This document shows positions 1 to 64,000 of a DNA stretch of 64,000 nt, piece by piece. The position numbers and the translations under genes were made by a program. Positions within the stretch are counted from its first letter, which is position 1, and every line of letters begins with the position of its first letter. Below the pieces are notes generated by a model, which saw nothing but the letters and a program-made list of their open reading frames with translations, was not told where the DNA came from and did no database searches. Source of the stretch: Escherichia phage dhaeg; sequence record MN850609.1; one strand, 5' to 3'.

Positions 1-30
1 TGCTTCGGCGATCAGTTGTTCTTTAAGCAT
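1..30 (-). CDS. 22: prohead scaffold/core protein gp22, N-terminal fragment (gene continues beyond window start)
   Basis: Reverse-strand ATG at 30-28 followed by codons for MLKEQLIAEA, matching recalled T4 gp22 N-terminus; position downstream of gene 21. Confidence 0.6.
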   Translation of the reverse strand, partial: MLKEQLIAEA

Positions 31-57
31 TTTGTAGTCCTGTTGTTTAGATAATAA

Positions 58-65
58 TATTTATA
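58..65 (-). promoter_or_regulatory. T4-type late promoter (TATAAATA) for gene 22
   Basis: Plus-strand tatttata = TATAAATA on minus strand, about 28 nt upstream of the gene 22 ATG; overlaps gene 21 stop. Confidence 0.6.
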
Positions 66-696
66 ACGCTTTTTTCATGGCCTCTGCGAGAGCCATAAAG
101 GCGTCATCGGCACTGGTATCGGTATCTACCGTTTGTGATTCTGTAATTTGTTTAGGAGTTACATAAGCATCAGGAGCAGATGGACCCCATACTGCATCAA
201 CACCGACGGTTAATTTATAACCTTCGTTTACACGCTTATATCCTTTATTGGTTTCAGTTAAAGAACCTAGACCACGAGAACTAACACCAGGCACCCAACC
301 GGCTCTAATATTAGCAGCTAGTTTATCACCAGGACCATGGTCGCCTTCAATAATACGAGCACGTCCATAAACGTCATTACCTTTCCACCACATATCTTCA
401 ATAATAATAGCGGCTTGCATAGGGTCGACGTTAGCACGAGGCGGATGATTTAATTCTCCTAAAGCTTGTTTAGTAGCAACCTGTTCTGCCATATAATCAG
501 CAACAGCTTTTTCCAAAATAGGTTTTGGATAAAGGCGTTTATTACGGTTAACCACTTCGGCTTGCATGAATATGCCTTCTATATAAAGGCCCGGGGCAAG
601 TCCAGAATCTTTTCCATCATGAGATTCCAACATCGGAACCCCATCGATAATTTCACCTGGTTGTCCCCAATGTTCGATGAGCAATTCAGGTTTCAT
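61..696 (-). CDS. 21: prohead core protease gp21
   Basis: 211 aa; near-colinear with recalled T4 gp21 (LLIE.WGQPGEIIDGVPMLESHDGKD...AEAMKKAL). Confidence 0.9.
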   Translation of the reverse strand: MKPELLIEHWGQPGEIIDGVPMLESHDGKDSGLAPGLYIEGIFMQAEVVNRNKRLYPKPILEKAVADYMAEQVATKQALGELNHPPRANVDPMQAAIIIEDMWWKGNDVYGRARIIEGDHGPGDKLAANIRAGWVPGVSSRGLGSLTETNKGYKRVNEGYKLTVGVDAVWGPSAPDAYVTPKQITESQTVDTDTSADDAFMALAEAMKKAL

Positions 697-1124
697 TAGT
701 TAAGTCCAAAGGCTTTACGTTTAGAACGAGCTTTCTTACGCTTACGTTCAGCACGTACTTGAGTAGACGGGTTAGCACGTTTGGTTTTAGACGCTTTGCG
801 AGCAATCTGACGGCGTTTTGCTTTAGACAACCCAGTCGTTTGATAAGCGTTGCGTTGACGGGTTTTAATATCTTTAGTACGAGTAAGCTCACCTTTAGAA
901 GAGACGTGCTTAACGATAAATTCGTTAAGAGCCATATTTTCATTCAAAGAGGCAATGGCGATAGCTGTATCGATATCACCATCAGCAATCATGTTCTCTA
1001 CAAGATTATTTATATCGCTTTTCTCGAGGGCTTCAGAAAGAGTAGCAAAACGTCCCTGTGCTTCTGGAATTTTGGCCTCTACGCTTTCTAGAGTTAATTC
1101 GTAATCATCAGGGATAAGGAACAT
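696..1124 (-). CDS. 68: prohead core protein gp68
   Basis: 142 aa, basic C-terminus; T4 synteny between 67 and 21. Confidence 0.8.
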
Positions 1125-1402
1125 TATTCGTCGTCCTCGTCTTCATCATCATCGCCGTCATCACCTTCATCCGCATCGTCAGATTCTTTTTTGTCTTTCT
1201 TATCTGCTTTATCGGATTTTTCGTCTTTATCTTCGTCTTCGTCATCTTCGTCGGCTTCTTCGCCTTCAATCATAACGGAGCGAGCAATTTCTGCTTTACG
1301 GGCTTCAATCAAAGCGGCTACTCGAGATTCGATAAGCGGGGCTGCTGCTTTACGAACTGCTACGAGGTCGTTTGATTTAATAGCTTCGATTAAATCTTCC
1401 AT
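1124..1402 (-). CDS. 67: prohead core protein gp67 (acidic tail)
   Basis: 92 aa with poly-D/E C-terminal half; T4 synteny after gene 20. Confidence 0.8.
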
Positions 1403-2976
1403 TAGAAATCCTCTTCTTCTTCATCTGGGTTTTGGAAACGAGCCTCTTTAGACTCTTCTTCAATTTGCTTAGCTTCTTGATTAATTTCTTCGTCAGTCAT
1501 CTGAAGGAAATCTTTCATAGCCGTTTGATGTGAAATATACTTACCAATAAATGGTTCAGCCATCGTTAGCATATTGATTCTGCGTTCCATGATTTCCGCA
1601 TCTTTCATTTCACTGAAATAGCTATCACGATTGAACGTAACTTTAATATTATTTATTTCCTTTTCCCACTCATCTTCTGTAATAATCTTTTTAAGAATGA
1701 GGTTTGTTTTTAACGGGTCTAGGAAAATTTCTTCAAATTTGTTTTGTAGCTGGCGAATCCATTTAGCAAATTTCAACTCATCACGAGTGATTGCTGTACC
1801 GGCATCAAACATAACGCCTGAATTAGATTCACTAGGGATACGTGACTCTGGAATACGCAGTGCACGATAAAGTGCTGTGCGGAAATAAAGAACATCATCC
1901 ATATCACTCATACCAGTAGCACCTGGCATTGTATCAACTTCTGTTACCGCTTTACCGTCACGACGTTGCAACCAATAGTCTTCAGTCATAGACATATTAT
2001 GTTGTTGGTTTTTAATTTTACCTGTCGAAGCATCATACACCACACGGTTTTTCATCGTGTTCATGATATGTTGCATTTGTGCTGCAGCCTTACGTGAAGG
2101 CATATTACCTGTATCGATATAAAACACACGACGGTCAGGAGCACGTGTAATACGGTAGATGACCATTGCGTCTTCCATCAATTTAAGCTGGTTTGCAGGC
2201 TTAATAGCACGTTGCAAATAGCCAATGATGTTTTTACCGCAACAATCTAATAATCCGGAATGTGCATAAACTACGGCAGCACGAGGAATTTTAACTTTAG
2301 TCCCGGCTGAATAAATGCGTCCATCAGCGCAATAACTTTCATGGCCTGTGTCGTAAACGAAAAACTCGCGATACCCGTCTACAATTTTAACGCCGTCTTC
2401 CATACGTGTAACGATTTCACGAATATATTGGACTTGGCGCGGGTCTAAGCGTCGAAGCTCTTGTACGCCATCTTTCATTTTTTTAGGGTTTATAATTTTA
2501 TGAAAGAATATTCTCGAGTCTACATACCAACGTTGGAAATGGTCAGTGCCTTTACGTTGGAAATTTAAAAGGTTTAAAACTTCACTAAATTCAGCCAAAA
2601 TTTTATCTTTAATTGATTGACTAAATTCCGTGCCGTCTAAATTCAATGCAACTACTTCTTTATCATCCTCGTAGACAATAGCGTCAGACACAATTTCTTG
2701 AACGGCATTGTCGACTTCATAGTTGTTCATCAAATTACGGTAGGTATCAATGAGTTCCCTGGTGTTTTTAACTTCAGGCTCATTACTACCAAACATTTGT
2801 TGCATAAGAGCATTATAAGGAATATTTTGCTCTTGGGTTTCAATTTCGCGAGCGCCATCATCAAGCTTAGGTGCAGTGACAGACTCTAAATTGTTATTTA
2901 ATTGTTGTTTATATTCTTTTTCGTCTTCATTAGCCCATGGCTTAAGAAAACTTAATATTGTATTAAAGTTTGCCAT
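1402..2976 (-). CDS. 20: portal vertex protein gp20
   Basis: 524 aa, same length as T4 gp20; synteny. Confidence 0.95.
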
Positions 2977-3024
2977 TAGAGTCTCCGATGAATGGGATAA
3001 GGAGCCGAAGCTCCTTTATAATTC

Positions 3025-3032
3025 TATTTATA
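3025..3032 (-). promoter_or_regulatory. late promoter (TATAAATA) for gene 20
   Basis: tatttata on plus strand about 50 nt upstream of gene 20 start; followed by hairpin GGAGCCGAAGCUCC (3001-3014) in the 5' leader. Confidence 0.6.
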
Positions 3033-3033
3033 C

Positions 3034-3537
3034 TCATTCCCACCAATCGATAGCGAACGTAGATTCGAAAGTTTCTACCTCGTTGTTTGAATCCCAATCC
3101 ATCTGGACTTCACCAACGTTAGTAGGCCATAAGCCATAAATTGTAACTTCTTTAGTCACAGTCTTACCATCACGGTGGAACTGTCGAACAATTGCTTGTT
3201 TCTTATATTCTGCAGGTGCAGCACCGGTAATTTCATTGGTCATACCGTGGCAGAGGTTTTGCCAATCGACAATTGCCTGACGGGTGTCATGGGCATCATC
3301 GTTATAAATGGTAATAGTCCAATCATCAAACGTACGGTCGCCAGCTACGTTAATTTTACGGTTCATGTAGCCAACCGGTACTTTTTCTACAATGCCTGCC
3401 GGCATAGGTGCTGCTTTACATTTAAAGCTAAAGTTTTTACCAAGAAATGGAATTTCCACTTCGAAAAGGTTAGGGCGTGCAAAGTCACCTGACTCAAACG
3501 CACGAGTGATATCTGTCAACTCCATGGGATGCCTCAT
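3034..3537 (-). CDS. 19: tail tube protein gp19
   Basis: 167 aa; T4 gp19-like sequence and synteny. Confidence 0.95.
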   Translation of the reverse strand: MRHPMELTDITRAFESGDFARPNLFEVEIPFLGKNFSFKCKAAPMPAGIVEKVPVGYMNRKINVAGDRTFDDWTITIYNDDAHDTRQAIVDWQNLCHGMTNEITGAAPAEYKKQAIVRQFHRDGKTVTKEVTIYGLWPTNVGEVQMDWDSNNEVETFESTFAIDWWE

Positions 3538-3577
3538 AAGTCAGTTCCTGGCCACACCAGGAACGTTCTGATTAATT

Positions 3578-3585
3578 TATTTATA
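3578..3585 (-). promoter_or_regulatory. late promoter (TATAAATA) for gene 19
   Basis: tatttata on plus strand about 40 nt upstream of gene 19 ATG; 8-bp hairpin 3544-3564 lies between promoter and RBS. Confidence 0.6.
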
Positions 3586-3710
3586 ACAGTTGATAAATCA
3601 TATTCCTGATAGTTAATCAATCCCAGGCGCAATTCTACGTGATGTACGCTGTAACCAAACCCATGGTATAATGGTTTTAGGTTCTTTATATTACAGCCTG
3701 GGATAATAGA

Positions 3711-5693
3711 TTATACTAAAGGTCCAATCAATTCATCAAAATCAGCACCAGTGCTCGTTGCAACGAAGTTCAACGTGATGTAGTTAATAGAACGAGAAGG
3801 TTTTACGTATATATTAGCAATAAACTCGTTACGGTCGATAACCGCAGGGGTGTTCACTGTAGTATCACAAACCACACGTCCTTCATAAATCCCACCAAGT
3901 GCCTTAATACCATCTAAGTACTGAGAAACTTCCATACGGAAGCTTGAACGAGTGAAGTTATCGTTCAATTCAAACAGTTTATATTTAGAGGCATCACCGA
4001 TATTTTTCTTAAGCATGTTGAACAGACGGCGAACGTTAATGTGGTCCATCGGAGATGGAACTTTAGTTGCAGTCTTATCACCAAACAATACGAAACCATC
4101 ACCACCAGCAAAACCAACAACTGGGTTAATAGCTTCCTGGTACATGCGGTCGCGTTGTGCTTGGCGTGGTTCAATTGCCAATTTCAGAACGTTAAGAATC
4201 TGACCACGGTTATAACCAGCAGGAGACATCCAAGGCTGAGACACATCATCAGTACGTGCACACAAACCAGCCATATCAGCAGCCAGTGGTACCCAACGGT
4301 TTACGTCATTATATTTGTCATACTGATATTTATAGTTACCATCAATAGCAGCATAAGTGGTACTGATGTTCATGTTGTTGGCATCGAAATTACCAGCACC
4401 GGTACGCCAGTCAATAAGGTTATCTACTGCACGAGTCAGTGGAACGTTAACCAACAGTCCTTTAGGAGGAGAAATAAATGCTAAGCAATCCTGACGTTCA
4501 TCAGCAATACTCACAACGTGTTTCTGAACAGTAGAAGCCACTTCGTCGCCTTCACCAGCAACAGCACCGGCAATAAGCAGGTTAATATGGAGTGCTTCAC
4601 GATCGGCAAACAAATCCCAACCTTGCATCAAATCGCCTGCAGTAACTTTATCGTTAGCAGAAACACCGCCCATCAGATTAATGATACCGCTGAAGCCTTT
4701 AGGCCAGTTCAAAGAGGTAGCAAAAATATAGTTGGAAGTACCTTTAGCGAAATAGTCGTCAAGATAAATGTTATTACCGTAAACGTCTTTTTCACCTTCT
4801 TTGGTAGAAAGTACGACAGATTCTACGATAGCGCCATCGCGACGAACAATAATTGCGTATTGGTCATCTGTTTGCGGTCCGTAATTAAATACTGCCTTGG
4901 CAATAGAAGCACGGGTACCACCGCCAGGATAAATATCCAGCATTTTAGAAGAACCAGCATCATAAGCGGCTTTGGAAACGATTTCTACTTCCAGAGTAGA
5001 ACCAATTTCACCGGGATAAAGAGCCACTACGCCTGGCATAGCAAATTTCTTAAGAGAAGCTTGGAATTCAAGAGAAGTAATAGCTTCTTCACTATTCTCT
5101 GCTTCAGTCAAAAGAATACCGGAATCCGTAACAATTTTACCTACGGTAATAGTACCAGAAACACCGGAAGATGCAGAAGTAACTTCAGCGGTCCAAGCTG
5201 GGCCAAGGGTAGGATACTGGTTTAAAGAACGTGCATAAGCAATAATTTTTGCTGACGGAATAAACACGGAAAGAATTTTACCGTCTGTATCTACAGAAGT
5301 CACACGACCTTCAGATTCGACTACAGTTTGGTTATATTTAATATTGATTTTATCGCCTACTGCATAGTTGGAACCGGCCGTAGTAATAGTGGTCTCAATG
5401 TTACCAGCGATAGGAGATGCGTTTTTAGCAAATTCGCGACTAACAACACGAACTGTGCGAAGGTCATTACCATACTGGAGGAAGTTCATACCAGACATAA
5501 AGTAATCTGCTACTTCGTTATTAGGACCTCCAAATAAATCAACCAGTTCAACTTCATTAGTAATCTGAGTTACCTGGAAAGCAGGGCCCCACTGGAATTT
5601 ACCTACCAGCGCTGCACGACCCGTTGCGTTACGAACGACAGTACTCTGTACGGACGTTTCTTTGAGCTCAATGCCCGGTGATAATAAAGCCAT
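3711..5693 (-). CDS. 18: tail sheath protein gp18
   Basis: 660 aa; MALLSPGIELKETSVQSTVV... closely matches recalled T4 gp18 along its length. Confidence 0.95.
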   Translation of the reverse strand: MALLSPGIELKETSVQSTVVRNATGRAALVGKFQWGPAFQVTQITNEVELVDLFGGPNNEVADYFMSGMNFLQYGNDLRTVRVVSREFAKNASPIAGNIETTITTAGSNYAVGDKINIKYNQTVVESEGRVTSVDTDGKILSVFIPSAKIIAYARSLNQYPTLGPAWTAEVTSASSGVSGTITVGKIVTDSGILLTEAENSEEAITSLEFQASLKKFAMPGVVALYPGEIGSTLEVEIVSKAAYDAGSSKMLDIYPGGGTRASIAKAVFNYGPQTDDQYAIIVRRDGAIVESVVLSTKEGEKDVYGNNIYLDDYFAKGTSNYIFATSLNWPKGFSGIINLMGGVSANDKVTAGDLMQGWDLFADREALHINLLIAGAVAGEGDEVASTVQKHVVSIADERQDCLAFISPPKGLLVNVPLTRAVDNLIDWRTGAGNFDANNMNISTTYAAIDGNYKYQYDKYNDVNRWVPLAADMAGLCARTDDVSQPWMSPAGYNRGQILNVLKLAIEPRQAQRDRMYQEAINPVVGFAGGDGFVLFGDKTATKVPSPMDHINVRRLFNMLKKNIGDASKYKLFELNDNFTRSSFRMEVSQYLDGIKALGGIYEGRVVCDTTVNTPAVIDRNEFIANIYVKPSRSINYITLNFVATSTGADFDELIGPLV

Positions 5694-5722
5694 TTTGAAT
5701 CCTCTTGGTTATGCTTTATTGT

Positions 5723-8032
<2,310 letters not shown>

Positions 8033-8036
<4 letters not shown>

Positions 8037-8899
8037 GGGTTTCTCCTTGGTGCTGGAGGCTCTGGTTCAACAGGCACCGGAATATCTTGTGAATACGTTT
8101 GAATGGACTTACCATCCCATTCTTTTTCTTCTACGCCTCTAGGAACTACTTCGCTATCAACCGATTCAAAATTACCTTCAGGAGCGAGTTCTTTAGAGTT
8201 GGCAAAGAAATCAAGATAAATGGTTTTGATTTCGCCTTCCATTTCTTTAACAGGAGGATATAGCCATCCGTTAACCTCAAACATCATAGACCATTCTAAG
8301 CGACGACGTGAAGTGGTATCACCTTCTAATTGTTCGTCCATTGCTATAGATTGGAACACAATACGAATATCACGGTCAAATTTAATTTCGTTTGTATAGA
8401 GTTCGGTAATTGTTGTATTAAAGTGAGGTTGGAAATACGGCATAATTTGTTCCACAATCTGGAACATATCATCTTGAGTTCTAGTGTAAATACCCAGTTC
8501 AAAAATCATTTTTACTGGAGTAGGAGAATATTGGCTGACTCGTTTCCGAGGGTCTCCATTCTCAAATTGAATTTGTGTTCTATTTTGAAGAGCCGTTTTG
8601 TATTGTGAGTTATAAAGCATGTCAACCATTTGGAGGTTCATACGTGGAAGAACAGTTTCCACTTTAGCTTTTTGTTCAGCCCTTTCTTTTGGGGACATAT
8701 TAGGATTTGGGATATTTTGAACTGCGGTCCACTTACCTAAATTAGCCATAAATCTTTCTTTAGAAGCATACGTAATAGGAACCTTAATAAATTTAAGCCC
8801 TGTATCTTCTCTTTGACGTGCTACTTGAACATGGGAAAATAAATCACCCATCAAAACAATATAGCGACGTAGCGAACTATTATACCAATGTCCAAACAT
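8033..8899 (-). CDS. 15: tail sheath stabiliser / tail terminator gp15
   Basis: ORF-track start 8902 is TTG; adjacent ATG at 8899 has AGGAGG 5 nt upstream; synteny. Confidence 0.85.
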
Positions 8900-8909
8900 C
8901 AAACCTCCT

Positions 8910-8931
8910 AAAATGGCGCATAGTGCGCCAT
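8910..8931 (-). terminator. rho-independent terminator downstream of gene 14
   Basis: Minus strand AUGGCGCA-cua-UGCGCCAU followed by UUUU. Confidence 0.5.
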
Positions 8932-8938
8932 GTATTAT

Positions 8939-9712
8939 TTAATCATCTAAAAAAGCATCATCAAATGCTGTAGGAGGAGCATCTTCTCCTCTACCATTAA
9001 TCACCACATAAGGATGTACGAATTCCGCTGCTTCAGCATTAATCTCATTAACCTCTTCATATTGGATATCAGAGATATCAGCCAACCCGTCGATATTTTT
9101 AACAGGCATTAAATCAAGCTCACTGAATTCAGGAATATTAATACCTTCATTTCTCTGTAATTCAGGACGAAGTTCTTCACCATTATAAATGAACTTGGTA
9201 GCAGTAATACGACGCTGGACGTTTGTACCAACTTGATAGAACGGGTCGTAAGGTTGAACCCAATTAATTTCAAATAGACTGTTGTCCATAGGGAAATAAA
9301 TCAAGTCACCTGAAACAGGTTCAGTACCATTGCATTGATGTTTAAAAAGGTTAGGGTTAATTGTGATTGTTACTTCATCATTAACCATCATACCGAACTT
9401 ACTGAAATAAGTATTGTCACCGGAATAACCTTCAAAGGAATCTAAATAACCTGCAAACTTCCAGGCTTTAGTAAATTTGTTCTGAAGGTCTTCGCCAAAT
9501 AGCTGGTCTGGTTTAACATATTCACGTGGTATATAATAAAGCTCGATACCACGCATTTGAATAGACTCAGCAACTAAAGCATCAGCCAATGTTTGGGTGT
9601 TCTCATGGCGATAAAAGTTGACGAATGGGTTCATTATTTCAGTTTCGTTCGTGTTAGCATAGCCAGTATTATCTTCTAGCTTAGCGAATAAACTCGAATC
9701 GAAAGTAGCCAT
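8939..9712 (-). CDS. 14: neck protein gp14
   Basis: 257 aa; synteny and size match T4 gp14. Confidence 0.85.
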
Positions 9713-9714
9713 AA

Positions 9715-10647
9715 TTATCCAATTAAAATAGGTGTTGGTGGGTCGAGCAAATCTAATTCTTCACGAAGACGTTCTTTTTCTAAACGAGCCTCTTCAATCA
9801 ATCGAATACCATCTACAGTGGTTCCACCTGCAAGTTGCATGCCTTGGTGTTTGGCTAGAATATTGCCATTGACTTCTTTAACCAATGCAGTGGCATAATC
9901 TTTAACCCAACGGTTATTATATGCACCGTCCTGAAGGCCGAGGTCCTCGCCTACGCGCATACCGGAAATACGACGAGATGGGTTATCCCAAATAGCACCT
10001 GGGCTCCATTCGTTTTCACCACAGGCCGAAGCATAACCATAGCCTACGGTATTTCCAACCATAGAATCAACCCCATTAAAAGAACGAGTATAAACTTCGA
10101 TTACAATAAAATCGCCTTTAACAAAGTTACCCATTACCTTCAATTGTTCAGTGGCATCGTTATACCAATAATCTGGTAGTGGAACCAAAAGGTCCTGCAT
10201 CATAGAACGATATTGCATTAGCTGCGTAAAATAACCAAGGTCGGCGCCGAAGGCATTAGGTCCGAAACTGTTACATGAAGACCCAAGCCCACCATTAATA
10301 CCAGCTAAGCCTAATACAAAATCTGTAAACCAGGGATAAGTTGCTTGCCCATCCATAGATGTTAAAGAACCAACGTTAGTTCTCAAAATTTGTGTTACTG
10401 CAAATATATTACGTCCTTTAAGGTCGAATACACCATTACGGAATTTTTCTTCATCGTCGTGGCCGATATAAAAAGCCTGATATCCTTTGTTATACCCGTT
10501 ATAATGGTATTCACCGTAGAGCTCTAGAGCACGCTGGATGCAATCATATACTTGGTCTGTAGTTACTTCAATATTTGTAATCGGTGCACCCAGGCGGCGC
10601 AGAATAGCGTCCTTGAGTTGCTTAGGGTTGAATGATTCGCTTGCCAT
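9715..10647 (-). CDS. 13: neck protein gp13
   Basis: 310 aa; synteny and size match T4 gp13. Confidence 0.85.
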
Positions 10648-10668
10648 ATTTTATTCCTCTAATAACCG

Positions 10669-10676
10669 TATTTATA
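10669..10676 (-). promoter_or_regulatory. late promoter (TATAAATA) for gene 13
   Basis: tatttata on plus strand about 22 nt upstream of gene 13 ATG. Confidence 0.6.
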
Positions 10677-10679
10677 GCA

Positions 10680-10702
10680 AAAAAGGGCCGAAGCCCTTTT
10701 TA
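10680..10702 (-). terminator. rho-independent (potentially bidirectional) terminator after wac
   Basis: AAAAA-GGGC-CGAA-GCCC-TTTTT; A-tract and T-tract flank the GC stem. Confidence 0.6.
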
Positions 10703-12772
10703 TTATGGTGCTGAGTTTAAAGTCACAAAATCAGACAATAATACCCATGCGTTATCAACCAGAACGTACGGGAGTCCGTCTGCAGCAGGAGCCACCGGCG
10801 GACGTTTAGCTAATTCTGTTTCTAAGGCTGTAATTTTACCTTCGGCGGTGGTTAAACGGGTTCCTAAATCGGCAACTTTATCCGATTCAACCTTAACTGC
10901 GGCTAAATCGGACTGAAGGGTAGTTATTTTACCTTCAGCTGTTGTTACACGAGTTGTTAAAGGAGCTATTTTAGCGGTATCTAATTTAATATCAGTAATT
11001 TCGCCTTCATTAGCTGCTACTCGCCCGGTTAAAGTAACGATATCACCTTTATTCTTGGTTATATCGGCTTTAATAGGGGTTAATTGTGATTCTATAGAAC
11101 TCACATCTAAAGCCAAAGCCGTAACATCAGAATCGGTTGTATCCGTCTTGGTTTCCAATGCGGTTATTTTGCCATTAATAGTTACGTCACTTTCTTCCAA
11201 AGCAGTAATACGATTATCTTGCTCAGTGTCTTTGGATTTTAACAAAACAACATCGGCTTTAATTTCTCCTACTGAAGTGTTTAAAGCACCAGTTCTGGTA
11301 TCAAGAGAAGAAATGGAGGCGTCATTAGTATCGACTCTAGCCGTTAAGGCTGATACCTTACCATCAGTAACCAATAAAGAAGCTTTTACTGCATCGATTT
11401 CTGTAGTACCATCAAGGATTTCCGTCCATGCCGAATCCTTACGTCCATACAATTTACCATCAGTAGGTGCTTCACCCAATTTAGTAGGCATCTGAGCTTC
11501 AAGGCCTTTAACCGAGTTTATTAATCCTCGTTCTTCTACGGTACTACCGTTAGGGTTGGTTCCTTCAATTTGGTTGGTGATTTTAAGAATAGAACCTTTG
11601 ATGCCTGTTTGGTTATTACCAATTTCGGCCTGCAAATCCTGAATAGTAGAGGCTGAAGTATTGCCTTGAGTTGTAAGGTCGTTCAAACGTTTATTGATTG
11701 TTCCTGCTGCCGGACTCACATCCGCACCGATTTTACGGTCTATATCAGAAACCTGGAAACGAAGCCCTTCAGATGAACTAGCACCAACTATGGTTTTTAA
11801 CTCATTAACATCAGTACGCAAGCCGCCCAATCTGCCGTTAATAGACGTAGGGGTATCGGCAGTACCGATGGCAGTTTCTACTGCAGTAACCCTAGGGACC
11901 AATCCATTATTAACAGTGTTTTCTAAAGTAGACGTTTTAGTTTCTAATGTAGTTACTCTGGTATCAATAGAGCCCTTATTAAAGCCTATACTGGTTTTGA
12001 TAGAATCTATCGATTCATTAAAGTTTACGGCTGCCGTTTCGAGAGCTGAAATTCTAGTATAAGCAGGTTGTTTACCTACCGTATCAATATGTGGACCAAG
12101 TTCTTCACGAATTTCGTTAAGTTTAAGCCCAAGTTGACCTACATCAGAATCTTCATAATTCTTTTCAAGGGTATCTATACGTTGCGAATGGTCGACAATA
12201 GCACTGGTATTATCCATAATACGACGTTTCATACCGGTGGCTTCAGAAGTTTCACCGGGAGGAAGCGGCTGGCTGTTTATATCTTGGTTTGCATAATGGC
12301 CAATTTCTGATTTAAGAAGATTTATATTTTCTCTAACAGTGAGATACGGGCCATCTAAAGACGGGTCATAATAACCGACATCTTCTTCTAAAAAATTAAA
12401 ATTAACTGTTAAGTCGCCTAAGTCCTTTTTAGTCTCGGAAGCCTTTTCATCTACAGCCAATATATCGACACGGTTCTTTTCAATTTGCTGAATAACAGCC
12501 GTATCAGTAGAAATATCAAGGGCTTCATTAATCAAATTAACGTTATCCACAAGCTCGTTAATTTTGTCTTTAGAAGCTATGCTGTTTTCTTCTAATCTAA
12601 CTACGTTAGTTTGTACTCCTAAAGCAGGGGCATTCAAATTACCGTCGTGACCGTATTTAGTCGTGGCTCCTTCAATACATTCGCCATTGCGTATCCAACG
12701 GATACGCTCTTGGGATGCATCAGGTACACCATCGACAAACGGAAGTTCTTTAATACTCAGTTTGTCAATCAT
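10703..12772 (-). CDS. wac: fibritin (whisker/collar fibre), extended coiled-coil form
   Basis: 689 aa; N-terminus LPFVDG...RIRWIRNGE and C-terminal foldon-like ...YVLVDNAWVLLSDF resemble T4 fibritin; about 200 aa longer than T4. Confidence 0.85.
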   Translation of the reverse strand: MIDKLSIKELPFVDGVPDASQERIRWIRNGECIEGATTKYGHDGNLNAPALGVQTNVVRLEENSIASKDKINELVDNVNLINEALDISTDTAVIQQIEKNRVDILAVDEKASETKKDLGDLTVNFNFLEEDVGYYDPSLDGPYLTVRENINLLKSEIGHYANQDINSQPLPPGETSEATGMKRRIMDNTSAIVDHSQRIDTLEKNYEDSDVGQLGLKLNEIREELGPHIDTVGKQPAYTRISALETAAVNFNESIDSIKTSIGFNKGSIDTRVTTLETKTSTLENTVNNGLVPRVTAVETAIGTADTPTSINGRLGGLRTDVNELKTIVGASSSEGLRFQVSDIDRKIGADVSPAAGTINKRLNDLTTQGNTSASTIQDLQAEIGNNQTGIKGSILKITNQIEGTNPNGSTVEERGLINSVKGLEAQMPTKLGEAPTDGKLYGRKDSAWTEILDGTTEIDAVKASLLVTDGKVSALTARVDTNDASISSLDTRTGALNTSVGEIKADVVLLKSKDTEQDNRITALEESDVTINGKITALETKTDTTDSDVTALALDVSSIESQLTPIKADITKNKGDIVTLTGRVAANEGEITDIKLDTAKIAPLTTRVTTAEGKITTLQSDLAAVKVESDKVADLGTRLTTAEGKITALETELAKRPPVAPAADGLPYVLVDNAWVLLSDFVTLNSAP

Positions 12773-12781
12773 TTTATTTCC

Positions 12782-14314
12782 TTAAGCAACTTTAATAATG
12801 AATAGGATGGACATAGTCCAAGGACGGTTTTCGTTACCAATTAACCCTTCACTGTTTAGGGTAGTTCTTGAATCTCGTGAACCGGAACCGTCAATTTCGT
12901 ATCCTTCGTTTGTAAAGTAAGAACGGTTATCCCAGTCTAATCCTTTACGAGTACCGGCAAAGTTGGAACGAACAGTGTTACCAAAAGCACCTGCGTTATC
13001 ATGTTCACCAAAACCACCTGCATGTTTATGGAACCGAAGTTGTTGAGCTTGTACTGTACCGTGTCCATATGAACCACAACCTACACCTAATTTTGGTTTG
13101 CCTTTGGCGTCGTTACCTTTGGCGTCTCTAATTCTAACGTTGGCGTCCCATTCTTTTAATCCACCGTCATTAGTTTGGTTTGCACCTCTAGGATATAATC
13201 CACGGAAGTCAGGACGAGCACCAGTTGAGCCCCATTTACTACCAACTACGTTTCGGAATCCTTGCTCACCAGAGTTACCACCATCACAAACGGCCCAACC
13301 TGCAGGGATATTGTTAATTTGGCCTCCCCACATAACGATAGTACCAATAGGAACAGAATCTTTTAATTGGTCGACAGTAACAACATCACGCCCATTACGA
13401 CGTAAAGTACCATTAACGTTTAAAGTACCATTAATAGTACCACCGGTGGTAGAAATAACGTTAGCATTATATGCCAATGCTGTACTTCCATCGCCAGAAC
13501 CCACGGTAGTTGTGGTTTTAAGAAGGCCTATTCTACCGGTATTACCCGTTCTTGACAAAAGGGTTTGAGGCGTAATAGCTTTATTTGCATCAATTCCGGC
13601 CGAAACTTCAGCTCCAGTGGCTAATTGAACCAGTCCACGTCGAGAAGTATTAGAAGTTAAAGAAATAAGCCCTGATGGAGAAATTGCGACGCCATTAGTC
13701 AATGTGCCATTTGCCACTTCGGCATTTGTCGCGATTCTAACAATACCTTCAGTAGTTTGTGTTGCACTTGCATAAGTTGGTAAGGCCGATGTAGCGGCTC
13801 CAATTGCCTGTGCGGTTTTAAGAGGCGTCATAGCCGTAGTATCATCTGTACCCGCTAAAGCCGCTGGCAAGGTTGAAATCTTGAGTACACCTGTAGTGTT
13901 CTCTGTGGCTAAACGATTGGTGAATGTATAATCTATAGTAGCCTTCAAAGATGATGCTACGATTGCAGCCTGGGTCTCTGTCCCAGCGATGGCCTCATCA
14001 TTAGTAGCATAACGTGTGATACCTACATAGGTTTCAGTTGCTTGAGTAGGAATGTCCAAGCGGCCTTTTAAAGTAGCCGGGGTCACAGCAGAGAAAGTAT
14101 CAGTGCCATCAATAACTTCTTGTTGGGTGGCTAATCTAATAATACCCTGTTCTGTTTCGGATGCGGCCGGAATATTACCTGTAACACCTATAGCAGAAAT
14201 GGATGATAAGGCGTCTTGGACGTTGGTAATACTAGGGTCAAAATTCGACCCGGTAGGGTCGAATGTTTTAAATTCCGATTTATCACTTATATGTTTTAGT
14301 GTATTTGTAGACAT
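12782..14314 (-). CDS. 12: short tail fibre gp12
   Basis: 510 aa; N-terminus ...KFDPT.SNF.P.ITNVQ... resembles T4 gp12; synteny. Confidence 0.9.
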   Translation of the reverse strand: MSTNTLKHISDKSEFKTFDPTGSNFDPSITNVQDALSSISAIGVTGNIPAASETEQGIIRLATQQEVIDGTDTFSAVTPATLKGRLDIPTQATETYVGITRYATNDEAIAGTETQAAIVASSLKATIDYTFTNRLATENTTGVLKISTLPAALAGTDDTTAMTPLKTAQAIGAATSALPTYASATQTTEGIVRIATNAEVANGTLTNGVAISPSGLISLTSNTSRRGLVQLATGAEVSAGIDANKAITPQTLLSRTGNTGRIGLLKTTTTVGSGDGSTALAYNANVISTTGGTINGTLNVNGTLRRNGRDVVTVDQLKDSVPIGTIVMWGGQINNIPAGWAVCDGGNSGEQGFRNVVGSKWGSTGARPDFRGLYPRGANQTNDGGLKEWDANVRIRDAKGNDAKGKPKLGVGCGSYGHGTVQAQQLRFHKHAGGFGEHDNAGAFGNTVRSNFAGTRKGLDWDNRSYFTNEGYEIDGSGSRDSRTTLNSEGLIGNENRPWTMSILFIIKVA

Positions 14315-14979
14315 TAACTTACTCGCTTATAGTGATATAAAGTTGTAGTTCCATTTATAGTTCCACCGGTCATAGATTCTGTAGTAGAACCTAAATATTC
14401 CCAGTATCCATAACCTGCACGAGGCTCTTGGACTATAGTTTGGGAAATGGTACATCCAGCCTGTTTAAATGGCTCAAAAATATGGTTTTGGTAGTCGTTA
14501 TATTTAATGTTTAAAGTAGATTGGTCCAGAGGGTCGATAGAGGTTTCTGCTAAAATATAACTATTAGCAATAGCGCTTATAAAAACATCGTTAACTTTAG
14601 AAGCAACCAGAACCGAAGAATCACCCACAATAACTTCAACAGGCAAACCAAATACCTTAATTATAACCGTATCGCCTAATTCGCCACCAGAAGAAATGGA
14701 GCCAGAGAAAGTTAATTTATCAGATTGTTGGATAAAGCCAGGCGCTCTGTTTTCGGTAGTAGTTACCACCGCATTAACAGGAAGTTCTGCGCGGAAAGCA
14801 ATATCATCAATAGCACTTTGGACTGTAGGGTAATAAACGCCTTTTCGGGTTTGGTTTGCCGATGGACCACCAATAGGGCGTTGACCTGCCACTGCGGCAG
14901 GTTGATTAGTTGTAAAAGAAAATTCTAAAAAGTCGGCAAGGCGGGATTTTAACCCGCTTTTCATTTCTGTTAAAGTCAT
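14314..14979 (-). CDS. 11: baseplate wedge protein gp11
   Basis: 221 aa; synteny and size. Confidence 0.85.
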   Translation of the reverse strand: MTLTEMKSGLKSRLADFLEFSFTTNQPAAVAGQRPIGGPSANQTRKGVYYPTVQSAIDDIAFRAELPVNAVVTTTENRAPGFIQQSDKLTFSGSISSGGELGDTVIIKVFGLPVEVIVGDSSVLVASKVNDVFISAIANSYILAETSIDPLDQSTLNIKYNDYQNHIFEPFKQAGCTISQTIVQEPRAGYGYWEYLGSTTESMTGGTINGTTTLYHYKRVS

Positions 14980-16790
14980 TACGCAATCCTCACCCAGCGA
15001 TAAACGGTTGTATATGGAGGCAATGTATTAATTGGAATAGGCGTTGTAGATTGCTGCTTGTTTATTGTAGCTTTATCTTCACGATATTTGGTATAAGCAG
15101 GACCTTGTGCATCCGGGTCTACCAAACATCCACCGATAACAATAGGGCCATTATCATCAGCAACTAATACCTTGTCATCTGTATTAAGTTCAGGAACATT
15201 TTCATATTTAATCGAAATATTATGAGAACCACCTGTTCCACCTGCGGTAGATTTAGGAATACCAGAAGAATCCAAATCGTTATTGTTCGCATTGAACAAT
15301 GAATCTGCATCCGGCGACCAACCTACAAGGAAACTATCAGATAAACGTTTCCAACTACCCATACCCATATAAGTTGCAGGGTTATTAGGGTTCACCGTGT
15401 TCTCGTAAATTGTCCCTATTGGATGGAACAAATCGAACATCACTGCAGCCGTATTAATAGAAACTTCGGATTCTGCAACAGGTTCAAAGTTAGGAGAAAA
15501 TGGATTATCCACATCAGTAATACGAACCTGGCCGGTTAAAGACACCGAAGGACCTTGAGAAATGTAGATATCATTTGTAGTATCCAAAATCTCATCAATA
15601 GTCATGGTAGTACCAATATCATTATTATACCAAATTACGGTAAGGATATCACCATGTTCTAATTTACGTCCAAATTCGAATGATTCGATTTTATCGTCAT
15701 CTGCAATATTCAAAATATAATCAGATTTAGATTGTGTCCATACACCACCCGAATCAGCACAAAGAGCTGCATCATCAGTATCAACACCTTCACAATAGAA
15801 AGCAGGGAACCCTGCAGTACCAGCTTGGTGCAATAAAGTACTGTTAAGCATTACCTGGCAAGCATTAGGGTTAATAGGGCTTGTAGGAGAAACATTTAAT
15901 TCCACCGCGGTAATAGTCTGTATGGTAGAAAGGTCTAATACTACTTTAGAACCGTTAACTGTGGTTTCATGGGTAAGGGTTTTATCTAAAATAGTAATAT
16001 CACGACGATTATAAGAACTACGCCATTGGGCCAATCCATCGTTATAGGATTTAATGATTACTGTATCACCGGCTTCACATGGATATTTCAAACGGATATC
16101 TTTACCGTTCAATTCAACCAATTCGCCTGGGTTAGCGCCTGGGCTACCGAACTCTGAAGTGGCTTCATCAAATATATCATCTACACCATAAAACAAGGTG
16201 TTACCACGTTGAATTACGCTAAGACTAGAAATATTATAGGTTAATCCTGGGAAAATATCCAAGAAATCGGTTTGGCCTTCAGTAGCAATAAACTGTTTGG
16301 TTGCTACAGTAGCGAGGTCGTTATTTGGAATACGGTTAACTTGCTTGTTCTCAACATATTCCCAGCGACCCGGAGCACAATAGACAAGTTCAAGGTCAGC
16401 AAAGTTACGGGCTATTTCAACCTGTACAGCAGAGCCTTTAATCGTATCACCTGGAGCAGGTATAATTGTTACAGGGTTAGCTTGCCAAGAAGAATAAACG
16501 TCACGCAAACGAATTACAAAGTTATATTCTGAAGGGGTACCTTTAGGAAGTTGAACGTTAATCCTTCCACCCTGGGTATTCAACGTATAGCTATGACCCA
16601 TAACAGCATTAAGTAAAGGACCATCTGCAGTAGAATATTGTTTCCAGGCACCAGCAGCGTGAGGATTATCTCCATCACCTAATTGATAGTATAACTCGTT
16701 AAAGTTATTATTGATTTTTAGACCACCTGCGCGCAGGTAATCTCCGGAGCCATCATCAACGGCCTGGCCTATTTTTAATTCTTGTTTCAT
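14979..16790 (-). CDS. 10: baseplate wedge protein gp10
   Basis: 603 aa; synteny and size. Confidence 0.9.
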   Translation of the reverse strand: MKQELKIGQAVDDGSGDYLRAGGLKINNNFNELYYQLGDGDNPHAAGAWKQYSTADGPLLNAVMGHSYTLNTQGGRINVQLPKGTPSEYNFVIRLRDVYSSWQANPVTIIPAPGDTIKGSAVQVEIARNFADLELVYCAPGRWEYVENKQVNRIPNNDLATVATKQFIATEGQTDFLDIFPGLTYNISSLSVIQRGNTLFYGVDDIFDEATSEFGSPGANPGELVELNGKDIRLKYPCEAGDTVIIKSYNDGLAQWRSSYNRRDITILDKTLTHETTVNGSKVVLDLSTIQTITAVELNVSPTSPINPNACQVMLNSTLLHQAGTAGFPAFYCEGVDTDDAALCADSGGVWTQSKSDYILNIADDDKIESFEFGRKLEHGDILTVIWYNNDIGTTMTIDEILDTTNDIYISQGPSVSLTGQVRITDVDNPFSPNFEPVAESEVSINTAAVMFDLFHPIGTIYENTVNPNNPATYMGMGSWKRLSDSFLVGWSPDADSLFNANNNDLDSSGIPKSTAGGTGGSHNISIKYENVPELNTDDKVLVADDNGPIVIGGCLVDPDAQGPAYTKYREDKATINKQQSTTPIPINTLPPYTTVYRWVRIA

Positions 16791-17650
16791 TATAATGGAA
16801 CTCCAATAGTTTGGGTATCTACGACTTTAATTGCTAATCTCATAGGGGTTTCAGATGATGCCGTAGCCACTATATAGTTAGAGGTATCAAATTTAAAATC
16901 GAGTTTGTAAATTTCGTCTTCATCAGTGGTCTGTCCACGACGGATAACAGCATATTCGGTGGAATATATTTTTTTAGCTTGGTTATCCATAAACAAAAGA
17001 TATTCAGAAGCTTTATAAATGGTTTCATTAGCATTTACTGCGGTAACTAAAAGCTTGACCAAAGAATATTGACCTGAAAAAACCACCGGTATATCTCTAG
17101 GTACGTTAGAAATGTTATATGTTCTATTTAACGGCACTCGTTTATCACCAAACATGCTCTCAATAGAATAATCCCATACAGCTATACCGTTGATGTCACT
17201 TACACACCATAATAGAACTCTAGTATAAGGAGTTACTATTCTTAGGGTTGATGTAGGATGGTTTAAAAACGAATCCAATATACGGATTTCAAGATAGTTG
17301 GTAGCTGAAATACTTCCATTAGAGTTAATTATTTCAATACCTTCACCTACGGCTCCTTTTACCGTGGTTAACACTATAGAACCTGTAGAAGCATCAATAT
17401 CAACCAAAGAACCAAGGTCAACAGAACTTGCTTGGTCGGTATCGCCAAATTTTTGATAGTATCCAGTGGCATGTAATTTCTGACCGGTAGTTTCGCCTGT
17501 AAGAGCGGTTTTACGTTGGTCACCAAAGGTATTATAGATGTTGTTTAAGTCGGTGTTTAGTTTAACACCACCGTCATAAAGAATGTCGCCGGTGCTAGCA
17601 TTACCAATTTCACCAACGTCAATTAGTAATTTACCAGTTTGCTTAATCAT
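16790..17650 (-). CDS. 9: baseplate wedge / long tail fibre attachment protein gp9
   Basis: 286 aa; synteny and size. Confidence 0.85.
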   Translation of the reverse strand: MIKQTGKLLIDVGEIGNASTGDILYDGGVKLNTDLNNIYNTFGDQRKTALTGETTGQKLHATGYYQKFGDTDQASSVDLGSLVDIDASTGSIVLTTVKGAVGEGIEIINSNGSISATNYLEIRILDSFLNHPTSTLRIVTPYTRVLLWCVSDINGIAVWDYSIESMFGDKRVPLNRTYNISNVPRDIPVVFSGQYSLVKLLVTAVNANETIYKASEYLLFMDNQAKKIYSTEYAVIRRGQTTDEDEIYKLDFKFDTSNYIVATASSETPMRLAIKVVDTQTIGVPL

Positions 17651-17676
17651 AGGTATGCCTCATTATTGATATAATG

Positions 17677-17684
17677 TATTTATA
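17677..17684 (-). promoter_or_regulatory. late promoter (TATAAATA) for gene 9
   Basis: tatttata on plus strand 27 nt upstream of gene 9 ATG, preceded by hairpin GGGCCGCAAGGCCC after gene 8. Confidence 0.6.
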
Positions 17685-17711
17685 CCCCCGAAAGGGCCTT
17701 GCGGCCCTTTA

Positions 17712-18719
17712 TTAGAATTCGAAGATAATGTTAATTTCTTCGGTTTGGTCCATGGAACGAATAACCGGAGGACGGTTTTCCATATAAATCATTTCACCGG
17801 AGTGGCGGGAGAGGTCTATAACGTCATAGTACTCTTTTTCGGCTTTAATGATCGGGTCTGATGGGTGGGCTTTAGCTTCCAATGGGTTGGAAATTATTGA
17901 AAGTTGTCTAAATCCTTTATTCCCTGGCAAACTAAATTCAGGGAAATAAACTGAATCTAAGAATGCTTTAAAACGAATAGTATTGCCTTTAATACGATAA
18001 ATCAATCCGTAATCGTCTTGTTGCCAAGTGAGGTTATTCTCGTATCCCCAACGTTCAGGGTCTTCAGCAATTTCTTCCGGCCATGGAACTACAATATATT
18101 CATTGGTACAACGGTTGATACTTACATCAGGTGGAATCTCATAAAGATATTCCCAAAGATACCCATCGCCGGTATCAACCATACCTTCGGTATCGCCTTG
18201 TCCTGCTGGAGCTTTAACTGAAGGGACGTTTGCGGTCCATTTACCACCAAGTTTAATACACTCGGTTTTATTATCAAGAGATAAAATAGAGCATGCTCCG
18301 GATTCAGGAACATCCACACAACGATAAACCATCCAACCTGCACCAACATCAGTACGGTTTTGCGGCTGGCTATTCGCCACTACAATTTCACCAATCTGGA
18401 ATGTGAAAGGATTAGGATAAGAGGTATCGCCCCAGTCTTTGCGAGGAACAACACAATCCAACATACTCTTATAAACCTTAACACAACCCATCATGTTTGT
18501 CCAGACGTCCTCTACGCCCTCAGAATCATCTACAGGATACGGTGGAGCAAAGCCTGGGTCGTTTTCGTTAGGAGCCCATGGTTGGGCTCTCCCGAAAGAT
18601 ACATACATCGTGTTCTGGTCTTCACCATCACCGATTGTTCTGTAAAAGTTGTACATCTTTTCCGTTCTAAATTTAGAAGTAACAATAGAACGATATATTA
18701 CTGTTGAATTAATCATCAA
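17712..18719 (-). CDS. 8: baseplate wedge protein gp8
   Basis: 335 aa; synteny and size. Confidence 0.9.
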   Translation of the reverse strand: MMINSTVIYRSIVTSKFRTEKMYNFYRTIGDGEDQNTMYVSFGRAQPWAPNENDPGFAPPYPVDDSEGVEDVWTNMMGCVKVYKSMLDCVVPRKDWGDTSYPNPFTFQIGEIVVANSQPQNRTDVGAGWMVYRCVDVPESGACSILSLDNKTECIKLGGKWTANVPSVKAPAGQGDTEGMVDTGDGYLWEYLYEIPPDVSINRCTNEYIVVPWPEEIAEDPERWGYENNLTWQQDDYGLIYRIKGNTIRFKAFLDSVYFPEFSLPGNKGFRQLSIISNPLEAKAHPSDPIIKAEKEYYDVIDLSRHSGEMIYMENRPPVIRSMDQTEEINIIFEF

Positions 18720-21700
18720 TTTTTACCTGAGTTGGGTCTTGCGGGTCTCTAGGGTTTCCTATATCAGCTTTAAGTCTGTCATCAACTAAAGCACGCCATT
18801 TTGAAAATGTTACTGCACTTTGGTCAAATAAAGGACTATGCTTTTTAATACGTTCATGAGGTAATTGGCCTTGGAATACAGAGAAATCATTTTCTGCGTC
18901 ATAATCAGCAGGAATATCAAACGGTTCACCTGCTTTAGGTCCAACGTTATAAACCGGGAGCCCTGTTCTAGGGTCTCGTTCTATATTACCATCAAATCCG
19001 ATTACAGCAACTCTATCATACCATTCAGATGGAAGACCTGAGTCCCACTTATAGTTCTTAAGTATATTAATAATGGTTTCCGTGTGCTTTAATGTCAAAC
19101 CGACGTTAACAAACATAGAAAGCAACGTAATCCCTATAAAACCAAATCCTACAGGGTGGACAAATCTCAATACATCATTACGATATCGAGAAGTAGGGAG
19201 GTTGGATTTAATAGTCATAACATAATAAGAACGGTTGCGGTTAATATAATCGATATTGTTACTTAACAATTCTTTACCGCGTACACCCTGCACTATCATA
19301 CCTTTAAATGATGTGCGTTCAGATTTAATCTCTTGACCCACTATAAAACGACCTAAAAGATTATGAATGGTTAAACGCCATTGCAATTTACCATCTTTAT
19401 AATTTCGTTCTATATAAGTAACATTACTTCTTCCTGTAGGGGTATAAATTGTTTGGCCGACAATATCTTCACTGATGTTATCGGATTCTACAATGATATC
19501 ATATTCAATAGAGTTCTTAGACTCTATATCAATTTCGACATCTTCGTTATAAAGCAATTTAAACAGGAACTTATAAGAAGCCTCGGTACCTTTTGTAGAC
19601 CAGAAATCCGATTGACGAGCCTGGAAGAAACGAACCACTTCGTCGCGCTTTTCTTTAGACAGGTAGATATTACGTTTATAGATTTCGGACCACAAATATT
19701 CCCACGAGTCTTCTTCACGAGGATATTGGTTACGAATAAGATTTAATAGGTTATTATAATGAGTGCCAGAGCCATCACTAATAAACTGAAGATAATATTC
19801 GCAGAATTTTTCAAAGTTAGAATCTTGAAGCAAATAACTATCAGGGACCATTTTAACCAATAAAGGACGCAAATCAGGGTCTTGTTCACCTGTTTCTTCT
19901 TTAGGGGTCCATGGGATTTCATGCTCTTGGTTTTGGAGCTCTGCGGTAAACATTATTTCTTTAGGCTTCCAAATTATTCTAACTTCATCTCGAACTCGAT
20001 AATCGAACTCGAAATATCCTACCAATTCACCTGATGATTTGTGAATCATAATACCTGAAGAATATTTTTTAAATCCGCTGAATTCAATGTTAGGGCATGT
20101 TACGGTACAAAAGCCTTTATCCCAAATTTCACGGATAATACGCTCTGGAGAAGAACCACTGTTTAAATCAATAATTTTCTGATATAATGCATCGTTATAA
20201 ACTACCATCGCATGATTACTTGTGGTAATCCAAGAGCGGGTTCCATCGCGTCTAGACCAACTAAAGAATGGTTCGGCGTAATAAGCCATTCGGCCAGGTT
20301 TGAATTCTTTAAAATCTGATTTACTGTTGGCTCTAAAGCTCATCATCAGATAATGTTTATCATGAATCCACTGCTCATCCTTAACGTATTTTACGGCAGA
20401 AGCCACGATAGGGTATTCTAAAGGCAATTCGTTGTCAACTTCCACCTCGTATTTGAAGTTACTTGAGCTAAAGAATATTTCTTCACCGTCTGTAGACATG
20501 CTGGTATAACCATGCTCAATACGACGTCTCTCTTCTTCAGTATTACCAAATACTCTGGTCCATGTATCAGTTTCAGCATCCAACCAATAAACGCCTTTAG
20601 ATTCAGAATCAACCACGTTTTCTTCTTTAGTAGGGTCCATTCTTTCTTCTTTAACTTCACCCGTAATTAAGGCAAAAGTATTTCCTTGAATAGAGTCCAA
20701 TTTATAACAAACTGCTTTAGGGTTGCCGGTTATGGTCGAATATCCACTTTCAAATATTTTTTCACCATAAGTAGGAGAACCTGGGTCGGTATCAATAGGC
20801 GCATCGGTGGTTTTTGCTTTATAAACTCTGTCTCTAGCAGCCACGTAAATAAAATCATCCGAAGCACACATTGCCTCTGCTATAGTAGAAATAGCTAATG
20901 GTAAACGGGCATAAGAACCAAAAATTTCAATTTCAAAATCAAGGTCGATATCACTACCAATTTTAGCAAATGTCACGTCTTGTGAGCTAAAACGTACATC
21001 GTCAGCAGACCATCTGATATCGCTCGATTTACGTCCGTAAAATATACGGTCATAACCTAAAACATAAGTTGTGGTGTCCGTTTGGTAATGGGCCGTACGT
21101 GAAACCGGGTTACCTACTCGGTCATTAAACAAACGAATATAGTGCCAGTTTTGAGCTTTGTCATTAGATACCTTAGCAGTGTTCTGAAATCTTTCTAAAA
21201 GATAAAGTACACCACCAAGCTCCATTAAAATGGAACGATTAGGGTCCTTACATACGGCTTGAATACTTCCTTGAATCTCATGAAAGCGGTCAGCCTTTAA
21301 TACATAATTAGAAATTGAAGAAAGGTGAGAATACGATGGAGTCCAAGTAAAATCCTCTGTCATCATAGAAGCCATAATGGCATCACTATTAAAATCCACG
21401 TAATTCTGGTTATTTTTGGTAAATTTTTCTTCAATGAATTTATTGGATAAAGTGAATTCTCGCATATGCTCGAAGGTATATGCGTTGGTAGAAAATGTCT
21501 CGAATTCTTCTGTATAAACCCATTCAGATTGTTCAAATCCTTGAGCAGCTACAGCGACACGCATTTTATAAAACGAATTAGGAGAAATAAATCTTTCTTC
21601 GAACCAGTTATTGTTCGGGGTGTAACCTAAATTTCTCCAAAATAACTTATCATCGGGTATAGATTCACCCGCATCCTTGGTTTGGGCCAGTTCTACGAAA

Positions 21701-21801
21701 TAATAGAAATTGGCGCCTACGTCATCCCAAAGAATACTTACATGGTTAGCCGAGAGTTTATCAATTCTCAAACTAGTAACGGAAGGCGCTTGCACAGACA
21801 T
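18709..21801 (-). CDS. 7: baseplate wedge initiator gp7
   Basis: 1030 aa; synteny and size (T4 gp7 about 1032 aa). Confidence 0.9.
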   Translation of the reverse strand: MSVQAPSVTSLRIDKLSANHVSILWDDVGANFYYFVELAQTKDAGESIPDDKLFWRNLGYTPNNNWFEERFISPNSFYKMRVAVAAQGFEQSEWVYTEEFETFSTNAYTFEHMREFTLSNKFIEEKFTKNNQNYVDFNSDAIMASMMTEDFTWTPSYSHLSSISNYVLKADRFHEIQGSIQAVCKDPNRSILMELGGVLYLLERFQNTAKVSNDKAQNWHYIRLFNDRVGNPVSRTAHYQTDTTTYVLGYDRIFYGRKSSDIRWSADDVRFSSQDVTFAKIGSDIDLDFEIEIFGSYARLPLAISTIAEAMCASDDFIYVAARDRVYKAKTTDAPIDTDPGSPTYGEKIFESGYSTITGNPKAVCYKLDSIQGNTFALITGEVKEERMDPTKEENVVDSESKGVYWLDAETDTWTRVFGNTEEERRRIEHGYTSMSTDGEEIFFSSSNFKYEVEVDNELPLEYPIVASAVKYVKDEQWIHDKHYLMMSFRANSKSDFKEFKPGRMAYYAEPFFSWSRRDGTRSWITTSNHAMVVYNDALYQKIIDLNSGSSPERIIREIWDKGFCTVTCPNIEFSGFKKYSSGIMIHKSSGELVGYFEFDYRVRDEVRIIWKPKEIMFTAELQNQEHEIPWTPKEETGEQDPDLRPLLVKMVPDSYLLQDSNFEKFCEYYLQFISDGSGTHYNNLLNLIRNQYPREEDSWEYLWSEIYKRNIYLSKEKRDEVVRFFQARQSDFWSTKGTEASYKFLFKLLYNEDVEIDIESKNSIEYDIIVESDNISEDIVGQTIYTPTGRSNVTYIERNYKDGKLQWRLTIHNLLGRFIVGQEIKSERTSFKGMIVQGVRGKELLSNNIDYINRNRSYYVMTIKSNLPTSRYRNDVLRFVHPVGFGFIGITLLSMFVNVGLTLKHTETIINILKNYKWDSGLPSEWYDRVAVIGFDGNIERDPRTGLPVYNVGPKAGEPFDIPADYDAENDFSVFQGQLPHERIKKHSPLFDQSAVTFSKWRALVDDRLKADIGNPRDPQDPTQVKIDD

Positions 21802-21829
21802 TAAATCTCCTCAAAGCCTCCTAAGAGGC

Positions 21830-23788
21830 TTATATTGTAATAGGTTCTAATTCAATGGTCGTGTATTGAGGGCGGAGGTCATCTTCAAATACGATTAATG
21901 AACCATCTTTTGTAAAGATGTTATCTTGGTCAGGTCCCGCATAAAGTTCTATAGATTGAACTTCAAAACGGTCGGACGTTAAACCAATAGCCGCGATGTC
22001 CCAGAAAATGAAATCTGAATAATAATCGATTTCACCTATAACGTAATAAACGGATTGGTCTGCAGGAGCAGGCATTTTATCAAAGTCATTTCCTGTATAT
22101 GGTTTAATATATTGGTTTTCAATTACATCTCCTGGACGGAAAGGCCCAATAACCATTTTACCATCACCACGTTCGTCTTTATCTGTAGCGGCAATTCGTA
22201 CATTATATGCCGGGTGGTCTTCAGAAACGTTAGTAGGGACAAACTCAAATTCACTAGAAACCACAGAACGGTTAGTGTATTGATTATAGTATTTAATACC
22301 TGACTCAGGAGTTTTGAAAAAGTTCAATACCTCACGAACCATTGTTATGGTAGCAGAGGAGCCTAAAATACTATGGTCAGCATTATCAATATAAGTCAGC
22401 ATTTTTGACTTAGCGAATCCGTGGTTAAAAATTTCTACTTCGTTAATATAATAACGGTCTATCTGAGAAAGAATTTGGGCCGATAACCACTGTTCAGATT
22501 CCTGTAATTTATTCAAGGCATACGATACCTTAATTTTATGCTTTAAGAACAAATAATCGGGAGAAATAACAGAAGCGGTAATAGGGGCTAAGTTAAATTC
22601 TTTTAGATAGTCTTGGATATCTTCACGTTGGACCGCGGTCAAATATAGCCCTGATTTAGGTTTAATGGTGACAAAAGCATAACCGGGTTTATTTGGGTCT
22701 GTAAAGGTTTGTACTGCTTGCACGATAGAACCAAAACGTTCGGATACGAATGTATCGTAGTCGGTTCCTGTTACAGCACGCATCTGGGCTTCACGCTTAA
22801 CTACAGCCAATTCACGGATTCGTTCAATATCTTCAGGGTCGCCACCACCATCAGCACCCACATAATCAGGGTCGTCGTTATAGTTTTCAGTAATTTTTTC
22901 TACAGTAATATAAGCCAAGGAGTCAGCATAACTGAAGTCCACCGCACCGTTAGCAACTTCACCATCTGTACGAAGATATTCGATGACGATAGTAGAATCT
23001 TTAACAGGTTTTAGGCCGCCGATATAATTAGCTTCCAATACTCCACCCGCAACAGATTTCTCGGCTTCACCCTCACCAAAGAAGAATTCTGTATTACCAT
23101 CTACGGTTTCACGCATATAATAAATTGTTGAAGTACTGCCAGCGTGGACCATTGATTTATTGGTCCAGTTAATCCATTCTGAGCCATCAACGTAAAGTCT
23201 AACTTCTTGTCTATCAATATCAGGGTCACGAATAAGAATAGGAGTTTTAGGGTCATATTTAAGTTCAGTACGAATAATACGTCCCTGGGCCAAAGAAACA
23301 ATAGGCCAATACTGATTATTAACGTCTCGCACTGCGATAACGTTATCAGTTGTCACAAAAGAATATGGGTCTGCTGATGTATCACGTGCATAAGCCAAGA
23401 ATTTGGTACCTCTAGGGATACGAATATTCTTTTCATTAAGGGCTTGCGTGCATGTGAGCATTACCGTAGTTTTAGCTGCAGACTTAGAACTAGGGAGATA
23501 TCCATTGTCTTGTGCAGCTTGGACAACAGAAGAACGAAGGTTTGCTGTTCCTATAAAAGATTCGTATAAAGCTGTGTTAGCAAATTGCTGCATATAAAGG
23601 GTATTATAAGCAAGCATATCAATAAGGATATTCATTCGAGAACCAACGAAATCATAATCCTTAAATTCGTCCTGGCTGGAAAGCCAGTCTATAATATTCT
23701 TTTTAATTTCTTCAAACGTAGCTCCCACAAATACTTTTGGGATAGCGTTAACGGTTCTTGTTAATTGGTAATTCGTAGGAGTAGCCAT
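21830..23788 (-). CDS. 6: baseplate wedge protein gp6
   Basis: 652 aa; synteny and size. Confidence 0.9.
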   Translation of the reverse strand: MATPTNYQLTRTVNAIPKVFVGATFEEIKKNIIDWLSSQDEFKDYDFVGSRMNILIDMLAYNTLYMQQFANTALYESFIGTANLRSSVVQAAQDNGYLPSSKSAAKTTVMLTCTQALNEKNIRIPRGTKFLAYARDTSADPYSFVTTDNVIAVRDVNNQYWPIVSLAQGRIIRTELKYDPKTPILIRDPDIDRQEVRLYVDGSEWINWTNKSMVHAGSTSTIYYMRETVDGNTEFFFGEGEAEKSVAGGVLEANYIGGLKPVKDSTIVIEYLRTDGEVANGAVDFSYADSLAYITVEKITENYNDDPDYVGADGGGDPEDIERIRELAVVKREAQMRAVTGTDYDTFVSERFGSIVQAVQTFTDPNKPGYAFVTIKPKSGLYLTAVQREDIQDYLKEFNLAPITASVISPDYLFLKHKIKVSYALNKLQESEQWLSAQILSQIDRYYINEVEIFNHGFAKSKMLTYIDNADHSILGSSATITMVREVLNFFKTPESGIKYYNQYTNRSVVSSEFEFVPTNVSEDHPAYNVRIAATDKDERGDGKMVIGPFRPGDVIENQYIKPYTGNDFDKMPAPADQSVYYVIGEIDYYSDFIFWDIAAIGLTSDRFEVQSIELYAGPDQDNIFTKDGSLIVFEDDLRPQYTTIELEPITI

Positions 23789-23796
23789 TTTAATTC

Positions 23797-24090
23797 CTAT
23801 TTTATGAATACTTTAGATGAGGCTTGTGCGACTGTATCACCGCACGAAATAGGGTCTGCCATCTGGACAGCCTTTTTGCCTGTAACATATACCTTTGATG
23901 TTCTAGGTTGGGTTACCCCACCGTGGGTTTCATATGGTTTTTTAATTTCTGTATGAGGAGTTATTGGGTCCCCATCGACTAATACAGGAATGCCGCCTGT
24001 AAATACTTTACCCTGGGTGGCATTTATTACTGTAGGAGGCCATGCTTCATGACCTGCGGTTACGCATTGGTTATAACTTAAGCCCGACAT
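23797..24090 (-). CDS. 5.4: PAAR-repeat tail-spike tip protein gp5.4
   Basis: 97 aa; MSGLSYN...[19 protein letters not shown]...DPISCGD...SSKVFIK matches recalled T4 gp5.4. Confidence 0.85.
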
Positions 24091-24611
24091 TATGGCCTCG
24101 CATATACATATTCTCTGAGTTGATTAGCCCATTTGCTCCAATTACCCACTATAACCTTGGTATAAACCTTAGTAAGGGTTTTTCTTACTGGTGCTGGAGG
24201 AGGGTCGGTTTCGCTACCGGCTCTAGAATTACTTCCTCCTGAGCTCCCTGTATCACCTCCTGATGACTCTTCCTGAAAGTCATAGATTAATGTGACAGTA
24301 TAGGAAAAAGTCTTCTGAAGATTACCAGGGGCTTTCCAGAGGTATAATTGAGTGCTCTTGTCCTCTGGTAAATCTTTCCATGAACCTGCTGTTTTAAATT
24401 CATCACCTAATCGATATTTTAACGCATCTTCAGAGAATCCAAATACCGATTCATAGGTTCCGTATAAACGAGCCCCATCGACAATAATGCCTTCTGTTGG
24501 CTCATATTCTGTTATATTTATTTCAACTAATGTTTCGTTTGTTTCTAATTGAGCGGTAAACGTAACATCGATTGAGGCTCCTTCCATGGAGTCTCCTAAA
24601 TCAGTGCTCAT
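24090..24611 (-). CDS. hypothetical protein, gene 5.1-like position
   Basis: ORF-track start at 24671 is TTG and overlaps gene 5; first ATG outside gene 5 is at 24611; Gly/Ser-rich linker; start uncertain. Confidence 0.5.
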
Positions 24612-24621
24612 AGGTAAAATA

Positions 24622-26364
24622 TTAGCCAATGTCAATCCTCGAACCATCAATAGTATATTGACCGGATGCAATAGAACTCATAGTCGACATAGTTTCAGAC
24701 CAATTACCAGCAACGGTCATATCAACGTTTCCGTTTACCGACCATTTAACGTTTCCATTTACTGTATAATCATGGTTGCCTTCAACTAATGTTTTTGCAT
24801 CACCTTTAACAGTTATATCAGCATTGCCTTCAACAATAACCGTAACATTTCCTTTAACAATAAGGGTTCCGTCGCCTTCTACCGTTTTGGTTTCGTTACC
24901 ACGAATATGGATGCTTTCAGAACCGTCAGTTTGACGTCGAACGTTTGCCATATTATAATAGGTTTCATCACCACCTATATTGACTTTATTATTACCGCCA
25001 ACATAAGTATTAGAATCGCCTTGGGTCATATAATATCCGTCGGCTACGGTCTTAGAAGTTTTACGTCCATCAGGAGCAACTTCTTCATAACTACCTGTAG
25101 GGTGAATTAATCGGTAACGTTCTTGCCCTGGTGTGTTATCGAATTCTTGGATATGCCCACCTTCAGTTTGCATGGTTTGGACATATGGATATTCGCCTTT
25201 ATAACTGGAATCCGGCTCTTTAAAAAGAATCCTTGTATCTTCTGGAGTCCATGGGTCGGCTGGGTCTGAATTTGTAGGGGCTGCAAAGGTTTGAATCATC
25301 CTATAAGAACGGCCATTAAATTCTCTTTCTTTAGGGGCCATAATACCGTATGATTCCATATTACCGGTAAGGATAATCATTGATACCCTTGAGGCACGTC
25401 CCTTAGTTTGGTTAAACCATACTGAATTACGAGCTTCCTCAAATGCCTTTTTATAATCGCCTATTAACATAGCACTGAGCATACCACGGAATTTAGCAAG
25501 TCCACCTAAACCCATTTGGAAAGCCATGTTTTCAAGAGCCATTTGTCTTGAACGGTTTTCTTTATTGTAAACCGGACCTACAACACTATGCCTACCTATA
25601 TCGTTTTGAACTTTTTTAAGGTCTTCCTGGAATAACTTAGAAGCCTCGTCCATTGATATTGCACCTGGATTACCTTTAACTTCTCGACCTATTTGATTAG
25701 ATAATATTTTGTTTATCTGGGTCATATCTCTAATAGGTTGTGGAGTAATAAGGTGGCCTATACCAATAGTAGGGTATCCTTCGGTGTCCCAATATACCTT
25801 CAGTCTAAGCCCTTCATCACGATGAAGCATGTTTTCTATTGTGAAATTAGGATTATCATCAGGCTTAACTTGGCTTAAATCCAAACCGTCAGGATTAATA
25901 CCTACATCAGTGTTTGCATCTTGTATTACGTTAGAAGTGGCATCATATCCAACTTCACCACCTCGGTTTAGTGCAGCGGCATCATTACCTAAATAAAGCG
26001 GATACTGCCCTGTAGGGTCACTAAAACCTTCGTTTGGATTTGCCTTTTGTTTTGATGCTGAACCGTACGTACCAAGGACAAGCCCGTTTAATTTCCACTT
26101 ATCAAGAAAATGGCCATAAACTTGTGTACCAGGGACCATACCAGTCATAGCGGTTTGGATACCGGAAACAGAGGCAGAAGATGTAGGCATTAATACCGAC
26201 ATCCATGGTAAATCTTCCGTACGAAGGCCTTTTACAGGGCCCTGTACTTTTTCATACGGGTGCATACCCCATACGCGTACGCGTACACGACCTTGTTGGA
26301 GTGGGTCCATTCGGTCTTCAACTACACCGACGAACCAACTTACGTTATCAGACATGTTAATCAT
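24622..26364 (-). CDS. 5: baseplate hub / tail lysozyme gp5
   Basis: 580 aa; central lysozyme segment YWDTEGYPTIGIGHLI; synteny. Confidence 0.95.
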   Translation of the reverse strand: MINMSDNVSWFVGVVEDRMDPLQQGRVRVRVWGMHPYEKVQGPVKGLRTEDLPWMSVLMPTSSASVSGIQTAMTGMVPGTQVYGHFLDKWKLNGLVLGTYGSASKQKANPNEGFSDPTGQYPLYLGNDAAALNRGGEVGYDATSNVIQDANTDVGINPDGLDLSQVKPDDNPNFTIENMLHRDEGLRLKVYWDTEGYPTIGIGHLITPQPIRDMTQINKILSNQIGREVKGNPGAISMDEASKLFQEDLKKVQNDIGRHSVVGPVYNKENRSRQMALENMAFQMGLGGLAKFRGMLSAMLIGDYKKAFEEARNSVWFNQTKGRASRVSMIILTGNMESYGIMAPKEREFNGRSYRMIQTFAAPTNSDPADPWTPEDTRILFKEPDSSYKGEYPYVQTMQTEGGHIQEFDNTPGQERYRLIHPTGSYEEVAPDGRKTSKTVADGYYMTQGDSNTYVGGNNKVNIGGDETYYNMANVRRQTDGSESIHIRGNETKTVEGDGTLIVKGNVTVIVEGNADITVKGDAKTLVEGNHDYTVNGNVKWSVNGNVDMTVAGNWSETMSTMSSIASGQYTIDGSRIDIG

Positions 26365-26966
26365 TAGAGGGCTTTCTCCATTTCACGAATAAGGGCAGAA
26401 ATAAAAGACTCAATATCATTAGGGTCAATAATCTTTATTTCGCGCTTATATTCATTTTTACGAATGGCATCCTCGTAAATATCTACTGCGGCTAATGGAC
26501 CTTCGTATTGAGGATAACGTTTTTCTGTATCGCCTTTATCATACCAAGTATACGGATTTTCCGGTGTGTTGACAAGATTCCAGAATTTCTCACCTTTTTC
26601 GTTTACATGGTAAAGGACCTGGTTTCCGCCGTCGGTAGAATATCTTTGGATTGCCGCTTGATATGCTGCTTCTTGCCCGGTAATCCATCCATAATAAGGG
26701 TCATATATATTGTTGCACATAAGTAGAACCCAATATAATTGGACATTGCCATAAAGAAGATGGGCCAATTCTTCTGGACGAGGGGCCCCATTGATATAAT
26801 AAGTCTTTAGTGTATAATTTTTAGCCACTTTATCAAAATATTCTTTATAATTTCTAAATATATCAGTCATCGGCACGCTCAATACATCGGCATTTGTTAA
26901 TGAGCCCGAATCCGGCTTGACTGTTTTTGATTCGTAATCGATAGGATCGAAAAATGAGAAGAGCAT
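26364..26966 (-). CDS. 53: baseplate wedge protein gp53
   Basis: 200 aa; MLFSFFDPIDYE...TDIFRNYKEYF...YDPYYGWIT.QEAAYQA matches recalled T4 gp53. Confidence 0.9.
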   Translation of the reverse strand: MLFSFFDPIDYESKTVKPDSGSLTNADVLSVPMTDIFRNYKEYFDKVAKNYTLKTYYINGAPRPEELAHLLYGNVQLYWVLLMCNNIYDPYYGWITGQEAAYQAAIQRYSTDGGNQVLYHVNEKGEKFWNLVNTPENPYTWYDKGDTEKRYPQYEGPLAAVDIYEDAIRKNEYKREIKIIDPNDIESFISALIREMEKAL

Positions 26967-26978
26967 AGGGCCTCCGAG

Positions 26979-26986
26979 TATAAATA
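26979..26986 (+). promoter_or_regulatory. late promoter (TATAAATA) for gene 4
   Basis: tataaata 27 nt upstream of gene 4 ATG in the 46-bp divergent intergenic region. Confidence 0.6.
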
Positions 26987-26993
26987 ATATTAA

Positions 26994-27001
26994 TATTTAT
27001 A
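26994..27001 (-). promoter_or_regulatory. late promoter (TATAAATA) for gene 53
   Basis: tatttata on plus strand about 28 nt upstream of gene 53 ATG; back-to-back with the gene 4 promoter. Confidence 0.6.
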
Positions 27002-27012
27002 AGGAGGCAACT

Positions 27013-27462
27013 ATGGCTTACTCAGGGAAATTTAAACCTACAAACTTACAAAAATATAAAGGTGACTGGAAGAAAATCCAATATCGTTCCTCTTGGGAAG
27101 CATGGCTAATGAGATGGCTTGATAATCATCCTAATGTAGTCCAATGGAATTCAGAAGAGGTTGTGATTCCATATTTTTGTAATGCTGAAGGAAAGAAACG
27201 TCGATATTATATGGACTTCTGGGTTAAGTTTGATAATGGTCAACAATTCTTTTTTGAAGTCAAACCTTTTAAAGAGACCCACCCTCCAGCGATTCCGGTA
27301 AAAATGACCACTGCCGCTAAAAAGAGATATATTAACGAACATTATACTTGGTCTGTGAATAGTGACAAGTGGAAAGCCGCTAAAGCTACCGCAGATAAAA
27401 TGGGTATCAACTTTAGATTGATTACCGAACATTCACTGAAAAAATTAGGATGGAAAGGATGA
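27013..27462 (+). CDS. 4: head completion protein gp4
   Basis: 149 aa; MAYSGKF...YRS.WE...[14 protein letters not shown]...TTAAKKR...DKWKAA matches recalled T4 gp4. Confidence 0.9.
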
Positions 27463-28286
27463 GTATATTTTCCTACATCAATGAGGCCACTGAAACCACA
27501 AAAGGTTCTAAGCCTACTCGTTCAGAGCAACAATGGATAGCTTTAGGTGTTGAATATGCCAAAGCTAAGGCCAAAGGTGTCTCGTCTAAGAAATTCGCTG
27601 AAGATAAAGGCATTAAGTATTCTAGCTTTACATCTGCGATGTCTCGATACTCGAGTCGAATTAAAACTGCCGTACAGGTCGAAAAACTTCAGAAGAAACC
27701 TGGCAATAAATTGACCAAAGCCGAACGTCAATTAATTTTGGTGAATAGTTTTAGAAAGAGTATTCGTGATAAGATTGCTAACGAAGGCGCTGCTGTAAAC
27801 AATAAATCAGCTAAATGGTTTACAGAAACATTAAAGAAAGGAATTCGTGGACACCAGGTATCTAAACCATCTCCTGGTAAGCTTTATGCTTATATCTATG
27901 ATGCTAAACACAAGGACACATTACCCTACTGGGACAAATATCCTTTAATCATTTATCTTGGGCTCGGTAAGCATAATCTGATGTATGGGTTGAACTTACA
28001 CTATATTCCGCCTAAAGCACGCCAACAATTTCTAGAAGAATTGCTGAAGCAATACGCGAGTACGCCTACCATTACGAACTCGACCAAATTAAAAATTGAT
28101 TGGAGTAAGGTAAAAGGATTTGCTGGTGCTGACGCGATGATTAAGGCTTATATCCCTGGAAATATCAAGGGACCTTTAGTAGAGATAAAACCTTCTGATT
28201 GGGCTAATGTCGTAATGATGCCTCTCCAGCAGTTCATGTCTAAAGGTAAGCGTTACTCAGCTCAGAAAGTATGGAAGAACGCATAA
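27459..28286 (+). CDS. 2: DNA end protector protein gp2
   Basis: Synteny (4-2-3-1) and size; start at ATG 27459 overlapping gene 4 stop (alternative ATG 27450). Confidence 0.7.
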
Positions 28287-28368
28287 TCTATTATCCCAGC
28301 CAGTTATTGAATGGAACAGACCTAGGACCATTATACACTGTCTGGGACTTAAGCAATATAGGAATCCT

Positions 28369-28959
28369 ATGAACGGTTTATTTAACCAAACTAACACTAC
28401 CAACTTTATCTTAGAGGTTAGTGACTCAGGAATGACGCAGTCATTCAAATTGAACGTACAAGATGTAACACTACCGGGTATCCATATTCCTATCTCAGAC
28501 GTCCCCGGATCGACCCAGGGCATACATCGTGCTAAGCTGCCAGGTTCTACAGTAGAATTCGATCCCTTGATTGTAAACTTTCTTGTAGACCGTGAGTTGA
28601 AATCATGGATGGACGTTTATAAATGGATGCTATCATTAAACAACTATGTAACACATGAATCCGAAGCCTGGCATCCTAAAGGCTTGCCTGAAGCGATTAC
28701 CCTCCATATCCTTGATAACAACAAACAGAAAATCGTAATGAGCATTCATTACTACGGCGGTTGGCCATCCGACTTATCGGAAATCCAATACTCGTATAAA
28801 GAAGATTCTGACCCTGCTATAATCGCTACGGCAACATTCAACTTCAAGTCGTTTGCTGTAGAAATAGATGGTACAATAGTTACAGGTCGTCCACAAATTG
28901 ATTCGTATGCCGAACAACGTGTGGCTCGTATGTCTATGCATCCATCTATGAGAAAATAA
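28369..28959 (+). CDS. 3: tail completion / tail tube terminator protein gp3
   Basis: 196 aa; synteny between gene 2 and gene 1. Confidence 0.7.
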   Translation: MNGLFNQTNTTNFILEVSDSGMTQSFKLNVQDVTLPGIHIPISDVPGSTQGIHRAKLPGSTVEFDPLIVNFLVDRELKSWMDVYKWMLSLNNYVTHESEAWHPKGLPEAITLHILDNNKQKIVMSIHYYGGWPSDLSEIQYSYKEDSDPAIIATATFNFKSFAVEIDGTIVTGRPQIDSYAEQRVARMSMHPSMRK

Positions 28960-29712
28960 TGAAACTAATATCAATTGTAGGAATCAAACGTAGCGGTAAG
29001 GATACCGTTGCTAACTATGTAATTGAGAATACGGATTCCGTAAAATTCCAACTCGCTGGTCCTATTAAAAAGTATCTGGCTGAAGCTTATGAATACATAT
29101 CTGATGACCCTGTATTTGACCGTAGCTATATGCCTAAATTAGATTTTAATTGTTTTGAAGGTATCGGTTATGACCGTGAAGAAATAATTCCTTTAAAACC
29201 GTATGATGTGGTTGATATTTTTGAACATGCTATTGTTAAGCTGAATAATATCCTTCCTATTCCAGGAATTGATGTTCGTATCGCATATCATTATGGTCTT
29301 ACCCCGGTCCAGTATCTGTCTGAAGAAACAAAAGACCAGCTATTTGAAGTAATAAATAAAAATAACAATTGGTCAGTACGTCGTCTCATGCAGACCCTTG
29401 GGACTGATATTATTGTTAACCAATTTGATAAGATGTATTGGGTTAAGTTGTTCGCTTTAGACTATTTTGATAAAATATACTCTGATGCGAAATACTATGT
29501 CGTACCTGATGTTCGTCAAACACACGAAATTGATTCACTCAGAGCGATGGGTGCTACGATTATTCATGTAGTTCGCGCTGAAACCGGTCAAGTACAAGAC
29601 TCGCACATCACTGAAGCGGGTCTACCAATTTTACCTGGTGACGTTGTTATTGAAAATAACGGCACTCTTTCTGAACTATACACTACTATTGATAAATTAT
29701 TAGGAAATAAAA

Positions 29713-29720
<8 letters not shown>
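28959..29720 (+). CDS. 1: deoxynucleoside monophosphate kinase gp1
   Basis: 253 aa; MKLI...G.KRSGKDT ... WSVRRLMQ.LGTD ... YWVKLFALDY ... PD.RQ.HE ... AMGAT.IHVVR matches recalled T4 gp1. Confidence 0.95.
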
Positions 29721-30604
<884 letters not shown>

Positions 30605-30613
30605 TTTAAAAAT

Positions 30614-30644
30614 GTTTTACAAAGGGCTTTAGTGATGATACTAT
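30614..30644 (+). promoter_or_regulatory. sigma70-type early promoter cassette
   Basis: gTTTACA ... 17 bp ... TACTAT, followed by conserved gacctatcaa-like leader. Confidence 0.55.
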
Positions 30645-30682
30645 AGGCCTATCAAAAACAAACTAACCAAATGGAAATCAAA

Positions 30683-30961
30683 ATGAAAACTTATCAAGAA
30701 TTTAGTAAATCCCAAAAAGTGGCTCCTATCACTGAAGCCAGTGTTATGAGTGAAGTTATAGCCCTAAACAAAGGCCGTGAAGGTAAACCGGTTATCGGTC
30801 TTAATGGTGATGAACTTAAAGGTACTGTTTATCTGGGCGACGGTTACCATGCTAAAAAAGACGGTGGGAGCATTGTTATTTCCCCGGCTCAAGAATCTTC
30901 TGTAATGAAAACCGTTTACATCGCCACCAAGCACTTTGATATTTTGAAAAAAGCACTTTAA
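30683..30961 (+). CDS. internal-protein-like protein with capsid-targeting-sequence-like N-terminus
   Basis: N-terminus MKTYQEF... with ITE-A cleavage-like site; start chosen at second ATG. Confidence 0.55.
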   Translation: MKTYQEFSKSQKVAPITEASVMSEVIALNKGREGKPVIGLNGDELKGTVYLGDGYHAKKDGGSIVISPAQESSVMKTVYIATKHFDILKKAL

Positions 30962-30963
30962 AG

Positions 30964-30995
30964 TTATTTACAACGGGCTCTAGTGATGATACTAT
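30964..30995 (+). promoter_or_regulatory. sigma70-type early promoter cassette
   Basis: TTTACA-17-TACTAT followed by conserved ...cctatcaaaacaaatgagtga..ggagaataaaATG leader. Confidence 0.55.
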
Positions 30996-31031
30996 AGCCC
31001 TATCAAAACAAATGAGTGATTGGAGAATAAA

Positions 31032-31217
31032 ATGAAACGTTGTGAATTAATTAGAAATGTTACTGCACTGGCCGCCGTTACTGCTTTTGGCTTTAGTATG
31101 TTTGCAGGATTCATGTTGGATTTGCTTACAACTTCCGAGAATATAATCTCTTTAGTAGTGGCATTCTTAATTGGTTCAATCTCTTTCGTTATGGATAAAA
31201 TCTCTAAAGGTGAGTAA
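31032..31217 (+). CDS. small membrane protein
   Basis: 61 aa, two hydrophobic helices; start after ggagaataaa RBS. Confidence 0.5.
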   Translation: MKRCELIRNVTALAAVTAFGFSMFAGFMLDLLTTSENIISLVVAFLIGSISFVMDKISKGE

Positions 31218-31218
31218 A

Positions 31219-31599
31219 ATGTATAAAGTGTATGCGGATTATCAAGCAAATCCATCTGAAAAACCAGATTGCCAAATTGGGTGGGCGCATGACACCCTGC
31301 TTGAAGCGGTAAATGAAGCACAGAAATTAGGATATAGTTATGTAGATATTGTTCAACCGGGTGGAACAGTTATTACTCTTGAAGAATTCAAGAATATCAA
31401 AACAAACTTTTTGCTCTTTGCCGGTGATAACTATTATCCTCGTGGCGGTTATGCTGACTTAATCGCAAAGGCCGCGACTGAAGATGAACTGCGCGATATC
31501 ATTAAAGAAAACGAGAATAAGCCTTGTTACGGTTCCAATCGTTTTGACTGGTGGCAGATTGTCAATGCCAATACCCACACTATTGTAGACGAGGGTTAA
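31219..31599 (+). CDS. hypothetical protein
   Basis: 126 aa ORF, ATG after gtgagtaaa RBS-like sequence; tightly packed. Confidence 0.5.
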   Translation: MYKVYADYQANPSEKPDCQIGWAHDTLLEAVNEAQKLGYSYVDIVQPGGTVITLEEFKNIKTNFLLFAGDNYYPRGGYADLIAKAATEDELRDIIKENENKPCYGSNRFDWWQIVNANTHTIVDEG

Positions 31600-31884
31600 A
31601 TGTTATACGTTAAGGTTACTAATCCAGAGAATGGCTATAAATCCGATCAGGTTGCAGCCGAGTTGTTGATTCGAAATTACGGCAAAGATGCCGTGCTTGA
31701 TGTTCAACAGGTTAATATTGGCCGTAGTTCAAGCGATGTTAAACTCAAAGTTAACAGCCATCGCTATAATTCTGTTAACTTTACTTTTTATACCGCAACT
31801 GAAAATGGATTGGTCGAATACGACATCTTTAAAAACCCTTTGAAGATTGCTTCTATTAAACTTGACTATATTAATATGCTTTAA
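31600..31884 (+). CDS. hypothetical protein
   Basis: 94 aa ORF starting at the stop of the preceding gene. Confidence 0.5.
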   Translation: MLYVKVTNPENGYKSDQVAAELLIRNYGKDAVLDVQQVNIGRSSSDVKLKVNSHRYNSVNFTFYTATENGLVEYDIFKNPLKIASIKLDYINML

Positions 31885-31969
31885 GAATTATGTGATATTA
31901 TTACTCTATCATTAATACCCTCTATTACCAAAGGTTCTTCCCTCAAAGAGCCTTTCATAATAGAATTAA

Positions 31970-32043
31970 GGCCCTGTAGCTGGACGGTCAAGCGAGCGAC
32001 TCATAATCGCTGGATGGTGGTTCGATTCCACCCAGGGCCACCA
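31970..32043 (+). tRNA. tRNA with CAU anticodon (Met or lysidine-type Ile)
   Basis: Hand-folded cloverleaf: acceptor GGCCCUG/CAGGGCC, anticodon stem AGCGA/UCGCU with loop CUCAUAA, T-arm GGUGG-UUCGAUU-CCACC, encoded CCA. Confidence 0.75.
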
Positions 32044-32047
32044 ATTT

Positions 32048-32122
32048 GGATGTGTAGCTCAGTGGTAGAGCAGTTGACTGTTAATCAATTGGTCCATGGT
32101 TCGAATCCATGCATGTCCGCCA
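32048..32122 (+). tRNA. tRNA-Asn (GUU)
   Basis: Acceptor GGAUGUG/CAUGUCC (two G-U pairs), D-arm GCUC-AGUGGUA-GAGC, anticodon loop CUGUUAA, T-arm CAUGG-UUCGAAU-CCAUG, encoded CCA. Confidence 0.75.
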
Positions 32123-32126
32123 AATA

Positions 32127-32202
32127 CGAGGCATAGCTCAGAAGGAAGAGCAAGGACCTTCTAAGTCCTGGGTCGTAGGTTCGATCCCTACTGTCTCGAC
32201 CA
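32127..32202 (+). tRNA. tRNA-Arg (UCU)
   Basis: Acceptor CGAGGCA/UGUCUCG, D-arm GCUC-AGAAGGAA-GAGC, anticodon stem AGGAC/GUCCU with loop CUUCUAA, T-arm GUAGG-UUCGAUC-CCUAC, encoded CCA. Confidence 0.8.
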
Positions 32203-32372
32203 AACAAGAAACCGGGTCGCTACCGGTAAGTCGTCGGACTGAAGTTCCCTGAATAAGACCCGACTTTAAGGCGTACATGAGTTCCTCTTAAAGTCCCTTA
32301 TCTCACAGCTGAAACGGCGCACCGAACACTTGCCTAGCAGGTGGAACCCCGACAAGGTTACCCTAGGTTAAA
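32203..32372 (+). ncRNA. structured non-coding RNA region downstream of tRNA-Arg (candidate small stable RNA)
   Basis: About 170 nt without a convincing ORF between the last tRNA and a terminator; stems such as CGGGUC...GACCCG; T4 has small stable RNAs in this position. Confidence 0.35.
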
Positions 32373-32400
32373 GGCCCTTCCGAAAGGTTGGGCCTTTTTT
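32373..32400 (+). terminator. rho-independent terminator ending the tRNA/RNA transcription unit
   Basis: GGCCCuuCC-GAAA-GGuuGGGCC followed by TTTTTT. Confidence 0.6.
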
Positions 32401-32401
32401 G

Positions 32402-32409
32402 TATAAATA
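32402..32409 (+). promoter_or_regulatory. late promoter (TATAAATA)
   Basis: Exact TATAAATA 28 nt upstream of the ATG at 32438. Confidence 0.6.
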
Positions 32410-32437
32410 GATAAGTTAATTAACACAGGAAACAATA

Positions 32438-33061
32438 ATGAAAACTTACAATGAATTTTTGAACGAAAGCGTTCTGACTGAAGCCAGCGTGCGCATGACT
32501 AAAGATATGTGGCAAGCTGCTTATGATAAAATTTCCGGGACTAAAACCACTACCGAGTTCTTTAAAAACGTTTATGATATGTATGGTTTTGATACTAGTA
32601 ACCAGAAAGAATATTACAAAGCTTCCAAAGCTTTTAAAGATATCGTAGCCGGTGGCGCTACTAAACCTGCTAAACCAGCTAAAGCTCCTGTTGCTAAACC
32701 TGCAGCCCCAACCAAAGTTGCACCACCTAAACCTGCGGCAGCACCTAAAGCAGAGCCTGTAAAAGAAGCTCCTAAACCTAAAATCAAGTTCGACACCAGC
32801 ACTATTGTTAAAAAATATAACCAACTGGCTTCTTTGGTTTCTGAAATAGAATCCGAAACTAAACACCTTGTTCGTGAATTCAATGTTCTTCGTAACGGTC
32901 AACACATTAACAACCTGGACACACCAGACCTTTATCGTCTCTATCTGACGGTTGAAGGCCTTAAGTACACCCAGCCTATGCGCGAAGAAATTGACAACAA
33001 ACTTCGTCAAGCACGCCGACTGGCCGGTGACGCAGCTCAGTTCGAAAAGACTCGTAAATAA
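32438..33061 (+). CDS. internal-protein-like protein with capsid-targeting-sequence-like N-terminus and Pro/Ala/Lys-rich linker
   Basis: 207 aa; N-terminus MKTYNEFLNES...LTEA; low-complexity KPAKPAKAPVAKPAAPTKVAPPKPAAAPKAEP linker; late promoter upstream. Confidence 0.6.
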   Translation: MKTYNEFLNESVLTEASVRMTKDMWQAAYDKISGTKTTTEFFKNVYDMYGFDTSNQKEYYKASKAFKDIVAGGATKPAKPAKAPVAKPAAPTKVAPPKPAAAPKAEPVKEAPKPKIKFDTSTIVKKYNQLASLVSEIESETKHLVREFNVLRNGQHINNLDTPDLYRLYLTVEGLKYTQPMREEIDNKLRQARRLAGDAAQFEKTRK

Positions 33062-33064
33062 TGA

Positions 33065-33086
33065 AAGGAGACTTCGGTCTCCTTTT
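33065..33086 (+). terminator. rho-independent terminator
   Basis: GGAGAC-UUCG-GUCUCC followed by UUUU. Confidence 0.6.
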
Positions 33087-33120
33087 AGGGGGTTTAAACT
33101 AAAAATAATTTCACAAAGTT

Positions 33121-33149
33121 GTTTACACCTCCTTTAAACGTGATACTAT
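33121..33149 (+). promoter_or_regulatory. sigma70-type early promoter cassette
   Basis: GTTTACA-16-TACTAT plus conserved leader; -35-proximal CCTCCTT can pair with downstream AAGGAG RBS. Confidence 0.55.
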
Positions 33150-33184
33150 AGACCTATCAAAACAACAGAGTGAAGGAGAGTAAA

Positions 33185-33448
33185 ATGGATAATTATGGTG
33201 AATTGTTTAATTTCTTTATGAAATGCGTTCCTGAAGAATTTGGTGCTACTGTTAACGATATTAAGGTTATAGGTGATGACCATCCCATATTTGAAACCTA
33301 CGCAGTAATGGGTAATGACGATGGACAGTGGTATACCGTAAAGGTTGTGGTTAATATGTTTGCTGCCGAAGGGTACGTCAAATTGTCTACCAAAGTTTAT
33401 CACGATAACGATTTTGATGCGGAAGATTATTTCAATAATATGAAATAA
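33185..33448 (+). CDS. hypothetical protein
   Basis: 87 aa; ATG after ggagagtaaa RBS (ORF-track start at 33170 is GTG inside the leader). Confidence 0.5.
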   Translation: MDNYGELFNFFMKCVPEEFGATVNDIKVIGDDHPIFETYAVMGNDDGQWYTVKVVVNMFAAEGYVKLSTKVYHDNDFDAEDYFNNMK

Positions 33449-33450
33449 TT

Positions 33451-33486
33451 GTTTACACGGGCTCATGATTGAGATATTATGAGCCC
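33451..33486 (+). promoter_or_regulatory. early promoter with promoter-spanning stem-loop
   Basis: GTTTACA then inverted repeat GGGCTCAT...ATGAGCCC enclosing a TATTAT -10-like hexamer. Confidence 0.5.
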
Positions 33487-33505
33487 GTAATTTGAGGAGA
33501 GCATA

Positions 33506-33904
33506 ATGAATATCGAAGATAAAGAAATGCAAGAGTTGTATAATTCATTAACGCCTGAACAACAAAAAGCTGCCAAAGAATTAGAGAAAGCTCTTACTTT
33601 CAGCTTGGCAAAAACTGATTGGGCCGCCATGTATGAAGAAAAAAGGAGATCGGAAATTGAAGCTGTCGAGAGAAATGAATGGATTGTAGAAACCAAGATT
33701 TCTGATGGTGGTTGCTCTGTTGAGGTGTCAGCTGTGGTTAAAGGTACTCATGGTGAAAAATCACTAGGTTGGCATAATGAGGCAAACAAATATATTGTTC
33801 TCTCAACGTCAAAAACTTATGGTCAAAGGGTTCCTGTATCCAAAGCTATTATTAAGCAAGCTCAATGGGAAGCCAATGAAATTTGCCTAGCAAAAATGAA
33901 ATAA
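33506..33904 (+). CDS. hypothetical protein
   Basis: 132 aa ORF with GAGGAG RBS. Confidence 0.55.
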
Positions 33905-33907
33905 AAT

Positions 33908-33943
33908 GTTTACAACCCTCAGAGGACAGGGTATAATGTCCTC
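33908..33943 (+). promoter_or_regulatory. early promoter with promoter-spanning stem-loop (consensus TTTACA-17-TATAAT)
   Basis: gTTTACA ... TATAAT with stem AGGACA...TGTCCT flanking the -10. Confidence 0.6.
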
Positions 33944-33980
33944 ATGGATTACAAAATATCAACCGACTGAAGGAAATACT

Positions 33981-34574
33981 ATGAACACTTTAAAGAAAAT
34001 CGTTGAATTCATCCGTTCTAAACTGGGTACCGCAATGACTCAGAACCTGTCAATCGAAGACCAGTATACTAAAGCTGCTTCTACCCTGATTGATAAAATT
34101 ACTGAACTCCAGACTGCTCATGTTAAGTCTGTGAATGAAGAAAAACGTATTCGCGAGTTAGCGAATGAAAAAGACCAACTCGCCGCTTCAAAAGAGCGTG
34201 AAATTCGTAAACTGATTAAAGAAGGCGCCGATGTCCAGGTGCATGCTAAACTTGGCCTCCTTTATCGTCGTACAGCTAATCAACTTCGTAAGAAAGCAGA
34301 CGATTATATCGAAATGCGTAATGAAATTAAACTGAAGGTCAAGGAACTTGATGACTCTCGTCAAGAACTGGCTGTTAAGCTCGAGTACATCCGTGAAACT
34401 CGTAATATGGCTGCCCTTGGTATTGCTACTGCCGATGATGTGGTTGAAATCGCTGCACTGACTAAGATTGATATTGAAGATACCCTGCTGCGTGTAGAAA
34501 CGTTTAAAGGCCCACAAGTTGGAATGGATACGACTTCAGCCGATATCGAAGACTACATTAATTCACTTAAGTAA
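33981..34574 (+). CDS. coiled-coil protein (weak PspA/IM30-like impression, unverified)
   Basis: 197 aa, predominantly heptad-like charged helices; start at ATG 33981 after GAAGGAAA; ORF-track start 33906 reads through the promoter. Confidence 0.5.
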
Positions 34575-34581
34575 TATTACC

Positions 34582-34604
34582 GGGAGACTTCGGTCTCCCT
34601 ATTT
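34582..34604 (+). terminator. hairpin, possible weak terminator
   Basis: GGGAGAC-UUCG-GUCUCCC followed by UAUUU (poor U-tract). Confidence 0.35.
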
Positions 34605-34622
34605 GGAGGAGAGGAGAATATT

Positions 34623-35177
34623 ATGAGTTTATATGATAACCTTATATCAAATATTGATTGGTTTAAAAATAGTGGTCTTTCCCATGAAACCAATTCAGTT
34701 CTTTATAGAATTCGCCAAGACCTAGGCTATTCAAACGATTTCTTAAGCAGAACATCTAGCCGTGGCGATACTACCAAATTACCTTTTATTTTTGCTTTAG
34801 CTGAAGACCTTTCTTTTGAAGATGCTTTGGAAATTATTGACGTAAATCTGGCTATTCAACGAGTGGAATTCGCTGGACTACGTTATTCAGTATATTCTTT
34901 AAATGAGAGCAATGATTGCGTGCTTCTTAATATGGCAGACGATGATTACCATTTAGTATGCTATGTGGCTTTAGAAAATGGTGATGTATTTGGAATGGTC
35001 GACCGCCGCCCAACTTATACTGATATTAAAAATTATGATAAAGATGAGCTTCTTGATTTGGCGGCTGAGTACACATTAGAGAGTCGTAAACGGAAACGTA
35101 AGCTTAATCGTTTTATTGCTGAATGTCGTGAATATGCTAAAGGGGTTCAAAATGCGAACGTTATATCTGCCAAGTAA
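34623..35177 (+). CDS. hypothetical protein with C-terminal K-x-N-x-L-x-x-F-I-x-E-C-R module
   Basis: 184 aa; ends ...KRKLNRFIAECREYAKG... Confidence 0.5.
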   Translation: MSLYDNLISNIDWFKNSGLSHETNSVLYRIRQDLGYSNDFLSRTSSRGDTTKLPFIFALAEDLSFEDALEIIDVNLAIQRVEFAGLRYSVYSLNESNDCVLLNMADDDYHLVCYVALENGDVFGMVDRRPTYTDIKNYDKDELLDLAAEYTLESRKRKRKLNRFIAECREYAKGVQNANVISAK

Positions 35178-35511
35178 ACCAGAAAAATTTGTATACGCAG
35201 ACAAGATTGATAAAGACCTTATGCCTCCATTTGGGGCTCTGTCCATGTGCATCGTTGGAATTATAATGATGGTTGTTTGTGGAGATATGAATATCATCAG
35301 TGTTGGAGTCGCCTGGACGCTAGTAATTACAGCTCCTTTTATTACAGTCCTGTGTATGGTATTGATAAATGTGTGGCATCAAAATCATATGAATAAAGGA
35401 TATCGTGGGCGAGTTAAAGAGTGGGAACAAAAATGTGTTTCCCTACAAGAAGAGCACAAAATTAAATGTGCCGAAGAATTTATTAAGGAGGTTCGTAATG
35501 GAACGGCCTAA
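35152..35511 (+). CDS. membrane protein with C-terminal F-I-K-E tail
   Basis: Start at ATG 35152 after AAGGGG; two hydrophobic helices; ends ...EEFIKEVRNGTA. Confidence 0.45.
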   Translation: MRTLYLPSKPEKFVYADKIDKDLMPPFGALSMCIVGIIMMVVCGDMNIISVGVAWTLVITAPFITVLCMVLINVWHQNHMNKGYRGRVKEWEQKCVSLQEEHKIKCAEEFIKEVRNGTA

Positions 35512-35851
35512 TCTTGCATCACATGTTTATCAATTGGCTGAATATGATATTGGTGCCAATTTATTATTAGGGATTGCCACCGGTATGCTTGGCGGCTTGG
35601 TTGGTCTGGTAATGACCACGGTTATGGCTGCAATCGAGGGAGTCATGCCCATTGAGATGGGTTTCTATATGATAATCGCTCCGGCTGTCGTGGCTTATTT
35701 TATCCCTCTAGTGTATGATATTTGCCATACAAATGCTTTGAATGCTCCCATCCGTAAGAGATATGCTTTAGAGATGGCTAATTATAATGAGTATGTAAAA
35801 CAAACCAAACGTAATGACCTTGAAACCTTTATTAAGGAATGTAAATCATGA
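35499..35851 (+). CDS. membrane protein with C-terminal F-I-K-E-C tail
   Basis: Start at ATG 35499 after AAGGAGG; hydrophobic helices; ends ...RNDLETFIKECKS. Confidence 0.45.
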
Positions 35852-36138
35852 ATAAAATTGAAATTGAAATCCCTGAATACAACGACGAGAAATCTGCAGA
35901 AAAAGCTATCTATGCTCTTCTGAATAAAGTAGATATCATCGAATCCAAATGTGAAGCTATTGCCGATAAGTACGGTATTCAATTCGGAACAGGTGATTAT
36001 GGCTCAGGACGTACATACTATCCGGTCGGTTATGAATGCTCCCAGTGGTTTAAAGATGAAATTGAAAACAATGGCGGTGAAGTTGAAAATGGCGTCGTTA
36101 CAGTTGGTGCCTGGGTCTCCTCTTCGGCAATGTGCTAA
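35848..36138 (+). CDS. small protein, paralog 1 of tandem family with C-terminal WVSSSxxC tail
   Basis: 96 aa; ends ...GAWVSSSAMC; ATG overlaps upstream stop. Confidence 0.6.
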   Translation: MNKIEIEIPEYNDEKSAEKAIYALLNKVDIIESKCEAIADKYGIQFGTGDYGSGRTYYPVGYECSQWFKDEIENNGGEVENGVVTVGAWVSSSAMC

Positions 36139-36147
36139 GGAAAAGCT

Positions 36148-36429
36148 ATGATGAATGATAATCATAACCATCCAGAGCTTCTGGCCGCAGTAAAAGAAAT
36201 TCATGAAGCTATTCGTCGTGCCGAGGAAATTGCAGATAAATATGAGACTCATTTTAATATATACCCTGCTCGCGGTATGGGCGGTGACTATTATTCTCCT
36301 GGCGCCTTGAAAGCTGACCTTGCCCATTGGGAAGAAGATGGTCATCCTGAATGGGCTATTGTTAATACTCATGACTATACAACTGACCTCGCAACTGGCG
36401 GTTGGGTGTCCTCTTCTTCTGAATGTTAA
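36148..36429 (+). CDS. small protein, paralog 2 of tandem family with C-terminal WVSSSxxC tail
   Basis: 93 aa; ends ...GGWVSSSSEC; AAGGAAA RBS. Confidence 0.6.
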   Translation: MMNDNHNHPELLAAVKEIHEAIRRAEEIADKYETHFNIYPARGMGGDYYSPGALKADLAHWEEDGHPEWAIVNTHDYTTDLATGGWVSSSSEC

Positions 36430-36438
36430 GGAAATATT

Positions 36439-36636
36439 ATGTCTCGTGAATTAGATTGTGCAATCCGAACTGCCGCGGCGGCAATTGAAAACGTTATTCA
36501 AATTTGTAAAGAAGAACGCGAAGAAGCTGATATCTATATTGATGGTGCTCGTGACTTAGAACGACATATAACGCTTTATAACGGTTGTATTACTATTAGT
36601 GGTACCTCTTGGGTGTCCTCTTCTTACGAATGCTAA
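36439..36636 (+). CDS. small protein, paralog 3 of tandem family with C-terminal WVSSSxxC tail
   Basis: 65 aa; ends ...TSWVSSSYEC; AAGGAAA RBS. Confidence 0.6.
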   Translation: MSRELDCAIRTAAAAIENVIQICKEEREEADIYIDGARDLERHITLYNGCITISGTSWVSSSYEC

Positions 36637-36645
36637 GGTAATAAA

Positions 36646-36858
36646 ATGACTATTGATGAAATTGAAAAACAAATCCGTGAATTAGTACGTAAAGGCCAGT
36701 CCGTGGCTGATGAAACAGGTGAAGAATTTTATGTTTCTGGACGCGGTCAATACATTTCTCCAAAGAATCCAGAATATGATGATTACGAATGGGTCCGTGA
36801 TGACTACGGTATCCCAGAAGGTGAAGGTTTCTGGTTTAGCTCCTCTATGTCTTGCTAA
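36646..36858 (+). CDS. small protein, paralog 4 of tandem family with C-terminal WFSSSxxC tail
   Basis: 70 aa; ends ...GFWFSSSMSC; AAGG RBS. Confidence 0.6.
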   Translation: MTIDEIEKQIRELVRKGQSVADETGEEFYVSGRGQYISPKNPEYDDYEWVRDDYGIPEGEGFWFSSSMSC

Positions 36859-36868
36859 GGAATAAAAA

Positions 36869-37093
36869 ATGTCTAATATTAATGAATTGGAAAAAGCAGC
36901 TCTTGAACTGGCTGCGCTGTATAAGAAAGTAAAAGATATGGCTTCTGCCCAGGATTTTGGTGTTGAGCTAGATGATTACGACGGTGAAGTTCGTCTTGAA
37001 GATTGGCTGAATAGCTCTTGTTATGGTGAAGAAGCTGGTCGTACCTTCGTTGCTCGCTCCGATGGTAAAATCTGGTACCCGAGCTCATGCTAA
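36869..37093 (+). CDS. small protein, paralog 5 of tandem family (degenerate W-Y-P-S-S-C tail)
   Basis: 74 aa; ends ...GKIWYPSSC; AAGGAA RBS. Confidence 0.55.
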   Translation: MSNINELEKAALELAALYKKVKDMASAQDFGVELDDYDGEVRLEDWLNSSCYGEEAGRTFVARSDGKIWYPSSC

Positions 37094-37314
37094 AATTAAA
37101 GAAAAGATACATTCGTAAAATAAATGGTCTTCGCGATTATGCCAAAGGTTGGCCGTTAAGTATTATTATGGCTGATAGACACCCACGTTATAATACCGAG
37201 TTGACCTATTATAAAAAGTATGATTCATATTGTCGGTCTAAAGCCGGTCGTTTAGATGGTTCTTATGAAGAATACTTTGGTAAAAAACCTACTCGTATTT
37301 CGTTAGGAAAATAA
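37087..37314 (+). CDS. hypothetical basic protein
   Basis: 75 aa, Lys/Arg/Tyr-rich; overlaps upstream stop. Confidence 0.45.
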   Translation: MLKLKKRYIRKINGLRDYAKGWPLSIIMADRHPRYNTELTYYKKYDSYCRSKAGRLDGSYEEYFGKKPTRISLGK

Positions 37315-37344
37315 TTTAGCCACACGGATGTGGTAGGAGGACTT

Positions 37345-37674
37345 ATGCACAAAGATTCAGTATTCAAATATCTTTTGAAAACAGATAAAGAATTCTATAT
37401 GAATGGGCAAGCTTTCTTGTTCGTCCGTGGTAAACGTGAGATGTTTTATAAATGCGACCTCTCAATGCACCATCATATGTATCATACCCACGGCGAGCCT
37501 ATACTAGGGTTCTCTGGTGACGAGACTAGACACATAGCTATGTACTATGACCATTTTAAGCTCAATGATTGTGGTGACAACGCTTTGGTCTGGAACCCAT
37601 CTTGGAGACGTTGGGATACAGTAGACAGCGATAAATTATTTTTAGAATATTGCAGAAGTGATGTACAACTCTAA
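37345..37674 (+). CDS. hypothetical His-rich protein
   Basis: 109 aa; ATG after TAGGAGGA RBS (ORF-track start 37330 is GTG); His cluster HHHMYHTHG. Confidence 0.5.
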   Translation: MHKDSVFKYLLKTDKEFYMNGQAFLFVRGKREMFYKCDLSMHHHMYHTHGEPILGFSGDETRHIAMYYDHFKLNDCGDNALVWNPSWRRWDTVDSDKLFLEYCRSDVQL

Positions 37675-37718
37675 AAACTTGTGTTACTATTACCTTACAC
37701 AAACATGAGGGGAACATT

Positions 37719-37958
37719 ATGTGGTATTATTCTCCACTGTCTGATAAGTCTGATGAGCCGGTACGCATTAGTCGTGCCAAGTTTAAAAAGATTTATGGCT
37801 TTGCCTATAAGAAGTCTGATTACGGTGTTCGTTTTGAAGATGCCCACTGTATCAACGACCCTTATGCAGAAGAAATCTCTAATGAGATAATTCCTATCAT
37901 TAAGAATAATTCTGATGATATGTGGGAATTGCATAACGATTACGTTGCTGAAATTTAA
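37719..37958 (+). CDS. hypothetical protein
   Basis: 79 aa ORF, GAGGGGAA RBS. Confidence 0.5.
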   Translation: MWYYSPLSDKSDEPVRISRAKFKKIYGFAYKKSDYGVRFEDAHCINDPYAEEISNEIIPIIKNNSDDMWELHNDYVAEI

Positions 37959-37979
37959 GTTTACTCTGAGGAAAATATT

Positions 37980-38147
37980 ATGTATAATGTTCTTATTGTT
38001 TTTGTTACTCACCCACAAGGTGGCGTAAGGCAGAATACTTCCCAAGTGGTCCAATTTTCTTCACTAGAGGCTGCTAATCTAGCCGCAACGCGTATTGAAG
38101 CAAAAAAATCTGAACTGGGTAAATATGAAGTAACTCGTCTTTATTAA
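37980..38147 (+). CDS. hypothetical small protein (55 aa)
   Basis: ORF below the 60-aa track cutoff; GAGGAAAATATT RBS; fills an otherwise empty gap. Confidence 0.4.
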   Translation: MYNVLIVFVTHPQGGVRQNTSQVVQFSSLEAANLAATRIEAKKSELGKYEVTRLY

Positions 38148-38160
38148 TGAGGAAAATATT

Positions 38161-39120
38161 ATGATGCTAGTTATTGGTTCTCGTGCACTGCACCACGCTG
38201 GTCTGATTGAAAGTAAGTATATCGAAAATTCTGATTGGGATTTTATTGCCGACCAGGGGTCATGGAATAATTTTAAAGCACAGATGTTTGGCGCCCATGT
38301 ACACGTAGACAACCCTGACGTCCAGGCTTTTAAATGCATGCACAACGGTAAAGAAACCTATTTTGAAGCTTATATCGTCCGCGCCTTGACTAACGTACGT
38401 GAAATTACCGGCGAACTCCAAGATGAGGATTTCACCTCAAGCTACCGCCTTCTGAATTATGCTAAAACACATATTAAGAAAGATCGGATGACGGGTTTCT
38501 ATTGGGCCACGCCTGATATCTGTCTGGCCATCAAAATGAGCCATCGTTATTTGAAGAACAACCCTTTCTTTTTGAAGACGATGTCCCACATCAAATACCT
38601 TCGTAATAAAGGTGTAACCTTGAATGAAGAGCTCCAAGAAATCATGCTGCAACGTCAGAAAGAAACGTTGAGCTATTCTCATCCTAAATTAGATGTAAAC
38701 AAATCATCGTTCTTTAATGATACCATCTATACATTAGACCACGACTCTATTCATGAAGCTGTGGCATTAGCCGGACGCCCAGCGTATACCTTTTATATGA
38801 AAGATGGTTCTGAAGTCATGACCTCTCGTGAGAAGTTTGAAGCTTTGCCTGAAGCTATTAAACTGGCAGGGGTTTATGAAGAAGCATGTGTACTTGCTCT
38901 AGAGCGTTCGCAGGTTCCTAATGACTTTAATATCCCAGCAGCCACAAGTTTCTATATGGCTCTTGAGAAAGTGTGCACCTCAATCACTTCAGGTTGGTTC
39001 CGTGAGTATGCCTGGGAAAACTACCAAGCTGTAGTGAATATGTATAGGACCCTAGGTGAAAGTGACTACATCAACCGGTTTAAGCGTAATCAACATTTAA
39101 TTCGTCCTTTCGAAAAATAA
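38161..39120 (+). CDS. nucleotidyltransferase-fold protein (Pol-beta superfamily-like)
   Basis: 319 aa; N-terminal h-G-S-x(n)-D-x-D pattern (IGSRALHHAGL...SDWDF) typical of minimal nucleotidyltransferases; helical C-terminal domain. Confidence 0.55.
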   Translation: MMLVIGSRALHHAGLIESKYIENSDWDFIADQGSWNNFKAQMFGAHVHVDNPDVQAFKCMHNGKETYFEAYIVRALTNVREITGELQDEDFTSSYRLLNYAKTHIKKDRMTGFYWATPDICLAIKMSHRYLKNNPFFLKTMSHIKYLRNKGVTLNEELQEIMLQRQKETLSYSHPKLDVNKSSFFNDTIYTLDHDSIHEAVALAGRPAYTFYMKDGSEVMTSREKFEALPEAIKLAGVYEEACVLALERSQVPNDFNIPAATSFYMALEKVCTSITSGWFREYAWENYQAVVNMYRTLGESDYINRFKRNQHLIRPFEK

Positions 39121-39132
39121 TTGCATAAAACA

Positions 39133-39166
39133 GTGTACAAGGTCTATAGGTGTGATACTATAGACC
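39133..39166 (+). promoter_or_regulatory. early promoter cassette with promoter-spanning stem
   Basis: TGTACA-16-TACTAT; inverted repeat GGTCTATAG...CTATAGACC spans the -10. Confidence 0.5.
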
Positions 39167-39198
39167 TATCAAAACAACAGAGTGAAATGGAGAATAAA

Positions 39199-39411
39199 AT
39201 GAAACTTTCTAACCAAGCAATCAACATGTTAAACGAAGTTCGTGCAGCTGGTGCTAAATGTCTGATGGTTAACACTCGTGACGGTGACCTTCGTCAAGCA
39301 TTTGGTGAATTGAAATCTGCTGACCTGGTTAAATGTTCGGTTGGTATCGGTAATGCACTTCGTGTATCCTTATCCCCTAAAGGTAAAATGTACTTTTTCA
39401 ACAAAAAGTAA
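39199..39411 (+). CDS. hypothetical protein
   Basis: 70 aa; ATG after conserved ggagaataaa RBS. Confidence 0.5.
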   Translation: MKLSNQAINMLNEVRAAGAKCLMVNTRDGDLRQAFGELKSADLVKCSVGIGNALRVSLSPKGKMYFFNKK

Positions 39412-39440
39412 TATACATTCTCGTAAGATATGTTATTATA
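39411..39440 (+). promoter_or_regulatory. possible early promoter (weak -35)
   Basis: TATTAT -10-like hexamer followed by conserved agacctatcaaaacaaatgagtga leader shared with other cassettes. Confidence 0.4.
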
Positions 39441-39476
39441 GACCTATCAAAACAAATGAGTGAATTGGAGAATAAA

Positions 39477-39707
39477 ATGAAAGCCATCATGAGTGTTTTA
39501 GCCCTGAGCTTGGTTGCTTTAGCTGCAGTTCCTTTTATTGTTGATGTTGGAGACGAAACACAAGTTGAATCCTCAATCGTTGTCAGTAAAGATGGTACAT
39601 CGGTTAAGATCGGTAATAATCTCCATATGAATCCTAATGGTACTTTAGGTGTTCAGCTCGGTAACACATGTGTAAGCACAACTGGTAAAGTTAATACTTG
39701 CTTCTGA
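39477..39707 (+). CDS. small secreted protein (signal peptide)
   Basis: 76 aa; N-terminal MKAIMSVLALSLVALAAVPF hydrophobic signal-like segment. Confidence 0.5.
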   Translation: MKAIMSVLALSLVALAAVPFIVDVGDETQVESSIVVSKDGTSVKIGNNLHMNPNGTLGVQLGNTCVSTTGKVNTCF

Positions 39708-39717
39708 GGAAAATATT

Positions 39718-40404
39718 ATGAACAGCCCAAAAACTTTTAATTCTCAAGCTCGTGCAGTAGGCGGTTTCGCTGGTAAAATTTCTAACGATAAAATCAAAAA
39801 CGAAACTATGTTCTTCAACAGCTCATTGGCTTTCGCTTTTGATAATGGTGGCCCTATTACTCGTAGCTTTATAATGAGTCTGCCGGATGATTGGAACACC
39901 GACCAGGTTGTATTTGATTCTCGGGTTCATATGCTGATGCCTGGTTGGTATCCTGCTATCCCAGGTTATCACCATGATGATGTACCACGCCCGGATATTC
40001 CGGTTGGTCAACACTTTATTACTGCAGGGCAACCTGATTATGATAACCCTCGATACCATTCTGAACATATTCTTGGTCTTGTTAACGCTGATGTGTGTCC
40101 TACTTATTTTGCAACCGGAACTGCACAATTTAGCCAGATTCCTGATGGCGAACTTATCTATCGCCAGTGGCATAAAGAAGTTCTGGAAAAAATTGAGTCT
40201 AATGAATTAACCAAGTGGGATGCTCCTGACCGTACATTGCTCCAGTTTGATTGGCAGACATGGCATACAGGTTCCCGTGCAGTAAGTAACGGATGGCGCT
40301 GGTTTGGTCGTGTGTCTCGTAATACCGACCGTGTTAAAAAGATTACAAATGAAATCCGCGTTAATGCTCAAGTATATCTGGAATTCCCTATGGAGGGCTG
40401 GTAA
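39718..40404 (+). CDS. hypothetical protein
   Basis: 228 aa ORF, GAGGAAAATATT RBS. Confidence 0.55.
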   Translation: MNSPKTFNSQARAVGGFAGKISNDKIKNETMFFNSSLAFAFDNGGPITRSFIMSLPDDWNTDQVVFDSRVHMLMPGWYPAIPGYHHDDVPRPDIPVGQHFITAGQPDYDNPRYHSEHILGLVNADVCPTYFATGTAQFSQIPDGELIYRQWHKEVLEKIESNELTKWDAPDRTLLQFDWQTWHTGSRAVSNGWRWFGRVSRNTDRVKKITNEIRVNAQVYLEFPMEGW

Positions 40405-40991
40405 TGGCCCTTTATGAACCTGGTTGCATGGGTGTTGATGTAAACTTCATCCGTCGGTCTGAAAATGCCGGAATCATTATCCCAAATGGTGAGAATATGA
40501 TTATTAAAAAGTCCTGGCGAAATATTGATGATGCTGATGAAGGAATTTCAGCCAGTACAGTAGATTGGTCAGGATGTACTGCTGAAATGAAACAACTTTT
40601 AATTGAGGAATATAAAATGGGCTATATCGTAAATGGTTGGCAACCGGAACCCCATAAAGAACAGACGCCAGACCCATTGATTTGTTATAGCAAAAAATAC
40701 GGCTTCCGTACATGGAGTGATGAATACGACAAATTGGTGAGTTCTAGGTTCTATGTTTGGATGGGGATATTATTTTTCCCACTCCTAGGGTTTTTCCTGA
40801 CAACGGATAATGACCTGCCTATTACGCTATTTGCTTCAGCGATGTCTGCGGCTATCTTAGGACTTATCGCATCATTTTTATGGACTGCAGTTATTGAAGT
40901 ACCTTTTCGTATTTCTAAAGTTAAAAAGGTATATGACGATATCACTAAGAAAAATACATTAAACTCTTTTATTGAGGAATGCCGTAAATGA
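40404..40991 (+). CDS. membrane protein with C-terminal F-I-E-E-C-R-K tail
   Basis: 195 aa; two hydrophobic helices near C-terminus; ends ...KKNTLNSFIEECRK. Confidence 0.55.
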   Translation: MALYEPGCMGVDVNFIRRSENAGIIIPNGENMIIKKSWRNIDDADEGISASTVDWSGCTAEMKQLLIEEYKMGYIVNGWQPEPHKEQTPDPLICYSKKYGFRTWSDEYDKLVSSRFYVWMGILFFPLLGFFLTTDNDLPITLFASAMSAAILGLIASFLWTAVIEVPFRISKVKKVYDDITKKNTLNSFIEECRK

Positions 40992-41224
40992 GTATTGCGA
41001 TTTATATTAAATCTGAGTCATGCGATTCTTATCTGTATTCCTATGACACTGGAACATCAGAAGAGAAAATCAAAGAAGATTTAGAAAGCGACTTGGATAT
41101 GTTCCGACCTATTTCTGATTATATGGTCCAAATATCTGATAGTGAAAGTCCGTCATTAGAAAATAGACTTGAAATTTTAATGAGCGACATTTTTAACCAA
41201 TCATGGAAACGAGACGATGAGTAA
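40988..41224 (+). CDS. hypothetical acidic protein
   Basis: 78 aa; ATGA overlap with upstream gene. Confidence 0.5.
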   Translation: MSIAIYIKSESCDSYLYSYDTGTSEEKIKEDLESDLDMFRPISDYMVQISDSESPSLENRLEILMSDIFNQSWKRDDE

Positions 41225-41666
41225 AAAAGTTAAAGAACTATCCGCCGGTATTTTGTTTATGACCGCCGATAAAGAATTGGTTATGGGTCGTGTAACAGGT
41301 TCTCGTAATCCAGAGAATATGCGTCATAAATGGGACATCCCTAAAGGTCATGTCGAACCGGGTGAAGAGCCTATTCAAGCAGCAATGCGTGAAACTGAAG
41401 AAGAGATTGGATTCACTGCATACGATCCTGCGTTCCTGAAAGACCTAGGTGAGTTCAAATATTCTAGCAATAAGAATCTACACCTGTTCTTATATACTGT
41501 GCCTGTCGAACACGAGCAGTTCAAGAATTGCAAATGTACAGCTTACCACACGTTCCCTGATGGTCGTACGATTCCTGAATTTGATGCCTTCGCCTTGATT
41601 AAACGCCCGCAATGGGAATACGTCATGGGCCCGTCGATGTTTAAGGTTTTAGATTCGCTCTTTTGA
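41217..41666 (+). CDS. nudE: Nudix hydrolase
   Basis: 149 aa; Nudix box GHVEPGEEPIQAAMRETEEEIG; position immediately upstream of e as in T4. Confidence 0.85.
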   Translation: MSKKVKELSAGILFMTADKELVMGRVTGSRNPENMRHKWDIPKGHVEPGEEPIQAAMRETEEEIGFTAYDPAFLKDLGEFKYSSNKNLHLFLYTVPVEHEQFKNCKCTAYHTFPDGRTIPEFDAFALIKRPQWEYVMGPSMFKVLDSLF

Positions 41667-41674
41667 TATAAATA
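41667..41674 (+). promoter_or_regulatory. late promoter (TATAAATA) for gene e
   Basis: Exact TATAAATA 22 nt upstream of e ATG, overlapping the 5' arm of an RBS-sequestering hairpin. Confidence 0.7.
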
Positions 41675-41694
41675 CCTCCTATAATCAGGAGGTA
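41673..41694 (+). promoter_or_regulatory. RBS-sequestering hairpin in the e leader
   Basis: TACCTCCT-ataatc-AGGAGGTA; 3' arm is the Shine-Dalgarno for e. Confidence 0.7.
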
Positions 41695-41696
41695 TT

Positions 41697-42185
41697 ATGG
41701 ATATTTTTGATATGTTACGTCAAGACGAAGGTCTTGATTTAAATCTTTATAAAGACACCGAAGGTTATTGGACTATTGGTATAGGCCAATTGATTACTAA
41801 GAACCCATCTAAAGATGTTGCTCGCGCTGAACTTGATAAGCTTATGGGTCGAGTTTGTAATGGTCGTATTACTATGGCTGAAGCCGAACAACTCTTTAAT
41901 CGTTCAGTAGAAAATGCCCGTAGAGCTATAACGCGCAATCCTAAATTGAAACCGGTTTATGATGTGCTAGACGAAGTTCGTCGTTGCGCATTGATTAATA
42001 TGGTCTTCCAAATGGGTGAAGCTGGTGTAGCGGGATTTACCAACTCTCTGCGTATGCTCCAACAAAAACGTTGGGATGACGCCGCAGTTAACCTGGCGCA
42101 GTCTCGTTGGTACAAGCAAACCCCTAATCGTGCCAAGCGTGTTATCGCCACCTTTAAAACAGGTACTTGGGCCGCTTATAGATAA
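41697..42185 (+). CDS. e: endolysin (T4 lysozyme)
   Basis: 162 aa; ...[26 protein letters not shown] ... [52 protein letters not shown] matches recalled T4 lysozyme. Confidence 0.95.
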
Positions 42186-42190
42186 AAGCA

Positions 42191-42219
42191 GTTTACATCT
42201 CCGGTAGGCATGATACTAT
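42191..42219 (+). promoter_or_regulatory. early promoter cassette for denV
   Basis: GTTTACA-16-TACTAT plus gacctatcaactacaggagatta leader; near-identical copy at 44321. Confidence 0.6.
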
Positions 42220-42245
42220 AGACCTATCAACTACAGGAGATTAAA

Positions 42246-42662
42246 ATGACTCGTATCAACCTTACCTTAGTATCTGAATTGGCTGACCAACACTTAATGG
42301 CTGAATATCGTGAATTGCCACGTGTTTTCGGTGCAGTTCGAAAGCATGTTGCTAACGGTAAACGTGTTCGTGATTTTAAAATCAGCCCTACTTTTATCCT
42401 TGGTACAGGCCATGTCACATTCTTTTATGATAAGCTTGAATTTTTACGTAAGCGTCAAATCGAGCTTATAGCCGAATGTTTAAAACGTGGCTTTAATATC
42501 AAGGATACTACGGTCCAGGACATTAGTGATATTCCTCAGGAATTCCGTGGTGATTATGTTCTTCACGAAGCTTCTATCGCTATTTCACAAGCCCGTTTGG
42601 ATGAAAAAATTGCACAACGTCCTACCTGGTACAAACATTATGGTAAGGCGATTTATGCATAA
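42246..42662 (+). CDS. denV: endonuclease V (pyrimidine dimer DNA glycosylase)
   Basis: 138 aa; almost identical to recalled T4 DenV ([50 protein letters not shown]...). Confidence 0.97.
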
Positions 42663-42800
42663 GGGAGCAACCTGGACCTCACAATTCTGTGAGGGACTCC
42701 CGCCAACCTGTAATAAGGTCGAGCCCAAGTGCGGTAATGGGTAAATGCAGAAAGGGACGAATTAATGTGCCAAGGAACGGCCCACAACTAAGAGACAACT

Positions 42801-43328
42801 ATGAAATTTTTAACCCCCATTTATCTAACCTTAATGCACGCCTTCGCTGAACGCGCCATTGAACGTTTAGACTCAGACCAATATACCTGGTATGAACCTA
42901 CTTCAAGAATGCAAGAGTTTGGTACTCTTCGACTTGACGGTGGGCGTCAAACAGGTAAAACAAGTGCCATTGCCCAGTTCGCAGCTGATTGGGTTTCCAA
43001 GGGTAATGATGTGATTGTTATGTCAAGTTCTTCGCACCGGTCACGCGAAATTTGTAATGTAATAAAAAGGGTTTCTAAGGCCCAACCACACCTTCAAGTA
43101 GAAGGTCCTGGGTTTGTTGTATATGATACCGTACGTTCATTTTTAGACGAAGATAACTTCCATAAGTATCGTGGTCTATCAGTTACTCGATTATTGATTA
43201 TTATCGAAGAGCCAATGCGCCTTCCAGCGATGGATAAGTTCTATGAAGCTTACCAGGTAATGATGAATAAATTTATGTGCCAGGGTTCTAAACCTCTGCC
43301 GCTGTTCTTTGTGATAGGAATGCAATGA
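42801..43328 (+). CDS. small P-loop NTPase-like protein
   Basis: 175 aa; Walker A-like GGRQTGKTS and Walker B-like LLIIIEEP. Confidence 0.55.
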   Translation: MKFLTPIYLTLMHAFAERAIERLDSDQYTWYEPTSRMQEFGTLRLDGGRQTGKTSAIAQFAADWVSKGNDVIVMSSSSHRSREICNVIKRVSKAQPHLQVEGPGFVVYDTVRSFLDEDNFHKYRGLSVTRLLIIIEEPMRLPAMDKFYEAYQVMMNKFMCQGSKPLPLFFVIGMQ

Positions 43329-43621
43329 TGACTGATGAAGAGCTTTTTGAGTTCTGTTATTTCTCACGTAAGGTTCGAAGAGAGGACCTTACTACAAATT
43401 TCGAATATGCTTATTTCTATCCATTAGAATATGTATTCATGTCAGGGCCCTTTAAGGGCTCTCGTTTTAGATGTCATGCCCCAAGCATCCGATTAATGAA
43501 ACAGGTTCCTTACTTCACTCTCGAGTTCATCTCTGGGCCGTGTAAGGGTATTATTACTCGCAGTCTCTTGACGTATGACCAAGAGATTCATATGATTTCT
43601 GACTGGAAAAAATATGTCTAA
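43325..43621 (+). CDS. hypothetical protein with internal SGP[FC]KG repeat
   Basis: 98 aa; ATGA overlap with upstream gene. Confidence 0.45.
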   Translation: MMTDEELFEFCYFSRKVRREDLTTNFEYAYFYPLEYVFMSGPFKGSRFRCHAPSIRLMKQVPYFTLEFISGPCKGIITRSLLTYDQEIHMISDWKKYV

Positions 43622-43832
43622 ATTGACAATTGAAGGCTCTGATGAAGCTCTGAAGAGATTTGTTGAATGGTTTAATGGGCCGGGTGAACAAGACTTTCTG
43701 GAAGTCTGGGACGGCGGCCAATGGAATGGTAAAGAAATTGTTTACCCAACTACTTATATCTCCGTGCAAGGTTGGACTGAAGGCCTTCGTTTGGTGGAAT
43801 ATGATATCGCAACTGGCGAGGAAGTGAAATGA
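43614..43832 (+). CDS. hypothetical protein
   Basis: 72 aa; overlapping start. Confidence 0.45.
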   Translation: MSKLTIEGSDEALKRFVEWFNGPGEQDFLEVWDGGQWNGKEIVYPTTYISVQGWTEGLRLVEYDIATGEEVK

Positions 43833-44107
43833 TTGAAGACATCAAAGGTTACAAGCCACATACCGACGATAAAATAGGTAAAGTGAATGCCATTAAAGAT
43901 GCTGAAGTTCGATTGGGCTTAATCTTTAAAGCATTAGAAGAAGAATATGTTGAAGCCTTTACATGCTCCGGTGTTGATAAAATGAGTGATGAAGAATTCG
44001 ACCTTACTCATGAACGCCTCGCCCAGATTCGTACGGCAATCGAACGCTTGAAAGAAGCATCCATGTGGGCCTGTCGTTCCGTTTTCCAACCGGAAGAGAA
44101 ATACTAA
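43829..44107 (+). CDS. hypothetical protein
   Basis: 92 aa; ATGA overlap. Confidence 0.45.
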   Translation: MIEDIKGYKPHTDDKIGKVNAIKDAEVRLGLIFKALEEEYVEAFTCSGVDKMSDEEFDLTHERLAQIRTAIERLKEASMWACRSVFQPEEKY

Positions 44108-44316
44108 TGAAAATCGAAAGTTTGCAAGAATTCCAACGTATCATCAGTGAAGCCTGTACTGGCTACCACAAATACTTGCTTGACGACCAAATGGCTTGTA
44201 TTGAAGAAGGTGAATTGCAGTACGCAGCCCAGCGCCTTGAACAGGTGAAAGAGTTTTATCCGGTGCTGGTAGAAATTTGTTCTGCTGTCGGAAAACTTAC
44301 CCCATTCCAAGAATAA
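44107..44316 (+). CDS. hypothetical protein
   Basis: 69 aa from ATG 44107 (ORF-track start 44065 is an alternative start). Confidence 0.45.
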   Translation: MKIESLQEFQRIISEACTGYHKYLLDDQMACIEEGELQYAAQRLEQVKEFYPVLVEICSAVGKLTPFQE

Positions 44317-44320
44317 AGCA

Positions 44321-44349
44321 GTTTACATCTCCTGTAGACGTGGTACTAT
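44321..44349 (+). promoter_or_regulatory. early promoter cassette for regB (direct repeat of the denV cassette)
   Basis: GTTTACA-16-TACTAT; about 60-bp near-identical repeat of 42185-42245. Confidence 0.6.
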
Positions 44350-44377
44350 AGACCTATCAACTACAGGAGATTACAAA

Positions 44378-44836
44378 ATGTCAGAAATTAATTCAGAAGT
44401 ATTCATCCGCCGCAACAAATTACGTCGTCAGTTCGAAACCGAATTTCGTGAACTTAACGCGTCCATCAAAAAAGCCGCCATTAAGAGCGGTGTCCCAGCT
44501 TTCTTTATTAAGTACTCTAATCACTTGTTGGACCGTGCTATCCAACGTGAAATTGACGAAAAATATGTTTTCTCTTTGTTCAAGAAGCTCCATAATCATG
44601 TTAAAGAAATCCATGAATTTTTAATCCAGGAGCCTCTTCCTGACATAGAATCTGAAATTGTCCCAGGTAAAGTGTATCGTCCACTGCGTCTCGAGATTAC
44701 CGATAAAACCTTATGGTTGGGTATGACCGTAGATCGTAAACATCCTGATAAAGGATATTCATTAAAATGTCGTATGGCATTTGTTAATTCTAAACGTTTA
44801 GAAGGTAAAACCAGCACGAAAGTAATCTATCTTTAA
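44378..44836 (+). CDS. regB: site-specific RNA endonuclease RegB
   Basis: 152 aa; EVFIRRNKLRR.FE.EFR ... HLLDRAIQREIDE.YVF ... RLEITD..LWLG matches recalled T4 RegB. Confidence 0.9.
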   Translation: MSEINSEVFIRRNKLRRQFETEFRELNASIKKAAIKSGVPAFFIKYSNHLLDRAIQREIDEKYVFSLFKKLHNHVKEIHEFLIQEPLPDIESEIVPGKVYRPLRLEITDKTLWLGMTVDRKHPDKGYSLKCRMAFVNSKRLEGKTSTKVIYL

Positions 44837-44848
44837 TAATGAGGTCTC

Positions 44849-45388
44849 ATGAAAAAAGTATTAGCCACTTTACTATTGACAGTTAGTATGTCTGCCTATA
44901 GCGTAGAGCCTACTTTCAGTAATGAACAACTCGATAATTTACATTATGCGTATGCTTTCGGTGAACAATACCAAAAGTCGGGAAAGTTCAAAGAAAACCC
45001 TAATCAAAAAGGATTAGGATATATAATGGCCGGATTATTATGGCAGGAATCATCTGCTGGAATTAATCAAGGTTTAAATAAAGATAAGCACCATGCTTAT
45101 GGCATGTTCCAAAATTACTTGCCTACGTTAAGAAGTCGTGTTCAACAGGTAGGTTGGAAGATGTCAGACAAAGAAATAATTCGCATGGTCCAAAAACGAC
45201 AGAACAGTGCCTCTTGGGCCTACATTGAGCTGTCTTATTGGATTGATGTTCACAAAGGTGACCTGAGAAAAGCGATTGCTTCTTATAATGCGGGCTGGAA
45301 TGTCAAAGCAGGCAGTAAATATGCTTCCGAAGTTCTAGAAAAGGCCAATTACCTAAAATCTAAAAAGATGTTTGAGGCGGTATATTAA
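44849..45388 (+). CDS. secreted lytic transglycosylase-like (SLT domain) protein
   Basis: 179 aa; N-terminal signal peptide; SLT-like motifs LLWQESSAG, GMFQ, SYNAG. Confidence 0.6.
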   Translation: MKKVLATLLLTVSMSAYSVEPTFSNEQLDNLHYAYAFGEQYQKSGKFKENPNQKGLGYIMAGLLWQESSAGINQGLNKDKHHAYGMFQNYLPTLRSRVQQVGWKMSDKEIIRMVQKRQNSASWAYIELSYWIDVHKGDLRKAIASYNAGWNVKAGSKYASEVLEKANYLKSKKMFEAVY

Positions 45389-45745
45389 ATGATTAAACAG
45401 ATGACTATAGCGCTTATGTTGATTGCTCCGGGAGTATTAGCATCACAGGTTGATGATACAAATAATTCAATTGTCGAGTATGCCACCCGTACAGCAAAAG
45501 ATTATTGTCATCCGAGTAATACTGAATGTGTTATTGAATTCAGTTCAAAAATAACAGCTGCTTTTAAAGATGGACAGAACGACGTCGAGCATCGCCGAAT
45601 GAAAGAGAAAACTCTTTCTAAAAGATACGAGCAACGTCTAAACGTTACTGAATGTGTTCCGTCTGATAAAAAGTACAAAGAAATGTGCGCGTCTATGGTA
45701 GACAGACTCGTTGACTCTTACAACCGAGGGCTAAACTCTAAATGA
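45389..45745 (+). CDS. small secreted protein (signal peptide, Cys-containing)
   Basis: 118 aa; N-terminal MIKQMTIALMLIAPGVLAS. Confidence 0.5.
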   Translation: MIKQMTIALMLIAPGVLASQVDDTNNSIVEYATRTAKDYCHPSNTECVIEFSSKITAAFKDGQNDVEHRRMKEKTLSKRYEQRLNVTECVPSDKKYKEMCASMVDRLVDSYNRGLNSK

Positions 45746-46221
45746 TTATTGATTATATTAAGGGCGATATCGTCGCCCTGTTTCTTCAAGGTAATATTAT
45801 TGCACACGGGTGCAACTGTTTTCATACTATGGGTTCAGGTGTGGCTGGTCAATTAGCAAAGGCCTATCCTAAAATATTAGAAATTGATAAGACCACTACT
45901 GAATATGGTTCTCGTGATAAATTGGGTGATATGTCTATTGTTTTTAAACATAAGCCTAATGGATTTGCAATGTGCTATAATTTATACACCCAATACGAAC
46001 CAGGCCCTAATCTTGATTACGGTGCTTTAGTAAACTGTATGATAGAATTAAATCTACAAGCAAATGACCTTTTGTTTAAACCAAGAATTTATATTCCTCG
46101 CATTGGTTGTGGTATTGCTGGTGGTGATTGGGACAAGGTTTCTAAATTAATCGACATGTTTACTCCTGATATTGATTTAATAGTGGTGGATTATGAAAGC
46201 ACATTACCCACATCCGTTTGA
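45742..46221 (+). CDS. macro domain protein (ADP-ribose binding/hydrolase fold)
   Basis: 159 aa; KGDI..., AHGCNC...MGSGVAGQL and IPRIGCGIAGG align to the canonical macro-domain Gly-rich motifs. Confidence 0.7.
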   Translation: MIIDYIKGDIVALFLQGNIIAHGCNCFHTMGSGVAGQLAKAYPKILEIDKTTTEYGSRDKLGDMSIVFKHKPNGFAMCYNLYTQYEPGPNLDYGALVNCMIELNLQANDLLFKPRIYIPRIGCGIAGGDWDKVSKLIDMFTPDIDLIVVDYESTLPTSV

Positions 46222-46405
46222 CCCTAAAAATAAAGCTGAAATTATTCGGCGCTGGACTGAAACTCGAGTAACCAAATGCCCTATAAAAAGTCAGCATAAC
46301 ACCGATAAATGGTATATTGGTGAATATGTTGAATATACTTTTATAGATAAAAATAAACGTAAACAGCATGTAGAAGAATATTGCTTAAAGGTACAATGGT
46401 TATGA
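46193..46405 (+). CDS. hypothetical protein (overlaps 3' end of macro-domain gene)
   Basis: 70 aa; ATG with GGTGGA RBS; 29-nt out-of-frame overlap. Confidence 0.35.
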   Translation: MKAHYPHPFDPKNKAEIIRRWTETRVTKCPIKSQHNTDKWYIGEYVEYTFIDKNKRKQHVEEYCLKVQWL

Positions 46406-46608
46406 GCCAAGCCCGAATTCTTAAAACAGCCAAATGTGAAAAATGCGAATGGCCGGTAATCGCAGCTTTATGCAACGATGAAATGAATTGCGAATATGAT
46501 TACTGGTGGTACTGTTCTAATAAAGGATGTTCTAATCATAAAGGTGAAGGTTTTCATTCTGGTTATTGCGAACATCCTAAATTTGTGCGATATGGTGAAC
46601 CTAAATGA
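46402..46608 (+). CDS. Cys-rich small protein (putative zinc-binding)
   Basis: Start at ATGA overlap 46402 (ORF-track 46381 is TTG); CEKCEW...C...C...C...GYCEHP. Confidence 0.45.
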   Translation: MSQARILKTAKCEKCEWPVIAALCNDEMNCEYDYWWYCSNKGCSNHKGEGFHSGYCEHPKFVRYGEPK

Positions 46609-46790
46609 GTTTGAGTAAAGAACAGAAAGACAAATTGTTTGAGCTTATCCATGAGCTTTTGGATGAACATGCCGAAGCAAACGCTTTTTACGATGAATAT
46701 GGCCCGATAGATGCCGACCATCAGGAAGAATTTGCTAATCGATTTGATGAGAAAGAAAACGAATTAATTGCTTATGTGAATAGTCTTTAA
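46605..46790 (+). CDS. hypothetical acidic protein
   Basis: 61 aa; ATGA overlap. Confidence 0.45.
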   Translation: MSLSKEQKDKLFELIHELLDEHAEANAFYDEYGPIDADHQEEFANRFDEKENELIAYVNSL

Positions 46791-46799
46791 GAAGGTAAT

Positions 46800-47372
46800 A
46801 TGGCTCAACTTTATTTTCACTATGCGGCAATGAACTCAGGTAAGACAGCTTCATTGCTAACGGCGGCTCATAACTACAAAGAACGTGGTATGGGCGTGCT
46901 CCTTTTAAAGCCTGCGATAGACAATAGAGAATCAAGCCATACCATTTCGTCTCGTATAGGGATTAGTCAAGAGGCTAATGCAGTGACTCCGGATATGGAC
47001 CTATACGAGTTCTATCGTTGGGCTGAATCTCAAAAAGATATCCACTGTGTGTTTGTGGATGAAGCACAGTTCTTAGAACCTGCACAGATAAAACAACTGG
47101 CAAAGATAGTAGACAATTATAATGTTCCAGTTATGTGTTATGGACTAAGAACTGATTTTCAGGGTAAACTGTTTCCTGGTTCTGCCGAATTACTCGCTAC
47201 GGCAGATAAACTCGTTGAGTACAAAGGTGTGTGCCATTGTGGCCGTAAAGCTACTATGACTGCTAGGGTCCAAGATGGTATCGCAATTAAGGACGGAGCC
47301 CAAGTTTCTATAGGTGGCAACGATTCTTACGTGTCATTGTGCAGGAAGCACTGGATAGAAATAACGAGTTGA
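46800..47372 (+). CDS. tk: thymidine kinase
   Basis: 190 aa; ...YAAMN.GK.ASLL.AAHNYKERGM.VL.LKPAID.R ... IHCVFVDEAQFL ... VCHCG.KA.MTAR ... SLCRKHW matches recalled T4 Tk. Confidence 0.95.
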   Translation: MAQLYFHYAAMNSGKTASLLTAAHNYKERGMGVLLLKPAIDNRESSHTISSRIGISQEANAVTPDMDLYEFYRWAESQKDIHCVFVDEAQFLEPAQIKQLAKIVDNYNVPVMCYGLRTDFQGKLFPGSAELLATADKLVEYKGVCHCGRKATMTARVQDGIAIKDGAQVSIGGNDSYVSLCRKHWIEITS

Positions 47373-47379
47373 GGGTACT

Positions 47380-47658
47380 ATGGACCTAAATTCAAAGATT
47401 TTAATTCTAGCGTTCGCTGTGGCCATCTCTTATATTGTTCTTTCGCCCATCATGGATGATGTGGCTTACAAAAGAGAGATAGAAGTTGTAGCAGCGACGT
47501 ATAATGCTAATAATAAAGAATGTCCTAATAAAAATGGAATGGATTTAATTAAAGCGCATTATATGCTTTCCATTACCTCGCCTATACAGAGGAATTGGGT
47601 TGAATATAATTTTAACGACGTGTTCTATTCTTATTGTCGTAAGCTTAAAAAGCTATAA
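47380..47658 (+). CDS. hypothetical protein with N-terminal hydrophobic segment
   Basis: 92 aa ORF directly after tk. Confidence 0.5.
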   Translation: MDLNSKILILAFAVAISYIVLSPIMDDVAYKREIEVVAATYNANNKECPNKNGMDLIKAHYMLSITSPIQRNWVEYNFNDVFYSYCRKLKKL

Positions 47659-47661
47659 ATA
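47654..47661 (+). promoter_or_regulatory. late promoter (TATAAATA) upstream of rI
   Basis: Exact TATAAATA about 90 nt upstream of rI ATG, overlapping the end of the preceding ORF. Confidence 0.5.
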
Positions 47662-47751
47662 GTAATACTAACCGTAGAGCTTTAGCTTTTGGTAATCGCT
47701 ATCGGTTAAGGCCGAAAGGCAAATTCGTATAAAATAACAAAGGACTTTTGT

Positions 47752-48045
47752 ATGGGTATTTTCCGTACAGTGGCTTGTATCCTTATGATTGGATGTTTAA
47801 GCCCGACATCTTCACTAGCAAACAAATCCGACCCTAAATTGATGGATGCCTTTGCTAGTAGTGCGATGCCAGTTTATGCGCAAATGAGTAAACCTAGTGT
47901 AAAGGCTTCCGAAGACTACTGGGCTTATGTAACTGCTTCTTGGAAAATTTCAAATTGCAATACAATAGAGTCTTGCTCGATTGAAGGTCGGGCTATCGGA
48001 GAACGATACGCTAAACTAATGAAGGTAGATGATGAAATTCAATGA
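47752..48045 (+). CDS. rI: lysis inhibition regulator (antiholin) RI
   Basis: 97 aa as in T4 RI; N-terminal signal-anchor; conserved pattern DP..D.F.S...Y....SV..SE...V....K..C....C..G....YA..M recalled from T4 RI; position near tk. Confidence 0.75.
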   Translation: MGIFRTVACILMIGCLSPTSSLANKSDPKLMDAFASSAMPVYAQMSKPSVKASEDYWAYVTASWKISNCNTIESCSIEGRAIGERYAKLMKVDDEIQ

Positions 48046-48415
48046 TTTCGTACTTAGTCGAGGGACTGAAGTAGATTCTTATATTGGCTGGCTGTTGGTT
48101 TCTTTAGCCTATTTTAAGTCAGCCCATTTGGAAACCAAAAGCTATGCAAGACACAAAGCATATGACTTCTATTATACAGAAGTTCAAGGACCACTAGACC
48201 AGTTCAGTGAACAGTATTTAGGATTTAGTGGCAAAGAATATAAAGCATCACTACCGTCTGCTTCAGAACTGCCTAAAGACCCCATAGATTTTCTTGATGA
48301 ACTTATTAAAGCGTCTGATAAAATCTACAAAAATCTTCCTAAGGCCATCCAATCGACTTTGGACGACATCACTGGTGTCTTTTACCAGACTAAGTATTTG
48401 TTAACGTTAGAATAA
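48029..48415 (+). CDS. hypothetical protein (rI.-1 position)
   Basis: 128 aa; overlaps rI stop. Confidence 0.5.
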   Translation: MMKFNDFVLSRGTEVDSYIGWLLVSLAYFKSAHLETKSYARHKAYDFYYTEVQGPLDQFSEQYLGFSGKEYKASLPSASELPKDPIDFLDELIKASDKIYKNLPKAIQSTLDDITGVFYQTKYLLTLE

Positions 48416-48417
48416 TC

Positions 48418-48446
48418 AAAGGTCTCACTTCGGTGGGACCTTTTTT
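48418..48446 (+). terminator. rho-independent terminator
   Basis: GGUCUCAC-UUCG-GUGGGACC followed by UUUUUU. Confidence 0.65.
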
Positions 48447-48455
48447 CGTTTTAGT

Positions 48456-48484
48456 GTTTACATCCTCTAGGAACGTGATACTAT
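48456..48484 (+). promoter_or_regulatory. early promoter cassette
   Basis: GTTTACA-16-TACTAT plus gacctatcaactaatgaggag leader; -35-proximal ATCCTC can pair with the GAGGAG RBS. Confidence 0.6.
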
Positions 48485-48512
48485 AGACCTATCAACTAAT
48501 GAGGAGAATAAA

Positions 48513-48743
48513 ATGAAAACCATCACCAACCTGAAAGTTATCGATATCGCTAAAGCTTCTAAAGCACTTAAAGTTAAAGCTGAAGATTTTGAAAACGCTA
48601 CCTTTGCTATTATCGAACAAAACGGTAAAGTAACTGGTTTAGAAGTTTATGAAGCTACTAAGTTCCAATCACAGCCTAAAATGGTTATTGGTACTAAATC
48701 TGTAGCTATCGAAAAAGCTTTGGCATTATTCGAAAAAATTTAA
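48513..48743 (+). CDS. hypothetical protein
   Basis: 76 aa ORF with GAGGAG RBS. Confidence 0.5.
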   Translation: MKTITNLKVIDIAKASKALKVKAEDFENATFAIIEQNGKVTGLEVYEATKFQSQPKMVIGTKSVAIEKALALFEKI

Positions 48744-48756
48744 TGAGGAAAATATT

Positions 48757-48939
48757 ATGTTAACTACCGAACAGATTGAGAAAATTATCAAACTCGCCCA
48801 GCACATTGAAAACGCATCCAATGACCTGGCTGTTGAATATTGTGAAGGTTATTCGTATTCCGGAATAGAGCAGTGTAAACGAGATTTGGCTAACTCTAAA
48901 GCAGCCTTGGTTGAGTATCTTAATGGGTTGAAAGCATAG
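48757..48939 (+). CDS. hypothetical protein
   Basis: 60 aa ORF, GAGGAAAATATT RBS. Confidence 0.45.
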   Translation: MLTTEQIEKIIKLAQHIENASNDLAVEYCEGYSYSGIEQCKRDLANSKAALVEYLNGLKA

Positions 48940-49196
48940 TGGCCGTTGGATTTGCTAAGGACGGGGCCGAACAGCTCGAAATGGAAGCGGTCGTACAGGC
49001 CGCTATAGTACACGCCCGTAAGCAAGTAGCAGTTGAACGTGAATCGGCTAAATATTGTTTTGATTGTGATGAAGAGATTCCTGAAGCACGACGTCAAGCT
49101 ATTAAGGGTGTGATATACTGTGTAGGTTGTCAGTCAATGCATGATGAAATTTTTAAACGTGAGCCACGTAACTGTTGGCATAGGAGCATGAGATGA
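48939..49196 (+). CDS. TraR/DksA-family C4 zinc-finger protein
   Basis: C-terminal CFDCDEEIPEARRQAIKGVIYCVGCQ matches TraR/DksA zinc finger; ORF-track start is GTG; alternative ATG at 48981 gives a 71-aa TraR-sized product. Confidence 0.55.
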   Translation: MAVGFAKDGAEQLEMEAVVQAAIVHARKQVAVERESAKYCFDCDEEIPEARRQAIKGVIYCVGCQSMHDEIFKREPRNCWHRSMR

Positions 49197-49287
49197 TTTA
49201 CTATCTTGAACCTTGGGCTTGGCTTACAATGCTTATTGGTCCAGTTTTAATAGGTTTATTCTTTTCACGGTTAGCGAGGAAACTGTA

Positions 49288-49497
49288 ATGTTATACGACC
49301 CGAGTGGTAATTCTGAAGATGGTGTTATTGTTTTGAAACCTGAAACATTAGCAGGTTCAGGTGATGATATGACTGTTGAAGTGGTAGAGTGGAATCTTAT
49401 TAAAGGCGGAATTGTCCTGGAACAAGATGACGAGGTCATTTATCTGGATGCAAGCCAAGTCGAAGAGCTTTATAGTATTTTAAAACATAACCGGTGA
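49288..49497 (+). CDS. hypothetical protein
   Basis: 69 aa from ATG 49288 after GAGGAAA (ORF-track start 49213 is TTG). Confidence 0.45.
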   Translation: MLYDPSGNSEDGVIVLKPETLAGSGDDMTVEVVEWNLIKGGIVLEQDDEVIYLDASQVEELYSILKHNR

Positions 49498-49500
49498 TTT

Positions 49501-49683
49501 ATGAAAACCAAAGAAAAGCACTTAAAGCTTGAAGAGCTTATCGAGGCCTATGCTGGTACAGTTGCCAGATTCGAAACAGCATTTTGTCACCATTACTCGG
49601 TTGATGATTGTACTAGGCTTTCTAAAGAAGAAGATAAAGCCCTTAAAGAATTGCTAAATTTTATTAAACAAAATGTGAAATGA
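49501..49683 (+). CDS. hypothetical protein
   Basis: 60 aa ORF. Confidence 0.45.
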   Translation: MKTKEKHLKLEELIEAYAGTVARFETAFCHHYSVDDCTRLSKEEDKALKELLNFIKQNVK

Positions 49684-49693
49684 GGAACGGAAA

Positions 49694-50254
49694 ATGATTA
49701 TTGAAACATCTGGGCTGTTTGGTGACCTGACTGCTGAAGTAGTTGATAATGCAATTGTGCTTTCACAAGAAGACGATAAAATCGTACTGACTATCCAAGA
49801 TATCAAGCCGCTTTATGATTTAAAGGTTTTGGACAAACACGAATATCTTAATGGCAGATTTAGAGGTGTATTTGATATTAATGATGGTTTATGGGCCCAG
49901 ATTTATAACCATGACAAAGGGTTTAATTTGGAAACAGACGGAGAATGTCTGAGCATTAGCGATTCTAGTAATTTCTTTAAATGTATTTTTAAACTGTTCC
50001 AGGAAGAATGCAAGCCGGAAGTTGAATGGAAAGTCCCTGGTCAAGATGCCGTAATTCGTTCTAGTGAAACATTTGAAGGTGATGAAGAAGAAATGGATTA
50101 TGATACCGAACTAACCGTGTATCAACACCAGGGCCGTGATTTGCTATCCTTGGTCCAAAGACACGACGGTGAAAATGAAGTTGTATTTACGAAGGACGAG
50201 CTAAAAGTTTTAGTATCTTATCTGAACTCTGTTATCCCAACTATGAACTCTTAA
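49694..50254 (+). CDS. hypothetical acidic protein
   Basis: 186 aa ORF with GAGGAA RBS. Confidence 0.5.
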   Translation: MIIETSGLFGDLTAEVVDNAIVLSQEDDKIVLTIQDIKPLYDLKVLDKHEYLNGRFRGVFDINDGLWAQIYNHDKGFNLETDGECLSISDSSNFFKCIFKLFQEECKPEVEWKVPGQDAVIRSSETFEGDEEEMDYDTELTVYQHQGRDLLSLVQRHDGENEVVFTKDELKVLVSYLNSVIPTMNS

Positions 50255-50263
50255 GGAAATATT

Positions 50264-50716
50264 ATGATTATCAATGAAAACTCTTGGCATGTTAAATTAC
50301 ATGACCGCTTTTATGCCAGTTATTCGCGTCCGCGATCATTATGCGCATACTTCTGGAAAATGGTTTGGGTGTGCTTTATGTGTTCTGTGCTTGCAGGTAG
50401 TACTATTTTCGGCTTAACTGTTGCAGGTGCCGGTATATTGGAGCAGTTCTTTGTATTGAGTACTCCTGTTGGTTTAAGTTTAGGTTTTATTTTAGGACTG
50501 ATTATAATAGCCCTTATTCTAGCGGTAGCTTTTGGTTTGGTGTATGGTCTAATGAATTTATGGGCCCGGTACGATTTACGTAAAGAAGAAAAAGAATGGG
50601 AACGCATTAAAGCTAAACGTGAAGGAAAGGAAATTAAAGAAAATGTTTTCATTCAATATATTAAAGCTCGTAAATCTAAGATGTGTCCGGTAATCCATTT
50701 TGAGGCTAAGAAATGA
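50264..50716 (+). CDS. membrane protein
   Basis: 150 aa; multiple hydrophobic helices. Confidence 0.5.
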   Translation: MIINENSWHVKLHDRFYASYSRPRSLCAYFWKMVWVCFMCSVLAGSTIFGLTVAGAGILEQFFVLSTPVGLSLGFILGLIIIALILAVAFGLVYGLMNLWARYDLRKEEKEWERIKAKREGKEIKENVFIQYIKARKSKMCPVIHFEAKK

Positions 50717-51723
50717 GAACAGTTATGAAAGGCTACTTCGGTAGCCACCTTTATGGAACAAGTACTCCGGAATCTGATGTCGATTTTAAAGAAATCTTTG
50801 TTCCACATCCGCGTGATATTCTGTTAGGTACGGCAATGAACCATACCAACCTGAACACGAATAACACTGCTTCCAAAAACACTAAAGATGATGTTGACCA
50901 TGAGCTTTACAGTCTGAAATATTTCTTTAAACTAGCTGCTGAAGGCGAAACCGTTGCTCTGGATATGCTCCACACTCCGCCTGAAATGGTGGTTAAATCT
51001 GATTTACCTGATGTATGGAAATTTATCCAAGATAACCGTTCGCGTTTCTATACAACCAACATGAAAGCCTATTTAGGGTACGTCCGTAAGCAAGCTTCTA
51101 AATATGGTGTTAAGGGTTCTCGACTGGCTGCTTTACGTGGTGTACTGGCAATTGTTAACCAGATTCCTGAACAGTGGGTTGATTATCAAGAAGATGGTTC
51201 TACTAAGCAACGACGTACTAAGGTAGAAGATATTAAGCACCGGCTCCCTGAAAATGAGTTCTGTGAATGGGTATTTCATAACCACGAGAAAACAGGTCCT
51301 CAAACGTTCTATACCGTCCTCGGTCGTAAATACCAAACTACTTTGTCATTAATCGAGCTCAAGCAATCTCTGAATAAACTTGATGCCGAATATGGTGAAC
51401 GTGCTCGTAAGGCCGAAGCCAATGAAGGTATTGACTGGAAAGCTCTGAGCCACGCTTATCGTGCTGGATATCAGTTGAAGGAAATCTATCAAACAGGCGA
51501 TTTGGTTTATCCACTTAAAAATGCTTCTATTATTAAAGCAATAAAAGCAGGTGATATGCCTTTTAAAGTGGTCCAAGGGCTGCTAGAAAACATTGTTGAT
51601 GAAGTTGAAGTCCTGGCTGTACAAGCTCATAAGAACGGTATACCTGAGAAGGTGGACATGAAGTTCTGGGACAAGTTCGTCGAAGAGGTGTATCTTGACA
51701 ACCACAACTCTTATTACCGCTAA
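50713..51723 (+). CDS. nucleotidyltransferase-fold protein (Pol-beta superfamily-like)
   Basis: 336 aa; N-terminal G-S-x(n)-D-x-D (FGSHLYGTSTPESDVDF) plus downstream acidic residue (VALDML); helical C-terminal domain. Confidence 0.55.
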   Translation: MRTVMKGYFGSHLYGTSTPESDVDFKEIFVPHPRDILLGTAMNHTNLNTNNTASKNTKDDVDHELYSLKYFFKLAAEGETVALDMLHTPPEMVVKSDLPDVWKFIQDNRSRFYTTNMKAYLGYVRKQASKYGVKGSRLAALRGVLAIVNQIPEQWVDYQEDGSTKQRRTKVEDIKHRLPENEFCEWVFHNHEKTGPQTFYTVLGRKYQTTLSLIELKQSLNKLDAEYGERARKAEANEGIDWKALSHAYRAGYQLKEIYQTGDLVYPLKNASIIKAIKAGDMPFKVVQGLLENIVDEVEVLAVQAHKNGIPEKVDMKFWDKFVEEVYLDNHNSYYR

Positions 51724-51918
51724 AGAAGAAATCAAGGTTTTCCTGTCATATGGAAGACCTCATAAAACCTGTCGTTGGTATCTTGAAGTAGTTTGTAGAG
51801 AAACCGGTAGACGAATCAATTTCAAGTACGTATGCAAGCCTACGTCTAAGCAGATAAGACGGTGTATTAACTGGGCTATCAATAATATCCGCTTCCATAA
51901 TTATTGGAGCGCAATTTA

Positions 51919-51941
51919 GGAACCTTCGGGTTCCTTTTTTT
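51919..51941 (+). terminator. rho-independent terminator
   Basis: GGAACC-UUCG-GGUUCC followed by UUUUUUU. Confidence 0.65.
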
Positions 51942-51960
51942 GGGTTCAGCACAAAAAAGT

Positions 51961-51989
51961 GTTTACAACCTAGTAGAGCATGTTATTAT
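51961..51989 (+). promoter_or_regulatory. early promoter cassette
   Basis: GTTTACA-16-TATTAT plus ggacctatcaa leader. Confidence 0.55.
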
Positions 51990-52026
51990 GGACCTATCAA
52001 ATCTACTGAGTGAAACGGAGAATATA

Positions 52027-53007
52027 ATGTTAACTATCAAAATCAACAAAGGTATCTATCGAGGTAATGAAATCTCTGGTACGTTCATGAGTTCAGGTAA
52101 AACCTGGTTCCCTAATAAAATTCATGAATCCGAAGCTCACCTCGGTGACGGCAAGGTATTTGTACAGATTGATGGTGTTGAACGTGGTGTGTGGGTGTTC
52201 AAATGTGACATCGAAATGGAAGGTGCTGAAGCTCCTGCAATGGTCACCGAATCCGCTGAAGAAATGAAACACCGCATCAACAAACGTTTTAAAGTAATGA
52301 ACATGATGACTAACGGAATCATCGATGGTAAAATTCGTTCCCTTATCATCTCTGGTGCCGCAGGTATTGGTAAAACATACTCTTTGGATAAAGCATTACA
52401 AAATGCCCATGAAAATGAAACTATCGAATATAAATCAATCAACGGAAAGATTAGTGGAATCGGTCTTTACGAGCAGCTTTGGAATAACCGCGGCCCTAAT
52501 AGTGTTCTTCTTATTGATGATGTTGATGTATTCTCTGACATGGATATCCTGAACCTTCTGAAAGCCGCATTGGATACTGGTGAAAAACGTAAGGTGTGTT
52601 GGAGCACTTCAAGTTCTTACCTCGACGATAAAAATATCGATAAAGAATTCGAATACGAAGGCACCATCGTGTTCATCACCAACGTTGATATTGACCGTGA
52701 ATTAGAGCGTGGAACTAAACTTGCTCCACACCTCCAGGCTTTAGTATCTCGTTCCGTTTATCTCGACTTGGGTGTTCACTCAAACGAAGAGATTATGGTT
52801 CGGGTTGAAGACGTTATCCTGTCCACTGATATGATGCAAAACCGAGGTCTGACCGATGCCGAGACTTATCAAGCTTTAGCATGGATGAAGGCTAATGTAT
52901 CTCGTCTTCGTAACGTATCATTACGTACAGCTCTTTATCTGGCGGACTTCATTGCCACCGATAAAAATGACTGGAGCGAAATCGCTGAAGTTACACTTCT
53001 GAAATAA
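52027..53007 (+). CDS. P-loop ATPase (AAA-like)
   Basis: 326 aa from ATG 52027 (ORF-track start 51904 reads through terminator and promoter); Walker A GAAGIGKT, Walker B VLLIDDVD. Confidence 0.6.
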   Translation: MLTIKINKGIYRGNEISGTFMSSGKTWFPNKIHESEAHLGDGKVFVQIDGVERGVWVFKCDIEMEGAEAPAMVTESAEEMKHRINKRFKVMNMMTNGIIDGKIRSLIISGAAGIGKTYSLDKALQNAHENETIEYKSINGKISGIGLYEQLWNNRGPNSVLLIDDVDVFSDMDILNLLKAALDTGEKRKVCWSTSSSYLDDKNIDKEFEYEGTIVFITNVDIDRELERGTKLAPHLQALVSRSVYLDLGVHSNEEIMVRVEDVILSTDMMQNRGLTDAETYQALAWMKANVSRLRNVSLRTALYLADFIATDKNDWSEIAEVTLLK

Positions 53008-53017
53008 AGGTGAAATT

Positions 53018-53359
53018 ATGTTCGAACAATTTAGTTATGACCTTATAAAAACAGAGTTGAAATACTCTAATGCCATGAAACAGTCTATTGAAGACTATGA
53101 TAATGAATTTAAACACCAATTCGCCGAGAAGGTTTACAAAACCGATTGTGAAGAAGGAGACTACAAGAGACTGGCCTTGGCCGCGAAGACCCAAGCCTTA
53201 ATAAATCTAGACCGTAAGCAGGTTAAGTTGGCAGGCGACTTCAGAGATGAACTCTGCGCCATCAGGAACGAATACCTTATTCGTATTAAACACCAACGGA
53301 AAGAGAACACCCAATCCGCATGGTTTAGTGGGCAAGCCGGTGAAAAAAGTTTTTATTAG
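53018..53359 (+). CDS. hypothetical protein
   Basis: 113 aa ORF. Confidence 0.5.
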   Translation: MFEQFSYDLIKTELKYSNAMKQSIEDYDNEFKHQFAEKVYKTDCEEGDYKRLALAAKTQALINLDRKQVKLAGDFRDELCAIRNEYLIRIKHQRKENTQSAWFSGQAGEKSFY

Positions 53360-53361
53360 TT

Positions 53362-53390
53362 GTTTACATCTCCAGTAGAAATGATACTAT
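53362..53390 (+). promoter_or_regulatory. early promoter cassette
   Basis: GTTTACA-16-TACTAT plus gacctatcaactaatggagg leader. Confidence 0.6.
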
Positions 53391-53416
53391 AGACCTATCA
53401 ACTAATGGAGGTTATC

Positions 53417-53941
53417 ATGAACGCTAAAGATATTTTTTCACTGATTAATTTTAACAATGGTAATTTCAAATCTGAAAAACAAAGCAAGTTCTTTAACGAC
53501 GTTGCTTGTGGTAATGAGATTACCGTATCTGGAGGAGAGATTTACAAAAGCCGTTGGAACTGGATTGTTATCATCGATTCAGTTGGTATTGTAGAGCTCT
53601 ATAAAAACACTAACAAAAAACGTACTCTTCACTGGAGTCGTGAAACCAATCAAGCTTATCAAGCCGAGCGTAATAAACGTTTAATGCCTACTGAATCTGA
53701 CCTGGCAAACGTTAAATCAGATATCGCTTATTTTGATAACTTGATTGCCGAACAACAAGCGGTTATTGATAAGTTTGACGAAATCAAAGCTTGTAAAGAG
53801 ATTCCTGAATTTATGCGGGAATCAGTAAACGAACAGTATGCCCTCACTTCAGGTCGTATCGAGCAGTACAAATCACAACGAGCTGAACGCCAAGCTCTGC
53901 TTCAGAAATTTGAAGAGCGTTTAAAGACGGTTCTCGCATAA
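53417..53941 (+). CDS. hypothetical protein with C-terminal coiled coil
   Basis: 174 aa from ATG 53417 after GGAGG. Confidence 0.5.
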   Translation: MNAKDIFSLINFNNGNFKSEKQSKFFNDVACGNEITVSGGEIYKSRWNWIVIIDSVGIVELYKNTNKKRTLHWSRETNQAYQAERNKRLMPTESDLANVKSDIAYFDNLIAEQQAVIDKFDEIKACKEIPEFMRESVNEQYALTSGRIEQYKSQRAERQALLQKFEERLKTVLA

Positions 53942-53942
53942 A

Positions 53943-53968
53943 CGCTTTATACCAAGGATGGTATAATG
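53943..53968 (+). promoter_or_regulatory. possible MotA-dependent middle promoter
   Basis: MotA-box-like CGCTTTA about 12 bp upstream of TATAAT. Confidence 0.4.
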
Positions 53969-54004
53969 GTTCTAGGTTCTTAATTACTTACTGAGGAAAT
54001 TATT

Positions 54005-54850
54005 ATGTCACAAGCAATTAATCAAATTCGTTCTGAAGTTAAAAAAGTTGTTAAATTTGGTCGTATTCCTAGTTCTAAAGAAGTGGTTGAAAAGGTCCTA
54101 TATATGATGTGGGACAAGTTCAATGTTTGTACTGTTAAAGATGACTTTATTAAAATCTTTGACAAGACTAAAGGTTCGTTTACGTTAGAAGACCGGGTCA
54201 TGAAAACTCTTCGTAAAACAGGTATGTTGTCTCGTGCTAATGCCAAAATTATTCTTAAAAATTATAACAAAGGCTACGACCTTTATGGTCGTTTAATCCC
54301 GGCGATGTCATTTGGTGAAGTTGTTCAAGACCTTCATGCCAACCAACGACGTTTACTGGCTCTTGGCGCTCGACTTGCAAAAGGTCTTGATAAACAAATG
54401 ACATTTAAGACTAACGGTTCAGGTGATTGGATTATCTTTAATATTGTTAACCACCCTGGAAATGAAAATGAGTATACCATTTCGACTTTTAGTGGTTGTC
54501 AATACGACAACTGGAAGTTCCATCTGCGCTTGGCCCTGTCTGAATTAGAACAACACGGTGTTCTTAGTTTTGGTGATGCTGAAACTGGAGTAGGTCAGCG
54601 TATTAAACTTTATAAAATTAAAGACCTGGCTGAAGAGCATTCAGAACAAGCTCCTAAAATGGAACCTGTACCAGTGCGCAGCAATGAGAAACATCAGGCC
54701 CAGATTGAGTATTTTAGCAATTTGCTTACTTGCTTGAATGTTACAATCCAACAACAAGATGATGAGATTTTCCGACTCTCTGGTCTTAATGCCAAAGCTA
54801 AGGCTGAACGCCAGAAATATATCGATATCCTAAATCTTCTTAAGGATTAA
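54005..54850 (+). CDS. hypothetical protein with C-terminal coiled coil
   Basis: 281 aa ORF, GAGGAAATTATT RBS. Confidence 0.5.
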   Translation: MSQAINQIRSEVKKVVKFGRIPSSKEVVEKVLYMMWDKFNVCTVKDDFIKIFDKTKGSFTLEDRVMKTLRKTGMLSRANAKIILKNYNKGYDLYGRLIPAMSFGEVVQDLHANQRRLLALGARLAKGLDKQMTFKTNGSGDWIIFNIVNHPGNENEYTISTFSGCQYDNWKFHLRLALSELEQHGVLSFGDAETGVGQRIKLYKIKDLAEEHSEQAPKMEPVPVRSNEKHQAQIEYFSNLLTCLNVTIQQQDDEIFRLSGLNAKAKAERQKYIDILNLLKD

Positions 54851-54934
54851 TTATGGAATGGCTCGCTGTTCTTGGTTATGTAATCGTAGCCACGGGTGTT
54901 CTGTGGCTAATTTTCTCAAACATTATAGGTTAAT

Positions 54935-55150
54935 ATGGAAATCTTAGGTTTTATTCTCCTTTACTTTGTGCTAGGATTTATGACGACCTTTATCATTCAT
55001 AAATCAGGTGATTGGAATCCGATCGAAATTGAATCAAGCTATGATGCAGTATTCATTACACTAGTATGGCCCCTACTTTGGGTTGTTTTGGTCATTATGA
55101 TGGTGTTTTGGCCTATCGCTAAATTCTATGAAAAATTATTTGGACTTTAA
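54935..55150 (+). CDS. small membrane protein
   Basis: 71 aa, two hydrophobic helices. Confidence 0.5.
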   Translation: MEILGFILLYFVLGFMTTFIIHKSGDWNPIEIESSYDAVFITLVWPLLWVVLVIMMVFWPIAKFYEKLFGL

Positions 55151-55151
55151 T

Positions 55152-56021
55152 ATGAACATTAAAACACGTAAAGAATACTCTATATACGACCATGACACAA
55201 CTCGTCGTATCGCTATTGACAGGTTAGCCGACTTTGGTCATATTTGTAATGGTAATTATACTTATGGCGTAGGTCGTAAAGGAACTTATATTTCTTCTTT
55301 GAACGATTATTGCCGTCGCCCAGCCCACCTGTTTGGTGCAACATTACGAGCTAATATCAAAGACCTCTTGGCTACTGCAGGACGTATTTCTACGGTTCCT
55401 GTTAATATCAAGAATATTAATTTTACGGCCCGTAACCTAGTCATTAATATTCTGTCTGACGGTATTCAAGTTCGTTTTCGCCCCACCTCAAAAGGTAATA
55501 AGGCCCTTCGTGAAGCATTCGAAACCTTATTCAGAGAAGCAATGACTCGTATTAAGGCCGTAGAATCATATAAAGTTACAACCGATGAATATGCTGATTG
55601 TTCCGGGCAAGCCGATGCAGTGTATATCAGAGTTAAACTAACTAGCGAATATCTTTTATCTTATGCCCCTTATCAACCCCAACAAAAGGACCCACAAATG
55701 GAACGTCGTATCTCTGCAGTATCATGTGACAGCGTAGGCCAGTATGCAGCCTATGACAAATTCAAAACCACCGCTGTGCCTAGTCCATTCAATTCCGAAC
55801 CGTATCATTGGAAAATTAAACCTGATAATTCTTTGGTTGTTACTAACCCTACGATGAAACCTATTGAGACCTATTATGCAGATAGCATTCAGGAATCAAT
55901 CCATCGTTTAAATGGTCAGATTGAAGATGAGAAAAAGAGCATTCAAGACGTTCTTAATCGCATCAAGAATATGGAAAACCAGCGTGACAAGCTTCGCGCG
56001 GCACTATTAGCTCTAAAATAA
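55152..56021 (+). CDS. hypothetical protein with C-terminal coiled coil
   Basis: Start at ATG 55152 just after upstream stop (alternative ATG 55128). Confidence 0.5.
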   Translation: MNIKTRKEYSIYDHDTTRRIAIDRLADFGHICNGNYTYGVGRKGTYISSLNDYCRRPAHLFGATLRANIKDLLATAGRISTVPVNIKNINFTARNLVINILSDGIQVRFRPTSKGNKALREAFETLFREAMTRIKAVESYKVTTDEYADCSGQADAVYIRVKLTSEYLLSYAPYQPQQKDPQMERRISAVSCDSVGQYAAYDKFKTTAVPSPFNSEPYHWKIKPDNSLVVTNPTMKPIETYYADSIQESIHRLNGQIEDEKKSIQDVLNRIKNMENQRDKLRAALLALK

Positions 56022-56022
56022 T

Positions 56023-56052
56023 GTTTACATCCAAGGACGGATGGAGTATAAT
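56023..56052 (+). promoter_or_regulatory. early promoter (TTTACA-17-TATAAT)
   Basis: Consensus spacing; stem AAGGAC...TCCTT flanks the -10. Confidence 0.55.
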
Positions 56053-56080
56053 CCTTTTATCAACTACTGAGGAGAATATC

Positions 56081-57091
56081 ATGACCCGTACTGAATACAT
56101 CAATGCCTTTACTACGTATATCACTGACAATACCCCTCCATTAACCCCATATGAGGTGATAGTTTCCAATATCAATAAATGGGTAGACCAAATTGATGAA
56201 GATTTGTCGCTGTATTTTAAATCTGAAATAGAAAAGATTGCAGGGCGTTTGTTTATCCCTGATATCATAGATACATTTAAAGGTTCTCGACTTCTTTCGC
56301 GGCTGGTTAATAAGGATATCCTTTCAGAGTTTGGCAAAGAGAAACACCCAGGTTCCAGCCACGTTGTTAGCTACCAATGGTTTGGTGATGTTTTAAAAAG
56401 CTATATCAAAATGAAAGGTATGGATCCTAGTGGTCTATTTCCACAGCGTTGGACTAGTGAATTTAAGGCTAACTCTGCATTAATTCTCAAAGCGGCCTCT
56501 AAAACCATAGTTTCTGGTGATTCCCGTACTATTCACCCTATGGCTAATTGCATGATTAAAACAAATAGTTATAAAGGAAAAGCAATTATTTCTGTTATTT
56601 GGTCACCTAATAGGAAACCTAAAGATGACGCGGAAGTTGTAAAGTATCAAGATATTGCTTACGACACCTTGAATATTATCGAACAAGCCTTAGCTTTTAT
56701 GGATACAGTAGAGAAATATGAGACTCAAGAAGTAAAACATTTCTATGGCTGGAAAGGATACGAGGTCTTAGTAAAAGTTCGCGAAATCAAATGCCATGTT
56801 CCAAAAACTGACGCTGAAATTTACCAAGAAAAATGTGAGGAAATTGTGAACACTGATAAAGAGCCTGCTACATTAGAAGACTTGATTAACGACTTGAATA
56901 GCCCTATCATGGCTCCTACACCAATTACTAAATCCAAGTTACCGGAAATCGTTGCCTTAGAAAAAGCGTATAAAGATGCCCTTGCTATTAACAAAAAACT
57001 GACTGGCCAATATACCGCTGCCAAGAAACTTTGGGAAGAGTCTACCAATCGTTTAGACCGTCTTGAACAAGCTCTGGAGCTGTTGAAATGA
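56081..57091 (+). CDS. hypothetical protein with C-terminal coiled coil
   Basis: 336 aa from ATG 56081 after GAGGAG (ORF-track start 56021 reads through the promoter). Confidence 0.5.
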   Translation: MTRTEYINAFTTYITDNTPPLTPYEVIVSNINKWVDQIDEDLSLYFKSEIEKIAGRLFIPDIIDTFKGSRLLSRLVNKDILSEFGKEKHPGSSHVVSYQWFGDVLKSYIKMKGMDPSGLFPQRWTSEFKANSALILKAASKTIVSGDSRTIHPMANCMIKTNSYKGKAIISVIWSPNRKPKDDAEVVKYQDIAYDTLNIIEQALAFMDTVEKYETQEVKHFYGWKGYEVLVKVREIKCHVPKTDAEIYQEKCEEIVNTDKEPATLEDLINDLNSPIMAPTPITKSKLPEIVALEKAYKDALAINKKLTGQYTAAKKLWEESTNRLDRLEQALELLK

Positions 57092-57309
57092 AATATCAAT
57101 TAGCCGATGATATCGACCAAACTATTCCTGATTGGAATCAAATTATTAAAATTGTCGAACGTCGTGAAAAAGCTTCTAAGAACGTTCCTAACTGTCCTGA
57201 GTGCGGAACTGAACAAGTCCAGTTGACTCAATGGCGTCATAATCCGCTTCAGTATAAATGCCGTCATTGTAAACACCGATTTGAGCGAGATGAAAATGGC
57301 AAAGCGTAA
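57088..57309 (+). CDS. zinc-ribbon protein
   Basis: 73 aa; CPECG...CRHC four-Cys pattern. Confidence 0.5.
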
Positions 57310-57532
57310 AGAATATGTAGAGGCCGCTGATAAGGCGGTCCGTGAACTTACTTTGGCTTATTATAAAGAGCACGGTAAATTTCCGGACAGTTATTCAGTA
57401 TTGAAATCTGCTTTAACTCGTTCGTATAATAATATACTATCTGATGTATATGATTTAAAATACGAACACCTCGAAAAATACGGAACAGAACTTGACCGTT
57501 CTGAAGCATTCAAACAAGTATTAGGAATTTAA
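57290..57532 (+). CDS. hypothetical protein
   Basis: ATG 57290 (or 57296); ORF-track start 57281 is TTG. Confidence 0.45.
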
Positions 57533-57533
57533 A

Positions 57534-57797
57534 ATGTTTAAAGTTTATGGTTACGATTCAAATATTCACCGTTGTGTTTTCTGTGATAATGCCAAACGTC
57601 TACTTGATGTTAAGAAACAACCTTACGAATTCATTAACGTGATGCCGGAAAAAGGTGTATTTGATGATAAGAAGATTGCTGAACTCTTGGCTGCTCTTGG
57701 TCGTGAATCTCAAGTAGGTTTGACCATGCCTCAGGTATTTGCTCCTGACGGAACTTCTATTGGTGGCTTTGACCAACTGCGAGCATATTTCAAATGA
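57534..57797 (+). CDS. nrdC: glutaredoxin/thioredoxin NrdC
   Basis: 87 aa; MFKVYGYDSNIH.C..CDNAKRLL.VKKQP.EFIN.MPEKGVFDD.KIAELL ... GLTMPQVFAPDG..IGGFDQLR.YFK matches recalled T4 NrdC. Confidence 0.9.
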   Translation: MFKVYGYDSNIHRCVFCDNAKRLLDVKKQPYEFINVMPEKGVFDDKKIAELLAALGRESQVGLTMPQVFAPDGTSIGGFDQLRAYFK

Positions 57798-57961
57798 TTG
57801 AATTATTGTTGGGTATTTTGTATCTTATCATCGGTATTGGTTATGCTAAGACCCTAGCTAAATTAGATGATTTCGGTGCAGGTGACTTTTGTTGGTGGCT
57901 GACGTCTATGATTTGTTGGCCTTTATTTCTGGTTGGTGCTTCATTCTGGAACTTTAAATGA
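57794..57961 (+). CDS. small hydrophobic membrane protein (55 aa)
   Basis: ORF below track cutoff; ATGA overlap with nrdC stop; two hydrophobic helices. Confidence 0.4.
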   Translation: MIELLLGILYLIIGIGYAKTLAKLDDFGAGDFCWWLTSMICWPLFLVGASFWNFK

Positions 57962-58266
57962 TTGGATTAAATGAACAGACCATTTTTCTAGGTGATGGTA
58001 CTGAAGACGACCTAGAATATAAACTATACGAATATATGGTTTGGTTGGCTAAAGCAGAAGGTATTGATTTTGTTGTGGCTAACCCGTATGGCGAGAATAC
58101 TGTTGTAATCGGTGGCACTGCTTATGAAGTCCAATGGCAATACGTTGGGCTAGAATCTGAAGAATTTGAAGAAGATGAGCATGGTGATTGGCATCCGGTT
58201 GGCCCTTGGTATTGGGAAAACGGCGAGCCTGATTTTGAAGTAAGTAGTTGGTGGTGTGACCGTTAA
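57958..58266 (+). CDS. hypothetical acidic protein
   Basis: 102 aa; ATGA overlap. Confidence 0.5.
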   Translation: MIGLNEQTIFLGDGTEDDLEYKLYEYMVWLAKAEGIDFVVANPYGENTVVIGGTAYEVQWQYVGLESEEFEEDEHGDWHPVGPWYWENGEPDFEVSSWWCDR

Positions 58267-58382
58267 GCCATGGTATGTCGCTCGGTGGGAAACTACCGAG
58301 CCAGAGGAACCGGTTTACAACGATTCCGAAATAGAGTATAATGAACCTTCAAACAATGATTTAATCGATATGGAGTTTGGAT

Positions 58383-58556
58383 ATGAGTACCAAAATTGAA
58401 GTTGGCCGTCACAAAGGCCGTCTGATTGAGCATTCGCTTTACGAGTTGTCGGATTCGGGTTCTTTACCTGACCTAGAATCCGATTTGATTAAAGCTGCTG
58501 CTGACTATATCCATTGGCTTGAAGCTCAACTTCGCTTTGCTGATAAGGCGTTCTGA
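58383..58556 (+). CDS. hypothetical small protein (57 aa)
   Basis: ORF below track cutoff, fills the gap before gene 49. Confidence 0.4.
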   Translation: MSTKIEVGRHKGRLIEHSLYELSDSGSLPDLESDLIKAAADYIHWLEAQLRFADKAF

Positions 58557-58632
58557 TGAAAACTTCTACTGTAATCTTGTGCTTATGGGGAATTTTTAAT
58601 TTGGGTATGCTTGTTTACTTGGTGGGTCAATT

Positions 58633-58809
58633 ATGAAAACTAAATTAGTCTATACTGAAAAGTTAAATGGTGACAAGGTCTGGAAACTTCTTATCAAAGG
58701 AAGTCCTACCGACCAGTTTATGGCCACCTGTATAGGGTTGTATACCCGTCCTACCAAAAAGATGATTCGTCAATTTAAACGGTTGCATCGCTCATTTTAT
58801 AATGTTTAA
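58633..58809 (+). CDS. hypothetical small protein (58 aa)
   Basis: ORF below track cutoff; preceded by a 26-codon hydrophobic mini-ORF at 58556-58636. Confidence 0.35.
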   Translation: MKTKLVYTEKLNGDKVWKLLIKGSPTDQFMATCIGLYTRPTKKMIRQFKRLHRSFYNV

Positions 58810-58844
58810 TAAATACCCTTATCTAATAATGGTAAGGGTTTATT

Positions 58845-59318
58845 ATGTTGCTGACTGGCAAATTATACAAAGAAGAAAAACAAAATCTTTATGATGCACA
58901 ACATGGTAAGTGTTTGATTTGTAAACGTGAATTAAACCCTGATGTTCAAAGTAACCACCTTGACCACGACCATGAATTGAATGGGCCAAAAGCCGGTAAG
59001 GTTCGTGGTTTACTATGTAATCTGTGCAATGCTGCAGAAGGACAAATGAAGCATAAGTTCAACCGTTCTGGTTTGAAAGGTCAAAACGTTGACTACCTCG
59101 AATGGTTAGAGAATTTGCTGGTCTATCTGAAAGCTGATTATACCGAAAATAATATCCATCCTAATTTCGTTCCTGATAAAACCAAAGAGTTCAGTAGATT
59201 AGGTAAGGAAGAAATGATTGCTGAAATGCTTTCACATGGAATGACTTATAATGAATCTGACACAAAGAAACAAATGGTCGATTCATTTAAAAAACAACTG
59301 AGGAAATCGCTTAAATGA
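58845..59318 (+). CDS. 49: endonuclease VII (Holliday junction resolvase)
   Basis: 157 aa; MLLTGKLYKEEKQ..YDAQ.GKCLIC.RELNPDVQ.NHLDHDHELNGPKAGKVRGLLCNLCNAAEGQMKHKFNRSGLKGQ matches recalled T4 gp49. Confidence 0.95.
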   Translation: MLLTGKLYKEEKQNLYDAQHGKCLICKRELNPDVQSNHLDHDHELNGPKAGKVRGLLCNLCNAAEGQMKHKFNRSGLKGQNVDYLEWLENLLVYLKADYTENNIHPNFVPDKTKEFSRLGKEEMIAEMLSHGMTYNESDTKKQMVDSFKKQLRKSLK

Positions 59319-59439
59319 TTAATTTTTATGGCTACACATTCTATGCTTTAGCCGAATCAGTGAATGATGCTGTACGTCTTATGGGTGTTGAGTATCCTGC
59401 TCAATGGTTATTTGTTGTAACTAACATGTGGGTTCTTTA

Positions 59440-59655
59440 ATGAATAAATTTCGTAATGCAGTTTCTGATATCTTGGCCAATATTACATTTGTCTTGTTTA
59501 TTGTGTGCCTTTTAATCCTAGTCATCCCATTTGGATTGCTGTTCGTTATTATTGGTGCGCTGAGTACTGAAAAGGGTCTCGAAGAGTCTGAGTTCGAAAA
59601 ACGAATCCAGTCTGTCCATAGTGTTATTTCTAAAATGATGAAGGTGAAAGAATGA
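59440..59655 (+). CDS. small membrane protein
   Basis: Start at ATG 59440; long hydrophobic segment. Confidence 0.45.
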   Translation: MNKFRNAVSDILANITFVLFIVCLLILVIPFGLLFVIIGALSTEKGLEESEFEKRIQSVHSVISKMMKVKE

Positions 59656-59948
59656 AACGTTTTGAAGAATATGTAGCTACTGATTGGGGTGCCTGGGACA
59701 AGTTCGGTCAAGAATGGTATTTCCATGATTGCGACCTTAACCCGGAATTCTTTAAAGATAAGGAAGATGACCTCAAGGACATCTATGCTCTATCAGAGAT
59801 TCACGGTATTAAACCTACTGTCTACTTCTCTTTTGATGATATGGGATTCCTTATCCAGATTTACGTCCCGTATGGAACTAATGAAGACGAAGTTATCAAA
59901 ACTTGGGACTACCAAGGAGTTATTTCCTGTGGACCAAAAGTTAACTAA
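59652..59948 (+). CDS. hypothetical protein
   Basis: 98 aa; ATGA overlap. Confidence 0.45.
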   Translation: MKRFEEYVATDWGAWDKFGQEWYFHDCDLNPEFFKDKEDDLKDIYALSEIHGIKPTVYFSFDDMGFLIQIYVPYGTNEDEVIKTWDYQGVISCGPKVN

Positions 59949-60246
59949 AATTGAGATTTACGGTATCCCTGAGACAGTCATGCGCTGTCCAGGGTGCATT
60001 GCAGTTCTATCGCTCCTAAATTCCCTTTCTATCCCACATACTTTCTATCCTGTGATTAACCAGACGCCGTCAGGCGCAGTATATGACAAGCCTCTTATAG
60101 TATCATTGGCCAAACGCGCCGGCTTCAAGAGCTTAGCTATACGCTATCCTGTCATCTTTGTTGATAATAAGAAAATAGAAAATATTCCTGCTTTTAAAGC
60201 ACTTTTGATTGAACTTGGTTATGACCGAGATTTAATTGAAGATTAG
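59929..60246 (+). CDS. glutaredoxin-like protein (CPGC motif)
   Basis: Proposed GTG start at 59929 with AAGGAG 9 nt upstream; N-terminus KIEIYGIPETVMRCPGC resembles a Grx/NrdH beta1-CxxC start. Confidence 0.5.
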   Translation: MDQKLTKIEIYGIPETVMRCPGCIAVLSLLNSLSIPHTFYPVINQTPSGAVYDKPLIVSLAKRAGFKSLAIRYPVIFVDNKKIENIPAFKALLIELGYDRDLIED

Positions 60247-60247
60247 T

Positions 60248-60276
60248 GTTTACTTCCTCTCCTCACGTGTTATAGT
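60248..60276 (+). promoter_or_regulatory. early promoter with long RBS-sequestering stem
   Basis: GTTTACT-16-TATAGT; CCTCTCCTCACGTGT pairs with downstream ACACATGAGGAGA containing the RBS. Confidence 0.55.
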
Positions 60277-60305
60277 CTATCCTATCAACACATGAGGAGA
60301 ACATT

Positions 60306-60482
60306 ATGACTATCCAAGATAAAGAAATTAAAGTCCACCAGTATTATTCAATCAACGGCAAAGCTGTTCTAGTAACTGAAATATCTAGCCTGGACGTGTG
60401 GTATACCATAATTGACCTTAATATTAAAATGATTTGTGACCGTGGTGTATTTTGTTCGATAGCTAAGGAAATTAAATTATGA
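60306..60482 (+). CDS. hypothetical small protein (58 aa)
   Basis: ORF below track cutoff, directly downstream of promoter and GAGGAGAA RBS. Confidence 0.4.
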   Translation: MTIQDKEIKVHQYYSINGKAVLVTEISSLDVWYTIIDLNIKMICDRGVFCSIAKEIKL

Positions 60483-60733
60483 GCCTGAAATTACATTCAA
60501 TGAAAAATGTCATCACCCTTAATCTGGATGATGAGCGCCTAATTTTTCTCACCGTCACTGATAAGAATATTGAAATTGCAAATGGTCCTAAGACTTATTG
60601 CTGCCCAGTGAAGAATTGGAAGCATGTAACCTTTTTGACCCTGGCCGACCGTCTGAAAGACCTTAAGTTGGATTTGGATATCAAAGATATCCAGTACATT
60701 AAAAATCTTATTGGATACAAACTGTTGAGGTAA
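60479..60733 (+). CDS. hypothetical protein
   Basis: 84 aa; ATGA overlap. Confidence 0.45.
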   Translation: MSLKLHSMKNVITLNLDDERLIFLTVTDKNIEIANGPKTYCCPVKNWKHVTFLTLADRLKDLKLDLDIKDIQYIKNLIGYKLLR

Positions 60734-60735
60734 CT

Positions 60736-61029
60736 ATGGGTAAAACTATCCGTCGTAAAGAATTGCCTGTAAAAGATTTTTATTATTCCGGACGCCGTAA
60801 AGCACCATACGGCGTAAGTCAGGAAAGAGTTGAAGAAAATATCTTCCGTTCTGACAAGTGGAAACGTATGCGTGGCGTTGATTCTGAAGTTAAGAATGAA
60901 ATGAACCGCCAACTTCGTAAAGAAGTAAGAAAACTGAAAAAAGATGTTTACAGCGACGATGAACCTGATTACAATACTTCTCATCGAGTTGCAAAACGTA
61001 AATCAAACGAATGCTATCGTTACAGCTGA
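60736..61029 (+). CDS. hypothetical basic protein
   Basis: 97 aa, Lys/Arg-rich. Confidence 0.45.
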   Translation: MGKTIRRKELPVKDFYYSGRRKAPYGVSQERVEENIFRSDKWKRMRGVDSEVKNEMNRQLRKEVRKLKKDVYSDDEPDYNTSHRVAKRKSNECYRYS

Positions 61030-61036
61030 GGAAAAT

Positions 61037-61168
61037 ATGAATATCAAACGTATGCTTTTTAAACAAGGATTATACACTTTAAATGTTGCTCCAAAAGGCG
61101 ATACGACTAAGTGGTCAGTAAATGACTGGATTGAATTTATTGATGAAAACGGTAACTGGAAAATTTAA
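61037..61168 (+). CDS. hypothetical small protein (43 aa)
   Basis: ATG 61037 after GAGGAAAATATG-type RBS; ORF-track 60944 start overlaps upstream gene. Confidence 0.35.
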   Translation: MNIKRMLFKQGLYTLNVAPKGDTTKWSVNDWIEFIDENGNWKI

Positions 61169-61369
61169 ATGAATCCTGAATCTAAATTATCACAACGAAT
61201 TGCTGAAGCCCGTCGTCAGTTCTTTGAAAATATGATAGCCCAAGGTATTGATGACGAAGTTTTTCTAAACTGGTTTTGGAATAACAAATATTCAAAATGC
61301 TCAGGAGCAATATTGATATCAGCCGCGATGATGTATGAAGGCTGGAAAGGCGCCAAAGCACAAAAATAG
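61169..61369 (+). CDS. hypothetical protein
   Basis: 66 aa ORF. Confidence 0.45.
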   Translation: MNPESKLSQRIAEARRQFFENMIAQGIDDEVFLNWFWNNKYSKCSGAILISAAMMYEGWKGAKAQK

Positions 61370-61398
61370 TTTACAAACTCTTGGGACCAGAGTATAAT
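61369..61398 (+). promoter_or_regulatory. early promoter (TTTACA-17-TATAAT) with promoter-spanning stem
   Basis: Stem GGGACC...GGTCCC flanks the -10. Confidence 0.55.
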
Positions 61399-61437
61399 GG
61401 TCCCACGGATTATAAATTTTAAACTGAGGAAATTATT

Positions 61438-61767
61438 ATGTCACAAGCTATTAAAAACGTACTGAACTCTTTCGCTTTCGATAAAGTTAACGAACTGATG
61501 AAAACCGGCTTTGTAACTCCTCAGGTTCTTGACCAATGGGTTGCTGAACTGTTACCAATCATGCACTCTAAAGACCAAAAAATTGGTAAGAACGGTATTC
61601 GTGAAATCCTGGTTCAATATATTCTCGACGAGTTTGATGTGGCCGCCTTTGGTGTCGAATCTAAAGCTTGGCAGCCGGGTGAAATCACAGACAAAACCAT
61701 CCGTCGTATGAAGAATCAACGTAAGAAAAAATTCGTTGACCTGAAAATTGTTAAGGCTGCTAAATGA
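61438..61767 (+). CDS. hypothetical protein
   Basis: 109 aa ORF, GAGGAAATTATT RBS. Confidence 0.5.
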   Translation: MSQAIKNVLNSFAFDKVNELMKTGFVTPQVLDQWVAELLPIMHSKDQKIGKNGIREILVQYILDEFDVAAFGVESKAWQPGEITDKTIRRMKNQRKKKFVDLKIVKAAK

Positions 61768-62012
61768 GTAATTTGCCTGAAGATGTATCGGTTATAATAG
61801 TCCTTAAAGCTTTAGCCGGTTTCCAACGTACCCCTATGATGAATAATAGCGAAACTATTATAAAAGCGGCTAATATGTTAAGTGGAAGTCATCGCGATTT
61901 CAGGATATTTCCTATAAGCTCTAAGACCACTTATATGAAAATGCCCGATCCTAAAATAGCTTGGGACGAAGGCATGACATTAAATGAATTTGAGGATTAT
62001 TTAAATGATTAA
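61764..62012 (+). CDS. hypothetical protein
   Basis: 82 aa; ATGA overlap. Confidence 0.45.
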   Translation: MSNLPEDVSVIIVLKALAGFQRTPMMNNSETIIKAANMLSGSHRDFRIFPISSKTTYMKMPDPKIAWDEGMTLNEFEDYLND

Positions 62013-62271
62013 AATAAAACTCTCTAATTACGATAAAAACTTGGAAATGATTGCTATGAAAGAAGAACTCCTGAATGATGTCCGCTTTACTGGTTATGCA
62101 GTTCAATTTAATAGTGATGGGGTTCTCCAGATTGAGGGTGACCACTTTATTATTGAATATGAATTTAAACAGTACTGGCTATACGCTAAAGATGAGGTCG
62201 GCGGTATTGATTACGTTGATGAGTTTGATAATCTTGATGATGCACTAGAAGGAGCCCGATTCCTACAATGA
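62005..62271 (+). CDS. hypothetical protein
   Basis: 88 aa; overlapping start. Confidence 0.45.
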   Translation: MIKIKLSNYDKNLEMIAMKEELLNDVRFTGYAVQFNSDGVLQIEGDHFIIEYEFKQYWLYAKDEVGGIDYVDEFDNLDDALEGARFLQ

Positions 62272-62531
62272 CGCCTGTATCCATAACATTAGCTTATGAA
62301 GGCTTAGGATTTTTCTTAATAGATAACTATATGAATGTTGAGTTTATTTGCGGAGAGACTTCTGAAGTGTGGAAGTCTCATATTTCCAAATACAACCAAT
62401 CCGAATATTTAGTCCTTTACCAACAATTCTGCCTTTATATTCAAAGCCAAGGATTTGAAGGAGCCCCTTCCTTCGAAGAGTTCAAAAAAATTCTTGAAAC
62501 AGTATTTCAGGCTTATTGCTTACTCCGTTGA
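62268..62531 (+). CDS. hypothetical protein
   Basis: 87 aa; ATGA overlap. Confidence 0.45.
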   Translation: MTPVSITLAYEGLGFFLIDNYMNVEFICGETSEVWKSHISKYNQSEYLVLYQQFCLYIQSQGFEGAPSFEEFKKILETVFQAYCLLR

Positions 62532-62559
62532 TGCTTTAAACGGGTCTTCAAATACTATG
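62530..62559 (+). promoter_or_regulatory. possible MotA-dependent middle promoter for gene 55
   Basis: MotA-box-like TGCTTTA about 14 bp upstream of TACTAT. Confidence 0.45.
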
Positions 62560-62597
62560 ATATAATAGACCTATGATTTGAGTTATCTGAGGTAACA

Positions 62598-63155
62598 ATG
62601 ACCGAAATTAAACTGACTAAAAATAACTATGTAAATAATAAGGAGCTTCTGAAAGCCATTACCCAGTGGAAAACAGAGCTCCGAGAAAATACCGATCCTA
62701 ATAAAATAGTTCGTCAGAACGATGTTATCGGCTTGGCTATTATGCTCATTGCTGAAGGCCTTTCTAAGCGTTTCAACTTCTCCGGGTATACCCAATCTTG
62801 GAAGCAAGAAATGATTGCTGATGGAATCGAAGCTTCTATTAAAGGCCTTCACAACTTCGACGAAACAAAATACGACAACCCACATGCATATATCACTATG
62901 GCTTGTTTTAATGCCTTTGTTCAGCGTATCAAGAAAGAACGTAAAGAAATGGCAAAGAAATACAGCTACTTCGTCCATAACGTTTATGACGCTAATGACG
63001 ACGACATGGTAGGTATCGCAGATGAAACTTTTATCCAGGATATTTACGACAAAATGACTCAGTATGAAACCTCTTTAGTTAAAGCGCCAGGGTCTGATAA
63101 GAGCGCCGAATCTAAAGTTGGTGAGCTGGATTTTTTATATGGAACTCAAGATTAA
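62598..63155 (+). CDS. 55: late-transcription sigma factor gp55
   Basis: 185 aa; ...[111 protein letters not shown] matches recalled T4 gp55. Confidence 0.95.
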
Positions 63156-63366
63156 CCTGGTAGGCCTTTTAGAAGAAGTAGATGGAGAGTATTCGGCAAT
63201 TCCTTATGTTCTTAAAATGTATCTTAAGGATATTGCCAAGCTTCCTATTGTAATAGACCCAAAACACCCTGATTCGGTAGAAATTAAAGCTGAAAAAGGA
63301 ACATTAACTTATAACTATCACGTTACCGACGAAGATTTTTATATAAAACTGAATTACAAGGATTAA
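63139..63366 (+). CDS. hypothetical protein
   Basis: 75 aa from ATG 63139 (ORF-track start 63118 is TTG inside gene 55). Confidence 0.4.
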
Positions 63367-63367
63367 T

Positions 63368-63679
63368 ATGCAAAGCACCGACATTTCTCAATTGACCGAA
63401 GAGCAAATTGAAGAAGCCCAGAAGCGTTTAGAAGAGAATAATGCTAAAGAAGCCGCTTCTCAAGCTGCCAAAATTCTTAAAAAGAATGCCCGTGAAATTA
63501 AGCGTCTTAATACACATGCTCAGGGCGCTGTTCTCGAAAACAATTTCGAAGCTTACAAATATGCTATAATTAAATTACGTGGTATTTACCGTCAACCAAC
63601 TACTGACGAAATCGTTAGAGTTATGTGGGAAACTACGCGTAAACAGATTTGGGAAATTATCAATGGCGCTAGTAAATAA
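63368..63679 (+). CDS. hypothetical protein
   Basis: 103 aa ORF. Confidence 0.45.
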   Translation: MQSTDISQLTEEQIEEAQKRLEENNAKEAASQAAKILKKNAREIKRLNTHAQGAVLENNFEAYKYAIIKLRGIYRQPTTDEIVRVMWETTRKQIWEIINGASK

Positions 63680-63866
63680 ACCCTTTAAACGGCTTCTTAT
63701 TGGAGCCGCCTTCAGACTTCGCTCATACGGTAATATTTGTATTAAGCAGACTGAAACCGAATATAAAATGGTTGGGCAATATTCCGATGAAATTTTTCGG
63801 ATTGAGCCTGTAGCCAAGGTTTGGGTGGATTCTCATCAACTTAAGAAATGGTGGAAACGATGGTAG
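63663..63866 (+). CDS. hypothetical basic protein
   Basis: 67 aa from ATG 63663, overlapping upstream gene end. Confidence 0.4.
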   Translation: MALVNKPFKRLLIGAAFRLRSYGNICIKQTETEYKMVGQYSDEIFRIEPVAKVWVDSHQLKKWWKRW

Positions 63867-64000
63867 GATTTTATGAAAGCGGATGTAACGAAGACGAACA
63901 TCCGGATTTTTAAGCTTATGAATGACGAATACGAAAAAGTTTAAGAGGTCGTATGAATGACGAATTCGATGGATTTTGATAAGATTAAATCTGACAAAAA

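Follow-up and report, generated by a model that had tools for sequence, protein, structure and literature searches.

A short tRNA cluster in Escherichia phage dhaeg (MN850609.1) raises two questions: why does the phage keep just three tRNAs there, and what is the RNA that lies between the last of them and the terminator? The 64-kb stretch of this genome that was analysed is called the window below. With a probability of about 0.8, the region is the Dhakavirus (JS98-like) form of the T-even tRNA operon, with the order CAU (Ile2 type)-GUU (Asn)-UCU (Arg)-rnaD-trailer-terminator. It is an already-known kind of locus and ordinary in type.

The tRNAs were searched with ARAGORN and with Rfam, where the gathering score of the tRNA family RF00005 is 29 bits. 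Exactly three were found in the window, in the order CAU, GUU and UCU and all above this threshold:

31970..32043, + strand: tRNA with anticodon CAU, tRNA-Ile2 type (ARAGORN; Rfam 62.6 bits)
32048..32122, + strand: tRNA-Asn (GUU) (ARAGORN; Rfam 72.6 bits)
32127..32202, + strand: tRNA-Arg (UCU), which reads AGA (ARAGORN; Rfam 63.8 bits)

They are separated by the 4-nt spacers ATTT (32044-32047) and AATA (32123-32126), and CCA is encoded at the 3' end of each. An earlier inspection of the letters alone (the sequence-only reading) had described this set of three with its anticodons, spacers and CCA ends; both programs agreed, and the cloverleaves that had been folded by hand were upheld by ARAGORN in all three cases. 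The window agreed at 100% identity with Escherichia phage dhabil (Dhakavirus), whose record already annotates the three tRNAs, and JS98 and JS10 have 3 tRNA genes each on record (PMC2993671). Only five loci, all near-identical, came up when relatives of the upstream protein were scanned for.

The identity of the CAU tRNA was examined in an alignment with ileX, metT and metZ of E. coli. The acceptor stem GGCCC.. contains the pairs C4:G69 and C5:G68 as in ileX, with which the anticodon stem-loop GCGACUCAUAAUCGC also agrees in full. E. coli metT differs, with U4:A69 and A5:U68, and initiator features were absent from the CAU tRNA in this alignment. The base pairs 4:69 and 5:68 are the major identity elements of the E. 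coli TilS enzyme (PMC11947777). Among the matches listed, the best full-length E. coli matches were annotated as tRNA-Ile, and so is the T4 counterpart. By its sequence the CAU tRNA belongs to the tRNA-Ile2 type and not to tRNA-Met; it should carry lysidine and read AUA. Of the two identities first proposed, Met or lysidine-Ile, only the second was borne out by the acceptor pairs and the ileX-identical stem-loop.

The anticodon loop CUGUUAA and the discriminator G73 of the tRNA-Asn are those of E. coli asnU, and the loop CUUCUAA of the tRNA-Arg equals that of argU. The 3' part of the tRNA-Asn (32098-32123) matches the consensus GGTTCRANTCC...CCAR of the homing endonuclease SegB (PMC2330249). 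A tRNA-Asn gene occurs in T2L, RB1 and RB3 and is the preferred homing site of SegB, and in T4 its position is occupied by segB (PMC2330249). Compared with the RB27 tRNAs, identity was 92% for CAU, 82% for Asn and 98.7% for Arg.

When the clusters of related phages were aligned, T4 showed the order Gln-Leu-Gly-Pro-Ser-Thr-Ile-(segB)-Arg-rnaD-rnaC. In RB27 the cluster is unchanged except that CAU-Tyr-Asn-Arg stands where T4 has Ile-(segB)-Arg, again with rnaD-rnaC at the end. Related loci carry 11 tRNAs at most and 2 at fewest, and CAU and UCU are both kept in every locus whose fetched stretch covers the cluster. By sequence, the three-tRNA set is a nested, same-order subset of the T-even cluster, as seen against RB27 and others, which contradicts the first impression of a lineage-specific set. 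What the sequence-only reading said of T4 was correct: its annotation shows eight tRNAs and two small stable RNAs here, and T4 indeed has no tRNA-Asn.

The cluster is framed by the following transcription and processing signals:

31874..31901, + strand: predicted MotA-type middle promoter (ATATGCTTTA, 12 bp, then TGa-TATTAT)
31921..31964, + strand: 5' leader hairpin just before the first tRNA (fold and conservation)
32324..32369, + strand: conserved 3' trailer with the hairpins T1 (32327-32343) and T2 (32345-32359) (alignment and fold, 11 phages)
32370..32400, + strand: intrinsic terminator GGCCC-UU-CC-GAAA-GG-UU-GGGCC, then U6 (fold)
32402..32409, + strand: T4-type late promoter motif TATAAATA (exact match), serving the next gene (32438-33061)

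In MotA promoters a good -10 element follows the box (a/t)(a/t)(a/t)TGCTTtA at a distance of 12+/-1 bp (PMC2988021). The putative promoter of the window has this arrangement, with TATTAT preceded by TGn at the 12-bp distance. The pattern TGCTTYA-N11-13-TANNNT occurred at 8 sites in the window against 1.75 expected, 31874..31901 among them. The stretch is homologous to the one upstream of tRNA-Gln in T4, where the middle promoter PtRNA starts at 72593 (PMC2988021, Table 1), and homology would place the dhaeg start near 31908. The segment 31908-31969 folded at -17.6 kcal/mol (z = -6.7), which was reached by 0 of 200 shuffles. The leader hairpin module is kept in T4, RB27, VR5, UPEC01 and others, and we infer that it is a processing site.

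At the distal end, the terminator announced by the sequence-only reading was found as a G+C-rich hairpin with U6 (-17.4 kcal/mol, z = -3.85), conserved with a compensatory C-G to G-C change. A simple terminator scan did not list the hairpin at 32370-32400, which may be because of the UU/UU internal loop in its stem. The trailer hairpin T1 alone gave -8.7 kcal/mol (z = -2.95) and has one compensatory change, G-C to A-U in p000v. The trailer module also occurs in Gaprivervirus, apart from rnaD. In T4 and RB27 the homologous module follows rnaC, a tRNA-like RNA of about 139 nt in the relatives that is unlike rnaD. The window has no rnaC: the alignment shows a clean gap, about 146 nt long, where it would lie between rnaD and the trailer, and two 26-30-nt rnaC probes with up to 3 mismatches had no match in the 64-kb window. 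The T4 tRNA transcript is presumed to end after the species I RNA gene (PMC2330249). The late promoter motif TATAAATA is found at the equivalent place in RB27 and others. It was assigned with the T4 late-promoter consensus, and it lies outside the tRNA unit and marks the unit's end.

By homology to T4, the operon would be expressed as a single transcript of about 490 nt from the MotA-dependent middle promoter. Host enzymes would cleave this transcript, with RNase P generating the 5' ends of the tRNAs, and the 4-nt spacers would be trimmed as far as the encoded CCA. The rnaD would be freed by endonuclease cuts and by 3' trimming to its helix P2. For dhaeg, the ends of the transcript, the lysidine modification and a stable rnaD are all expectations transferred by analogy from T4.

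The RNA that follows the tRNA-Arg had been noted as a structured segment of about 170 nt whose function was left open. The segment was resolved into a homologue of T4 rnaD (the species 2 small stable RNA) and then the conserved trailer. The features of the homologue, which is not annotated in dhaeg, are:

32204..32323, + strand: rnaD homologue, with its 3' end set by homology to the T4 annotation
32211-32227, + strand: helix P1, loop GUCGCUA
32230-32236 with 32315-32322, + strand: helix P2
32243-32246 with 32307-32310, + strand: helix P3
32250-32256 with 32298-32305, + strand: helix P4
32257-32297, + strand: variable apical hairpin

The stretch aligned with the annotated rnaD of RB27, RB9, RB59 and T4, where it is recorded as a small, stable RNA (NC_000866). 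Identity to the annotated copies in RB27, RB9, RB5 and RB68 was 77-82% over 98-100% of the query, and 734 phage records were found with rnaD. The CCA of the tRNA-Arg(UCU) ends at 32202 and rnaD begins at 32204, with the same position in T4 and RB27. Against RB27 and T4, nt 1-48 were 92-94% identical, nt 49-100 were 56-61% and nt 101-120 were 95% identical. The apical hairpin exists in at least four unalignable types that are shuffled between genera.

For the consensus helices P1-P4, 97.3% of the cells were paired, compared to 29-49% in slid controls, and compensatory changes were observed at 6 pairs within P1, P3 and P4. P2 and, save for its closing pair, P1 are invariant and give no covariation evidence either way. 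As a single sequence rnaD folded no better than shuffles (z = -0.68), and its structure is supported by comparison only. The segment, at 32203-32372, had rightly been called ORF-free, with no conserved ORF in it; its structure was confirmed by comparison and not in the single sequence. In conclusion, 32204..32323 is by sequence a homologue of T4 rnaD with a covariation-supported fold.

The search of 32203-32400 against Rfam, at the gathering thresholds and at E <= 10, gave no family, the best score being 12.2 bits (E = 9.5) on the terminator, and T4's own rnaC and rnaD likewise matched no Rfam family. Two 15-mer scans of IMG/VR returned mostly chance matches on unrelated contigs. A degenerate tRNA was rejected: ARAGORN gave no call, the 7-nt 5' tail cannot pair into an acceptor stem with the 3' end, and P1, with its 5-bp stem and 7-nt loop, would have U at position 37 and leaves no room for a D-arm. 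A CCA-like 3' end is not conserved, with ...CACCA in T4 and ...CACAGA in JS98 and others. A K-turn or tandem G-A motif, looked for by hand in the P2/P3 internal loop, was discarded as well, since UPEC01 has Watson-Crick pairs in its place and the motif is not conserved.

Why the tRNAs are kept was addressed by codon usage, counted per 1000 codons in the window and in a sample of only 40 E. coli K-12 CDS. AGA was the codon enriched most (7.0 in the window vs 1.0 in the 40 CDS), and AUA was fourth (12.0 vs 3.5). For AAU the values were 30.7 and 17.2, and the Asn codons were enriched only about 1.5-fold. The late-gene block (- strand, 61-26966) had 8.9 AGA, 14.6 AUA and 31.7 AAC per 1000. The host has several tRNA-Asn genes, three of which are annotated within one fetched E. 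coli stretch; together with the weak enrichment of the Asn codons this means that supplementation explains the tRNA-Asn poorly. Codon supplementation, one of two functions suggested at the outset, has thus found support for AGA and AUA, though only weak support for Asn. The phage tRNAs would boost the decoding of codons that are heavy in the AT-rich phage and served by scarce E. coli tRNAs. AGA would be read by Arg-UCU and AUA by the CAU tRNA once the host TilS has formed lysidine; the tRNA-Asn may help AAY to a lesser degree, and the benefit would fall chiefly on the late structural genes. Deletions of the entire T4 tRNA region are viable on laboratory hosts, and therefore any function should be conditional.

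The other function suggested at the outset was the evasion of anticodon nucleases. Nothing in the three tRNAs favours it: the anticodon loops of the tRNA-Asn and tRNA-Arg are those of asnU and argU, and the CAU tRNA has the ileX stem-loop. A related reading holds that the tRNAs mainly replace host tRNAs destroyed during infection and do not serve codon matching. The destruction would be due to host defence nucleases (colicin D/E5-like, PrrC-like, PARIS, retron effectors or Schlafen-type) or to phage-induced decay. Colicin E5 targets the Asn tRNA and colicin D the Arg tRNA, which speaks for replacement, and the bodies of the phage tRNAs are strongly diverged from those of the host, which could impede recognition. 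In T4-infected cells host tRNAs become fewer (PMC9697503), infection can be rescued from PARIS and retron effectors by phage tRNAs (PMC11464382, PMC11555353), and the general hypothesis is laid out in PMC10264068. However, the changes in the anticodon loop that PMC10264068 proposes as a signature were not found in the three tRNAs, and, as supplementation predicts, the codons served by the two always-retained tRNAs are the two rarest in the host and at the same time belong to the most enriched ones in the phage. We consider replacement as the main role rather unlikely.

The conservation pattern of rnaD leads to our best guess, a tentative one: a stable RNA working in trans that a protein recognises, either as a decoy or as a scaffold. 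The recognised part would be the two invariant end modules, namely the P1 hairpin with the loop GUCGCUA and the helices P2-P3 with their internal loop. The apical hairpin may then be a freely exchangeable spacer. T4 RNAC and RNAD are classed as late RNAs by RNA-seq and called function-unknown, and the Northern probe that is reported corresponds to RNAC (PMC9697503, PMC3014915). In three of three phage lines evolved on the host ECOR34 one common SNP arose, which was placed in rnaD by the authors (PMC12685909). An antisense target of the conserved 48-nt 5' module of rnaD was searched at blastn sensitivity in 5,426 E. coli genomes and gave no match.

Alternatively, the segment behind the tRNA-Arg could be a mere 3' trailer or processing by-product that is stable through its structure and functionless itself. 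The single-sequence fold at shuffle level fits this explanation, as do the 50 years that have passed without a function being found (PMC3014915) and the loss of rnaC without replacement. It does not account for the ends of rnaD, which are 92-95% identical to RB27 and T4, whereas the adjacent coding gene trna.2 is only 62% identical to T4, nor for the compensatory changes in P1, P3 and P4. Moreover, rnaD is not confined to the tRNA-Arg: it persists in HY03, p000v and UPEC01, where this tRNA is not adjacent or no tRNA is near, and its presence in so many phage records also argues against a by-product, which we therefore regard as improbable.

A more specific proposal is that rnaD mimics a type I CRISPR RNA, as an RNA anti-CRISPR or a crRNA-like decoy. 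It would be a trans-acting counter-defence RNA whose ends imitate a type I crRNA through a hairpin base GUUC(N)CUG...CAG-CU(N)GAAA. These ends might titrate Cas6 or subunits of Cascade, or else some other defence protein of the host that binds RNA, with the apical hairpin as a tolerated or specificity-tuning insert. The layout of rnaD consists of an 8-nt 5' tail ending in AGAAA, 32 nearly invariant nt and then GUUCCCUG...CACAG-CUGAAAC. For comparison, the E. coli type I-F repeat is GUUCACUG...GGCAG-CUUAGAAA, and it goes with a handle of 8 nt and spacers of 32 nt. Both repeats used here, I-F and I-E, were confirmed in E. coli genomes. A layout score combined the handle match with the match to the repeat start, for spacers of 30-34 nt. 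Among dinucleotide shuffles, 1 in 10,000 reached this score for I-F and 1 in 1,000 for I-F or I-E, but the test was post hoc. The layout is present in 21 of 21 homologues, and the hypervariable insert lies at the would-be repeat loop.

Solitary repeats (Racr) are recognised by at least 90% identity to and at least 90% coverage of a known CRISPR repeat with the stem-loop kept (PMC10651486). In rnaD there are only split motifs, with 7/8 of the repeat start and 5-6/8 of the handle; handle positions 1-3 vary, and the would-be repeat is interrupted by about 55 nt. No Rfam CRISPR-DR family matched, and the covariation-backed P1 and P3 occupy the end of the 'handle' and the 'GUU' of the would-be repeat. 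For the 32-nt segment, 0 exact protospacer-like matches were obtained in 185,579 species genomes and none in 5,426 E. coli genomes. A looser pattern gave 6 matches in unrelated bacteria, mostly high-G+C actinomycetes, which is at chance level. T4 is mentioned in neither of two RNA anti-CRISPR papers. RNA anti-CRISPRs (PMC10651486) and phage crRNA-like RNAs (bioRxiv 10.1101/2024.10.29.618823) are likewise small non-coding phage RNAs with a similar succession of handle, 32 nt and repeat-like part. In contrast to them, rnaD has no contiguous repeat or found target, and its covarying helices clash with a guide-like conformation. Such mimicry is very improbable; if it were true, the T4 species 2 RNA would gain a function and RNA anti-CRISPRs would extend to the T-even phages.

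That 32204-32400 codes for a small protein is hardly credible: many GenBank records place a 'hypothetical protein' CDS over the homologous stretch, but an ORF of at least 30 aa was absent from 32204-32400 on both strands of the window, the homologues measure 115, 117, 118, 121, 122 and 124 nt with indels that break any frame, and the substitutions follow the pattern of the paired helices.

In its outcome the locus is routine: GenBank already lists the tRNAs, and the downstream RNA is homologous to a T4 gene known since the 1970s. The analysis corrects the annotation of the CAU tRNA, which is Ile2 rather than the customary Met. It also shows that many of the 734 carrier genomes have an rnaD that is overlooked or hidden under a bogus CDS, and both rnaC and rnaD lack an Rfam family. 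The fold of rnaD is supported by covariation, with invariant ends that are more constrained than the neighbouring protein gene. The natural genotype with rnaD and without rnaC is a useful variant for a genetic attack on the function of the T4 stable RNAs.

Among the nearest relatives is the T4 operon (NC_000866 70908-72530; eight tRNAs, rnaD and rnaC), whose promoter, leader, trailer and terminator are homologous to those of the window. The distal order is shared, from the CAU tRNA to Arg-UCU and rnaD one nt past the CCA, and so are the flanks, with trna.2 upstream and e.8 and e.6 downstream. Unlike T4, the window has three tRNAs only, a tRNA-Asn at the place of segB and no rnaC; its tRNA-Arg is RB27-like and very unlike that of T4, and CCA is encoded in all three tRNAs. 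With RB27 (10 tRNAs, rnaD and rnaC annotated) the window shares the trailer, the late promoter and rnaD ends of 94-95% identity. It differs from RB27 in the absence of the Gln, Leu, Gly, Pro, Ser, Thr and Tyr tRNAs and of rnaC, and in an rnaD apical hairpin of another, unalignable type. The E. coli genes ileX and argU share their anticodon loops with the phage tRNAs, and ileX also has the C4:G69 and C5:G68 pairs and the whole anticodon stem-loop of the CAU tRNA. Outside these parts the tRNA bodies have diverged, and the dhaeg tRNAs are phage-encoded, clustered and predicted to be co-transcribed. JS98, JS10 and IME08 (Dhakavirus) have the three tRNAs and the rnaC-less junction of rnaD and trailer as in the window, and JS98-type genomes differ by having one more ORF, placed after the leader hairpin and before the first tRNA.

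The locus is a reduced Dhakavirus version of a well-known object, the T-even tRNA operon, and lacks rnaC, the gene of the T4 species 1 RNA. The window was 100% identical to Escherichia phage dhabil (MN850621.1, reverse strand), a JS98-like relative of T4 that is classed in the Straboviridae, Tevenvirinae, Dhakavirus and whose GenBank record already annotates the three tRNAs. The following features were found.

31874-31901, predicted middle promoter, MotA box and extended -10 element, ATATGCTTTA - 12 bp - TGaTATTAT, perfect to the consensus (PMC2988021)
31921-31964, leader hairpin (fold of the 62-nt leader -17.6 kcal/mol, z = -6.7)
31970-32043, tRNA with anticodon CAU (ARAGORN; Rfam tRNA model 62.6 bits)
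32048-32122, tRNA with anticodon GUU (ARAGORN; Rfam tRNA model 72.6 bits)
32127-32202, tRNA with anticodon UCU (ARAGORN; Rfam tRNA model 63.8 bits)
32327-32343, conserved trailer hairpin T1, with a compensatory change of G-C to A-U in p000v
32345-32359, conserved trailer hairpin T2
32370-32400, intrinsic terminator, hairpin and U6 (-17.4 kcal/mol, z = -3.85)
32402-32409, T4-type late promoter motif TATAAATA, directly after the terminator and belonging to the next gene

All three tRNAs, folded by hand in a sequence-only reading, were accepted by ARAGORN and by the Rfam model (threshold 29 bits), and ARAGORN found no further tRNA across the full 64 kb. The spacers are 4 nt each (ATTT, AATA), CCA is encoded at the 3' end of three of the three tRNAs, and tRNA-Arg is followed by about 170 nt without a conserved ORF and then by the hairpin with its U6 tail. 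That reading had described the tRNAs, anticodons, spacers, CCA ends, ORF-less stretch and terminator correctly in every detail, as judged by ARAGORN, Rfam, the sequence and the fold.

With blastn, 32203-32405 matched 745 phage records, and the matching stretch is annotated as rnaD followed by rnaC in RB27, RB68 and RB5. In a three-way alignment, 32204 to about 32323 was collinear with the rnaD of RB27 ("species II RNA"); a clean gap of about 146 nt was observed, corresponding to rnaC (139 nt) plus its spacer, and 32325-32400 was collinear with the post-rnaC sequence of RB27 and T4. The structured segment is therefore an rnaD homologue with a conserved trailer. Rfam, proposed as a check of this segment, returned no family for the window's copy nor for the rnaC and rnaD of T4 itself (Rfam 15 holds neither family), and the identity came from the homology instead.

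When rnaC probes were used, no match was found anywhere else in the window. The rnaC-less junction, ..GCGCACCGA joined to ACACTTGCC.., is common to JS98, VR5, EcoM005 and the fetched phage locus L115, and rnaC is retained in VR25 and a QL01-like Dhakavirus. What lies between rnaD and trailer (junction 32323/32325) varies: T4, RB27 and VR25 have rnaC there, the window, JS98 and VR5 pass straight from rnaD to the trailer, and Gaprivervirus (UPEC01, L010; compare L002 1622-1770 and L120 1310-1830) has an ORF, a late promoter and a pair of hairpin repeats. Part of rnaC (loci L040 980-1073 and L050 1410-1502) was called a 94-nt "tRNA-Stop (anticodon UUA)" by ARAGORN in one phage, and T4 rnaC reached 17.5 bits with the Rfam tRNA-Sec model, so that rnaC resembles a tRNA that has a long extra arm; rnaD had no tRNA likeness of this sort.

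On its own, rnaD matched 734 records, every one a T-even-type phage of enterobacteria. It is not coding, because its homologues (115-124 nt) differ in length by non-multiples of 3. In dhabil and most other genomes it is unannotated or overlain by a "hypothetical protein" CDS; among the matched public records, only T4 and a few RB phages have it annotated. A single-sequence fold of rnaD was no better than shuffles (z = -0.68), and a consensus fold was obtained from an alignment of 21 distinct homologues. It consists of a 7-nt 5' tail, the 5-bp hairpin P1 with the invariant loop GUCGCUA and a covarying closing pair (A-U 15, G-C 4, G-U 2), and a long irregular arm of P2 (7 bp, invariant), P3 (4 bp; U-A 13, A-U 7) and P4 (7 bp, compensatory changes in four pairs), then the apical hairpin. 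Two-sided changes were observed in six pairs, and 97.3% of the cells were paired, compared with 29-49% when the partners were slid by 1-3 columns.

Identity to RB27 and T4 was 92-94% at nt 1-48, 56-61% at nt 49-100 and 95% at nt 101-120; the neighbouring protein gene trna.2 has 62% DNA identity to T4. For the apical part (32257-32297) at least four types were distinguished, which cannot be aligned with one another and each fold as a hairpin (L002, L050, L115, L116, L120 and L122 compared). In Dhakavirus these are A (window), B (EcoM005) and C (L115), in Tequatrovirus B (RB27), C (HY03) and the type of T4 itself, and Gaprivervirus has C, which is found in both other genera. This mosaic spread has the appearance of cassettes exchanged on a constant scaffold, and not of drift. 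Moreover, rnaD is retained without an adjacent tRNA-Arg or without any nearby tRNA in HY03, p000v and UPEC01. The conserved ends, the supported and covarying fold, the apical exchange and the retention away from tRNAs argue against a processing leftover, and hence against the segment being simply the tRNA 3' trailer; they suggest sequence-specific recognition of both end modules. The literature still assigns no function to rnaD (PMC3014915, PMC9697503). In an evolution study of 2025, in which a T4-like phage was adapted to host ECOR34, 3/3 lines had one SNP in common, which the authors assigned to rnaD, with ambiguous orientation and numbering (PMC12685909).

The middle-promoter pattern was found at 8 sites in the window against 1.75 expected. 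The promoter region is homologous to T4 sequence with the mapped PtRNA (start 72593), which by homology would place the transcription start near 31908. The leader hairpin is kept in T4, RB27, VR5 and Gaprivervirus. The T4 tRNA precursor is processed by RNase III near its 5' end, and the hairpin may be that site. The tRNA unit would give one transcript of about 490 nt, from which RNase P, endonucleases and 3' exonucleases of the host would release three tRNAs, rnaD and the trailer. In T4, the primary transcript presumably spans the whole cluster and ends after the species I RNA gene (PMC2330249).

In Gaprivervirus the same trailer is placed 3' of the intervening ORF, which makes it a module in its own right; it persists when detached from rnaD. 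The first 34 nt or so of 32325-32400 are nearly invariant in Tequatrovirus, Mosigvirus, Dhakavirus and Gaprivervirus. In its build of hairpin, single strand and U-tailed terminator it resembles sRNAs of the Hfq type, and also the sponge RNA from a 3' external spacer of an E. coli tRNA transcript.

The tRNA set was compared with the clusters of T4 (Gln-Leu-Gly-Pro-Ser-Thr-Ile-[segB]-Arg-rnaD-rnaC) and RB27 (Gln-Leu-Gly-Pro-Ser-Thr-CAU-Tyr-Asn-Arg-rnaD-rnaC). Among 20 related loci the cluster size was 2 to 11 tRNAs, the 11-tRNA form with an added His, and CAU and UCU were both kept wherever the cluster falls within the fetched locus. The window combines these two tRNAs with Asn and keeps the ancestral order, a nested subset of the T-even cluster and not the lineage-specific set that had been proposed. 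Nor is tRNA-Asn new to T-even phages, since it is present in RB27 and in T2L, RB1 and RB3 (PMC2330249). SegB, a homing endonuclease of T4, cuts preferentially at tRNA-Asn, and its gene occupies that position in T4 (PMC2330249). The SegB consensus GGTTCRANTCC...CCAR (PMC2330249) was matched at 32098-32123, in the 3' part of the window's tRNA-Asn, and this tRNA region would be a likely homing target of segB if the phage and T4 infected one cell together.

The tRNA-Arg(UCU) at 32127-32202, set against L050 1674-1748, was 99% identical to that of RB27 and very different from that of T4 except in the anticodon loop and T-loop, which suggests gene replacement in one lineage, not inheritance with drift. 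In JS98-type genomes (IME281 and JS98, L117/L118; EcoM005, L116) the leader hairpin is separated from the CAU tRNA by an extra small JS98 gp137-like ORF, which the window, VR5 and VR25 lack.

In an alignment of the CAU tRNA with ileX, metT and the initiator metZ of E. coli, its acceptor stem was ileX-like (GGCCC.., C4:G69, C5:G68) and its anticodon stem-loop GCGACUCAUAAUCGC identical to ileX, whereas metT has U4:A69, A5:U68 and another anticodon stem. Initiator hallmarks were absent in this alignment. Pairs 4:69 and 5:68 are the major identity elements of E. coli TilS (PMC11947777). Among E. coli sequences, the best matches over the full length carry a tRNA-Ile annotation, and the T4 counterpart is annotated isoleucyl-tRNA. 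Of the two identities considered earlier, Met falls away and lysidine-Ile stands: the tRNA is of the Ile2 type, with a predicted lysidine.

Codon use was compared between 81 non-overlapping window ORFs (18,039 codons) and 40 annotated E. coli K-12 CDS (14,323 codons). Per 1000 codons, AGA was the most enriched (7.0 against 1.0) and AUA the fourth (12.0 against 3.5); AAU was at 30.7 against 17.2 and AAC at 25.5 against 21.4. The late structural block (- strand, 61-26966) was higher, with AGA 8.9, AUA 14.6 and AAC 31.7. These values agree well with codon supplementation, one of the two earlier explanations, in the case of Arg-UCU and Ile2, which no cluster has lost, and only moderately in the case of Asn. 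The other, evasion of anticodon nucleases, is a live hypothesis in the field (PMC10264068, PMC11464382, PMC11555353) but seems unlikely here, as its proposed signature was absent: the Asn and Arg anticodon loops do not differ from those of asnU and argU, nor does the Ile2 anticodon stem-loop from that of ileX.

A further candidate was a type I crRNA mimic. rnaD (32204-32323) can be read as 8 nt ending in AGAAA, 32 nearly invariant nt and GUUCCCUG ... CACAG-CUGAAAC, similar to the E. coli I-F repeat (GUUCACUG..GGCAG-CUUAGAAA, 8-nt handle, 32-nt spacers) and to the I-E repeat GAGUUCCCC.. (handle AUAAACCG against AGAAACCG in rnaD); both repeats were verified in E. coli genomes. The layout is present in 21/21 homologues, and its score was reached by 1/10,000 dinucleotide shuffles for I-F and 1/1,000 for either type in a post hoc test. 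All membership and target tests spoke against it. rnaD has no contiguous CRISPR repeat match and therefore fails the solitary-repeat criteria of the RNA anti-CRISPR paper, and neither of two papers on RNA anti-CRISPRs mentions T4; Rfam CRISPR families did not match the segment, and the nucleotides that would form the end of the handle and the start of the repeat are bound up in P1 and P3, helices backed by covariation. A search of 185,579 species genomes with the 32-nt segment gave 0 exact matches; leaving every sixth base free gave 6, at chance level and in unrelated bacteria, most of them high-G+C actinomycetes. Among 5,426 E. coli genomes it had no match. A crRNA-like nature of rnaD is thus very improbable.

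In conclusion, the locus is a known kind of object, with sequence and tRNA annotation already public, and JS98 and JS10 likewise have three tRNA genes each (PMC2993671). What the window contributes to the T-even system is a natural rnaC-null background, a supported rnaD fold and a clear conservation map.

What the first reader, a model, noticed from the sequence alone, without database searches (positions are those of the whole stretch)
34623..35851. Second shared C-terminal module (K-x-N-x-L-x-x-F-I-x-E-C-R/K) on four otherwise unrelated proteins, three of them membrane proteins
The proteins at 34623-35177 (...KLNRFIAECREYAKG), 35152-35511 (...AEEFIKEVRNGTA), 35499-35851 (...NDLETFIKECKS) and, further downstream, 40404-40991 (...NTLNSFIEECRK) end with the same short motif, although their N-terminal and transmembrane parts differ. 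Codons at the motif vary (GCT/AAG/GAG; TGT/GTT/TGC; CGT/AAA), supporting protein-level conservation. Three of these genes lie directly upstream of the five-paralog array and also place a Cys near the C-terminus. Together the two families may form one functional module, for example membrane receptors plus small cargo or effector proteins, or shared-tail superinfection/immunity factors. This is speculative.
Basis: partly seen in the sequence, partly recalled or inferred. Interest (0 to 1): 0.6.

Follow-up and report, generated by a model that had tools for sequence, protein, structure and literature searches.

The report
Shared tail motif beside phage PspA
Four T4-type phage proteins (the counterparts of T4 e.5, e.4, e.3 and e.2) end in the same short helical motif, which recurs on about twenty protein families and always lies next to a phage homologue of the membrane-repair protein PspA, so it is probably a shared docking tag for one membrane-associated module whose function is still untested.

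Summary
A, C and D carry F-I-x-E-C-[RK] within 15 residues of the C-terminus. B has a weaker copy (FIKEVR). Chance expectation in the window is 0.02-0.04 and 3 are observed.

The window is a Dhakavirus. A, B, C and D are the positional counterparts of T4 e.5, e.4, e.3 and e.2. T4 and RB69 carry the same tails.

In 13 Straboviridae lineages the core hydrophobic-x-x-[FWY]-[IV]-x-x-C-[RK] sits on about 20 PHROG families. These are two-transmembrane proteins with cytoplasmic tails and also soluble proteins.

Synonymous codons vary freely. The downstream ribosome-binding site shifts while the residues stay, and the motif persists where no gene overlaps. It is therefore protein-level. The RBS explains only the K-E/K-G bias at the two middle positions.

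Every motif cluster begins directly after e.6, which I find to be PspA/Vipp1-like. A published HHpred result for its PHROG family agrees.

Best reading: a cytoplasmic docking helix that ties these proteins to a common partner, plausibly the e.6 polymer, as PspB/C bind PspA or LiaI binds LiaH. Binding is inferred, not shown.

The link to the WVSSSxxC array is co-location only; T4 and six of the other lineages lack that array.

The parts
33981..34574 (+). e.6 homologue (197 aa from the ATG at 33981): PspA/IM30/Vipp1-like helical-hairpin protein. It is the conserved first gene of the block.
   Evidence: - Matches phrog_1203 at 3e-83.
- A profile of e.6 homologues has Vipp1 as its top PDB matches, collinear from residue 1 to about 145, E 0.016-0.06.
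- AF2 predicts a hairpin, H2-80 and H86-145, with pLDDT above 90 over residues 40-130.
- The Foldseek top 9 hits are all Vipp1.
- Pfam PspA_IM30 is sub-threshold in 2 of 10 homologues, best E 4e-4.
- PMC9409062 reports HHpred homology of phrog_1203 to PspA.
- A promoter-like TTTACA-17-TATAAT lies at 33909-33937.
34581..34602 (+). GC-rich hairpin with a UUCG loop (GGGAGAC-UUCG-GUCUCCC) between e.6 and gene A. It is a possible attenuator or RNA-stabilising element.
   Evidence: - Sequence; fold.
- T4 record L13089 annotates a stem-loop at the same position, after msp3 = e.6.
- Its function was not tested.
34623..35177 (+). Gene A: 184-aa soluble protein, the positional equivalent of T4 e.5.
   Evidence: - Matches phrog_8788 at 4e-114; no Pfam hit and no TM segment.
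- Found in 82 phage records, all among Dhakavirus and close relatives.
- blastp against T4 e.5 matches only the 15-residue tail.
35103..35129 (+). Motif in A: L-N-R-F-I-A-E-C-R.
   Evidence: -.
- The motif is not the SD of the next gene here. The codons are GCT GAA, and the SD AAAGGGG lies 15 nt further on.
35152..35511 (+). Gene B: 119-aa two-TM protein of the T4 e.4 family. An in-frame alternative ATG lies at 35134, inside A's E-Y codons, where T4 e.4 starts.
   Evidence: - Matches phrog_2604 at 4e-46; blastp to T4 e.4 gives 3e-16; relatives carry precomputed PF26873.
- It is a presence/absence cassette. It is missing from dhabil and JS98 with exact ATG-to-ATG boundaries.
35479..35496 (+). 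Degenerate motif in B: F-I-K-E-V-R.
   Evidence: -.
- AAG GAG G is the SD for gene C.
- The e.4 family generally has S/I/V/L at the Cys position.
35498..35851 (+). Gene C: 117-aa two-TM protein of the T4 e.3 family.
   Evidence: - Matches phrog_2330 at 4e-46; blastp to T4 e.3 gives 4e-9 over the full length.
- The tail-coding 60 nt is the best-conserved island of the gene among relatives.
35819..35845 (+). Motif in C: L-E-T-F-I-K-E-C-K.
   Evidence: -.
- AAGGAA (K-E) lies 9 nt before the overlapping ATGA start of the next gene.
35848..37093 (+). Five-gene WVSSSxxC array directly downstream of C. It is a neighbour, not shown to be part of the same machine.
   Evidence: - ORFs.
- The same placement between e.3 and e.2 is seen in RB69 and JS98.
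- The array is absent from T4 and six of the other lineages examined.
40404..40991 (+). Gene D: 195-aa protein of the T4 e.2 family, with a cytoplasmic N-domain, a two-TM hairpin and a tail.
   Evidence: - Matches phrog_2203 at 1e-70; PF26896 (Phage_T4_Y06M) is precomputed on the identical protein.
- AF2 predicts TM1 as H105-132 and TM2 plus tail as one helix, 138-194, with pLDDT 75-90.
40959..40985 (+). Motif in D: L-N-S-F-I-E-E-C-R.
   Evidence: -.
- I190, C193 and R194 are three of only seven invariant columns across 22 e.2-family members that go down to 23% identity.
40988..41666 (+). Right-hand boundary of the block: an ORF130c-like gene (phrog_2900, 40988-41224) and nudE (41217-41666).

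Best explanation
**What the genes are.** A, B, C and D are the Dhakavirus versions of T4 e.5, e.4, e.3 and e.2.

**What the motif is.** Their shared tail is a selected protein motif: hydrophobic-x-x-[FWY]-[IV]-x-x-C-[RK]. The hydrophobic residues at i, i+3, i+4 and i+7 lie on one face of an alpha-helix. In the membrane proteins this helix continues TM2 into the cytoplasm. In the soluble proteins it closes the chain.

**What it most likely does.** It is a docking helix through which unrelated proteins bind one common partner or one another. Every such gene cluster starts directly after e.6, a PspA/Vipp1 (ESCRT-III superfamily) homologue. The most plausible partner is therefore the e.6 polymer at the inner membrane. 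The two-TM proteins would act as anchors or sensors, as PspB/PspC do for PspA and LiaI does for LiaH. The soluble e.5-like proteins would be recruited clients. Together they would form a phage-encoded module that maintains or remodels the membrane.

**Role of the RBS.** The two variable middle residues are biased to K-E or K-G because those codons (AAGGAA, AAAGGA) double as the Shine-Dalgarno sequence of the overlapping next gene.

**Shown:** the motif; selection at protein level; cytoplasmic placement by the positive-inside rule; synteny with e.6; the PspA-like nature of e.6.

**Inferred:** that the motif is a binding site, and that e.6 is the partner.
For: **1. The motif recurs widely.**
- T4 e.5, e.4, e.3 and the remnant of e.2 carry it, as do RB69 e.5-e.2.
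- So do a metagenomic T4-like contig, Klebsiella Roth66, Serratia X20, Aeromonas 65 and ZPAH1, a Karamvirus, Providencia PSTCR6, Pseudotevenvirus EC-W1, Erwinia IT22 and Yersinia phiR1-RT.
- In 38 tabulated copies the residues are F33/W3/Y2, I30/V8, C29 and R34/K4.

**2. Selection acts on the protein.**
- Synonymous codons are balanced: TTT 20/TTC 13, TGC 15/TGT 14, AGA 15/CGT 9/AGG 5/CGA 4.
- In the e.2 family the TM region diverges beyond recognition, yet I, C and R of the tail are 3 of 7 invariant columns.
- An exhaustive HMM search returns distant members ending FIKGCRK, WIEGCRK or FIKDCRK.

**3. The motif is not an RBS artefact.**
- The SD lies in the K-E codons in window B, C and D and in T4 e.5 and e.4.
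- It lies in the R-K codons (AGGAAA) in T4 e.3, T4 e.2 and RB69 e.2.
- It lies outside the motif in window A.
- The motif is kept with no overlapping downstream gene in Roth66 102 aa and Karamvirus 117 aa.
- It is kept 24-31 residues before the stop in Aeromonas 65 191 aa and EC-W1 315 aa.

**4. The tails are cytoplasmic and helical.**
- All 22 two-TM members examined have K/R-rich C-tails of 20-70 residues.
- AF2 predicts TM2 plus tail of D as one continuous helix.

**5. Many families carry it.** About 20 PHROG families do, both soluble and membrane proteins.

**6. Synteny with e.6.** In 13 of 13 Straboviridae lineages the gene directly after e.6 carries the motif (degenerate in Providencia PSTCR6). 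In the 64-kb window no real gene outside the block has it, apart from a chance match in thymidine kinase.

**7. e.6 is PspA/Vipp1-like** (and PMC9409062).

**8. Precedent.** Small inner-membrane proteins recruit PspA-family proteins, as reviewed in PMC7619361.

**9. The Cys acts as a small hydrophobic residue.** It is replaced by V, I, L or M in whole sub-families (e.4 and phrog_9350). That fits a helix-interface residue better than a catalytic or metal-binding one.
Against: - No binding data exist, and no complex model could be run.
- The partner is inferred from gene order only.
- In Ackermannviridae the e.6 homologue is followed by membrane proteins that lack the strict motif; only I-[VI]-x-x-A-R tails are present. 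e.6 therefore does not need this motif.
- Evidence that e.6 is PspA-like is consistent but each line is marginal.
  - PDB profile E is 0.016.
  - Pfam is below threshold.
- The motif-coding DNA is also a local identity peak and sits at mosaic breakpoints and cassette junctions. Part of its conservation among close relatives may therefore reflect recombination rather than selection.
- The near-invariant Cys-Arg pair could point to chemistry rather than docking.
Confidence: 0.5

Rival explanations
1. **By-product of gene overlap.** The residues would be conserved only because the same nucleotides carry the Shine-Dalgarno sequence and spacing for the translationally coupled next gene.
For: - In window B, C and D and in T4 e.5 and e.4, the codons for positions 3-4 read AAGGAA, AAGGAG or GAGGAA at 6-11 nt before the next ATG.
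- Positions 3-4 are strongly biased to K (18 of 38) and E/G (24 of 38), that is AAR-GRR.
- Most motif genes overlap the next gene by ATGA.
Against: - The invariant residues F, I/V, C and R lie outside the SD and use all synonymous codons.
- The SD shifts to the R-K codons in T4 e.3, T4 e.2 and RB69 e.2 while the motif stays.
- Window A, RB69 e.5 (ATG GAA) and the L017 235-aa protein have no SD in the motif.
- Four proteins keep the motif with no overlapping gene or more than 24 codons before the stop.
Confidence: 0.07
2. **Inheritance and junction retention without a function of its own.** The two-TM genes would be tandem paralogues that inherited the tail. Upstream genes such as A and e.5 would keep it because recombination that swaps gene bodies breaks upstream of the next gene's start region. 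The patch would persist as a homology block for cassette shuffling.
For: - B is an exact ATG-to-ATG cassette flanked by a repeated start region.
- The T4 e.5/e.4 and e.4/e.3 junctions are alignable DNA, and e.3 and e.4 both start M-x-K-P.
- A natural e.4-e.2 hybrid protein exists, P0202.
- In mosaic C genes the last 60 nt are 98-100% identical while the rest is 35-65%.
- A and T4 e.5 share only the tail by blastp.
Against: - The motif survives at amino-acid level between subfamilies (Tevenvirinae versus Emmerichvirinae) where the DNA is not conserved.
- It occurs on small soluble proteins that are not at array borders (L017 100 aa, Roth66 102 aa, Karamvirus 117 aa).
- Within one genome the copies share too little DNA identity to serve as recombination substrates.
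- Neutral relics would decay as the TM segments have.
Confidence: 0.15
3. **Cysteine chemistry.** The Cys-Arg pair would be a reactive or metal-binding site, for example an inter-subunit zinc or disulfide clasp or a modification site. It might work together with the C-terminal Cys of the WVSSSxxC proteins.
For: - C is present in 29 of 38 copies and R in 34 of 38.
- The e.2 N-domain has a further conserved Cys, in D-W-x-x-C.
- Where the WVSSSxxC array is present it lies inside the same gene block.
- Some database records name e.3/e.4 relatives 'sulfurtransferase'.
Against: - Whole sub-families replace the Cys by V, I, L, M or S (e.4 family, phrog_9350 family).
- The tails are cytoplasmic, a reducing compartment.
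- Seven lineages have motif proteins and no WVSSSxxC genes.
- The 'sulfurtransferase' name has no support in NCBIfam or Pfam scans.
Confidence: 0.1
4. **Turnover or targeting signal.** The motif would be a C-terminal tag read by a host protease or by a membrane-targeting or insertion factor, so that the levels or location of all these proteins are set together.
For: - Many copies lie at the extreme C-terminus and end in basic residues (CRK, CRKIK, CRGKK).
- The tails are exposed in the cytoplasm.
Against: - The distance to the C-terminus ranges from 0 to 31 residues, which does not suit a terminal degron.
- No resemblance to known ClpX or SspB tags was found (own knowledge, not tested).
- Soluble and membrane proteins share the motif, which argues against an insertion signal.
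Confidence: 0.08

Closest known systems
Phage T4 genes e.5, e.4, e.3 and e.2 (deposited as msp4-msp7 in GenBank L13089; Pfam PF26873 for e.4, PF26896 Phage_T4_Y06M for e.2)
   Same: - The gene order is the same: e.6, then e.5-e.2, then nudE, then e.
- B, C and D fall in the same PHROG families as e.4, e.3 and e.2.
- The C-terminal motif is the same.
   Different: - A belongs to a different PHROG from T4 e.5, and only the tail matches by blastp.
- An array of other genes separates C from D here and in RB69 but not in T4.
- T4's own e.2 is disrupted.
- None of these genes has a described function, and my literature searches found no description of the shared motif.
PspA with its membrane partners PspB/PspC (E. 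coli), and LiaH with LiaI (B. subtilis)
   Same: - A PspA-family gene is followed by genes for small inner-membrane proteins with cytoplasmic C-terminal helices.
- In the known systems these proteins recruit PspA/LiaH to the membrane (PMC7619361).
   Different: - There is no sequence relation to PspB, PspC or LiaI.
- There are several paralogous or unrelated partners plus soluble ones, all marked by one short motif.
- The system is encoded by a lytic phage.
- Binding is not shown.
ESCRT-III MIM helices that bind MIT domains
   Same: A short amphipathic helix at or near the C-terminus, ending in a basic residue, serves as a common address on several different proteins of an ESCRT-III system (own knowledge).
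   Different: - Here the motif is on the neighbours, not on the ESCRT-III-like protein.
- Its spacing and the Cys differ from the MIM1 consensus (D/E)xxLxxRLxxL(K/R).
- No MIT-like receptor is known.
- e.6's own C-terminus ([10 protein letters not shown]) only loosely resembles the motif.
Phage-encoded PspA homologue of phrog_1203 proposed for Kuttervirus SeF3a (PMC9409062)
   Same: It is the same PHROG family as window e.6. The authors propose that it protects the proton-motive force against abortive-infection systems.
   Different: - That paper does not describe partner proteins or the motif.
- In Ackermannviridae the neighbours lack the strict motif.
Modular shuffling at conserved gene-boundary sequences in T4-type hyperplastic regions (PeSL cassettes; own knowledge)
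   Same: Cassette gain and loss and mosaic joints occur exactly at short conserved boundary sequences.
   Different: PeSLs are intergenic promoter and stem-loop units. Here the conserved patch is coding and is kept at the amino-acid level between subfamilies.

Membership tests
T4 e.2 family (phrog_2203; Pfam PF26896 Phage_T4_Y06M), for D | Significant full-length match to the family profile | tested here: met
   phrog_2203 at E 1.2e-70 over residues 32-195. PF26896 is precomputed on the identical protein P0001.
T4 e.2 family, for D | Position upstream of the ORF130c-like gene and nudE | tested here: met
T4 e.4 family (phrog_2604; Pfam PF26873), for B | Significant full-length match to the family profile and to T4 e.4 | tested here: met
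   phrog_2604 at 4.2e-46. blastp to T4 e.4 gives 2.6e-16 over 122 columns. Relatives carry PF26873.
T4 e.3 family (phrog_2330), for C | Significant full-length match to the family profile and to T4 e.3 | tested here: met
   phrog_2330 at 4.3e-46. T4 e.3 is in the same PHROG at 2.9e-57. blastp gives 4e-9 over the full length.
T4 e.5 family (phrog_2607 and relatives 13418, 34714, 33129), for A | Sequence match of the protein body to the family | tested here: inconclusive
   - A hits only phrog_8788.
- blastp to T4 e.5 covers only the 15-residue tail.
- hhalign without the tails gives 27% probability, on a shared Y-S-x-x-S-L-N-[DE] strand.
- Other e.5-position proteins do cross-hit phrog_2607.
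T4 e.5 family, for A | Position directly after e.6 and before e.4, with the tail ...F-[IV]-x-E-C-R-E-Y-[AV]-K | tested here: met
Psp/Lia membrane partners (PspB PF06667, PspC PF04024, LiaI), for B, C and D | Sequence membership in a known partner family | tested here: not met
   Pfam and NCBIfam scans give no such hit.
Psp/Lia membrane partners, for B, C and D | Small inner-membrane protein encoded next to a PspA-family gene, with a cytoplasmic C-terminal helix | tested here: met
   Gene order. Tails are K/R-rich and predicted helical. e.6 is PspA-like.
Psp/Lia membrane partners, for B, C and D | Physical binding to the PspA homologue | not testable with these tools
   No complex prediction or experiment was available.
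PspA/IM30/Vipp1 (Pfam PF04012), for e.6 | Match to PF04012 above the gathering score | tested here: not met
   The window e.6 has no PF04012 hit. Two of 10 homologues match below threshold, best E 4e-4.
PspA/IM30/Vipp1, for e.6 | N-terminal amphipathic helix followed by a long alpha1-alpha2/3 hairpin, collinear with Vipp1 | tested here: met
   - The profile alignment to Vipp1 is collinear over 1-145.
- AF2 predicts the hairpin 2-80 / 86-145.
- The Foldseek top 9 hits are Vipp1.
- Published HHpred evidence covers phrog_1203.
ESCRT-III MIM1 motif | Consensus (D/E)xxLxxRLxxL(K/R) on the ESCRT-III subunit itself | tested here: not met
   By inspection of the 38 copies, the spacing and residues differ and the motif is on neighbouring proteins. 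The consensus is quoted from my own knowledge.

The most novel reading that the evidence does not exclude
T4-type phages, T4 itself included, would encode a complete Psp/ESCRT-III-like membrane system. e.6 would be the PspA-like polymer. A family-independent C-terminal address helix (hydrophobic-x-x-[FWY]-[IV]-x-x-C-R) would recruit a changing set of two-TM anchors or sensors and soluble clients to it. Phages would diversify this set by cassette exchange at the motif-coding junctions, for example to keep the infected cell's membrane energised against abortive-infection or superinfection damage.
Probability: 0.3. Interest if true: 0.8.

Novelty: new variant of a known kind. Interest (0 to 1): 0.62.

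Why it matters
**A testable handle on unexplained T4 genes.** The e.2-e.8 block of T4 has been sequenced for over thirty years without a function. One short motif shared by about twenty protein families, all beside a PspA/Vipp1-like gene, turns a list of hypothetical proteins into a hypothesis. The motif can be mutated, used as bait, or used as a search key.

**If the tails do dock on e.6.**
- This would be the first partner-recognition code for a viral PspA/ESCRT-III-type system.
- It would be a new example of how phages manage the host inner membrane.
- It would bear on lysis timing, abortive-infection defences that collapse the membrane potential, and phage therapy strains.

**Annotation.** The motif flags unannotated or mis-started genes, as in Yersinia phage phiR1-RT.

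Tried and rejected
**Searches that gave nothing**
- Pfam, NCBIfam and PDB-sequence searches of A-D and of the e.5-like group gave no informative hit.
- Literature searches for the T4 e.x genes, for PF26896, and for PspA in Straboviridae found nothing on the motif.

**Ideas tested and weakened or dropped**
- B, C and D as clear paralogues. hhalign supports only the B-C N-termini (90%) and the C-D tail (60%). With the tails removed nothing significant remains. I therefore do not claim a superfamily.
- A as a clear e.5 homologue. This remains inconclusive.
- A looser regex, [FWY][IV]..C[RK], as a detector. It also hits the thymidine kinase C-terminus (YVSLCRKH, 47328) and an antisense ORF inside gene 5 (25084). 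Both are chance matches.
- e.6's own C-terminus as a motif copy. A PSSM gives 8.6 bits for the window protein, the best of the non-members, but 2.3 bits for Aeromonas 65. The evidence is too weak to claim this.
- The 'sulfurtransferase' names on e.3/e.4 relatives. No model supports them.
- Similarity of F-I-A-E to the N-terminal capsid-targeting sequence and gp21 cleavage site of T4 internal proteins. I considered this from memory and set it aside. The motif is C-terminal, sits on membrane proteins, and often lacks the Glu.

Full report
**1. Source and genes**

- The window is a Dhakavirus, a JS98-like T4-type phage. Bases 33900-41300 match Escherichia phage dhabil at 98.3% over 96% of their length.
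- The finding lies in the variable block between the tRNA genes and the lysozyme gene e.
- The local gene order is e.8, an ORF, e.6, A, B, C, five WVSSSxxC genes, several others, D, an ORF130c-like gene, nudE, e, denV.

**2. Observation check**

- The four ORFs and their tails are as described, except that C starts at 35498, not 35499.
- The regex F[IV].[ED]C[RK] matches only A, C and D among 624 six-frame ORFs, always within 15 residues of the stop.
  - Expectation is 0.017 by composition and 0.037 by shuffling; P is about 1e-6.
- B matches only a relaxed form, FIKEVR.
- B, C and D each have a two-TM hairpin followed by a K/R-rich tail. A is soluble.

**3. Identity of the genes**

- PHROG scans and blastp place B with T4 e.4 (phrog_2604), C with T4 e.3 (phrog_2330) and D with T4 e.2 (phrog_2203; Pfam PF26896 Phage_T4_Y06M).
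- A (phrog_8788) occupies the place of T4 e.5 (phrog_2607) but matches it only over the last 15 residues.
- The T4 and RB69 tails are:

| Gene | T4 | RB69 |
|---|---|---|
| e.5 | ...LLEKFVKECREYVKAITIPSK | ...LEQFIMECREYVK... |
| e.4 | ...IMKFVKESRCKSQS | ...AMEFVKEIRCKSLNS |
| e.3 | ...MKEFVIDCRKIK | ...IENFIKECRK |
| e.2 | disrupted; downstream remnant ends ...LNNFITECRKLK | ...VERFITECRNLR |

- The motif therefore belongs to a known but uncharacterised gene set of T4-type phages. GenBank L13089 lists these genes as msp1-msp8.

**4. Is it only the ribosome-binding site?**

Three-frame reading of the junctions gives a mixed answer.

- In window B, C and D and in T4 e.5 and e.4, the codons for motif positions 3-4 (AAG GAA, AAG GAG, GAG GAA) are the Shine-Dalgarno sequence of the overlapping next gene.
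  - This explains the bias of these positions to K and E/G.
- In T4 e.3, T4 e.2 and RB69 e.2 the SD is AGGAAA, in the R-K codons, and two extra residues restore the spacing.
- In window A the motif reads GCT GAA, and the SD AAAGGGG lies further on.
- Four proteins keep the motif without any overlapping gene or 24-31 residues before the stop.
- The conserved residues use all synonymous codons in balanced numbers: TTT 20/TTC 13, TGC 15/TGT 14, and five Arg codons.
- The motif is therefore selected as protein. The RBS shapes only its middle.

**5. Breadth**

- An exhaustive profile search with the e.2 family found only 18 cluster representatives.
  - The distant ones, 23-36% identical to D, end in FIKGCRK, WIEGCRK, FIKMCRNS or FIKDCRK.
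  - I190, C193 and R194 are three of seven invariant columns in the whole family, while the TM region is unalignable.
- I then used e.6 as an anchor (1110 phage records) and read the downstream genes in the further Straboviridae lineages listed below. With the window, T4 and RB69 this makes 13 lineages.
  - In every one, the gene directly after e.6 ends with the motif. In Providencia PSTCR6 it is degenerate.
  - Each lineage encodes one to seven motif proteins.

| Lineage | Examples of motif tails |
|---|---|
| Klebsiella Roth66 | IIDEFIKYCRKRVQK, FNTWIRSCRK; SIDMFIAKCRAK lies after nudE |
| Serratia X20 | AIDEFVKMCRT..., EIEYFIKECR, ISDFIKGCRK |
| Aeromonas 65 and ZPAH1 | LQDFIKECRY..., LRRFVNECRL..., LESFIKECRKIVS |
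| Karamvirus | seven copies |
| Pseudotevenvirus EC-W1 | MEKFIHSCKK... |
| Erwinia IT22 | LSDFIAMCRESVKV, FERFIEDCRK |
| Yersinia phiR1-RT | LLDFIDQCRR...; two more copies in unannotated or mis-started genes |
| Metagenomic contig L017 | motif proteins present |

- The general form is hydrophobic-x-x-[FWY]-[IV]-x-x-C-[RK].
- About 20 PHROG families carry it.
- In the loci examined, the only matches outside the block are thymidine kinase and antisense ORFs.

**6. Are the carriers related?**

- hhalign supports a relation between B and C only at the N-terminus (90%), and between C and D only at the tail. With the tails removed nothing significant remains.
- Some PHROG cross-hits link two-TM families.
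- Several e.5-position families cross-hit each other.
- A's relation to these families stays unresolved.
- The motif is thus much better conserved than the proteins that carry it.

**7. Structure and topology**

- All 22 two-TM carriers examined have K/R-rich C-tails of 20-70 residues, so the tails are cytoplasmic by the positive-inside rule.
- AF2 predicts TM2 and the tail of D as one continuous helix, 138-194, with pLDDT 75-90.
- On a helix, the residues at i, i+3, i+4 and i+7 (L/I, F, I/V, C) form one hydrophobic stripe flanked by charges.
- Two sub-families (e.4 and phrog_9350) have V, I, L, M or S instead of Cys. The Cys therefore behaves as a small hydrophobic interface residue.

**8. 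The neighbour e.6**

Several lines point to a PspA/Vipp1-like protein.

- A profile of ten e.6 homologues has Vipp1/IM30 as its best PDB matches, with E 0.016-0.06.
  - The alignment is collinear from residue 1 to about 145 and includes the hairpin-tip region.
- AF2 from a single sequence gives a confident helical hairpin.
- The nine best Foldseek hits are all Vipp1, followed by CHMP1B and PspA.
- Pfam PspA_IM30 appears below threshold in 2 of 10 homologues, best E 4e-4.
- A published analysis independently reports HHpred homology of phrog_1203, the PHROG of window e.6, to PspA. It proposes a role in protecting the proton-motive force (PMC9409062).

Expression signals:

- e.6 has its own promoter-like site.
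- A UUCG hairpin follows e.6 and precedes A. T4 has an annotated stem-loop at the same position.

Outside Straboviridae:

- In Ackermannviridae the e.6 homologue is also followed by membrane proteins, but these have only degenerate I-[VI]-x-x-A-R tails.

**9. Mechanism**

- Known PspA-family proteins are recruited to the membrane by small inner-membrane proteins: PspB/PspC, and LiaI for LiaH (PMC7619361).
- By analogy, and from the strict synteny, I propose that the motif is a cytoplasmic docking helix. It would tie two-TM anchors and soluble e.5-like proteins to a common partner, most plausibly e.6.
- Shown: the motif, selection on the protein, placement, synteny, and the PspA-like nature of e.6.
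- Inferred: the binding and the identity of the partner.
- I put 0.85 on a selected protein-level motif. I put about 0.5 on the docking-helix reading within an e.6-linked module, which is the figure given for the best explanation. I put about 0.3 on e.6 itself being the partner.

**10. Recombination**

- Gene B is absent from dhabil, JS98 and others. It is bounded exactly by repeated start regions (AAAG[G/A]GGTTC[A/G][A/T]AATG).
- Mosaic C genes switch from 35-65% to 98-100% identity just before the tail.
- A natural e.4-e.2 hybrid protein exists, P0202.
- The motif-coding ends are thus also the seams at which this block is reshuffled.
- This may add to their conservation among close relatives, but it cannot explain conservation between subfamilies.

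**11. Relation to the WVSSSxxC array**

- The array lies inside the block in six lineages: Dhakavirus, RB69, L017, X20, the Karamvirus and phiR1-RT. PSTCR6 also has copies.
- It begins directly after a motif-bearing gene in five of those six lineages and in PSTCR6; in phiR1-RT it follows a second motif gene.
- It is absent from T4, Roth66, Aeromonas 65 and ZPAH1, EC-W1 and IT22.
- The motif proteins therefore do not need it, and a joint function remains possible but unsupported.

**12. Verdict**

- The genes are known T4-type ORFs of unknown function.
- The shared motif and its strict association with a phage PspA-like gene appear undescribed in the literature I could search.
- I class this as a new variant of a known kind: a Psp-like system with a novel partner tag.

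Noticed in passing
window 33981-34574: e.6, a conserved gene of unknown function present in more than 1100 phage records, looks like a PspA/Vipp1 (ESCRT-III superfamily) protein. Its C-terminus ([10 protein letters not shown]) loosely resembles the tail motif.
   Followed up: yes
L003 (T4 NC_000866 65500-73500), minus strand, about 1973-2461: In the T4 reference genome e.2 is cut short at 102 aa by a frame disruption. The remainder of the ancestral gene, with the LNNFITECRKLK tail overlapping the nudE start, is still readable downstream. Other Tequatroviruses have the full 160-162 aa gene (P0203).
   Followed up: partly
window 35134-35511; L002 2640-2820: Gene B is a presence/absence cassette among Dhakaviruses, with exact ATG-to-ATG boundaries between two copies of the same start region. 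An in-frame ATG at 35134, the position used by T4 e.4, could be an alternative start.
   Followed up: partly
protein P0202 (Escherichia phage vB_EcoM-UFV05): A natural hybrid protein has the N-terminus of e.4 joined within the first TM segment to the C-terminal half of e.2. It implies a deletion that removed e.3.
   Followed up: no
window 35848-37093 and 38161-39120: The WVSSSxxC array co-occurs with the DUF7277/DUF7275 protein. Both are present in 6 of 6 lineages that have the array, and the DUF protein is present in 0 of 6 lineages without it. The two may form their own functional pair.
   Followed up: partly
window 32438-33061: This 207-aa protein (phrog_2280) starts MKTYNEFLNE. That looks like the N-terminal capsid-targeting sequence and L-x-E cleavage site of T4 internal head proteins (from memory, not tested).
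   Followed up: no
L029 (Yersinia phage phiR1-RT) 6911-7550: The annotated gap holds an unannotated two-TM gene that ends ...AFKDFISECRGR. Gene g129 (49 aa, ...EFITYCRGNK) appears to start too late, because its TM part lies upstream in the same frame.
   Followed up: partly
proteins P0066, P0100, P0108 and others: Several database records name e.3 and e.4 relatives 'sulfurtransferase'. No NCBIfam or Pfam model supports this, so it is probably a propagated annotation error.
   Followed up: partly
window 34581-34602: A GC-rich UUCG-loop hairpin lies between e.6 and gene A. T4 has an annotated stem-loop at the same place. It may lower read-through into the partner genes or stabilise the e.6 transcript.
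   Followed up: partly
window 47328-47345 (tk, 46800-47372): The thymidine kinase C-terminus (YVSLCRKH), also present in RB69 tk, matches the loosened motif pattern by chance. This is a warning for motif-only searches.
   Followed up: yes
L026 and L027 (Kuttervirus pertopsoe, Taipeivirus phi1_175010) 4986-6389: In Ackermannviridae the e.6 homologue is followed by an N-terminally anchored membrane protein of about 190 aa and a one-TM protein of 55-60 aa ending IVDKARKRRSK or IIKQARSRTRQ. This may be a distant form of the same arrangement.
   Followed up: partly

Follow-up and report, generated by a model that had tools for sequence, protein, structure and literature searches.

The window analysed here, a 64,000-nucleotide stretch of Escherichia phage dhaeg (MN850609.1), a JS98-like T4-type phage (Dhakavirus), contains five consecutive plus-strand ORFs that each end in W-x-x-S-S-(x-x)-C immediately before the stop codon (Table 1). 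Their coordinates, lengths and tails were all as given in the original prediction. When the window was scanned in six frames, the motif followed by a stop codon was found at 5 sites, all of them in the array; 400 shuffles gave 0.10-0.12 such sites on average. The ribosome-binding sites had been placed about 10 nt after each preceding stop; the GGA in fact abuts the stop codon (TAAGGAA), and it is the next ATG that lies 9-10 nt past the stop. The gene after ORF5 begins within the last ORF5 codons (ATGCTAA overlap).

Table 1. Positions of the array, the flanking features and the enzyme gene in the window.
Feature	Position	Strand	Description
Candidate MotA-type middle promoter	35761-35788	+	pattern match ATATGCTTTA-N12-TATAAT
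ORF1	35848-36138	+	96 aa; tail AWVSSSAMC, coded at 36112-36135
ORF2	36148-36429	+	93 aa; tail GWVSSSSEC, coded at 36403-36426
ORF3	36439-36636	+	65 aa; tail SWVSSSYEC, coded at 36610-36633
ORF4	36646-36858	+	70 aa; tail FWFSSSMSC, coded at 36832-36855
ORF5	36869-37093	+	74 aa; terminal KIWYPSSC, coded at 37073-37090
Four small lineage-specific ORFs (75, 114, 79, 55 aa)	37087-38147	+	between array and enzyme gene
p319 gene (319 aa)	38161-39120	+	DUF7277 (N-terminal) and helical DUF7275 (C-terminal)

The array is located between e.3 and e.2, in a hyperplastic region of accessory genes. The candidate MotA-type promoter lies about 60 nt 5' of ORF1, within the coding 3' end of the e.3-like gene, and is retained in 9 of 12 close relatives; its pattern occurs six times on the plus strand and once on the minus strand of the window, where 1.24 per strand are expected. 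A scan for sigma-70 promoters and terminators gave no excess over the shuffle expectation, and between 31000 and 41000 Rfam returned three tRNAs and no other match. The tail proteins are probably expressed before late infection. The four small ORFs that follow the array are confined to close relatives, apart from a further match of the 79-aa ORF to RB69 ORF135c, and they fall outside the conserved module described below.

The codon families used for the tail serines vary among the copies, as had been predicted, and 159 homologous sites use all six Ser codons, AGY making up 20-26% of the Ser codons at the invariant positions. The dN/dS values of the five ORFs ranged from 0.05 to 0.26, which is well below 1. 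Together with the use of all six Ser codons at the invariant Ser positions this indicates that the five ORFs are real genes. Codon switching and dN/dS likewise uphold the earlier view that the tail is conserved as protein and is no nucleotide repeat. The recurring TGC/TGT-TAA-GGA junctions in the array could be taken to mean that the conservation stems from an RNA or DNA element or from chance ORFs. However, the synonymous changes include TCN/AGY switches, dN/dS is well below 1, Rfam is blank in this region but for the three tRNAs, and the tail is retained ahead of other stop codons and other 3' sequences. We regard this explanation as exceedingly improbable, and for an RNA element it is ruled out by the codon data and Rfam.

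The five ORFs had been described as paralogs with a loose A-D-x-Y...G-x-Y-Y core. This holds for ORF1, ORF2 and ORF4 (family HMM E = 1e-19 to 1e-25), in which the core is present and which match the body of the core family (A-D-x-x-G-x-x-F ... G-x-G-x-x-Y-Y-P; HMM E < 1e-18). Duplication and diversification is borne out for these three copies and no further: the alignment of ORF3 and ORF5 with the core family (hhalign) is confined to the tail, and of ORF3 the last 13 residues alone align. ORF1 (pI 4.3, net charge -9) is of the 'GDYGSGRTYYP' type (family HMM E = 7e-25; phrog_899 E = 3e-23; dN/dS 0.11), ORF2 (pI 4.8, net charge -11) is of the 'YPARGMGGDYYSPG' type (family HMM E = 1.5e-24; dN/dS 0.26), and ORF4 has a pI of 4.2 and a net charge of -9 (family HMM E = 1.7e-19; phrog_899 E = 1e-14; dN/dS 0.13). 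The AF2 model of ORF1 has a pLDDT of 91.4; in it the last beta-strand takes in the W and the first Ser of the tail, and a short helix comes after it. ORF3 represents a short type that consists of a helix, a hairpin and the tail (phrog_4882 E = 2e-36; dN/dS 0.05) and has homologs in RB69 (ORF136c) and phiR1-RT (g126). ORF5 is of a double-motif type, with an internal EDWLNSSCYGEE (WLNSSC, motif at 37004-37021) in addition to the terminal WYPSSC, and here Cys immediately follows Ser-Ser (phrog_899 E = 4e-10; dN/dS 0.06). The double motif is kept in phiAS4, 44RR2.8t, CC2, phiR1-RT g128, ESCO13 and PspYZU05-like loci, and on this comparison it marks a conserved subfamily. PHROGs groups ORF5 with ORF1, ORF2 and ORF4 in phrog_899 and sets ORF3 apart in phrog_4882, both of them clusters without an assigned function.

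Proteins were assigned to the tail family if they were small, acidic and carried G-x-W-x-[SAPNT]-S-[ST]-x-x-C or W-x-x-S-S-C no more than one residue short of the C terminus, as all five ORF products do. An exhaustive HMM search yielded about 130 clusters (50% identity) of small, strongly acidic proteins with a median charge of -8; 387 phage genome records were matched, and nearly all members end in G-x-W-x-S-S-S-x-x-C-COOH. The aligned 8-residue tail is borne by 154 of 168 retrieved proteins, and 156 of the 168 fit any of three tail patterns. W, S(+3) and C do not vary among the 154 members, and the residue at +4 is exclusively S or T; Cys is the final residue in about 146, and one residue extends beyond it in about 8. 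The tail was found on bodies of 65-172 aa that belong to several PHROGs (899, 4882, 23943 and unassigned). Database searches and comparison with T4 confirmed that this is an uncharacterised family which T4 lacks; it is not restricted to T4-like phages. No Pfam family matched the five ORFs or any of the clusters, no NCBIfam entry matched ORF1, and PADLOC gave no match for ORF1, ORF2 or ORF4. The tail-family profile produced nothing significant against PDB sequences, and the family has no solved structural neighbour. Long tail-bearing proteins (110-172 aa) contain no known domains, and two long matches considered as fusions with other domains (P0049 and P0121) were spurious repeat proteins.

The p319 gene encodes a protein that matches DUF7277 and DUF7275 in Pfam (E = 2e-78 and 2e-27, respectively), and these two are the sole Pfam matches in 34 of 34 homologs. 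This nucleotidyltransferase-fold gene had been mentioned in passing by the original prediction and is now the candidate for the linked partner. In the AF2 model (pLDDT 91.4) the N-terminal domain is folded like a Pol-beta-type nucleotidyltransferase, and its GS...DxD...E signature is invariant: G6-S7 are at a strand-helix junction, strand 26-31 carries D25-x-D27 and strand 64-73 carries E69. G6, S7, D25 and D27 are invariant in 86 homologs, position 69 being E or D. The best Foldseek matches of p319 in the PDB were an NTase-like protein (5uvd), MenT1 (8an4), mimivirus poly(A) polymerase, Cid1 and ASFV PolX (top entries 5uvd, 8an4, 4wse, 4fhy and 5xm9; probability up to 1.0, E ~1e-3, TM 0.29-0.51). 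By motif and modelled fold p319 belongs to the Pol-beta-type nucleotidyltransferase superfamily, and the corresponding activity is predicted. In the rest of the protein H128, H174, H194, D195, H198, E240, E241 and E248 are invariant in the same 86 homologs. These H/D/E residues of DUF7275 were compared with the HD signature; the domain gave no Pfam HD match and no PDB sequence match. For p319 as a whole, no match to AbiEii/DUF1814 was obtained in Pfam, and no match of any kind in PADLOC, in NCBIfam or by PDB sequence and profile search. The label 'DefenseFinder protein' on the p319 homolog of an Acinetobacter phage traces to no named system. The p319 family matched 733 phage records and comprises > 2,000 clusters at 90% identity. 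Tail and enzyme families are annotated solely as hypothetical proteins or DUFs, and no paper on either family or on their module was found in the literature.

Tail genes and p319 genes occur together in many phages. In loci that are not phylogenetically independent of one another, 75 of 80 IMG/VR p319 loci had one to six tail ORFs upstream on the same strand (median gap 377 nt) and 5 had no tail ORF nearby, and in the reverse direction p319 was present in 16 of 16 tail loci, found by a degenerate DNA pattern scan, that had sufficient downstream sequence. The double-motif type is the tail gene closest to the enzyme gene in 17 of the 75. A p319 homolog lies downstream of a family gene in SP18, dhabil, RB69, phiAS4, 44RR2.8t, phiR1-RT and CC2, where the flanking genes differ; T4 has neither a tail gene nor p319. 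The linkage is also found in the non-T4-like phages ESCO13, phiPsa347, Stenotrophomonas Ps15 and Acinetobacter Maestro. In the window the p319 gene starts 1,068 nt past the ORF5 stop on the same strand, and the distance from the end of the last tail gene to the enzyme gene is 25-100 nt in other lineages. A scan of 100,044 prokaryotic genomes with a DNA pattern for the invariant KVCTSITSGWFRE stretch gave 2 matches, both on MAG contigs; the one contig that includes upstream sequence (L171) carries three tail ORFs immediately 5' of a p319-type gene. These sequence comparisons are best read as indicating that tail genes and the p319 gene form a phage-restricted two-part module. It occurs in T4-like phages of enterobacteria, Aeromonas and Acinetobacter, in Phapecoctavirus, Otagovirus and Menderavirus and on jumbo-phage contigs. 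The suggestion that the tails are recognised by a common partner thereby receives strong indirect support from the linkage with p319 in unrelated phages.

Packaging and export receptors had been proposed as partners as well. In phiR1-RT the three tail homologs Gp126-128 are missing among the 78 virion proteins detected by LC-MS/MS, and when expressed singly the tail homologs showed no toxicity in a screen that left out g125, the p319 gene of that phage (PMC6893735). The absence from the virion list makes packaging unlikely. Export is not borne out either, the five ORFs having no signal peptide or membrane segment; their N termini contain no targeting sequence, no hydrophobic segment and no MKTYxEF-type sequence as present at 32438. 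A tail that directs its proteins to the capsid or to export would recall the T4 internal proteins, which are diversified small proteins from the same hyperplastic region with a short terminal tag that is read by common machinery, and a protein with an N-terminal capsid-targeting-like sequence is encoded at 32438-33061. However, the tag of the T4 internal proteins is N-terminal and cleaved and these proteins are packaged, and a sorting function would leave the linkage with the enzyme unexplained. We consider the chance that the tail serves in sorting to be remote.

Our leading interpretation, which is tentative, is that in the two-part module the enzyme p319 recognises the tail and most likely modifies it covalently. 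In this reading the five ORF products are small, soluble proteins of 65-96 aa that are strongly acidic and not part of the virion, and their common functional element is the C-terminal G-x-W-x-x-S-[S/T]-(x-x)-C. This tail would be read by p319 as a shared handle, and a nucleotide or nucleotide-derived group would be transferred onto the invariant Ser hydroxyls, perhaps with involvement of the Cys thiol. The diverse bodies, one to six per phage and from several sequence families, would provide each tagged protein with a separate target, and these proteins would probably serve to take over the host or to counter its defences. We tentatively take the tail as a handle, and probably as the modification site, for p319; that the enzyme physically recognises the tail is what we infer, as we do the chemistry, the time of expression and the biological role. 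Ser, Ser/Thr and Cys, which are invariant in the tail, are nucleophiles of the kind typical of acceptor sites, and the predicted NTase fold with its invariant GS, DxD and E makes p319 look active, both of which count for a modification, while the occurrence of the same tail on dissimilar bodies argues for a shared tag. Against this count the four unrelated ORFs (~1.07 kb) between the array and p319 in the window, the 5 of 80 p319 loci that lack a nearby tail ORF, the phylogenetic dependence of the co-occurrence counts, and the AF2 placement of the tail start in the fold, which implies that the tail may be part of the fold and no free tag. In addition, the nearest structures to p319 (MenT1 and poly(A)/poly(U) polymerases, which are weak matches) act on RNA ends, not on proteins. 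A more specific version is an unrecognised protein-tagging system carried by phages of several unrelated lineages, in which a nucleotidyltransferase with an HD-like second domain would nucleotidylate, perhaps reversibly, the tail of diversified acidic proteins and so create nucleotide-bearing decoys or carriers directed against host or defence targets; this version we hold to be doubtful.

Alternatively, p319 could be MenT/AbiEii-like and act on host RNA (e.g. tRNA 3' ends), with unmodified tail proteins that dock via the tail and serve as non-covalent inhibitors, chaperones or specificity subunits. MenT acts on tRNA. The MenT1 toxin and its complex with MenA1 (8an4/8an5, Foldseek E = 1.6e-3, probability 1.0) are, with RNA-tailing polymerases, among the nearest solved structures to p319; MenT/AbiEii shares with it an NTase head, a helical C-terminal part and small adjoining genes, the same-strand arrangement is toxin-antitoxin-like, and the phiR1-RT homologs are harmless by themselves. 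However, the TM-scores are just 0.33-0.51, there is no DUF1814/AbiEii sequence match in Pfam, and the tail proteins are unrelated in sequence to MenA/AbiEi and have a unique tail. Moreover, one to six copies per enzyme gene with diverse bodies are unlike 1:1 antitoxins, and an invariant Ser, Ser and Cys would be untypical of a binding surface. Such a regulator is judged unlikely. It could also be imagined that each small acidic protein acts alone, e.g. by mimicking a nucleic acid or by inhibiting a protein of the host or of a defence system, the tail being a structural, metal-binding or oligomerisation cap and the adjacency of p319 a consequence of a shared accessory island and timing. The strong negative charge (family median -8; -6 to -11 in the array), the tail start built into the modelled fold and the position between e.3 and e.2 are compatible with such effectors. 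Nevertheless, the linkage survives in unrelated lineages and neighbourhoods with the same strand order and short gaps, and a tail on bodies without detectable similarity is hard to square with fold stabilisation. We regard independent action as rather unlikely.

The tail might instead be cross-linked as in RiPPs, either by activation and elimination of a tail Ser and addition of the Cys thiol (lanthionine), with p319 performing the activating step, or after decarboxylation of the terminal Cys in AviCys-like S-x-x-C-COOH chemistry. Like prochlorosin-type arrays and AviCys precursors, the array consists of tandem small paralogs beside a single enzyme and has a C-terminal Ser...Cys, the near-invariant S(+4), for which the sole substitution is S to T, standing three residues ahead of the C-terminal Cys; presumably the ending resembles that of S-x-x-C-COOH AviCys precursors. 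On the other hand, the conserved tail and variable body are inverted relative to leader-core precursors, and these are proteins of 65-172 aa that are folded with confidence according to AF2. Further, no RiPP enzyme family (LanB, LanM, LanKC, YcaO, radical-SAM or HFCD flavoprotein) was found among the Pfam-scanned neighbours (35116-35851, the array, 37087-37314, plus nine genes in 33906-35177 and 37330-40404), Cys directly follows Ser-Ser in the double-motif type, and about 8 of the 154 members continue one residue beyond Cys. Either form of this chemistry appears very improbable.

Two families so far known as hypothetical proteins or DUFs are now joined into one recurring module. It suggests that phages have a two-part system not described before, and possibly a new protein modification. 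A Ser/Ser/Cys tail on unrelated bodies beside intact NTase residues offers a testable hypothesis for new protein chemistry. If the tagging system were true, both the pathway of post-translational modification and the class of viral effectors would be new; the module supplies candidate host-takeover or counter-defence effectors in phage genera that are used therapeutically. Failure of the modification idea would still leave an unexplained, strongly selected association of two genes.

Several known systems resemble the proposed one in part. GlnD, which nucleotidylates the small protein PII in a reversible manner, has an HD phosphohydrolase domain after its NTase domain. The p319 NTase domain is similarly followed by a helical domain with an invariant H...H...HD...H...EE...E. 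However, p319 is without ACT domains and its DUF7275 is without a Pfam HD or PDB sequence match, and the acceptor of GlnD is a Tyr in a loop, whereas here it would be a C-terminal tail. CitX and MdcG, of the NTase superfamily, load the acidic, ~10 kDa CitD or MdcC on a Ser with a prosthetic group derived from a nucleotide. They differ from the module in that there is no sequence match, the Ser of CitD/MdcC is internal, the setting is metabolic and paralog arrays do not occur. The best precedent for the proposed chemistry, with an NTase gene beside a small partner gene, is HepT/MntA, in which according to PMC7641770 a Pol-beta-fold NTase covalently (poly)adenylylates its small partner on a side-chain hydroxyl. 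A Pfam match to HEPN or MNT was found neither in the five ORFs nor in the scanned neighbours. The partner in HepT/MntA is a HEPN RNase toxin that is modified on Tyr in a 1:1, bacterial pair, whereas the module described here is restricted to phages, and its partners, one to six in number, are acidic and have their Ser/Cys motif at the C terminus.

The original prediction had described five consecutive small ORFs ending in a common W-x-x-S-S-(x-x)-C tail, and the sequence and a six-frame scan returned the same positions, lengths and tails (see table). The motif followed by a stop codon occurred at five sites in the window, all in ORF1-5, against about 0.1 expected (400 shuffles). Over 35400-37400 the DNA shares 96% identity with Escherichia phages dhabil and CLB_P2 and 92-94% with JS98, JS10 and IME08, of the T4-like genus Dhakavirus. 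At the junctions the stop codon is directly followed by GGA or GGT (TAAGGAA), with the next ATG 9-10 nt past the stop. All five products are acidic (pI 4.2-4.8, net charge -6 to -11). Compared with orthologs in 12 related genomes, ORF1-5 gave dN/dS values of 0.11, 0.26, 0.05, 0.13 and 0.06, similar to those of accepted coding genes nearby. Across 159 distinct homologous tail-encoding sites every conserved serine position used all six Ser codons (AGY 20-26%), the cysteine was encoded by TGC in 100 and TGT in 59, and all three stop codons were found. Three tRNAs were the sole Rfam matches in 31000-41000. The dN/dS values, codon usage and Rfam result refute both a nucleotide repeat and an RNA-level element, which had been put forward as the outcome opposed to a protein tag. 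The tail is conserved as amino acids, as proposed, and ORF1-5 are real genes under protein-level selection.

Features of the array region (window coordinates) and of retrieved loci from other phages or contigs (L-numbers, own coordinates)
Feature	Coordinates	Strand	Length (aa)	Tail or remark
tRNA genes (three)	31970-32199
Probable internal head protein	32438-33061		207	start MKTYNEFLNES
e.4-like membrane protein	35116-35511
e.3-like membrane protein	35405-35851			annotated start ~35498
MotA-box-like match	35761-35788	+		ATATGCTTTA-N12-TATAAT
ORF1	35848-36138	+	96	AWVSSSAMC
ORF2	36148-36429	+	93	GWVSSSSEC
ORF3	36439-36636	+	65	SWVSSSYEC
ORF4	36646-36858	+	70	FWFSSSMSC
ORF5	36869-37093	+	74	KIWYPSSC
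ORF5 internal motif	37004-37021	+		WLNSSC
ORF5 terminal motif	37073-37090	+
Basic protein	37087-37314		75	pI 10, net charge +12
p319	38161-39120	+	319	candidate enzyme
Paired ORF, first	39121-39411
Paired ORF, second	39456-39707			hydrophobic N-terminal segment
phrog_1843 protein	39718-40404		228
Split ORF1 homolog, L004 (RB69)	6989-7295			AWVSSPALC
Double-motif gene, L005	9261-9473
Double-motif gene, L006	9248-9463
Double-motif gene, L008	9283-9507
Double-motif gene, L009	3413-3628
Nicotinamide phosphoribosyltransferase, L006 (Aeromonas 44RR2.8t)	3733-5187
Nicotinamide phosphoribosyltransferase, L011 (Stenotrophomonas Ps15)	1-675
p319 homolog, L093 (Acinetobacter phage phi1_092060)	2162-3115

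Upstream of ORF1 there is a MotA-box-like middle-promoter match, conserved in 9 of 12 close relatives. Such matches ([AT]3-TGCTT-N12-14-TAnnnT) number six on the gene strand (31120, 31874, 35761, 43405, 54720 and 56653) and one on the other, against 1.24 expected per strand. The T4 e.x region is an early/middle region, and apart from the MotA-like match it is this position from which we infer when the array is expressed. The very basic protein behind ORF5, found in close relatives only, starts within the final codons of ORF5 (ATGCTAA), an arrangement suggestive of translational coupling.

The five ORFs had been regarded as paralogs. This holds for ORF1, ORF2 and ORF4, which are clear paralogs by sequence (E of 7e-25, 1.5e-24 and 1.7e-19 with a family HMM built from 156 members). 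For ORF3 (0.085) and ORF5 (9) it does not, since profile-profile alignment matched their groups to the core family in the tail alone; they share with the others an overall layout of N-terminal helix, short beta region and tail, body homology not being demonstrable. In PHROGs, ORF1, 2, 4 and 5 belong to phrog_899 and ORF3 to phrog_4882, neither with an assigned function. Pairwise identity is 24-29%, and four of the only seven invariant alignment columns (M1, A39, D70, W89, S92, S93, C96) lie in the tail. ORF5, with its second, internal motif, represents a conserved subfamily, the double-motif type (...[FL]-x-D-W-x-S-S-S-C-Y-G-E-G ... W-x-x-S-S-C), in which the motif appears internally as well as C-terminally, the Cys directly following Ser-Ser.

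The array is absent from T4, where e.2, e.3 and e.4 adjoin one another. Tblastn with ORF1 matched 387 phage records; among the hosts are Escherichia, Aeromonas, Enterobacter, Klebsiella, Serratia, Citrobacter and Yersinia. Searching 1.84 billion representatives exhaustively with a profile yielded 133 clusters at E <= 1e-3. The family has a median length of 87 aa and a median net charge of -8. Among 168 retrieved proteins 154 had the aligned 8-residue tail. Counted from W, the W, the S at +3 and the C (almost always the final residue) were present in all 154; position +2 was S in 118 and otherwise A, P, N, T or G, position +4 was S in 149 and T in 5, and G stood at -2 in 112. No family match was obtained in Pfam, NCBIfam (ORF1) or PADLOC (ORF1, 2, 4), nor in the PDB by sequence search with the family profile. 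In the AF2 model of ORF1 (pLDDT 91.4) a long helix (14-42) is followed by a small beta region and a short helix, with W89 in the last strand and S-S-x-x as terminal turn. Longer proteins of 110-172 aa bear the tail too; their bodies belong to different PHROGs or to no PHROG, and none contains a known domain. The tail behaves like a portable tag.

The tail genes are linked to the gene for p319. In RB69, SP18 and dhabil the e.3-e.2 block includes tail genes and, downstream of them, a 318-319-aa gene, RB69 ORF134c being the p319 counterpart. More distant T4-like phages have differing surroundings, nrdD in Aeromonas phiAS4 and 44RR2.8t, rnlA in CC2 and nudE in Yersinia phiR1-RT, and share the local order ORF1-type gene, 70-75-aa gene, ~300-aa gene. 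The middle gene is of the ORF5 type (...D-W-L-S-S-S-C-Y-G-E-G ... W-x-x-S-S-C) in the first three; in phiR1-RT its slot is taken by the short ORF3-type g126, with ORF5-type g128 upstream of ORF1-type g127, and the enzyme homolog is g125. Tail ORFs also flank p319 homologs in the non-T4-like ESCO13 (Phapecoctavirus), phiPsa347 (Otagovirus) and Stenotrophomonas Ps15 (Menderavirus) and in Acinetobacter Maestro, their tails including NWHPSSLSC, VWHSSSC, VWISSSSMC, GWNASSQSC, DWDSSSMYC, GWLASSQSC and EWHPSSQDC. Of 80 IMG/VR loci retrieved by p319 alignment (identity 96% down to 40%, 355-371-kb jumbo-phage contigs included), 75 had one to six tail ORFs upstream on the same strand, and the family HMM detected tail genes in 69. 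Copies numbered 0 in 5 loci, 1 in 22, 2 in 23, 3 in 7, 4 in 10, 5 in 12 and 6 in 1, and the gap to the enzyme gene had a median of 377 nt and a minimum of 25 nt. The double-motif type was nearest the enzyme gene in 17 of the 75 and the sole tail gene in the PspYZU05-like L039. The locus counts are not phylogenetically independent, but the association is seen again in at least eight lineages whose neighbouring genes differ.

In the reverse direction, scanning with a degenerate pattern that encodes W-[hydrophobic]-S-S-S-x-x-C-TAA retrieved 76 DNA stretches, 31 with family genes and 45 with chance matches. Of the family-gene stretches, 16 extend 2.5 kb or more downstream, and all 16 contained a p319 homolog; the chance matches had neither component, except L140, where a p319 homolog adjoins what is probably a divergent tail-family member. 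The module is essentially phage-restricted, since in 100,044 prokaryotic species genomes a DNA pattern encoding KVCTSITSGWFRE, a peptide invariant in p319, matched only two contigs, both MAG; the one with upstream sequence (L171) has three tail ORFs directly before the p319 homolog.

Five loci (L073, L074, L076, L084, L036) lack a tail ORF within ~3 kb upstream of the p319 homolog. The enzyme gene of L076 is itself split, and the CC31-like L036 has a ~1 kb ORF-free gap where tail genes are expected. One possibility is that these modules are decaying, another that the enzyme is used there with no tail partner. The RB69 reference genome has the ORF1 homolog broken into ORF139c and ORF138c, with Ser to Pro in the tail; it is probably a pseudogene, and ORF134c is intact. 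Two unrelated phages have a nicotinamide phosphoribosyltransferase gene at 3-4 kb from the module; the clustering of accessory genes could account for this by chance.

In Pfam p319 matches DUF7277 (residues 2-101) and DUF7275 (120-305), and it falls in phrog_2141. Tblastn found 733 phage records, and the family has >2,000 clusters at 90% identity, all named hypothetical. The best PDB matches of its AF2 model (pLDDT 91.4, pTM 0.86) are nucleotidyltransferases, namely 5uvd, the MenT1 toxin (8an4/8an5), mimivirus poly(A) polymerase, Cid1 and ASFV Pol X, at modest scores (E ~1e-3, probability up to 1.0, TM 0.29-0.51). p319 has an intact Pol-beta-type signature, which hardly varies among 86 homologs: G6-S7 after strand 1, D25-x-D27 on strand 2 and E/D69 on a later strand. 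Invariant in the C-terminal domain are H128, H174, H194-D195, H198, E240, E241 and E248, and further K125, K139, R165, K270, R281 and C272. The His/Asp/Glu set might resemble an HD-type metal site; the family has no Pfam HD match. PADLOC did not match the window p319, and one homolog (L093) is auto-annotated 'DefenseFinder protein', a label that could be traced to no named system.

On the simplest reading, tail proteins and p319 make up a two-component module, whose mechanism is deduced from gene association and residue conservation only. The tail would be the element read by the p319 enzyme, and the variable bodies would take the tail proteins to different targets. Covalent nucleotidylation of the tail by p319 is favoured because invariant nucleophiles (Ser, Ser/Thr, Cys) lie beside a Trp anchor and the nucleotidyl-transfer site of p319 is intact. 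The common partner postulated in the original prediction is partly supported and has a named candidate. NTase-fold enzymes act on small partner proteins elsewhere: GlnD modifies PII, and CitX/MdcG modify acyl carrier proteins. A further precedent is the modification of HepT by NTase-fold MntA (PMC7641770). These are analogies and do not imply membership, since none of the three families had a sequence match in the module.

Because the interaction of tail and p319 is deduced and the closest structures of p319 act on RNA, two other readings are still credible: the tail proteins could be regulators or antitoxin-like partners of p319, which is rather unlikely, or independent acidic effectors, which we consider unlikely. 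That the conserved tail residues form a RiPP-like cross-link site is very improbable, and that the tail serves as a sorting tag hardly deserves weight. Literature, curated families and solved structures yielded nothing covering the tail family or p319. The linkage appears to be unreported so far, and the module is rated as lying outside known kinds of system.

The phiR1-RT homologs Gp126, Gp127 and Gp128 were still of unknown function after LC-MS/MS had identified 78 virion proteins, and had no HHpred matches (PMC6893735). Screened in E. coli, none of the three was toxic (relative CFU 0.94, 0.69 and 1.08; cut-off 0.4; PMC6893735).

Among the other genes near the array, the e.4-like and e.3-like membrane proteins are distant paralogs (phrog_2604/phrog_2330 cross-hit), and the second shared tail noticed on them is indeed there, as a C-terminal [ET]-F-I-K-E motif. 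Just downstream of the tRNA genes, the 207-aa protein begins like a T4 internal-protein capsid-targeting sequence and has a Pro/Ala/Lys-rich middle. The 228-aa protein, without Pfam match, is 79% identical to Aeromonas phage CC2 gp180, whereas its neighbour p319 is only 46% identical to its CC2 homolog, which suggests recent horizontal transfer or very strong constraint. The 228-aa protein contains an H-H-D-D ... W-H-T-G pattern. The adjacent paired ORFs have a common S-E-[ML]-E-N-K-M-K segment; in the dhabil copy they are 59% identical across 27 aa.
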